Of a stretch of DNA of 30,389 nucleotides, positions 1-30,389 are shown one piece after another (positions within the stretch are counted from its first letter, which is position 1; each line of letters starts with the position of its first letter). The translations under genes were made by a program, and so were the position numbers. Origin of the DNA: a virus (taxonomy: Duplodnaviria > Caudoviricetes); IMG/VR virus record IMGVR_UViG_3300012267_000019, positions 1 through 30,389 of that record. One strand, given 5' to 3'. The notes beneath the pieces are model-generated. The model was not told the origin of the DNA, made no database searches, and saw only the letters and a list, made by a program, of their open reading frames with translations.

Positions 1-58
1 GCCCAAGGAGGAGCCCAAGGAAGAGCCCAAGGAAGAGCCCAAGGAAGAGCCTAAGCAG
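1..58 (+). repeat. 12-bp tandem repeat (GCCCAAGGARGA) encoding PKEE units
   Basis: Four near-identical copies followed by a degenerate PKQE copy; in frame within the scaffold-like ORF. Confidence 0.9.
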
Positions 59-1000
59 GAGGGTGACGAGCCTAGGGAAGAGCCCAAACAGGAGCCCAAG
101 CAGGAGCCGAGCACTGACCCCAAGGCCCCCGCGTCTGGCGAAGAGCCTGCGCCGGAGGGGGAGAGCGGGGACCAGCCACAGAAACTCCCTGGCGGAGAAC
201 AGCTCCCCCCTGATAATCACGCTGGACAACAGCAGCTTGACCCAGCTACTCTTGCTTATATGTTCCAGCAGCTTAGTGCTGGTAACCGGAATCAAGGGCA
301 GCAGTCACGGCAACAGCAAGAGCAGCAGTCACGGCAACAGCAAGAGCAGCAGCCGTACCAGCCGCCCAAGGACTGGAAGGAATACCTCACTGACGAGGAG
401 AAGCAAGTCCTCGACAGTTACGGGAAAGAGTGGGGGGAGGTAAGCGAGGCAGAGCAGATTCGCACTCAAGCTATCGCCCGCCACACGAGAGAGCAAGTCC
501 TGGCAGAAGTGAATCAAGTATTAGCGCCGATTGCTGAGCATATCCAGGAATCGAAGGTACAAACTCACTTTGGCAGGATTCGGGGAGCCCACGAAGACTT
601 CGACACACTGAAGCAAGGTGCGTTGCAGGGGTGGGTAAACCAACAGGCCAACCCGGTAATTCGGGAAGCCGCTGCACAGGTTTTGAGAGACGGCAGCGCA
701 GAGCAGGTGATTGGCCTGATAGACCTCTACAAGAAAGACGTAGGGGGTAACGGTACCGGACAATCGACGGGTGCAGCGCCAAATGTACCAGCCTCGTCTC
801 AAGTTCCGGCTAATAACGGGGGCACTACACGAGTGACAGAGCAGCCAACCCAACCGGCCAAACCGCCGAAACCCGCTGCTAACACCCGTGCGGCTTCCGC
901 AACAGCCGCAGTGAACACCGGCAGCCGTGGGTCCGACCCACGCGGCAGTGACCCGAACGACTTTGACTCGGGCTTTGCCGAAGAGCTTGCTGGAACCTGA
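2..1000 (+). CDS. Putative capsid scaffolding/assembly protein, 5'-truncated
   Basis: The frame of ORF 260..1000 is open back to position 2 (PKEEPKEEPKEE...DPATLAYMFQQ). It has an acidic, low-complexity N-terminus, a helical core and a short acidic C-terminal motif (DFDSGFAEELAGT). It lies directly upstream of the capsid gene, so the function is inferred from position and composition. Confidence 0.6.
   Translation, partial: PKEEPKEEPKEEPKEEPKQEGDEPREEPKQEPKQEPSTDPKAPASGEEPAPEGESGDQPQKLPGGEQLPPDNHAGQQQLDPATLAYMFQQLSAGNRNQGQQSRQQQEQQSRQQQEQQPYQPPKDWKEYLTDEEKQVLDSYGKEWGEVSEAEQIRTQAIARHTREQVLAEVNQVLAPIAEHIQESKVQTHFGRIRGAHEDFDTLKQGALQGWVNQQANPVIREAAAQVLRDGSAEQVIGLIDLYKKDVGGNGTGQSTGAAPNVPASSQVPANNGGTTRVTEQPTQPAKPPKPAANTRAASATAAVNTGSRGSDPRGSDPNDFDSGFAEELAGT
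298..352 (+). repeat. 24-bp tandem duplication GCAGCAGTCACGGCAACAGCAAGA (QQSRQQQE x2)
   Basis: Two exact copies plus a partial third, read directly. Confidence 0.9.
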
Positions 1001-1019
1001 TTGAACTGGAGAACGAGCA

Positions 1020-2075
1020 ATGACTACTAAATACGGTGATATTACCCCGCGTCAGGCAGGGCACTCCGTAGCCAACTTCCTGAAGCGTGCTGCCCCGAAC
1101 CTCATTATCGAGCGTTTCGGACAAGCGTATCCGCTCCCCAGGAACGCCACCAAGACTGCCAAGTTCCGTCGCTACTTCATGGAAGGTGCAACGGGTTCGG
1201 CCGGTAGCGATGCCGGTGCGTTCAACGTACCCAAGGGTAAGGTGATCGCAGAAGGTGTGACTCCTGCCGGGTCCAAGCTGGCGCACAAGGACTACGAAGT
1301 CTCCATCGTACAGTACGGCGACTGGATGGGCTTCACCGACGTGATGCAGGACACTCACGAGGACTTCCCGCAAGCCCTTCGTGAAATGACCGACATCCTC
1401 GGCGAGCAAGCGGCTCAGACTATGGAGGAACTGCGGTTCAACGTGCTGAAGGCCGGTACCAACGTCTTCTACGCTGACCTCGTGACCGCTCGTTCTGACG
1501 TGGACGCGCCGATTGACCTGGCTCTCCAGCGTCGTATCGTACGCGCCCTCAAGCGCCAGAACGCACGTCCTCACACCAGTATGATTACGTCCAGCCCGTC
1601 GTACCAGACCAAGCCCATCGAGCCCGCGTTTATCGCCCTGGTCCACCCGGACCTGGAGAATGACATTCGCAACCTCGTGGACGCCAACGGTAACCCGGCG
1701 TACATCAACACCAAGCACTACGCAGGTGTCGAGCCTATCCCCGGCGAGATCGGGTCCGTGGAGAACGTGCGTTACGTGTCCTCTACTGTCTTCGAAGCAT
1801 GGGAAAGCGCAGGTGCTGCCGTAGGCGTCACCGGGATGCTGGCGATGGACGACACCAATATCGACGTGTACCCGATCCTGTACCTGGCGCGTGACGCTTT
1901 CGGTACTGTGCCGCTCAAGGGCGCTCAGGCTGCCAGCATCACCGTCGTACAGCCCAAGCCGACCGAGACGGACCCGCTGGCACAGCGCGGTACCGCAGGT
2001 TGGAAGACTTGGCACGCCACTGTCATCCTTCAGGATGCGTTCATGATCCGTGCCGAGGTTGCCGCCACCGCGTAA
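1020..2075 (+). CDS. Major capsid protein, N4-gp56 family
   Basis: 351 aa with motifs typical of this family: YGDITPR, FGQ..PLP.N.TKTAKFRRY, EGVTP.G, QYGD, GEIGSVENVRYV, DVYPIL and DPLAQRGTAGWK. GGAG upstream; strongly C/G-ending codons. Confidence 0.9.
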   Translation: MTTKYGDITPRQAGHSVANFLKRAAPNLIIERFGQAYPLPRNATKTAKFRRYFMEGATGSAGSDAGAFNVPKGKVIAEGVTPAGSKLAHKDYEVSIVQYGDWMGFTDVMQDTHEDFPQALREMTDILGEQAAQTMEELRFNVLKAGTNVFYADLVTARSDVDAPIDLALQRRIVRALKRQNARPHTSMITSSPSYQTKPIEPAFIALVHPDLENDIRNLVDANGNPAYINTKHYAGVEPIPGEIGSVENVRYVSSTVFEAWESAGAAVGVTGMLAMDDTNIDVYPILYLARDAFGTVPLKGAQAASITVVQPKPTETDPLAQRGTAGWKTWHATVILQDAFMIRAEVAATA

Positions 2076-2083
2076 CCGGAGGG

Positions 2084-2105
2084 GGGCCGGGGGAAACCTC
2101 GGCCC
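2084..2105 (+). promoter_or_regulatory. GC-rich hairpin with GAAA tetraloop after the capsid gene (weak terminator, RNA stabiliser or RBS-assisting structure)
   Basis: GGGCCGGGG-GAAA-CCTCGGCCC forms a 9-bp stem with one G-U pair. No real U-tract follows (TAGCTACTT). Confidence 0.6.
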
Positions 2106-2114
2106 TAGCTACTT

Positions 2115-2378
2115 ATGATGCCCAACTCATTTCGAGTGGAAGTTGCGGACAACGGTTTCGTGGTGCGTTACGACGACCCCGAGATCGTGAAGAAGAACCG
2201 CGCCGCGGATGGCCCATACATTGACGAAGAGCATATGGCGGTATTTCCCGACGTGGCCTCGCTGAAGGCAGGGCTAGATTTAGTAATCGAAAGCGTCATT
2301 GCGTCGGCAGAAGAAAGCGCTAAAGAGCGTGCTGACGAATTTGACGAGGCTTTCGAGGCAACATCAAAAGAGGACTAA
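2115..2378 (+). CDS. Small acidic hypothetical protein
   Basis: 87-aa ORF filling the gap between the capsid gene and the next gene, on the operon strand. Confidence 0.7.
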   Translation: MMPNSFRVEVADNGFVVRYDDPEIVKKNRAADGPYIDEEHMAVFPDVASLKAGLDLVIESVIASAEESAKERADEFDEAFEATSKED

Positions 2379-2381
2379 ACC

Positions 2382-2855
2382 ATGCCAGATGAACCGATTT
2401 ACAATGAGTTGGACAACGACCTTCATAACGAGGGCAATGACGGTGCGTCCACCGTACAGCCGCCCGAGAAGGAATCCGAGAACGACCCCGTAGAAAAAGA
2501 AGGTGGCAAGGGTAACCGCGCTAGTGCGGCCGGCAAGGCAGCCACTACCCGTCAGAAGTCTGCGGACAAGGTGGGGGCTTCGGCGGGCAAGCGAAAGTCT
2601 ACCAAGAAGCTCAAAGAATACACTATCATGCTCAATGACAGCTCCCAGTTCCCTCCTGGCGGACTGACATTGGGCCTCAACGGGACATTCAAGACTATCC
2701 CCGCAGAGGTTCCGGTTAAGTTGAACCAGAACTGGATGGAAATTCTTAACCACGCCACGCAGACTGAACCGCGTGTTGACGACAATGGCCGCATTATCGG
2801 CGTACGTAACGTACCTAGGTTCCCCTATCGTATTGTTCCTGACGAAGAGGAGTAA
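2382..2855 (+). CDS. Hypothetical protein, probably head-associated
   Basis: 157 aa with GAGGA RBS; disordered charged N-half and globular C-half ending VPRFPYRIV; lies in the head gene cluster. Confidence 0.7.
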   Translation: MPDEPIYNELDNDLHNEGNDGASTVQPPEKESENDPVEKEGGKGNRASAAGKAATTRQKSADKVGASAGKRKSTKKLKEYTIMLNDSSQFPPGGLTLGLNGTFKTIPAEVPVKLNQNWMEILNHATQTEPRVDDNGRIIGVRNVPRFPYRIVPDEEE

Positions 2856-2861
2856 GCCCGG

Positions 2862-3599
2862 ATGAAAGTCTCGCAGCTTTTGAGCGAGCTTCAGGGCAAC
2901 ATACTGCGTGACACGAGTCACGCAGTGCGCGGGCAAGGTTCCAGTCAATGGAACCTTGCTTCGCTTGTGGCCTACCTGTCTGAAGCCGCCGACATCATGG
3001 CCGAGGAGACCCACTGCATAGTGGATTCGTCTACCCCGGAGATAACAGAAATTACGTTGGTCACAGGGGAAGACGTGTACGACCTCAGTGACCGTATCAT
3101 TGACGTTAAGTCGGTGCGTGTAGGTTACCGCAGGACAGGGAGAAGGCTCCGCCAGGTAACTACGCATGAAATGGAAGACGGGTCGGAAGACATCACCACT
3201 GCGTACCCTACGAAGCTGTACAGCCGTCCTGGAGAGCCCTTTGCGTTTGCTTTGGACGAAGCATCAAACCAACTACGTATCTACCCTACCCCTAGAACCG
3301 AGGACGAAGGCGTAGTCGTTTACCTACGGGTGAGCAGGCTCCCCTTGAACCCGTTGCCCGTACCCGTGGACAACGACCCAGATTCGGATGTAGAGCCTGA
3401 GGTACCCGTACAGCGGCACCTTGACTTGTGCGAGTGGGCTGCATATCGGGCCTTGCGCAATCACGATACCGATGTTGAGAACATTCCCAAGGCGACGACT
3501 CACCGGAATCAGTGGGACCGGACTATATCGAAGATGCGCAAACGGTGGAGACGCAAGCACCTCTTACCTGCTACATTTGGCGTTAGAGTAAACAACTGA
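2862..3599 (+). CDS. Putative head-tail adaptor / tail tubular protein
   Basis: 245 aa with GAGGAG RBS. Pattern LRD...W....LVAYLSEA ... LRIYPTP ... EPEVP...H.DL.EWAAYRAL...D resembles podovirus adaptor proteins. Confidence 0.6.
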   Translation: MKVSQLLSELQGNILRDTSHAVRGQGSSQWNLASLVAYLSEAADIMAEETHCIVDSSTPEITEITLVTGEDVYDLSDRIIDVKSVRVGYRRTGRRLRQVTTHEMEDGSEDITTAYPTKLYSRPGEPFAFALDEASNQLRIYPTPRTEDEGVVVYLRVSRLPLNPLPVPVDNDPDSDVEPEVPVQRHLDLCEWAAYRALRNHDTDVENIPKATTHRNQWDRTISKMRKRWRRKHLLPATFGVRVNN

Positions 3600-3609
3600 G
3601 GAGAGTGTC

Positions 3610-5226
3610 ATGGCGCTCCAGCCGGAACAAAGGCGACTCGATACACCCCCGCAGCAACGCACTGCTTATCGTCGGGACATCGACGCGGCGTATGCGCGGG
3701 CGGACGAGGTAGGTAGGCAGCAGAATTGGAGCAGCATCGCCCCGATGTTGCAGGCGGCAGGCCGAGGAATCGGCGCTGGTGCGGACCCCGTGGGCCAGCA
3801 GCAGAACTTCGACTTTGGGGGGAACAGCCCTGGCTCCGTCTCGGCCAGGGGGATAAGAGACGGCGTTTCGGGTACGCTGGACTACTTGCAGAATACAGCC
3901 GCAGCCGGTGGTGCGAACGTCAGGCGCGGGGTCGGTGCCCTAGCCGGTGCAGGACTTGACTACATGAGGAACGAGTTTAGCGACGTTGACAACGCAGCAG
4001 GGGCCATCGAGAGCCAATTCAATGCAGGGCCTCAGCCTACACCCCGTCCCCCCGAGCTGCTGAGGGCGCCCCCGCCTGACCTTCTCCGTGCTCCGGCTCC
4101 GGCTCCGGGGCCTGACGTTCCTCAGTACACCGCCCCGGCGACCATGCCCGCTGTACAGTCCGCTGTGGACCGGCTCACGGGACAGCCTACGGTCACTCCC
4201 GGTAACGCAGGCGTACCGACCGCAGGTGCAGGCCAGCCCGCCCCCTCGGGCGCCCCTGGCGTGGACACTCCTGGGGCGCCTTCGCGTGCCCCGGCGTCGG
4301 CCGGTCAGCCGAGCAATGTCTACTCTGATGCAGCTACGCCGCAGTACAGCGCTCAGAGGTCAGTAGCCCCTACGCAGAGCCAGACACAAGCCCCGGCACA
4401 GGCGCAAGCCCCGGTGCCAGCAGGACAGTCAGGCAACGTCTACTCGGACTCAGCTACACCTCAATACAGCGCGTCTAGTACGGCGGCCAATGGTATTCCG
4501 CAGGGTGGCGGTACGGTCAACTTCACTCCCGCAGGAGGGGGTGGATTCGGTGTGGGTGGTGGCTTACGGCAGCCTGGAGGAGAGCTTGTGGCTGCTTTCC
4601 TGGAAGCGAGGGACAACTATGCTGGAATGAACGGCAACAACAGTACGTTAGGAGAACGAGGCCGTGCGTTGAACGTACTGCGGGCCATGGGCCAGCAGGC
4701 AGGCGTAGAGCAGCAGGCGCAAGCCAGCATGTACGGCGACGACGTAGGCGGACAGTCACGCTTAGGCGTAGCGGACATCAACAGGGACTCTAGCCTTGGC
4801 AGCACAGCCCTCCAGCAGATGGGAGGGATGGATCGTACGCTTATTGGAGACCGGACCACTCGTAGGGCGAACGATATGGACTACGAGATCGGCATGATTA
4901 ACGCCGGGGCCAACCAAACGAACGCTCAGACGAACGCCAATTCCGGTCAACCGAGCGACTTCCAGCGGGCGGTAGAGTCAGTATCGTTGCAGTTATTCCA
5001 GAGCGGAGACCTGAGTCTCCCGGCAGCTACAACTATAGCGTCAGGTGAAGCGCTTGAGCCGGACAGGATTATATTTAACGACATGGGTGCGCCCGTAGCT
5101 ATGAACACTGCGAACGGCGTAGAGGGCATGACGCCTCAGATGGCTACCTTACTACATGCCATGGGAGCGCTCAATGACGACCAGTTGGCGAGGATGAATA
5201 ACCTCTACCAAAGCGCAGGGCAGTGA
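3610..5226 (+). CDS. Putative internal virion (DNA ejection) protein
   Basis: 538 aa, rich in A/G/Q/P and low complexity, with GAGGAG RBS. Sits before the giant protein, where podovirus ejection proteins are usually encoded. Confidence 0.55.
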   Translation: MALQPEQRRLDTPPQQRTAYRRDIDAAYARADEVGRQQNWSSIAPMLQAAGRGIGAGADPVGQQQNFDFGGNSPGSVSARGIRDGVSGTLDYLQNTAAAGGANVRRGVGALAGAGLDYMRNEFSDVDNAAGAIESQFNAGPQPTPRPPELLRAPPPDLLRAPAPAPGPDVPQYTAPATMPAVQSAVDRLTGQPTVTPGNAGVPTAGAGQPAPSGAPGVDTPGAPSRAPASAGQPSNVYSDAATPQYSAQRSVAPTQSQTQAPAQAQAPVPAGQSGNVYSDSATPQYSASSTAANGIPQGGGTVNFTPAGGGGFGVGGGLRQPGGELVAAFLEARDNYAGMNGNNSTLGERGRALNVLRAMGQQAGVEQQAQASMYGDDVGGQSRLGVADINRDSSLGSTALQQMGGMDRTLIGDRTTRRANDMDYEIGMINAGANQTNAQTNANSGQPSDFQRAVESVSLQLFQSGDLSLPAATTIASGEALEPDRIIFNDMGAPVAMNTANGVEGMTPQMATLLHAMGALNDDQLARMNNLYQSAGQ

Positions 5227-5233
5227 GGCTGAT

Positions 5234-8200
5234 ATGGCTACAGGACTAGGGATCGGGGTAGACCCGGCTGCGGAGGCTGCGAAGGGTGCAGTGGAGGCGT
5301 ACCGCAACCGGAGGAGTGCGCCTTCTACTCAGGACATGCAGTACTTGGCTGAGTTAGTCCGCAATAATACGCGTGACCGCAGTCGTACGTTTGGCGAGGT
5401 TGCCGGTGATACCGGGTTGTCGCTGCTAGGGGGCGCCATAGACCTCGGGCAAGCGACGTACGGCATAGGCAACATGGCCACCCTGGGTACCCTAGACGAG
5501 GTGACGGGGGGTTTCTCCGGGAACTTCCGTGAGGCGGGGGACGCTGTGCAGGGCTGGCAGTCTGAGCCCCTGCAATTACGTAGGGAGGACGCCAACGCGG
5601 CGTTCGATGACGGCCTCGTGTCTGGTGCTCAGGCGTACTTGAGCGACCCTAGCCTACTTTGGGACATAGCCGGACGTGCGGTACCTTCTCTGATCCCTAC
5701 CGTAGCCGCAGGTGGAATGGCTGCCCGGACGGTAGGCGCTGTTGCAGGCAAGGAAGCTGCGCAGAAAGCTGCCACTACAGCCGCTATCCGCACAGGTGGG
5801 GCACAGATAGCGGGCTCCACCAACGTGGAAGCTGTCCGCACGCTGCGAGAACAGGACGTAGACGGCGTTGCTCGTCCTCTCCTGGGTCTAGGCGCAGGTC
5901 TGGTGGCAGGCATCGGAGGCGGGGCTATAAGCCGGTTCACAGGCGCGGGCGCCTTGGAGGGTGCCGTGGGCCGCAGGTTGGCCGGTGTCGGCGGCACAGG
6001 GGCTGGTGTGGGCGCTGTGAAGGGCGCAGTCGGCGGCATCGGCCGTGAGGCGACGGAAGAGGCCCTGCAAAGCACCCTGGAGACTACCGCTGTCAACGCT
6101 GTGGCTCCCGACAACACGTTGGGACAAGGTGTAGGAAAGGCTGCGGTTATGGGCGGCATCGGCGGTGGCCTGATCGGTGGACCCCTGGGTGCTTACGCCG
6201 GTATGGCTAACCCCCCGGCTCCTGACGCCCCGGCTAGAGCAGCGGATGACCCTGGACTGCCCAACGTGGACCTGTTCGGCCGTGAAGTATCCACGGAGGG
6301 ACCGGCCGCGCCTACACCAGAACAGCTTGATATGCAGATCAGGGCACGTGCTGACGATCTTATCGAAACCAGCGGGTACACAGACGCCGAGGCAATGCAG
6401 CAGGCGACGAGGGAGATTGAGCCCCCGGACTTTTCCCTTGCAGCTACTCCCGACGAGATTGACGTGCGTATCAGGGAGCGTGCCACGGGACTTGTCGAGA
6501 ACGAAGGGTTTACAGAGGCTCAGGCATTACAGCAGGCGACACAGGAGCTGTCACCTCAGCAGGAGCTTGGTCTTGAGATCGAGCAGGAGCCGGAGTTACG
6601 GCTTACCGGCGAGGAGCAGCGTGCGGCTGACCTGGGTGGCGTCCTTATACAGAACGAAATTCTGTTCGAGGGCGAGAACGGCAACATCGAGGTGAACCCT
6701 GAGCAGCAAGCCTTGTTTGACCAGGCTACTGAAGGCATGACGCGGGAACAGTGGGACGCTACCCTGCAAAGGATAATGGATGTACGTAAGAAAGCGCGGG
6801 AAGAAGGTGCGCGTGTACGCCAACAGGTAGAAGAAACGACTCGGGTTAATCAGCAAGCCGGTGTAACTGAGGGTGACATTCGGTCGGCCAAGCAGGTAGA
6901 GGTCGAAGAAAAGCAAGCCCGAGTAGAGGCCGAGACACTATCCAAGTACAAGGAAAGCGTAGACGAGGAAGGAAACAGGAAGTACACCCGGTACGATCCC
7001 TACGAACAGCGGCTAGTGACAATAGACAGAGGAGAGGCTGTAAGGGATGCTCGCCGCGTAGTCGAGGAGCAGGACGCCCGTGCGCAGGAACAGCAGGAAG
7101 CCCTGGAAGCCGAGGCTAGAGAAGCTGCTCGTCCGGTAGACGAGAAGTGGAGGAGCTGGCTGGACGAGAGCGAGACGTTTGAGGTCAAGAAGAACAACCT
7201 CAACAAGAACAACAAAGAGTGGCAGCGGTTTAAGCAGGCAGCGCTTGACGCCAACATAGCACCGGGTACCCCGGAGGCTGGGGTGTTCCTGTCTGACATG
7301 GCCAACGAATTGGGCAAGTCGGCTACGAAAGCGGGTGTCTTGGGCAGGACCCTGGGCACCGTGTATGACGTTACGACTGACATGGACCCGGTACCTGCTA
7401 CGCCTGCGACGGAGCCAGAGCAACAAGTTGGTACGCAGCAAGAGCGTGACGATAGGTTGCTGGACCCGACTACGGCTCCTGTCGAGCCCCCTGCCGAGCC
7501 CGTGGTCGATACGCCCGCAGATTCTGCGCCTATCCAGGACCTGGAGGCACGGCAATCGGCAGGCGCCCCGTTGGTACCTGCTCTGTACACCCCCGATGGG
7601 CTGCCCTTCGATAACCGTAAGCAAGCCAACGATGCGAAGCGTCGTCGGTGGCTCAAGGACATCGCTATTGAGAATAACGTCAAGATAGCTGACTTGAAAG
7701 CCGAAGAGATACCCGGCCGAGGGTGGGTGCTCAAGGTGCAGACGTACGATGACTTCAGCCCGCAGCAGGCACAAGAGCAACAGATCGAGGAACAGCAAGA
7801 GATACAACAGCAGGAGCAAGAGGCTGCTGCTGACCCCGTACTTCAGAAAGCAGAGGAAGCGGTTATACCTCCTGCCGAGAAGTCAGATATAGCTTTGCAA
7901 CAGAAGCAGGCTAACGTAGAGCGTATACAGAGGAGAGTAGAGGGCTACTACCTTGACGAAGCTAAGAAGGGCGAGAGCCGCACTGAGTTCTACAAGCGCA
8001 AGGGCAAGGATTACCTGAGAGACGAGCTAGTGTTGGCGTCTAGCATGGAAGAGCTGGACACTATGTACGCCTCTATCATGGACACGCCCACGGCTAAGGC
8101 CATGTCCGTGGAGGACAAGCGTGAGCTTGTTGCCATATACAACGGCACGGCTGACCGTGGCAACTTCATGAGGGTAAACCCGGAGGACGATACGGTAATT

Positions 8201-11200
8201 GACTACCGTACGGCAGCGCAGCGTCAGGAGGACGGGGCTACCCCCGAGCCACCTCCTAGCCGCAGCCCTCGTCGCAAGAGAAAACAGGACGCCAAGAAAG
8301 GCAAAGGTAAAGAGCAAGAAGAAACGCTCCTGACTCCTGACACACTAGACGACATCATGGGCAACAACCCTGACGTACAGTTTCACCAGACGGTTGCGGA
8401 CTATAAGAAAGCAACGGGTAGGTACGCGCCTACGGATGCCGCAGGTGTGTTCGACAACGATGGCGTCCACGCTATCCTGTCGAACATAAAAACGGCAGAA
8501 CACTTGGCAGAAGTAATCGCTCATGAAGGAGCACACAAAGGTATCCGATCAATGCTGGGGGACAGGGTGTCGGCTGTCACCAACAGGTTGTGGGCCAACG
8601 CTGCCTTGCGTGAACGTATCCGTACCAAGATGCGCAACCAGTCTCTGGATAGGGCCGGAGCTGCGGAAGAAGTCTTGGTGGACATGATAGCGGCGAACGA
8701 GAGGCTTACTGGGGACGTGTGGACCAAGATAAAGTCTGCTGTCCAGGCTACGTTCGAGTCCACCCTGGGGGTGAGTAAGTACCGTGTGACGGATCGGCAG
8801 GTGGACGCGCTTCTTGACGACGTGGCCAGGGCTACTAGAGGAGAGGATGTTATTAACCGGGGGTACCAGCCCCTGAGCGAGAACGACTTTCTCGATACGT
8901 TGATAGGCAAGCCGCAGGCCATCACTCAGAGCCAACGGTTCTCTCGTGTAATGGAGACGCTTAACCGTGGGAGACCGGATGTACCGGGCAGACAGAACGC
9001 TATAGGGGAGGCAATAAAAGAAGCGACCAACGTAAGCCGCACGTCTTTACGAGACATATTAACCAACATCAAGAGCGGGCAGTACGGCCGTGCGTTCTTG
9101 CCGTTTGTCCCTCTGAACCAGATTTACAACTTGTACGGGCGTAACTTCGACCACGTTATAACGGCTGAGGACGGCACTACCGAAGTGCGCAATACCTTCC
9201 GGGACTTGAACACGCTGAAAGGTGAGCAGGAGGCCCGGTTCAACCAGCGTCTGGCGCGTAAGCGGGACATAGAGCTGGACGGGGAGACTTTCCATTCGTC
9301 AGTGATGGAGCTATCCGACCGGGGGCAAGCGTTCCAGCGGCACAGCCCCGAGAAGGTCGATGACTTGAACTCAGTCCTACAGGAGACTTCGTTCTTCCAG
9401 GTGTGGCCGCAAAAGGCGTGGGAAGACCAGCCAGGTATCAACTACAAGCGGTACAACATGACGCCCGAGGAGCGCAAGGCGGCGTGGGAAGTCCTCAGCC
9501 GCAAGTATAACAACCTGGGCACCGAGGGTCAGACGCTGTACCGGGAAATGCAGGCATCGTACCGTGATGCGGCGGTGTCTCACCTCAACGCGATTGAGGC
9601 GGAGTTGCGGCGCATCACAGGGCGTACCAAGGGCGAGCCCTTGCCGGATGACCACATCCTCCGGGTAGCTCGGAGACAGCTCACTAACGGCCCGTACTCT
9701 CCGTTGATCCGCCACGGTGACCACTTGGTCATAGTGAGGGGGCCGGAGGGCACTGAACACTTATCTGGGCACGATACTCAGACCGAGGCCGAGGCCATGC
9801 GGGTGGCGATGTCCAAGCAATACCCGGCCGTGGACGGCTTCACGGTGTCTCGTACGCTGAACAGCACGGAAAACGGAGTGTTCTCCGGCCTCAACCAGCA
9901 ACAGCTCGACGCGCTTGAGTCTTCCGTCGTCAACGCGATACCGGAAGACTCGCCACCGGAGACGGCTAAGCTCATACGGGACGCGTTGACTGAGACATAC
10001 CTGAAGATGCTTCCTGCCAGTTCCTTCGGTAAGTTCTCCAACCGCAGGAAGAACGTTTCTGGTTACAGCATGGATGGGCTTCGAGCGTACTCAGACTACT
10101 CCCTGAAGGCCGCACGTCGTATATCTGCTATAGAGTACGACGGGCGTATCAGCCAGGCTATTACGGGTATGCAGGAGCATATCAGGGCTAAGGCGGCAGC
10201 GATTGAGCCGGGTCAGATGGACGACGAAGGGCGGGTGGTAAATACCGAGCTTGAGCAGTCGGTGGTGGACAAGGTGCAGTCACAGCACCAGGCAGCGTTG
10301 AACAAGAGTTACAGTAAGCTGGCTTCTACGCTGTCAGGTGCAGGCTTCCTGTACATGATGACCTCTCCGTCACAGTTGTTCGTGAACGCTACCCAGACGT
10401 TTATGGTCGCGATGCCTAGGTTGGCTGCTAGGTACGGAGGGGCTAACACGTTGGCCATAGGCAAAGAAGCCATGGCCAACTTCACCAAGAGCGGAGGAGA
10501 CTTCCTTAGCGAGAAGGCGGCGACGAACGGGTCGGCAGCCACGGGTGTTAGGTCGGTTATGCAAAGGCTGTTCGAGGACGGTACTTTGGACTTCACGTTC
10601 TCTATGGACATGACGGACGCAGCCAACGGCGAGTCCGGGCAGCTTAATGCTACTTGGAGAAAGACGGTCGAGAGCATGTCTGTGTGGATACACAAGTCTG
10701 AGGTGTTCAACCGGCAGATGACGGCATACATGGCGACTAGGATGCACGCGGCCGAGAACAACATGGACCTGGAGAACTTGAGTGACACAGACCTGGATAT
10801 GCTGCACCGAGTGGCTAAAGATGCCGTGGACTCTACGCAGTTCAACTACTCGCAGTCAAACAAGGCTGAGATGCTACAAGGGCCTGTTCGTAGGCTGGTG
10901 GGCCAGTTCCAGCAGTACAGGTTGAACATGATCGCTATGATGGCGAAGGACATACGTGACTCCATGGGCGGCAATAAAGCTACTGCGGAGGAACGGTCGT
11001 TGGCGCGTAAGTCTCTGGCCTACATGCTTGGTACGCAGCTCGCCTTCACAGGCGCTGTAGGTACCGCGCTATCCCCGATAGCGTTCGCCATCATGGACGC
11101 GTTCGGTAGCGACGATGAAGATTTCGTGGACAGCCGTACGGCTCTTCTCCAGGCGGTGCCTACGTTTGTATCCCACGGCTTTATGGGTGGGGTGCTCAAC

Positions 11201-11851
11201 ATGGACCCCAGCCGTATAGAGGTAGGTAGTGTGCTGCCGTTCCTGGGAGACCGTGTGTACGCACCCAAGACGGACGACTTCGGTGAGTCGGCCGTGTACT
11301 ACCTAGAGCAGAACATAGGTCCTTGGTTTGGCCTCACCACGGGGGTCATAAAAGGTACTATGGATGCTATGAACGGGGACTTCTACGAGGCCAGTCAGGG
11401 GCTGCTACCTAAGCCCTTTGCGGACCCGGTACGAGCGTGGCATGAACGGGATGGCGTACGTAACCGTTCAGGAGCTATAACGTACGACACCGGGATGTGG
11501 GACTCTGTGAATAGGGCGCTCGGTATGCGCTCAGCGGATGTACTCGTCGCACAGGAAACGGCTGGCGCGGTGTACCAGGCCACTAGCAATGTCCAAAGGG
11601 CGAGGCAGAACTTGCTGGTCGAGTACGCGACGTACCACGCGTTGGGGGACGACGAGGGTAAGCAGGAAGTGATGGGCCGCATAGAGAATTTCGGTGCCAA
11701 GAACCCGGCTTTCCGTATCGTTGGCCAGGACATAGGCAGAATGTTGGTCAATCAACGTCGCACAGAGCAAAACGTTCGGGAGTTTGGGGCGCCGACGAGC
11801 AGGCAGTTTACTCCGGCTCTCCAAGAAATCACCGGCATTAGAGGGAACTGA
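5234..11851 (+). CDS. Large internal virion / polyvalent-type protein with zincin-like HExxH motif and PLxRFG-like region
   Basis: 2205 aa. Gly/Ala-rich hydrophobic N-terminal region; acidic linker; HEGAH at 8522-8536 followed by AAEEVL; YSPLIRHG with PLIRHG at 9701-9718; helical C-terminal region with TQFNYS and QFQQY. Confidence 0.7.
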   Translation: MATGLGIGVDPAAEAAKGAVEAYRNRRSAPSTQDMQYLAELVRNNTRDRSRTFGEVAGDTGLSLLGGAIDLGQATYGIGNMATLGTLDEVTGGFSGNFREAGDAVQGWQSEPLQLRREDANAAFDDGLVSGAQAYLSDPSLLWDIAGRAVPSLIPTVAAGGMAARTVGAVAGKEAAQKAATTAAIRTGGAQIAGSTNVEAVRTLREQDVDGVARPLLGLGAGLVAGIGGGAISRFTGAGALEGAVGRRLAGVGGTGAGVGAVKGAVGGIGREATEEALQSTLETTAVNAVAPDNTLGQGVGKAAVMGGIGGGLIGGPLGAYAGMANPPAPDAPARAADDPGLPNVDLFGREVSTEGPAAPTPEQLDMQIRARADDLIETSGYTDAEAMQQATREIEPPDFSLAATPDEIDVRIRERATGLVENEGFTEAQALQQATQELSPQQELGLEIEQEPELRLTGEEQRAADLGGVLIQNEILFEGENGNIEVNPEQQALFDQATEGMTREQWDATLQRIMDVRKKAREEGARVRQQVEETTRVNQQAGVTEGDIRSAKQVEVEEKQARVEAETLSKYKESVDEEGNRKYTRYDPYEQRLVTIDRGEAVRDARRVVEEQDARAQEQQEALEAEAREAARPVDEKWRSWLDESETFEVKKNNLNKNNKEWQRFKQAALDANIAPGTPEAGVFLSDMANELGKSATKAGVLGRTLGTVYDVTTDMDPVPATPATEPEQQVGTQQERDDRLLDPTTAPVEPPAEPVVDTPADSAPIQDLEARQSAGAPLVPALYTPDGLPFDNRKQANDAKRRRWLKDIAIENNVKIADLKAEEIPGRGWVLKVQTYDDFSPQQAQEQQIEEQQEIQQQEQEAAADPVLQKAEEAVIPPAEKSDIALQQKQANVERIQRRVEGYYLDEAKKGESRTEFYKRKGKDYLRDELVLASSMEELDTMYASIMDTPTAKAMSVEDKRELVAIYNGTADRGNFMRVNPEDDTVIDYRTAAQRQEDGATPEPPPSRSPRRKRKQDAKKGKGKEQEETLLTPDTLDDIMGNNPDVQFHQTVADYKKATGRYAPTDAAGVFDNDGVHAILSNIKTAEHLAEVIAHEGAHKGIRSMLGDRVSAVTNRLWANAALRERIRTKMRNQSLDRAGAAEEVLVDMIAANERLTGDVWTKIKSAVQATFESTLGVSKYRVTDRQVDALLDDVARATRGEDVINRGYQPLSENDFLDTLIGKPQAITQSQRFSRVMETLNRGRPDVPGRQNAIGEAIKEATNVSRTSLRDILTNIKSGQYGRAFLPFVPLNQIYNLYGRNFDHVITAEDGTTEVRNTFRDLNTLKGEQEARFNQRLARKRDIELDGETFHSSVMELSDRGQAFQRHSPEKVDDLNSVLQETSFFQVWPQKAWEDQPGINYKRYNMTPEERKAAWEVLSRKYNNLGTEGQTLYREMQASYRDAAVSHLNAIEAELRRITGRTKGEPLPDDHILRVARRQLTNGPYSPLIRHGDHLVIVRGPEGTEHLSGHDTQTEAEAMRVAMSKQYPAVDGFTVSRTLNSTENGVFSGLNQQQLDALESSVVNAIPEDSPPETAKLIRDALTETYLKMLPASSFGKFSNRRKNVSGYSMDGLRAYSDYSLKAARRISAIEYDGRISQAITGMQEHIRAKAAAIEPGQMDDEGRVVNTELEQSVVDKVQSQHQAALNKSYSKLASTLSGAGFLYMMTSPSQLFVNATQTFMVAMPRLAARYGGANTLAIGKEAMANFTKSGGDFLSEKAATNGSAATGVRSVMQRLFEDGTLDFTFSMDMTDAANGESGQLNATWRKTVESMSVWIHKSEVFNRQMTAYMATRMHAAENNMDLENLSDTDLDMLHRVAKDAVDSTQFNYSQSNKAEMLQGPVRRLVGQFQQYRLNMIAMMAKDIRDSMGGNKATAEERSLARKSLAYMLGTQLAFTGAVGTALSPIAFAIMDAFGSDDEDFVDSRTALLQAVPTFVSHGFMGGVLNMDPSRIEVGSVLPFLGDRVYAPKTDDFGESAVYYLEQNIGPWFGLTTGVIKGTMDAMNGDFYEASQGLLPKPFADPVRAWHERDGVRNRSGAITYDTGMWDSVNRALGMRSADVLVAQETAGAVYQATSNVQRARQNLLVEYATYHALGDDEGKQEVMGRIENFGAKNPAFRIVGQDIGRMLVNQRRTEQNVREFGAPTSRQFTPALQEITGIRGN

Positions 11852-11860
11852 AGTATAAAT

Positions 11861-11875
11861 AACGTATAATACGTT
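11861..11875 (+). promoter_or_regulatory. Palindrome AACGTAT-A-ATACGTT containing a TATAAT -10 box, upstream of the lysis cassette
   Basis: AT-rich intergenic gap; TATAAT at 11865-11870 inside a perfect 7-1-7 inverted repeat; no consensus -35. Confidence 0.5.
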
Positions 11876-11910
11876 GGTGATTGAATTTCGTACGCAGACA
11901 GGAGGTTGAC

Positions 11911-12225
11911 GTGGACTCAACCATCGCAAAGCTGGTCCAGGAAATGGTGGTATACGGAACGATAGGTGCCTTTGGGGGCACTGCTCACTACGTATACCAA
12001 GCGGCTCGCAAAGGCCGTGCCTTCTCTGGGTGGGGGTTCATCGCCAACGTATTCCTCGCATGGGTAGTGGGCTGGGGTGTAGTCTTGTGGTTCGACGCAT
12101 CAATGAACCGCAGAGAGTTCTACTCACTTGTTACAGGATTCCTCGCGTACCCTATACTTGACACCATAGACCAAAACCGATCTGCGCTGATGAAGAAACT
12201 TCGTTCTATCAAGGGGCCAGACTGA
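11911..12225 (+). CDS. Putative holin
   Basis: GTG start with GGAGG at 11901-11905; 104 aa, about 3 hydrophobic segments and a basic C-terminus; two genes upstream of the endolysin. Confidence 0.65.
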   Translation: MDSTIAKLVQEMVVYGTIGAFGGTAHYVYQAARKGRAFSGWGFIANVFLAWVVGWGVVLWFDASMNRREFYSLVTGFLAYPILDTIDQNRSALMKKLRSIKGPD

Positions 12226-12235
12226 GGTGAACGTA

Positions 12236-12631
12236 ATGACTACTTCTTTGCTTTTTACGCTGCTCGCAGCCGCCACGCACCTCCTCGTGATTAAGGAGGT
12301 GCGACGGTTCTTCAAAAGCAAAGGGAGTTGCCAAGAAGCAGATAAGCACATTGTGGCTACTCTAGGCATGGGCAGCATAACATTCGTGCTTATACAGGGT
12401 GTCCAGTTAGTAGGTTCCCCAGGTTGGTACATTACAAATAACATATACGCAGGGCTGTGGAGCGGGTTCGCCATACTTAACGCGTCTTTGTACTACGCTA
12501 CGGCCAAGATACTTGCTGACCGTAGGACCAGTGAGACGGGTTCTGATATGACGGACCTCAAGACTAGGAAACATAACAGGATGAAGGCTTTTAAGCACCA
12601 CTACGGCCGCAGGGCAGGAGACAAGCAATGA
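12236..12631 (+). CDS. Membrane protein of the lysis cassette (about 3 TM segments, basic tail)
   Basis: ATG at 12236 preceded by GAGGTG; three hydrophobic stretches and a K/R/H-rich C-terminus; ATGA overlap with the endolysin. Confidence 0.6.
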   Translation: MTTSLLFTLLAAATHLLVIKEVRRFFKSKGSCQEADKHIVATLGMGSITFVLIQGVQLVGSPGWYITNNIYAGLWSGFAILNASLYYATAKILADRRTSETGSDMTDLKTRKHNRMKAFKHHYGRRAGDKQ

Positions 12632-13230
12632 CTAAGTGGATTGACGAGGTAGAGCTACAGTCGGAAGAAGACGCGTTTGACGAGCTGGTCAAGCATACAT
12701 GGGAAGTAGAGGGCGGGTTTTCCAACCACGACTCTGACCCTGGCGGGGCTACCATGTACGGTATCACCGAGGCCGTGGCCCGAGCGCACGGATACACCGG
12801 GGGCATGAAAGACCTCCCCGAGTCATTCGCGCTTTCTGTGTACCGTAAGTCTTACTTTGAGAAGCCTGGATTCCACCTCGTGGCGATGCGTTCTCTGGTG
12901 CTGGCCAAAGAGCTGTTCGACTGCGGCGTGAACACCGGCCCTCCTCGTGCCACCATGATGCTCCAGCGGGCACTGAACCTTCTCAATCAACGCGGCCGTG
13001 ACTGGGCCGACCTGAAGGTGGACGGCGCCCTTGGCGGGAAAACCATGGAGGCCCTGGACTCGTTGATCGGCAAGAGGGGCAAGGTCGGTAAGGATGTTTT
13101 GCTGAAGGCCCTCCTCGTGCAGCGTGGGGCCTACTACATGGACTTGGCTGCGCAGGACGAGAAGTTCGAGGACTTCTTGTTCGGCTGGCTCCGCACTCGC
13201 GTTGACATGGAGCTGATCTGCCATGGCTGA
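12628..13230 (+). CDS. Endolysin, glycoside hydrolase family 108 with C-terminal peptidoglycan-binding domain
   Basis: EGGFSNHDSDPGGATMYGIT catalytic motif, FDCGVNTG, LQRALN, VDG.LG.KT and F.FGWL..RV. Confidence 0.93.
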   Translation: MTKWIDEVELQSEEDAFDELVKHTWEVEGGFSNHDSDPGGATMYGITEAVARAHGYTGGMKDLPESFALSVYRKSYFEKPGFHLVAMRSLVLAKELFDCGVNTGPPRATMMLQRALNLLNQRGRDWADLKVDGALGGKTMEALDSLIGKRGKVGKDVLLKALLVQRGAYYMDLAAQDEKFEDFLFGWLRTRVDMELICHG

Positions 13231-14404
13231 GTCCGCAGAGGCCGTGCTGTCTTTCTCTGCCGGGGAGGACCATGTTTCACATGAAACACGTATCCCTGAG
13301 GGATTCGCACGGCGCGTGGTGAACTGGGACTTGGACGACACGGGGGTGGCCCATCAACGGCCGTCCCTAGACGCGTTTTCTGGGGCCTCAGATTGCCACT
13401 CTGTGTGGCGCAACCCGGTAACGGGGGAAACCCTAGCGGTCTACGGGGAACGCCTATCTCGTCTGTCTGGGAGCACCTTGCTGCCTGTGCAGACGCTGCT
13501 CGGCCAGGATGTGTGGCTGTACGACGGCCGGAGAGTCTACTACTTCGCTCGTAACGGAGTGACGTACTTCACCAACGGTGTCGCTCACGGTACTTTGCGG
13601 CCTGACGGCTTCGTCCACACGTGGGGCGTGCCAAATCCGGTGACCCCGGTGAGGGATACGTCACAAGGCATCGTAAGGTACTTGACGTACGAAGATACCA
13701 ACGGTCAGGAGTCCGGCGCTGTACGGTTTGACGCAGGTGTGCCGCCTCAACGCGTGGGCTTGGTACCTCGGTTGTTCTGGTCAGACGGGGAGACTACCAA
13801 GTATAGGCTGAACGGCACAGGCCGGGAGCTTCGTACGCAATCTCTGGTTCAGTTCCCTCCCGGCAGGTTCTTGGAGGAGATAGGGGGGAGGCTGGCAACG
13901 GTTCGAGGGTCGAAGGTCTACTACACATCTCCCCTAAACTACGGGTTGATAGACCCTAGGTACAATTTCATAGATGCGGGATCACAGATTACCGCTATGA
14001 TTACTGTAGAGGACGGCACTTACGTCTCAACTAAGCATGAGCTGCTGTTCTATTCAGGTACAGACGTAGACGAGCTACGCAGGGAGAGCGTACTGGGCAA
14101 AGGTATACTTCCTGGAGCGGTGTGCCGAGTACCTGTGACTGCGCTGTCACCGGAAGTGAGGACCAACGAAGGTCAGAGGTACGCAGTGGCTGCGCTGACC
14201 GAGGACGGAATAGCCCTCTTGATGAACAGGGGAAACGTAATAGCGCCGACTGGAGGGAGGCTGAAATTGCCGCCTAACACTGAGGTGCGAATGGACTTGG
14301 TAGAACGTGACGGATACTATCAAGTTGTGGCTGTACCCACCCAACCGATAAGTGCTGCCTCTATGGCGGCTATCGACTCACCAGTAGAACCCATAGAGGT
14401 GTAA
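13223..14404 (+). CDS. Virion structural protein (tail nozzle/stabilisation-like, beta-rich)
   Basis: 393 aa overlapping the endolysin stop. The N-terminal pattern R..VN.D.D..G...R and beta-rich repeats suggest a podovirus tail protein; function inferred. Confidence 0.5.
   Translation: MAESAEAVLSFSAGEDHVSHETRIPEGFARRVVNWDLDDTGVAHQRPSLDAFSGASDCHSVWRNPVTGETLAVYGERLSRLSGSTLLPVQTLLGQDVWLYDGRRVYYFARNGVTYFTNGVAHGTLRPDGFVHTWGVPNPVTPVRDTSQGIVRYLTYEDTNGQESGAVRFDAGVPPQRVGLVPRLFWSDGETTKYRLNGTGRELRTQSLVQFPPGRFLEEIGGRLATVRGSKVYYTSPLNYGLIDPRYNFIDAGSQITAMITVEDGTYVSTKHELLFYSGTDVDELRRESVLGKGILPGAVCRVPVTALSPEVRTNEGQRYAVAALTEDGIALLMNRGNVIAPTGGRLKLPPNTEVRMDLVERDGYYQVVAVPTQPISAASMAAIDSPVEPIEV
13273..13288. promoter_or_regulatory. 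parS: parS-like site TGTTTCACATGAAACA (1 mismatch to consensus), intragenic
   Basis: 15/16 match to TGTTTCACGTGAAACA; encodes part of H-V-S-H-E-T. Confidence 0.6.
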
Positions 14405-14405
14405 C

Positions 14406-14957
14406 ATGAAACAGAGCCAGCTTATCCAGCTCAACGACGGCGGTATTTTGATGCCTGACGGGGGCGTAGCACGTGGCACATACTTCGCCAGCCATAACGA
14501 GGGGCCGTGGGAGCCTATTTTTAACTCTTTGACTAAAGAGTATCTTACGTACTTGCTCAACTCTGGTATGCGAGGGTCACCTGCTGCTCTCACGAGTTGG
14601 TACATGACGCTGTTCGGCGTGGGCCAAAACCCAACAGACGACTGGACAGCGGCCTCGTTTGCGGCGCTTGACGCTGAAAACGAAAGCACTGCCGAAGGGT
14701 ACGTGAACCCCACTCGCCCCGTGTGGACACCCGGAGTAGCCGTTGACGGGCTTATCGCCAACTCCGCAGACCCAGTACGGTTTACCTTTGCTACCGCCAG
14801 CTCCGTAAACATTGGCGGTATCGCGATCCTCTCCAGTGACGTACGCGGGGGGTCTGCCGGGGTGCTCGCTTCGGCTGCCAACCTCAACAACTCTCGTCAG
14901 TTTGAAGACGGTGATACGTACGACGTGGTGTACCGGCTCCGCCTCGAAGCGCAGTAA
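14406..14957 (+). CDS. Virion structural protein (tail-associated)
   Basis: 183 aa with motif E.T.EGY...TRP.W ... FT.....I.G..ILSS..RGG..GVL, of the kind seen in phage tail-region proteins. Confidence 0.55.
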   Translation: MKQSQLIQLNDGGILMPDGGVARGTYFASHNEGPWEPIFNSLTKEYLTYLLNSGMRGSPAALTSWYMTLFGVGQNPTDDWTAASFAALDAENESTAEGYVNPTRPVWTPGVAVDGLIANSADPVRFTFATASSVNIGGIAILSSDVRGGSAGVLASAANLNNSRQFEDGDTYDVVYRLRLEAQ

Positions 14958-14960
14958 GCT

Positions 14961-17498
14961 GTGAGCTACAACGGACCAGTAAACTTGCGGGTTGACGGCG
15001 CACGGGATGACCCCCGTGCGCAGTTTCTTGTGGCCCAAGGTCGCCGGATGCTGGGACTTCTGGAGCTTGCTCACGGCCACAACCCTAAGCAGGGGGCCGT
15101 GGCTAACTTGTGGGGGGGAGAGGAAACGGGGTACGTAAAGGTTATATGGACTCGGGAAATAAAGACCATATTCGTTACGGTGCCTAGCTACGGTCGAGAG
15201 GAAGGAGGGGGAGTACGGAGAAAGTCTATTACGTTCCCCGGACTACGCCTCAAAAAGTTTTGTACCAACGGGTTGTTTTTCCACCACCCGGAGCACGGGC
15301 CGCTGCTACTGCCCGCTGACCCAGAGACGGGCCTGGTCGTACTACCCACGCTCCTGGGCGTCATAGAGACGGCTGACGACCTGCTGCTACCATTGGGGCC
15401 GGAGGGAGAACCGGACAACCCCAAGATAAAAGAGGGCTTGGTTCCTACGTCTGCCAGGGTACACACGTTCACCGAACCGGGGGAAACAAAGTCTCTGGCA
15501 ACCGGGGACAACCACGTGTTGTGCCTAGAGGAGAAAGGCCACTGGTTCTACCCTAAGCCGTTTACTTTGGAGGCTCCAAGAGCCGTTTACTTTGCGTTGG
15601 ACGGAGTTGACGACGAGGGTAATTTTGAACCTAAGCCTCTTAGCGATATGTTCGGCTCTACTCGGCCGGAGGTGTCTCAACGCGTAGCCATGTGGTCGGA
15701 CTTCGATAACTTCAACCCCGATACCACCTATACGTCTGCACTGAGGAACCTAGGCTTCTTGGTGGACGACGCGGGTTCACTCAGCCAGGCCAGTCGGACA
15801 CGGCCGGATAGGCTACGGCTGTCCGACACAGACGATGTGGTGGTAGAGGAGTCCAGGGAGCATTGGTACTCGGAGCGGAGGTCGCTGCTGTCCTCGTTCA
15901 ACCGGGATGGGTGGATGGCCTTGAACTGGAACGCTACTCGCGGGGTGGAAGACTATTACTACAACCTGACTTTTCTCGCGTACTTCCGGTTTGAACTGGC
16001 CCCCTGTGCGTCCATATTAGTTAGACAACCTCTGGGTACGTTTACTCCCTATATAGGGTATAGACACGTAGCTAGGTGGCATGGCATAACTAATCACGAT
16101 GCTTTCCCCGGCAGCCCTAGGGTGTCGAAGACTACGACCGTTAGACCTGCAACCCTGGATGTACCGTCTTCTCCCGGCGTGGTCACAGAGATAGATGGAG
16201 GCCCTGACCTGAGTGCGTGGGCTACGGTTACTGCGTGGCAGGTGAGGGACCAAGCGTACATAGCGTTCAGCATTATTCCGGGATTCTGGGATTACCACGC
16301 GAAACTGTCCGACTGGAGGGATTCGTGGGGGTTTAAGAGCACCATGATAAACCACAGACAGACGGGCATTAACCCGTTGGACTATAAAGAGTACGACGCT
16401 CTTCACGGGTACCCGTTTCTGTGCGTGTACGACACCCCCGTATACGATTCTCCGGTAGTCGATGGGTCGCGAGTAGATGTCCACGCTACCAGTATGCAGA
16501 ACCTGAACGAAGTACAGGTAGATAACCTGACATGGAACCAGTCGTCTAGTGTTACGTTACCCAACACCAAAGTAGTATCTTTCGCTGGTACTGTAAGCAC
16601 GGAGTACGAAGAAGATATTGAGTTCACCAGTGAGGTTACTGGCAGCACAGACTTTGGGGGTACGTACATACCTCCGGATGAGTCCGGAGGAGGCTACTAC
16701 CGTATGACATTGGTGGATACTGTGTCATTCAGCGTAGGGCAGTCTGGTACTTTTAGCATAGGGTATAACGTAGTAGGTCAGTTTAGTATACCGGACGAGC
16801 ATACTGGCGAAGACATAATTGTGCCCCTAGGAATACAGCAAGCAGGTAATTTCGTGGTAAACGGGGGTGGGGGAGGTACCATATCTTCTGGGCTGCCCAA
16901 CGGCGGTTCATTCACGTCCCAGTCCTCCAGCCCTCAGTTGGCGAGCCTGGACAAAGGCAGACCAATGGTGACCCTGGATGGGATACCAATGGGGGAAGGT
17001 GCCGGGGATATATTTCCTCCTGCCAGACCCATGGGGAAGTGGTTGCCTTGGGTATTTACTGACTTAGCGTTGTGTGTGCCCGCCGCTGGCTTCTACTGGG
17101 CTATAGAGGACCGAGGAGACACGTACTTACTGACTATATTCGGGGATAACTACCACGAGAGGGAAGAAGAGGTAGAGGGTAGTACGTTTAATACAGTGTT
17201 TGGTATGTGCCGTAAGTGCGTAACGGCAGTCGTACTCAAGGGTAACGTAGAAGGCAGCAGAGTTGTACCTGTCAAGAGAAAGGACTGGAACGACAGGGGC
17301 ATACAGAACGTAACTGAGACCGATACGTATGACGTAGTACATAACCCCGTAACGGGGCAGTATTTCGAGGTTAAGGATGCGGGGGTAGACACCGTACGGG
17401 CTGCGTTTCTGCACGTGTCATCGAAGCTCAAGTATTCTAAACTGTTGCTGGACATCGAAGGTGACACAATAGAGTGGGAGGAGCCGAGCGGTGATTAA
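14961..17498 (+). CDS. Large hypothetical virion protein, possibly receptor-binding
   Basis: 845-aa ORF with GTG start, tightly packed between its neighbours; rich in beta-forming, aromatic and acidic residues. Confidence 0.55.
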   Translation: MSYNGPVNLRVDGARDDPRAQFLVAQGRRMLGLLELAHGHNPKQGAVANLWGGEETGYVKVIWTREIKTIFVTVPSYGREEGGGVRRKSITFPGLRLKKFCTNGLFFHHPEHGPLLLPADPETGLVVLPTLLGVIETADDLLLPLGPEGEPDNPKIKEGLVPTSARVHTFTEPGETKSLATGDNHVLCLEEKGHWFYPKPFTLEAPRAVYFALDGVDDEGNFEPKPLSDMFGSTRPEVSQRVAMWSDFDNFNPDTTYTSALRNLGFLVDDAGSLSQASRTRPDRLRLSDTDDVVVEESREHWYSERRSLLSSFNRDGWMALNWNATRGVEDYYYNLTFLAYFRFELAPCASILVRQPLGTFTPYIGYRHVARWHGITNHDAFPGSPRVSKTTTVRPATLDVPSSPGVVTEIDGGPDLSAWATVTAWQVRDQAYIAFSIIPGFWDYHAKLSDWRDSWGFKSTMINHRQTGINPLDYKEYDALHGYPFLCVYDTPVYDSPVVDGSRVDVHATSMQNLNEVQVDNLTWNQSSSVTLPNTKVVSFAGTVSTEYEEDIEFTSEVTGSTDFGGTYIPPDESGGGYYRMTLVDTVSFSVGQSGTFSIGYNVVGQFSIPDEHTGEDIIVPLGIQQAGNFVVNGGGGGTISSGLPNGGSFTSQSSSPQLASLDKGRPMVTLDGIPMGEGAGDIFPPARPMGKWLPWVFTDLALCVPAAGFYWAIEDRGDTYLLTIFGDNYHEREEEVEGSTFNTVFGMCRKCVTAVVLKGNVEGSRVVPVKRKDWNDRGIQNVTETDTYDVVHNPVTGQYFEVKDAGVDTVRAAFLHVSSKLKYSKLLLDIEGDTIEWEEPSGD

Positions 17499-19371
17499 CG
17501 CAAACGCCATCAACACCGTGACTGTCAACGGCGCCCCTCCCCCCGAACCCGAGGTGGTCGAGGCGAGCAACCTATGCACGGTCACCACCAAGGTAACGCA
17601 CCGGAAACCCGGCAGCTTGAACGCCGCTGTCATTAACGGTGGGGCGGTCAACGCGGCCACGTATGACGTTATCGAGGAGAGCCAGCCCGGATACAAGTCT
17701 CGGGTCTCCGCCCGTGTACCGGGAACGATCAACGGCCTTCGGCTCAACATCGCGGCCATCAACGCTGGATACACCGAGGTTACCGAGCGTTGCATCCCTG
17801 GGTGCATCCTCACTACCACGCATCGGACCCGCGCACCGGGCACTTTCAACGGGTTCGCCCTGAACAGTGTAGCCGTGAATGACGGCGCCGAGAGCGTGAC
17901 CACTACCGAGGCGGTAGGCAAGAAGCAGGTGGTCACCGAGCGCAGCCCTGGCACTATCAACGGCTTGCGGATTAACTCCACTCCGTTCAATGCAGGTACC
18001 TCGCATACGCGGGAGACCTGTGTACCGCTTCTTGAGTGCTACACCGTTACCGTGAGGCGGCCGGGCGGGATCAACACCTTTGTAGTAAACGGGGGCACGT
18101 TCAACGGCACCTCTACGTACAGCTACGAAGTGTGCGAGGACATAGTAACTGAGCCCGACACCCCCAGCGTACCTCAGCAGTATTACGAAACCATCACAGC
18201 CGTGGCCTTGGCTGTAGGGGAGCTGGAGGAAGAAGCACAAACGATGTACCTGACCAACTCAGCGGTGGGGCACGGGGAGATAGTGTCGGAGGCACAGGTT
18301 ACGTACTACACGTCTACCGCCTTGGCCACGGAGGAAATCAGTACGGTCTCCGCAACGAGTGCCACTGTCGAGTCCTACGCGCTGGCCAGCGCCGAGATTA
18401 TCCAGTCTCAAGGTCGGGCAGTTACTCTGGAGTCCCTGGGTTACGGTTACGAGGACGAGCCCCTTGGGTCCCGTGGGCAGTACGACACGTTCATATCCTT
18501 GGGCTACGGTTCTGATCTTGAGCCCGAGACAACCCGAGGGTACCTGGAAGAGCTGACCGTTGTCGGGCTGGCGTTCGGGGACATCCTCCGGGCAGGTAAC
18601 ACGCAGTTCGAGACGGTTGAGGTCCAGGGCACGGGCTCTGACAGCCAGGAAGCCGTGCGCAGGGTCTTCGAGCCGATTATCGAGGACCTGGCCCTAGCGG
18701 TCGGGGAGCTGGCCCTGGACAAGCTGTCTGGCTTCGTCACGGTGGAGTCCGTTGGATGGGGGTCCGAGACTTTCGAGGACGCCGCGCTCCGAGTTATTCG
18801 GGACACCATCGAGGCGGTCGCGGTGGCTCGTGACGAGCTGTTGTCTGGTACCCTGGCGGCTAGTGCTATGCTGGAGTCTTACGCCAAGGGTAGCGACTAC
18901 TTCGGGGTGCAGAACTCGGGCACCGCGTGGGTATTCAACACTCGCACTTACGCTATGAGCCGGTACGAAGGATTCGAAGGAAGCCAGGCCCTCACTGTGG
19001 ACGGAGAGGTGCTGGCGCCTACGGCTACTGGGCTGAAGACTTACGGGCAGGGGACTGCGGAAGCGTCAGTCGAGTTCGGGCTTACCGACTTCGAGTCCAG
19101 GCAGCTCAAGTCTGTGCCGCACGTGTACTTCACGCTGTCTTCTCAGCTACCTGTACGTATGCAGGTGAGGGCTGGGGCGGGTGCTGCCATGAACGAGGTG
19201 GAGTACGAGAGAGCCATAGACCCAACGGCTCCGCCAGCAACGTATCGCATGGACTTGAACCGTGGAGAGAAGGCGCAGTTCTGGGGGTTTAAGCTATTGG
19301 CACCGGCCGACGCCAAAGCGTCCATCATCGAGCAACGAGTTATGACGCTCGTTGATTCAAGGAGGGTTTAA
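17491..19371 (+). CDS. Repeat-containing virion/tail protein
   Basis: 626 aa with GGAGGAG RBS; five PGxxNxxxxNxxxxN repeats, then about twelve ~21-aa acidic repeats, then a globular C-terminal domain (AWVFNTRTYAMSRY...). Confidence 0.65.
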   Translation: MINANAINTVTVNGAPPPEPEVVEASNLCTVTTKVTHRKPGSLNAAVINGGAVNAATYDVIEESQPGYKSRVSARVPGTINGLRLNIAAINAGYTEVTERCIPGCILTTTHRTRAPGTFNGFALNSVAVNDGAESVTTTEAVGKKQVVTERSPGTINGLRINSTPFNAGTSHTRETCVPLLECYTVTVRRPGGINTFVVNGGTFNGTSTYSYEVCEDIVTEPDTPSVPQQYYETITAVALAVGELEEEAQTMYLTNSAVGHGEIVSEAQVTYYTSTALATEEISTVSATSATVESYALASAEIIQSQGRAVTLESLGYGYEDEPLGSRGQYDTFISLGYGSDLEPETTRGYLEELTVVGLAFGDILRAGNTQFETVEVQGTGSDSQEAVRRVFEPIIEDLALAVGELALDKLSGFVTVESVGWGSETFEDAALRVIRDTIEAVAVARDELLSGTLAASAMLESYAKGSDYFGVQNSGTAWVFNTRTYAMSRYEGFEGSQALTVDGEVLAPTATGLKTYGQGTAEASVEFGLTDFESRQLKSVPHVYFTLSSQLPVRMQVRAGAGAAMNEVEYERAIDPTAPPATYRMDLNRGEKAQFWGFKLLAPADAKASIIEQRVMTLVDSRRV

Positions 19372-19373
19372 GC

Positions 19374-21584
19374 ATGAGTCAGATTGTCCCGGTCCCCGAT
19401 GTAGGCGGGGAGGCCCTTGGTCCCCCCGAAAGCGAAGTCGATAGCTCGTGGGATAACGAGTTTAACTCCGCCAGTTGGACGGTAAACAGTCGGCTGAACG
19501 AGACGTTCAACAGGGCCAACACCATCGTGAGTCAGGCGCAGGCTGCTATCGACGCTATCTCCGGTGGCGTTGACCTGGCTGCCCTGGGGGCTACGCCTAC
19601 GTTGACTCTGAGTGGGACGCTACCTGCCGCGCCGTCTCTGTCTTACACGTTGCCTACTATGCCGACGAGTACGCTGCCCGCTGACCCGGCGAACTACGCA
19701 CCGGGTGCGGTCGATGTGTCCCTCATACCGGACATGGCTAACCTGACGGCACCGGCTGCCCCTGTTCTCAGCTTGCCGCCTGAGCCCACCGTGGCCGTCC
19801 CCGGTGCGCCCACCAAGCCTACTGTGGACTACTCGGTGGACTTACCTACGGCGCCGGGTATCAACCTCCCTACGACGCCCACACTGGATGACATCGACAT
19901 CCCCGATGCGCCGGTCATCTTCATCCCGGACGCGCCACAGGAACTGGACCTCAACCTCCCGAACCTGACCACGCCGAACTTGTCGATGCTGAACCCGGCT
20001 GACTTCGAGGTGGCGATCCCTAGCGGTCTACCGCAGGTTAAGGGGTTCACGGACGCGGACGTATTGGCTGTCAACATACCGCTGAAGGACGACCTCAAAG
20101 AGGCCCTGGCACAGATCATCCTCGACATGAGCACCCCGAGCACCGTGCAGCAGGTGACGGACCAAGAGGTGGCCAGGACCGAGGACTTGGTGGACCGCCG
20201 CGCCAACCGACAGATTGACGAGACGTGGAGCGAGTTCGCTTCCCGTGGCCACGTAGCTCCCCCCGGTGCCCTGGCCAAGAGGGCCGACACCATCCGAGCT
20301 GACGCCGACGCAGAGATTCGAGCTGCGTCACGAGACGTTGCCATGGAGAGGATGCGCTCGGAGGTTCAAGTATTCGTCAGCAAGCTCCAGCACGGGGTGC
20401 AGTTGGCTCAGGCGGAAATGCAGGCCAGCCTGGATTCGTACCGTGCCGCGTTGCAGACCCTCAGTGACAGCAGCCAGTCCAACGTGGAGGCATATAACGC
20501 CATGGTGGGGCTGTTCCAGACCCGCGTGCAGGCGCTGTCTGCCCGTCTCGACGCCCACCGTATCAACGTGGAGACCTTCAACGCTCGTATATCTGAGTTC
20601 AATGCTCGACTGGACGTGAGTCGAGTACGCATCGCTGAGCATGACAGCAACGCGCAGACATTCGATGCCAGGATGCGGGGTGCGTTGGCTCCCTTGCAGG
20701 TGTACCAGACCGAGGTAGAGGCAGTCCGGTCCAAGGTTCAGGTACAACTCGGAGAGGTGCAGTTGTATGAGGCTCAACTACGCGGGCAAGGGGAGGTGGT
20801 CAACCTCTACCGGGCGCAGCTCGACGGTGCGCGTACAGAGCTTGACACCAAGTTGGCTGTACTCCAAGGGTTCCAGACAGAGGTGGAGGCTTTTACGTCG
20901 GAGGTGCGGGCGGTCCAGTCGCAGTACGAGGGCTACCAGACTTTGGTCAACGCCAGGCTGGCTCCTGTCCAACTCTACGAAGCTAAGATGCGTGGGTATG
21001 CTACTGAAGTAGATGCCGAGCGTGTCAAAGTGGAAGGTGGCCGAGCCAAGGTGGACGCCCAACTCGGGGTGGAACAGAACAAGGTTAGAGCGTACACCGC
21101 CAACGTACAGACTTTCGCAGAGAAAGTGCGGGCAGTGTCCACGCGGCTCCAGCAAGAGTTTAACGTCATCCAGTCCCAGCTTCAGCTTGAGCAGATCGAG
21201 CAACAGGGGGAGATAGAGAGGTATCGAGCGCAGGTCAGCGCCCAAGATACTAGCTGGCAAGCGCAGATCGCAGGGTTCAGCGGGGCCGTGGAGGCGTACC
21301 GAGCACGTGCCAATCTGTTGGCAGAAGACGCACGTATCCAGGCAAGCACAACTCAAGGCGCTGCGCAGATCAGTGCTTCCCTGGCCAGCTCGGCGTTGTC
21401 TTCGGTCAACATCGGGGCACAGCTAGGAGCGAGTGCGTCTGCCGGGTTTAGCCGTAGCCAGACTGACAGCACCAGCCGAGGGTACAGCGAGTCCCTGAAC
21501 TTCAATAACAGCGCGGGTAACAACGCTGGCTGGACGGAAAGCTACAGCTATAACTTCGACAACGACAGTCCGAACAGCCCTTGA
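19374..21584 (+). CDS. Virion protein with Pro-rich segment and long coiled coil
   Basis: 736 aa with AGGAGGG RBS; Pro-rich stalk-like stretch, long amphipathic helical region and Ser-rich tail; last gene of the + arm. Confidence 0.6.
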   Translation: MSQIVPVPDVGGEALGPPESEVDSSWDNEFNSASWTVNSRLNETFNRANTIVSQAQAAIDAISGGVDLAALGATPTLTLSGTLPAAPSLSYTLPTMPTSTLPADPANYAPGAVDVSLIPDMANLTAPAAPVLSLPPEPTVAVPGAPTKPTVDYSVDLPTAPGINLPTTPTLDDIDIPDAPVIFIPDAPQELDLNLPNLTTPNLSMLNPADFEVAIPSGLPQVKGFTDADVLAVNIPLKDDLKEALAQIILDMSTPSTVQQVTDQEVARTEDLVDRRANRQIDETWSEFASRGHVAPPGALAKRADTIRADADAEIRAASRDVAMERMRSEVQVFVSKLQHGVQLAQAEMQASLDSYRAALQTLSDSSQSNVEAYNAMVGLFQTRVQALSARLDAHRINVETFNARISEFNARLDVSRVRIAEHDSNAQTFDARMRGALAPLQVYQTEVEAVRSKVQVQLGEVQLYEAQLRGQGEVVNLYRAQLDGARTELDTKLAVLQGFQTEVEAFTSEVRAVQSQYEGYQTLVNARLAPVQLYEAKMRGYATEVDAERVKVEGGRAKVDAQLGVEQNKVRAYTANVQTFAEKVRAVSTRLQQEFNVIQSQLQLEQIEQQGEIERYRAQVSAQDTSWQAQIAGFSGAVEAYRARANLLAEDARIQASTTQGAAQISASLASSALSSVNIGAQLGASASAGFSRSQTDSTSRGYSESLNFNNSAGNNAGWTESYSYNFDNDSPNSP

Positions 21585-21600
21585 TGTTTCACGTGAAACA
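21585..21600. promoter_or_regulatory. parS: Perfect parS palindrome TGTTTCACGTGAAACA
   Basis: 16/16 match to the canonical chromosomal ParB/Spo0J-binding consensus; intergenic, starting at the base after the TGA stop. Confidence 0.8.
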
Positions 21601-21602
21601 CT

Positions 21603-21623
21603 GAGCCCCCGACTGGGGGGCTC
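21603..21623. terminator. Hairpin between the convergent arms, candidate bidirectional terminator
   Basis: GAGCCCCC-GACTG-GGGGGCTC forms an 8-bp stem between two converging stop codons; U-tracts are poor on both sides. Confidence 0.55.
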
Positions 21624-21827
21624 TCATCGCGTACCCACCCTCTTGTTCCACTCTATGATGGCATCCTCGATCCACTCGGTAGGCTCCTGGTAGTTAGTGC
21701 GCACCTCAGGCCCTCGGGCTGCGCACGAGGGGCACTCTATGGCGCCCCACTTGAAGCCCTGGGCCAGGTCGAAAAGGGGACCGGGGGACAGGTCCCCGCA
21801 GAAGGGACATGGCTTGGGTTGGATCAT
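21624..21827 (-). CDS. Lar-family (restriction alleviation-like) zinc-ribbon protein
   Basis: KPCPFCG ... IECPSCAARGP ... AIIEWNKR is the characteristic Lar-like signature; AGGAGG RBS; ATGA overlap with the primase gene. Confidence 0.8.
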   Translation of the reverse strand: MIQPKPCPFCGDLSPGPLFDLAQGFKWGAIECPSCAARGPEVRTNYQEPTEWIEDAIIEWNKRVGTR

Positions 21828-24805
21828 GGTTGACCTCCTGACTGTGCAGTAGCGATTGCCTTGGCTGATACCTCACCGGCACTCGCAGCTTTGAGTGTTG
21901 ATTGGGTTCCACCCATGGCAGGATTGGCCATGTCCAGTACCCAGCACATTGTCTGGCCTCTACCGAAGTTCGTGTTCTTACCTAGTACGTGCTTCTTCTC
22001 CTCGATAAGCACCCCCTGGGTTTGCAGCTCTTCCTTCAGCCGGTTGGGGTCCATGGACTGGCTCGCGCAGTAACGGCGGAAGTCCGCCCGGTCCATGTAC
22101 AACCTGTCGTGCCACGACTCGAACCGGATTCTCAGCTCCCCCCTGGGCTCCTGGGTAATCAAAGGCACGCTGCCCGGCTGCGGCTGGGTACCAATCGTCA
22201 GCGTCTTGTAAAGACTGGAGTTCAGGTAGTCCGTGAGTATGCCGAACCCACTGCGAACGGCGCTGTTGACCACAGTGCGCATCTTGTCGATAGCATCGAG
22301 GACGAACCGGAGCAGACGGCCAATGTCCACGTTGGTCAGGCCCACTGCGTTGGACGCCTCGAACGCTGTCAGTACGCACGCCGGGGCAGCAGACCAGAAC
22401 CGTTCACCGGATGACACGTTGCCTTGCTGGTCGATAACCTGCATCCAGTGCTGCACGCGATCATGCACAGACTTGGCGTTCTTCAGCACGTAGTCCATGA
22501 ACACTGGACCCGCTAACCCGAAATGGTAGTTGAGCTTGTCGAACCCGGTATCAGCTACGGATTTGGGCAGGGTATGACTAGGCACGTAATACTCGAACAC
22601 ACGCACCGCCTCGGCGGAGCTGTCCGCTTTCGCCAGGGTCAGTCGGCTGTGCAGTGAGGCGTTGGAGGTGCAGATCATCATGGTCTGCCAGGACCCGTGG
22701 TCTTCCTTGGCACTGCCATCCTGGTTGAGCCGCTGCCTACCCTGTCCCTTGGACACTGCGTAGCAGAGGTCGGACAGGTCCTCGGCCTGGAGGTTTGTGA
22801 TCTCGTCGTACGTAGCGGGTAGGGTATTTAGTACCCCCAGCTTATTGTAAAAAGACCGTATGGTGTCGTGCTTGGCATCACCCCACCCCATCTTTTTGTG
22901 GCCCCATATCGAGTTGGCCAGAAGAGCAGCACTGGATTTACCACTACCCTTTTCGCCTACCATGTTGACTATCATGCCGTCGAAGTTGGTAAACCGGAAC
23001 AGCGGGGCAGCGAACCCAACGCCGAACCCGAATTGCAACGCTTCCATCCCCGGCTGCTCGTACAACCTTGCCACGGACTTCCACTCTTCCAGGTCGCCAC
23101 GCGGCTCCTGCCAACGCAGGGCGTTGATCGTGTTGCGACTAGGCGTTACCTGCTCAGTCGGTGCCCCGGCTACCAGCACTTGGTCAGGTAGCACGAACTG
23201 GTTATCTTCGCGCCAGCCCATCTTGGCGTACACCATGGCTGACTTAGCGTGATTCTGTAGTTCCTTAATGTATGCAAGCATGTAGTTCACCACGTGTTCC
23301 ATCTTGTCCAGCATCGGCACTACGCCCATGTCGCCTAGCGTAGTGGATAGGGTACGCCTGTCAAACAGGGACCCCAGCGCCAGGTCGAAGTCATCCCACC
23401 CGTCCATAGGTAGGCGCCTACGGATTGTCACGAAGAACTTGCGGGCTCGCTCGTCATAGAACAGGCCCGTAGGATACAAGTCGTTGTCATATATCATCGA
23501 CTCCTCGTCCACGTCATCGGCATTGGTGACGGTGACCGTGATGATAGTCTTGCCAGCACCGTCAACGGCTCGCTTGTAGGGCTTCGGCGCAGGAGGCAGG
23601 GGGAGGCTCAGGGTCTGTCCGGTTGTCGTCGTCAGCGTCATCACGGGAGCGGCTGACTCGGGGCGCTCGCGACCTAGCTGCAACGGGGTGGTGATCTTCC
23701 CGTAGAAGGGGCAGCCCTTACACCCATCGGGGTTCGCGTTCTCGAAGGCGACACAAGTAGACGGACCGTACCCCCCGTCCTTGTGCTGCTGAATCTTGGT
23801 ATCGGTTTCCTCGGGGCTGTACCCCGGATGCCCCTTGGACATCAGGTGGACCGCTTGCTCACCCTTCTCGGCGTGGCGCAGGCAGCCGATCATGGCGTAC
23901 CAGTTGGGCTCGTCTACCCGATCCGGGCGTTCGAGCTGGTCACGTAGCTGCTGACACTTGCCAACAACTTGCTTGGCGTTGGAGGGAGAGTCGGTAACGG
24001 TGCCTGCCATGGCCGCGCTGTTGTCTGCAACAGGTGTCGCGTTGGCCGCTGGGTTGGTACCCGGCAGGGCGGCCGCAACGGCAGGGCCAGCCTGCACAGG
24101 AGCGGAGTCTACCCCTAGAGCCTCGGCAGCGGCAGCGATGCACGACATAAGCTGGCGGGCCGGGTACTGCTGGCCAGGGTCTACTACCACGGACACATCC
24201 CGTGGGCTACCTGTCTTCCAGTTGTACGTACCTACAACACGTAGCACGGAAGCACGGTCTGCGGTACGGCTGGTATCTACTTGTAGTCCATGAGCATGGG
24301 TTACTCGCTTGAGTAGTCCAGCGTAGTGATCCCATGTATCGGGCTCCATGTCATCGGACATAGGCCAGTACACGTGGAACCCACCCCCGGAGTTGACCAC
24401 CAAGGGCTTGGGGAACTGATACCGGGAGCAGAATGACCTGAGCGCGTGGGCGGCTGTGTCGAAGTCCTGGTAACTACCCGGCTTGCCTGAGCGTACGTCT
24501 ATGTCCAGCCAGAAAGCGCCCAACTTGCTTATGTTGGTCTTTACCCTCATGCCTTTCTTGCGTACTTCTTTGATTGACCCGAGTGCAAAATACACATCTA
24601 CGGGGGCGTCCCTGTCTGTAGCCAGGGCGGCGGCTGCGTTCGCTGCGTTCGCTGCGTCTGGGTACGCTGTCTGCCTGAGACCGGACTTCTCTTCGCCTGT
24701 GGACTTATCCTTCCACTTGACGGGGTGCCCTATTATGTAGGGTCCAGTGCTCGGCCATACAGCGCGGAGGAATTGCTGTGTATCCACGGTGCGTCTCCCG
24801 GTCAA
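21824..24805 (-). CDS. DNA primase-helicase (primase-like N-terminus, Cys-rich linker domain, DUF927-type P-loop NTPase)
   Basis: FWLDIDV, VVNSGGGFHVYW and D.A.VLRV.GT.N.K primase motifs; C..F......GCKGCP; Walker A GEKGSGKS; TYDEIT Walker B; G.GRQR; TSN. Confidence 0.85.
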   Translation of the reverse strand: MTGRRTVDTQQFLRAVWPSTGPYIIGHPVKWKDKSTGEEKSGLRQTAYPDAANAANAAAALATDRDAPVDVYFALGSIKEVRKKGMRVKTNISKLGAFWLDIDVRSGKPGSYQDFDTAAHALRSFCSRYQFPKPLVVNSGGGFHVYWPMSDDMEPDTWDHYAGLLKRVTHAHGLQVDTSRTADRASVLRVVGTYNWKTGSPRDVSVVVDPGQQYPARQLMSCIAAAAEALGVDSAPVQAGPAVAAALPGTNPAANATPVADNSAAMAGTVTDSPSNAKQVVGKCQQLRDQLERPDRVDEPNWYAMIGCLRHAEKGEQAVHLMSKGHPGYSPEETDTKIQQHKDGGYGPSTCVAFENANPDGCKGCPFYGKITTPLQLGRERPESAAPVMTLTTTTGQTLSLPLPPAPKPYKRAVDGAGKTIITVTVTNADDVDEESMIYDNDLYPTGLFYDERARKFFVTIRRRLPMDGWDDFDLALGSLFDRRTLSTTLGDMGVVPMLDKMEHVVNYMLAYIKELQNHAKSAMVYAKMGWREDNQFVLPDQVLVAGAPTEQVTPSRNTINALRWQEPRGDLEEWKSVARLYEQPGMEALQFGFGVGFAAPLFRFTNFDGMIVNMVGEKGSGKSSAALLANSIWGHKKMGWGDAKHDTIRSFYNKLGVLNTLPATYDEITNLQAEDLSDLCYAVSKGQGRQRLNQDGSAKEDHGSWQTMMICTSNASLHSRLTLAKADSSAEAVRVFEYYVPSHTLPKSVADTGFDKLNYHFGLAGPVFMDYVLKNAKSVHDRVQHWMQVIDQQGNVSSGERFWSAAPACVLTAFEASNAVGLTNVDIGRLLRFVLDAIDKMRTVVNSAVRSGFGILTDYLNSSLYKTLTIGTQPQPGSVPLITQEPRGELRIRFESWHDRLYMDRADFRRYCASQSMDPNRLKEELQTQGVLIEEKKHVLGKNTNFGRGQTMCWVLDMANPAMGGTQSTLKAASAGEVSAKAIATAQSGGQP

Positions 24806-25116
24806 GCGGTCTGGGTCTTGTCATCAATTACTTTTTGTAGTTCAGACATGCGACCCTTAGGGGTCAGCGTTTCGAGACGTGCATACAAGCCGTTGGCAAC
24901 GTCCGCATCGTCAAACCACTCGATGCGACGTAGTGCCTGCTCGGCTGTCCATTGGTACGGGTGAGTTGCACCGTCCATCCAGCGTAGGAGGGCGGCAGGG
25001 CTGATCCCCAGCAGCACAGCGACGGCTCGCTTGCTGAGCATCACCTTGTCGTGGAACGCAATGACACGCTTGACAGCGTATTCAGAGGTAGTTTCTTGGG
25101 CGGGCTGTGTGTTCAT
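24802..25116 (-). CDS. Helix-turn-helix DNA-binding protein
   Basis: LSKRAVAVLLGISPAALLRWMDGATHP is an XRE/Cro-like HTH pattern. Confidence 0.7.
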   Translation of the reverse strand: MNTQPAQETTSEYAVKRVIAFHDKVMLSKRAVAVLLGISPAALLRWMDGATHPYQWTAEQALRRIEWFDDADVANGLYARLETLTPKGRMSELQKVIDDKTQTA

Positions 25117-25138
25117 GATAGGTCCCCGGTAGATAGAA

Positions 25139-25159
25139 GGGGCTGGATTAACCAGCCCC
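25139..25159 (-). terminator. Intrinsic terminator-like hairpin downstream of the SSB-like gene
   Basis: The minus strand reads GGGGCTGG-TTAAT-CCAGCCCC followed by TTCTATCT. Confidence 0.65.
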
Positions 25160-25182
25160 GATGTATGCAGTGTAACGCAGTA

Positions 25183-26475
25183 TCACCAGTCGCCGCCGAA
25201 CACGCTATCCAAATCCCTGGCCTTCGGAGTTTGCTCACGTTCCTGGGCGTCTTGCTCAGGGCGCTGGTCCACTACGCCACCGGCCTGCTGCTCGGGCTCA
25301 GGCTCCCCACCGAAGCCGCTAACAGCTTGCTCTTGCTGCGCGGGCTCGGGCTCAGGGGTGCTACCGAAGCCGCTGGCAGCGTCCTCCTGGGCGGGCGCAG
25401 CCTGACGCTGAGCCTGGGGCTCCGGTTCACTGCCGAATCCGCTAACAGCTTGCTCTTGCTGCGCGGGCTCGGGCTCGCGGGCCTTTGCTTGCTGCTGTGT
25501 TTCCGGGGCAGGGGCCTCGGGGCTACCAAACCCTCCGGCAGCGTCCAGGGTTTCCTGCTCCTGAGCCTGGGCCTGCTGCGCCTTGGCCTGTGCAGCCATC
25601 TGGGCTTGTTCGCGTTCCTTGGCGGCTTGTGCGTCGGCCTGAGCCTGCGCTTCAGCCTGAGCTGCCCCCTGGTCCCGCACAGCTTGTTGCGCAGCAGCGG
25701 CAGGGTTCGCACCGGGGAGGTCTGTACCAGCACGTTGCCGGGCGCTGGCGGCTGCCGCTTCGACTAGTCCCGCCGCTAACTTGGTGCTGGGCTCCTCGAA
25801 CCGTTCTTCGGCAGCGTTGTACTCCGGCGTGGTCAGGTAGCGCACGGGGGAGAACTTCAGCTTGGGGTACGTGGCGTCGGTGTCGAAGGCCACGCGGGTA
25901 ACTACAGCGTTATACGGGATGGTCGGCGACACACTGGACAGTTGCTTGACGTGCTTACCCCAGTCCTTCAGTGACATAGCCGGTACGCTTAGGCGGTACA
26001 CCTTGTTCTTGCCCACGTTGTCCGCTGCTACTACTGCCATGGCCTTGGCATCGGAACACTCTTTACTCTCGGCCTTGGTGTGCGGGTTGATCTTGGAGCC
26101 CCATGCGTTATGGGGGCACTCGGCGCAAGTGCGGGCCTGCGGCTTGTCCGCGTTGGGACTAGGCACAACGCCGTCGTCGCTGTAGCAGGTAGGCGCCTCA
26201 GCCTCTTGCGACGGGTTCCACGCGTTCTCGTAGTAGGTCTTGGTGATGCCGTCGTTGACCCGCAGCACTGCCACGTCGATGGCACCCACGTGCAGAACCT
26301 GCACTTCTTCGCCGTCTTCAATGATGCGGAACTTCGACTGCTTGAGGCTTATGCGGTTGACGCCTGCCCCGCCCCCGGTGCCAACGATGGCACCTTTGTT
26401 CATCTCTGCTGCCCGCTCGCTGTTCTGGAGGTGGGCCGGTGCCTGCGACTGCTCGAAGATAGTAACGTCGTTCAT
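25183..26475 (-). CDS. Putative single-stranded DNA-binding / annealing protein with long repetitive tail
   Basis: ATG at 26475 after AAGGTG. Core has RISLKQSKFR, CYSDDG, C.ECPHNAWGS and L.VPAMSLK; A/Q/E/P-rich linker; acidic-aromatic C-terminus DLDSVFGGDW; replication context. Confidence 0.55.
   Translation of the reverse strand: MNDVTIFEQSQAPAHLQNSERAAEMNKGAIVGTGGGAGVNRISLKQSKFRIIEDGEEVQVLHVGAIDVAVLRVNDGITKTYYENAWNPSQEAEAPTCYSDDGVVPSPNADKPQARTCAECPHNAWGSKINPHTKAESKECSDAKAMAVVAADNVGKNKVYRLSVPAMSLKDWGKHVKQLSSVSPTIPYNAVVTRVAFDTDATYPKLKFSPVRYLTTPEYNAAEERFEEPSTKLAAGLVEAAAASARQRAGTDLPGANPAAAAQQAVRDQGAAQAEAQAQADAQAAKEREQAQMAAQAKAQQAQAQEQETLDAAGGFGSPEAPAPETQQQAKAREPEPAQQEQAVSGFGSEPEPQAQRQAAPAQEDAASGFGSTPEPEPAQQEQAVSGFGGEPEPEQQAGGVVDQRPEQDAQEREQTPKARDLDSVFGGDW
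25316..25476. repeat. 38-bp exact direct repeat (25316-25353 and 25439-25476) within repeated EPEPAQQEQAVSG units
   Basis: CCGCTAACAGCTTGCTCTTGCTGCGCGGGCTCGGGCTC occurs twice, 123 bp apart. Confidence 0.9.
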
Positions 26476-26485
26476 TGTGTTCACC

Positions 26486-26896
26486 TTATTGCTTGCGGAT
26501 GTTGATTGCTACGCGGGTGTCTGTTGAAATGCCAGGAGGTACCTGACCGTTGTTTGCTTCCATGTACTCTTTGACTGACTTAGCGCTCACTCGGTGTTCC
26601 AGTAGGTCTACCTCCCCTGTCTTAGCGATGTACTCTGACGTGGCCAACCAGTCCCCGATGGATGCACGCAAGGACTCGGACTTGAACACGGTGTAGCGGT
26701 TGTCGATACCCATGTTGTTGAGGCGGTGGTCTTTCAGGTGCTTCAGCAACCACCTCTCGCCACGCTCCCACTTCTCCCGGAGCTTGCTGTCTTCCAACTC
26801 GTACTGCTTCTTCAGTTCTTTCCGGGCGTCCCGGATTTCCACCATTGCATCCACTACGTCTGCGGGCTCTATGGCCCGCTGCTCTTGCTCGCTCAT
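26486..26896 (-). CDS. Phage hypothetical protein (N-terminal coiled coil)
   Basis: 136 aa with AGGAG RBS; pattern DW....YI......DLLE.RVS...VKEY.......PPG of the kind found next to SSB-like genes. Confidence 0.75.
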   Translation of the reverse strand: MSEQEQRAIEPADVVDAMVEIRDARKELKKQYELEDSKLREKWERGERWLLKHLKDHRLNNMGIDNRYTVFKSESLRASIGDWLATSEYIAKTGEVDLLEHRVSAKSVKEYMEANNGQVPPGISTDTRVAINIRKQ

Positions 26897-26932
26897 GGTC
26901 GTTCTCCTAGTGGTCGGTAGCCAACAGTACCT

Positions 26933-26961
26933 ATTGTATACACTGTTGCAGGTTATGTCAA
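26933..26961 (-). promoter_or_regulatory. Sigma70-type promoter TTGACA-N17-TACAAT
   Basis: Minus strand: TTGACA (26961-26956), 17-nt spacer, TACAAT (26938-26933), upstream of the RBS and ATG at 26896. Confidence 0.8.
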
Positions 26962-28521
26962 GTCCTTCGCTTGACGATAGAGGTCGAGCACGCTGTTCTG
27001 CATTACTTGCCTACTCCTCAACGCCTTGTACAGCTCGTACTCCAATTTGCTGGCGGCGATCATGCTGATCGTCATGCTGAACAGTTGGCCGGGTCGGTCC
27101 ATCCGGTTATTAGCCTGCTCGAATATCTCCAGGGAGTAAATCGGCGCGTACCATATCGTGTGGTCCGCCGCCGTCAGCGTCAGCCCGTGGGCCGTGGTCT
27201 TCGGGTGGGCCAGCAACACGTGCGGGTCAGGGCTGTTCTGGAAGTCGTGGAAAATCTGCTTGCGCTCTCCAGGGGAGACGCTGCCGTCCACTACCGCTAC
27301 TGTCCAGCGCTTCTCCAGATGCCTGCGTACTTGGTTGAGCGCAGCGGTGAACGGTACGAACACGATAACTTTCTGGTTGCTCTCCTCTACCAGCTCCTCA
27401 AGAACCTTCAATCTGTAACTCGCGTCTATCTCAAAGGGTATGCCGAACTCGTCATAGACAGCACCTGTCGTAACCTGCAACAGCTTGAGGAGCTTGACCG
27501 CTGCGTTCTGTGCGGTTATCTCCGTGCCTACCTTGCCCACCTGCATGACGAGGTTCTTGTGCATGGCCTTGTAGTGCTTGGTCTGTTCCTTGGTAAGCGC
27601 TGACCTCCGCAGTTGGAACGATACCGGGGGGAGGTACTTCATAACGTCTGACTTACGGAACCTAATACCTGGCTGCAATACTTCGTAGGCAGTCTTGTAT
27701 GCGTCCGGCTTAGGCACCCACTTGTACTGTGTTATCTGGTTCATGGTCTGTTGCTTGAACCCACTGAAATACTTGGGGGCCTTCGGGCTGTTTATCAGCC
27801 TGGCCAAAGCCCACGCATCAGTTGGCGAAGCAGGACATGGGGTACCCGTTATCAGCCACAACCTTGCGCTGGCAGGTATTAGCTTCTTCAGTCGCTTATA
27901 CCTGTTGGTCTGCGAGTTACGGTAAGCGGCTGCCTCGTCTATCATCCACAGGTCTATGTCACTGCGACTACTTAGGTCCTCCTCTATGACGCTCAACCCG
28001 TCGTGGTTGATGATGTAGAAGTCCACGCTAGTATCAGCAAGCAGGGCTTTACGTCGCTCTCGGGACCCGTGCAGGACCACGCACTTCCTCTTGAACAGTA
28101 AGTGCGTGTTGATCTCGTTCGCCCATACGCTGTGTATCGTGGACAGTGGACACGCTATGATTACCTTGTTCACCAGCCCCTCGTCCATGAGGAAATCCGC
28201 TGCCCATAGCGCGGATAACGTCTTACCTGTCCCCATGTCGTTAAGGCATATACACCTAGGGTTAAGTGTCAGGAATGACGACGTTGCTACTTGGTGGGGG
28301 AACGGAGAGAGCTTCCCCTGCCACTGGTAGTGGTTCTCTATTGGGCTAGGCGGGGAGAAGCCTATATTCCGTAGCACCTTAACTTCGTCAACGCCGTGGT
28401 ACACCTGCGTGTAGTCCATTCCGTCATGGGTCACCACTTTGGACTTGGGTATCACTTCAGTGATTACCCTCGGGTCCGGTACATTGAAAATCAGGGACCT
28501 CGACTTCTCATGGACTATCAT
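26953..28521 (-). CDS. SNF2-family (SF2) helicase
   Basis: PFPHQ Q-motif, DMGTGKT, IDEAA, ITGTP, GLTLTAA and EQANNRMDRPGQ. Confidence 0.92.
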   Translation of the reverse strand: MIVHEKSRSLIFNVPDPRVITEVIPKSKVVTHDGMDYTQVYHGVDEVKVLRNIGFSPPSPIENHYQWQGKLSPFPHQVATSSFLTLNPRCICLNDMGTGKTLSALWAADFLMDEGLVNKVIIACPLSTIHSVWANEINTHLLFKRKCVVLHGSRERRKALLADTSVDFYIINHDGLSVIEEDLSSRSDIDLWMIDEAAAYRNSQTNRYKRLKKLIPASARLWLITGTPCPASPTDAWALARLINSPKAPKYFSGFKQQTMNQITQYKWVPKPDAYKTAYEVLQPGIRFRKSDVMKYLPPVSFQLRRSALTKEQTKHYKAMHKNLVMQVGKVGTEITAQNAAVKLLKLLQVTTGAVYDEFGIPFEIDASYRLKVLEELVEESNQKVIVFVPFTAALNQVRRHLEKRWTVAVVDGSVSPGERKQIFHDFQNSPDPHVLLAHPKTTAHGLTLTAADHTIWYAPIYSLEIFEQANNRMDRPGQLFSMTISMIAASKLEYELYKALRSRQVMQNSVLDLYRQAKDLT

Positions 28522-28735
28522 CGGCGGGCTCCCTCACCTTGGCCAGCTTCCGCTGACACGCCACGCAGTTGTCGTCTGCGGTGTCGAACTTGGGGTCATC
28601 CGAGTTCTCGTCAAAGCTCCCACCGAGCATGGCGTACTTGCCGCACAGGCTCCGTCCGTTCTCCGCGTAGTAGTGCCACTTGTGGTTAGCGTTGGCGAAC
28701 GGCGGTTTCCACCATCCTCTGTTTCTCGTACTCAT
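28508..28735 (-). CDS. Small putative metal-binding hypothetical protein
   Basis: 75 aa with WHYY...SLCGK...CVAC; GAGGAG RBS; TAATG coupling with the upstream gene. Confidence 0.65.
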   Translation of the reverse strand: MSTRNRGWWKPPFANANHKWHYYAENGRSLCGKYAMLGGSFDENSDDPKFDTADDNCVACQRKLAKVREPADDSP

Positions 28736-29115
28736 TACTTGTACTCCTCTATTCTCCAGTCTGCGTAGAGGGAGCCGTCGTATACAGCGGTCACCCAGTC
28801 CACGATGAACTGACTTGACTTGTTCTGTAGCAACGTCTTGACCAGTGTCTCGAACGCTTCCAGGTTGCCTTCGTACACCACCACGGATACTCCACCAGAC
28901 TCCCTGATCTTACGAAGCTGAACCTTCTGCAACTCCGTGGGTTTGCCCTGTCCTGCCTTGGCCTCGATGCCAAAGAACACGCCGCCCACGCTGGCCAGTA
29001 TGTCAGGCGTGCCGTTCTGTGCCATCCCCTGCATTACTGGCAGTGCGTAGTAACAGTTGTACTTCTTCAGTATCGCCTTGATCTTGTTCTTCACCTTTAC
29101 TTCTGGAGTTGCCAT
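28735..29115 (-). CDS. VRR-NUC domain nuclease (Holliday-junction resolvase-like)
   Basis: TPE.KVK..IK, GTPDIL, FFGIEAKA, PTELQ and I..SGG; ATG at 29115 with GGAGG at 29128-29124. Confidence 0.88.
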   Translation of the reverse strand: MATPEVKVKNKIKAILKKYNCYYALPVMQGMAQNGTPDILASVGGVFFGIEAKAGQGKPTELQKVQLRKIRESGGVSVVVYEGNLEAFETLVKTLLQNKSSQFIVDWVTAVYDGSLYADWRIEEYK

Positions 29116-29614
29116 AAGTCTTACCTCCTCCAACTCTCATGTGATCGTAGTCTCCTCGCTTGTACTTAGCTCTGCGAGTTAGCGATATTCTCAGACCCCT
29201 GCTTCGAGTGGCATTTTCGTGCGCTTGATTGTGTACCTCTCGTTCTTCAGGGGTTCCGTCCTTCATCTTGGCCACTCGCTTACCCAGGGTAGACCTAGCC
29301 AGCTTGATCCCCTTCACATTCTCCAGGTAGTCACGCACTAGGCTTATATTCATCTTCCTGTCCAGTACGCAGTATTGCAGCGTAGCGAATATCTCTCCCT
29401 CCCTGTCTTTGTACTTAATGCGGTGGGTCTCGCTGTTACTCCAGCTAGTCAGCGCCAGGTCCGTGGCCTCACGGTGGGCAGCTCTCCATGTCCGGCCCGG
29501 TAGTTGCTTGACAATCTCTTTATACGGAGTAGGCGGGCTTTTCTGCCTCTCCCGTATGAGGAGGTCCTTCTCCCACATTGCCCACGGTGTACCTACGCTT
29601 CCGTTCCACGGCAT
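29003..29614 (-). CDS. Hypothetical protein with N-terminal Myb/SANT-like HTH motif
   Basis: GGAGG RBS; PWAMWEKDLL...YKEIVKQLPGRTWRA; the 3' end overlaps the VRR-NUC gene by 113 nt. Confidence 0.6.
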   Translation of the reverse strand: MPWNGSVGTPWAMWEKDLLIRERQKSPPTPYKEIVKQLPGRTWRAAHREATDLALTSWSNSETHRIKYKDREGEIFATLQYCVLDRKMNISLVRDYLENVKGIKLARSTLGKRVAKMKDGTPEEREVHNQAHENATRSRGLRISLTRRAKYKRGDYDHMRVGGGKTYGNSRSKGEEQDQGDTEEVQLLLRTASNAGDGTERHA

Positions 29615-29667
29615 GGCTTAGTCCTCCAAGACACAAGTGGTCTGTTACTGCTTTTAACGGCCACCTC

Positions 29668-29865
29668 CTACCAGTCGAATGAGTCTTCCAGTAGGACGCA
29701 ATTAAACTGTACGCGCTCTACGTCTTCCATCTCATGCAGCTCCATGCCCTTTGACCGGGCAACCTCTACGCAGCCCACGTTAGTGTGGGCTACTTCATCT
29801 GAGCTAAACGCTTGATACGTGCCGTCAGTGAACGTTACAAGTAAAACTGTGATAAACAAGTTCAT
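29668..29865 (-). CDS. Small hypothetical protein with hydrophobic N-terminus and two Cys
   Basis: ATG at 29865 with GGAGGT RBS; 65 aa starting MNLFITVLLVTF. Confidence 0.6.
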   Translation of the reverse strand: MNLFITVLLVTFTDGTYQAFSSDEVAHTNVGCVEVARSKGMELHEMEDVERVQFNCVLLEDSFDW

Positions 29866-29867
29866 GA

Positions 29868-30389
29868 TTACCTCCTCGGTCTCTTGGGTTTCCAATGTTC
29901 ACACCACTTTACCTCGCACCACCCGTTGCACAGCCCCGACTTCTTAGGCGGGAACACACCCAACTCGTGGGCTTCCAGTATGGTGGTGTACTTGCTCACC
30001 CACATGGCCAGTATCTGATCGAACTGATCCTTGGTGAACGTAGCGGGAGGGGACAGCGTGCCTTCCTTCAGCCATACGAACCCCGTCCTTACTTGCTCCA
30101 CAGTAGGGTAGAGGCAGAACACCAACAGCGCGTAGAACATGAGCTGCTTGGGGTCGTCCTTAACCTTACCCGTCTTCCAATCTAGTACGATGGCCTCGCC
30201 GCTGCGCAACACCGTCACGTCTAGCTTGGCCCTGATCCACACGTCGCCGTCGAAGTACCCCGTCTCCAGCAGGTATGGGTTAATGGCGATCTGCCGCTCC
30301 GCTATAACCTGTTGAGCGTCAGGCCACTTGCGTTTAATAGCGTCCGCGTACTTCTGGTACATGGCCACGTTGGCAGGGAGGGGGGTGCC
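29868..30389 (-). CDS. Cas4-like PD-(D/E)XK exonuclease, 5'-truncated
   Basis: Frame open to the window edge; E..IA, RAKLDV, IVLDWKTGK, QLMFYA and a C-terminal Cys cluster LCNGWCEVKWC. Confidence 0.85.
   Translation of the reverse strand, partial: GTPLPANVAMYQKYADAIKRKWPDAQQVIAERQIAINPYLLETGYFDGDVWIRAKLDVTVLRSGEAIVLDWKTGKVKDDPKQLMFYALLVFCLYPTVEQVRTGFVWLKEGTLSPPATFTKDQFDQILAMWVSKYTTILEAHELGVFPPKKSGLCNGWCEVKWCEHWKPKRPRR

Follow-up and report, generated by a model that had tools for sequence, protein, structure and literature searches.

Two host-type parS sites on a podophage-like lake phage and their possible use of host ParB

Plasmid-prophages such as P1, N15 and the cluster A mycobacteriophages carry their own parAB genes beside an unrelated centromere. 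For phage phi29, five parS sites are reported which are read by the host protein Spo0J, and the phage DNA is segregated into the prespore (PMC2731898). Due to this precedent, the use of host parS by a phage is not a new idea. A single parS together with parAB is furthermore described to stabilise unstable plasmids (PMC4368675, PMC7022226). The mostly open-access literature, in its main text, yielded neither a survey of host parS sites in phages nor a Gram-negative case, and the spore entrapment of phi29 is the only case found there of a lytic phage using the host segregation machinery. Here we describe an uncultured phage which, like phi29, carries host-type parS in more than one copy, namely two.

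The phage genome and its two sites

The window, i.e. the whole stretch of 30,389 bp that was analysed (IMG/VR record IMGVR_UViG_3300012267_000019), comprises 26 ORFs. The plus strand encodes a capsid protein, an adaptor, a DarB-like protein, a GH108 endolysin and more virion proteins, the minus strand a Lar-like protein, a primase-helicase, a SNF2 helicase and nucleases. This is about half of the genome (CheckV completeness 49%). The same phage is present on a contig of 58,468 bp (L191), which adds about 4.4 kb with genes for DNA polymerase A and an exoribonuclease (7 ORFs scanned), while another contig of the phage (L259) contributes no additional sequence. DNA polymerase and primase-helicase are both encoded by the phage itself. 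The 14 runs listed for it are lake or salt-lake metagenomes. Strain variation amounts to 18 variant positions in 9.8 kb, none of them within the sites, a diversity too low for a selection test. In runs X4, X6 and X8 the last late gene has a second allele with a cluster of four substitutions close to its start (19394-19414).

Among cultured phages, Pseudomonas phage Rollin is the most similar (51% for the capsid, 46% for the primase), and Rhizobium phages and other Pseudomonas phages are further removed. Judged from these sequences, the host is probably proteobacterial. The best matches of the endolysin are from Acinetobacter phages (45-47%), and no match was found for a gene of 845 aa. Three MAG contigs were rejected as host evidence, since with 2-9 kb they could be mis-binned phage DNA. 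Two proteins of the window are anti-restriction candidates: the 2205-aa DarB-like polyvalent virion protein (5234-11851; phrog_10089, LPD39) and the Lar-like protein described below. Repeats were seen at the start of the window (8-132, a 12-bp coding repeat) and in a 433-aa gene (25291-25481, three coding copies of 68 bp), where L191 differs slightly (98%).

Site 1 is the perfect 16-bp palindrome TGTTTCACGTGAAACA at positions 21585-21600, an exact parS and the only perfect 16-bp palindrome across the whole window. Under Markov models of order 0 to 4, between 3e-7 and 4e-6 occurrences would be expected. The site begins immediately 3' of the TGA of the last gene of the late (virion) arm (19374-21584, plus strand, phrog_10969), and the stop codon provides its flanking A. 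The 736-aa product of this gene matches proteins from F116-like Pseudomonas phages at about 22%, and some of these proteins are annotated as structural. The gap between the two arms is 39 bp long and has no spare bases: the 16 bp of parS are followed by CT, by a hairpin (21603-21623) and then by the stop of the last gene of the replication arm, the Lar-like gene on the minus strand. This location of an exact parS, as the first 16 bp of the gap with the hairpin adjoining, had been predicted originally and was confirmed. An assembly error is ruled out, because site 1 is unchanged in contigs from two other runs (X4 and X10); it is identical in L191 as well. The Lar-like gene (21624-21827) is assigned to phrog_599 (E 3e-9), and its match to the Pfam family Lar_restr_allev is below the family cut-off.

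The GC-rich hairpin consists of an 8-bp stem and a 5-nt loop (z -3.4 and -3.2). Of the features of an intrinsic terminator it thus shows the GC-rich stem, while a classical U-tract next to the stem is absent on both strands. A terminator scan gave no sites, and neither promoter nor terminator consensus sequences were found between 20500 and 22500. The hairpin is a probable 3'-end or terminator-like element of the converging arms. As in chromosomal parS sites, site 1 is a 16-bp consensus palindrome; the chromosomal setting near oriC and parAB is not found, and phage genes flank the site on both sides. The simplest view of the junction is that of unoccupied space in a densely filled genome, where the last A of the stop codon supplies the usual flank.

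The original prediction comprised site 1, which is real, and overlooked a second copy with one mismatch, TGTTTCACATGAAACA, at positions 13273-13288. This site 2 is located in the middle of the late operon inside a virion gene, which is related to head-closure (Hc3-like) genes (13223-14404, plus strand; phrog_8040, E 4e-33). Its codons read H-V-S-H-E-T. In an alignment of 11 sequences most homologs have HVAHET at this position and the phage itself HVSHET, and therefore the peptide predisposes this position to a match. However, the site requires six A- or T-ending codons in succession, and these are rare codons in this phage. Given HVSHET and the codon use of the phage, the probability of this codon choice is 3.4e-5, and for HVAHET it is 5.3e-5. 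The A and C flanks are identical at both sites. Since there are two independent and improbable copies, chance is an unlikely origin. Half-sites are not clearly enriched (4 found and 2.1 expected, three of the four lying within sites 1 and 2; in a further count 7 and 6.2).

parS and Par proteins in relatives, other viruses and bacteria

The absence of parA and parB genes from the window, as claimed originally, was verified for all 26 ORFs and by a family search of the whole record. None was found in the approximately 35 of 58.5 kb that were read (window plus the L191 extension). Both sites are surrounded by genes for virion proteins, lysis and replication, and parA or parB genes of the phage's own, as in the cassettes of plasmid-prophages, do not adjoin them. 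ParB_N was found in none of 39 records of the family, including 14 near-complete relatives, in none of four Kochitakasuvirus genomes and in none of 49 other virus records that contain an exact parS (those searched out of 50 submitted, from 75 IMG/VR loci listed). The tyrosine integrase domain PF00589 is absent from 16 of 16 records, of which that of the phage itself is partial. A ParA-like ATPase occurs in one of 17 records, or one of the 14 near-complete relatives. It is a 242-aa protein of a complete relative (G022:C1:2891-3307) that has neither a host-type parS nor ParB_N.

Relatives were collected with the primase-helicase (DUF927; 21824-24805, minus strand) as marker. Five of 45 related records match parS with up to two mismatches, but two of these five had been retrieved by means of their parS. 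Among the 43 unbiased records, two match with at most one mismatch: G034, which is 94% complete and lacks ParB_N, has an exact intergenic site after a stop codon, and G032 has a one-mismatch site in its primase. One more match among the 43 has two mismatches and is at chance level. A scan of the relatives at up to two mismatches, as suggested by the original prediction, hence added the sites of G034 and G032 but left most relatives without one. No site was found at two mismatches in 12 of the 14 near-complete relatives, and Rollin has no parS within three mismatches. The two-mismatch matches in G030 and W02 and the second match in W03 were judged to be due to chance; a reversed control matched 7 of 45 records at that level. 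The site in G034 (G034:C1:31858-31873, also L227) is an exact parS variant which lies 7 nt past the stop and is closely followed by the hexamer TTGACA. In distant relatives parS was seen in coding sequences, twice in the primase and once in a DarB-like gene (L026:8972-8987, L166:370-385 and L003:10001-10016), where it reads VSRET or VPRGT. A different perfect 16-bp palindrome, TGTGACACGTGTCACA, is located in an intergenic region of G030 (G030:C1:5212-5227, also L230) and is possibly a phage operator.

At the position of the junction the site is absent from all 35 related junctions, the best match there having at least four mismatches; these junctions were located by a rough ORF rule, so that some are misplaced, and some loci are duplicates. 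Several of them keep a hairpin without the site (e.g. L147, L161, L169, L178 and L003). Conservation at the junction, which had been proposed as a check, is thus not seen, and a hairpin kept without the sequence, which had been named as speaking against the reading, occurs in part of these phages, all of which are distant (primase identity at most 51%). The closest relatives, among them the eight nearest primase neighbours, were compared as proteins only (primase 57-77%, Hc3 43-58%, last late gene 46-67%). In a FastTree of 48 primases the five parS carriers fall into three separate, strongly supported clades, with each site located elsewhere. parS is not a family trait, and its distribution suggests that sites were gained or lost repeatedly rather than inherited as an element of the junction.

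Among five further cultured phages that were checked, an exact site is present in KPP25, a distantly related Kochitakasuvirus of P. aeruginosa. This phage has seven genes in common with ours at 22-30% identity, including polA (29.5%), SNF2 and the Hc3-like gene. Its site TGTTCCACGTGGAACA (AB910393.1, 16588-16603; L249:1455-1525) is the sequence of P. aeruginosa parS2/parS3, which are reported as the best bound by P. aeruginosa ParB among the sites tested (PMC4368675). The site lies between the TGA of ORF018 and a hairpin, from which it is separated by a C, and the major capsid gene is located downstream. It is invariant in the four genomes KPP25, phiR18, R4900a and CRPAP1904, which is weak evidence as these are 98% alike locally. 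The terms parS and ParB are absent from the main text of the paper on CRPAP1904.

The word TGTTTCACGTGAAACA corresponds to the entries for Hyphomonas and Caulobacter in the table of a review (PMC7022226). Of 301 bacterial genomes that were sampled from the class to which G095 belongs, 55 contain it in 1-3 exact copies each, while a reversed control gave none. In five hand-picked genomes of these 55 the distance to parB was about 3, 12, 13, 18 and 112 kb, i.e. within 20 kb in four of them. In IMG/VR at least 139 stretches contain the exact word, compared to 11 for one shuffled palindrome. From 74 of 134 loci with flanks, 107 distinct sites were assigned by a rough ORF rule, with 39 in ORFs, 33 in tandem, 14 in convergent and 7 in divergent gaps and 14 too near to an end, which leaves 93 classifiable sites. 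An A flank is found in 121 of 186 viral half-sites, and for that reason a stop codon is a good neighbour for parS. The original prediction considered the point of convergence to be significant. This is not supported, given the 35 related junctions without a site, the position of site 2 in the middle of the late operon and the share of convergent sites (14 of the 93).

A 30-mer of the window that spans site 1 has 471 matches among 50,697 phage records, compared to 15 for one control 30-mer; the 471 records are redundant and do not represent a count of lineages. In a sample of 60 rows spread over these matches, each one covers the parS core. Phages of Listeria, Clostridium, Microbacterium, Arthrobacter, Bacillus and Gordonia lead the matches. 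Of 40 names, the ten most frequent do not include Escherichia; this would fit, as Escherichia is not known to have a chromosomal parABS. Examples of matches to the core (H177, H194, H344, H226 and H213 among others) include Gordonia, Microbacterium, Arthrobacter, Listeria A511-like and roseobacter phages as well as small Microviridae, and some contain several copies in 5-6 kb. A host parS present only in cis was originally thought to be unusual, a view not supported in the light of these 471 records of cultured phages and the five sites reported for phi29 (PMC2731898).

Possible functions of the sites

The original claim that site 1 is a host-type parS and not a product of chance is supported by the site statistics, the recoded site 2, the absence of ParB_N and the host variant in KPP25. 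Judged from the sequences, the host very probably possesses a ParB by which this word is read and bound. The two sites would then load the host ParB clamp in cis. Through ParB, host ParA would give the phage DNA its position on the nucleoid, and the DNA would be inherited when infection comes to a halt in slowly growing cells. On balance we lean towards the view that the sites serve the positioning or inheritance of the phage DNA through host ParAB. We commit to it because a single parS with ParAB stabilises a plasmid and because phi29 enters the prespore via parS and Spo0J. The weakest inferred step is that selection acts on a benefit in positioning or inheritance. Site statistics, enrichment in viruses, the absence of ParB_N, the host-matched variant in KPP25 and the phi29 precedent were counted in favour. 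Counted against were the lack of conservation in the family, the phage's own polymerase and primase-helicase, the ParA-like ATPase in one of the 14 relatives, the link of the phi29 usage to sporulation and the approximately 24 kb of 58.5 kb that lie outside the sequence read.

In a different scenario the sites would act as decoys, with amplified phage genomes exceeding the few parS sites of the host in number, titrating ParB, stalling chromosome segregation and division and enlarging the infected cell. This fits a lytic phage in whose relatives no tyrosine integrase was found, and Caulobacter cells depleted of ParB are reported not to divide (PMC7022226). Two sites per phage genome compare to the 1-3 exact copies of the positive bacterial genomes, but two are few for a sponge. 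Moreover parB is described as non-essential and its loss as mild in Pseudomonas (PMC7022226), where KPP25 keeps one site. We regard a decoy as unlikely. The location of site 1 next to a hairpin without U-tract suggests another role, in which ParB would form a roadblock or act as a repressor that insulates the converging arms and substitutes for the missing U-tract. ParB is indeed reported to repress the genes beside parS3 and parS4 of P. aeruginosa (PMC7022226). Such a boundary is nevertheless very improbable, since site 2 is located within a late gene, the KPP25 hairpin has a full U-tract and lies in a tandem gap, and the large majority of classifiable viral sites are not convergent (14 of 93 are).

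About 40% of the genome is outside the sequence read, and one could suppose that these approximately 24 kb encode a ParB or another protein that reads the palindrome, the more so as one relative has a ParA-like gene. The 14 near-complete relatives without ParB_N, together with G034 and the complete KPP25, which both carry parS but no ParB_N, make such an autonomous system very unlikely. Recruitment of condensin, which would organise the replicating phage DNA, or a chromosome-like mark against host defences appears highly improbable to us. The report that ParB-parS marks SMC start sites (PMC9449133) is general and not specific for this phage, nothing here points to SMC, and the sites are patchy in relatives. 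Finally, palindromes without function would explain that most relatives lack the sites, and the Hc3 peptide HV[AS]HET predisposes site 2. With an expectation of at most 4e-6 for the exact site, an independent 3e-5 to 5e-5 for site 2 given either peptide, and the same A and C flanks at both, chance or neutrality is extremely unlikely.

Positioning or inheritance through host ParAB is thus the reading that we retain for this phage. Whether it can be generalised, such that the borrowing of host ParB by a bare parS is widespread and was repeatedly acquired by virulent phages across phyla, including those of non-sporulating Gram-negative hosts, with host-matched variants and a benefit in positioning or carrier-state inheritance, appears to us evenly balanced. 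If it is true in non-sporulating hosts, virulent phages would have a cis-only route to persist or to organise their DNA in slow-growing cells. The parS variant of a phage could also give a sequence clue to the identity of its host. The phage described here is one uncultured case, and the larger value lies in the breadth among cultured phages and in KPP25 on P. aeruginosa PAO1, a ready test system in which parS and ParB are well mapped.

Comparison with known systems

The cassettes of plasmid-prophages are similar to the present case in having a centromere on phage DNA and differ from it by their own parAB, which was not seen here. The chromosomal ParABS systems of the Caulobacter, Hyphomonas and Burkholderia chromosome 1 type share the identical 16-bp word according to the review table (PMC7022226), whereas here a phage carries the word, and the approximately 35 kb read contain no parAB. 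Kochitakasuvirus, whose site was found in this analysis and is not a described system, resembles our phage in the order TGA, parS, C and hairpin and in the absence of ParB_N. It differs by the P. aeruginosa variant of the word, by one exact copy, and by a tandem gap in which the hairpin has a full U-tract.

The closest likeness is to phi29 and Nf, phages classed as lytic, for which host-type parS sites in cis and in several copies are reported as well. The binding protein is reported to come from the host in phi29 and would do so here. The descriptions of phi29 include spore entrapment, parS sites together with Spo0A boxes and five copies. The phage analysed here has a podophage-like genome of about 58 kb, two copies of parS and cultured relatives that infect Pseudomonas and Rhizobium. 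The hosts of these cultured relatives are not known to sporulate. The mode of action is probably like that of the phi29 system, the difference being a host that is probably non-sporulating and Gram-negative.
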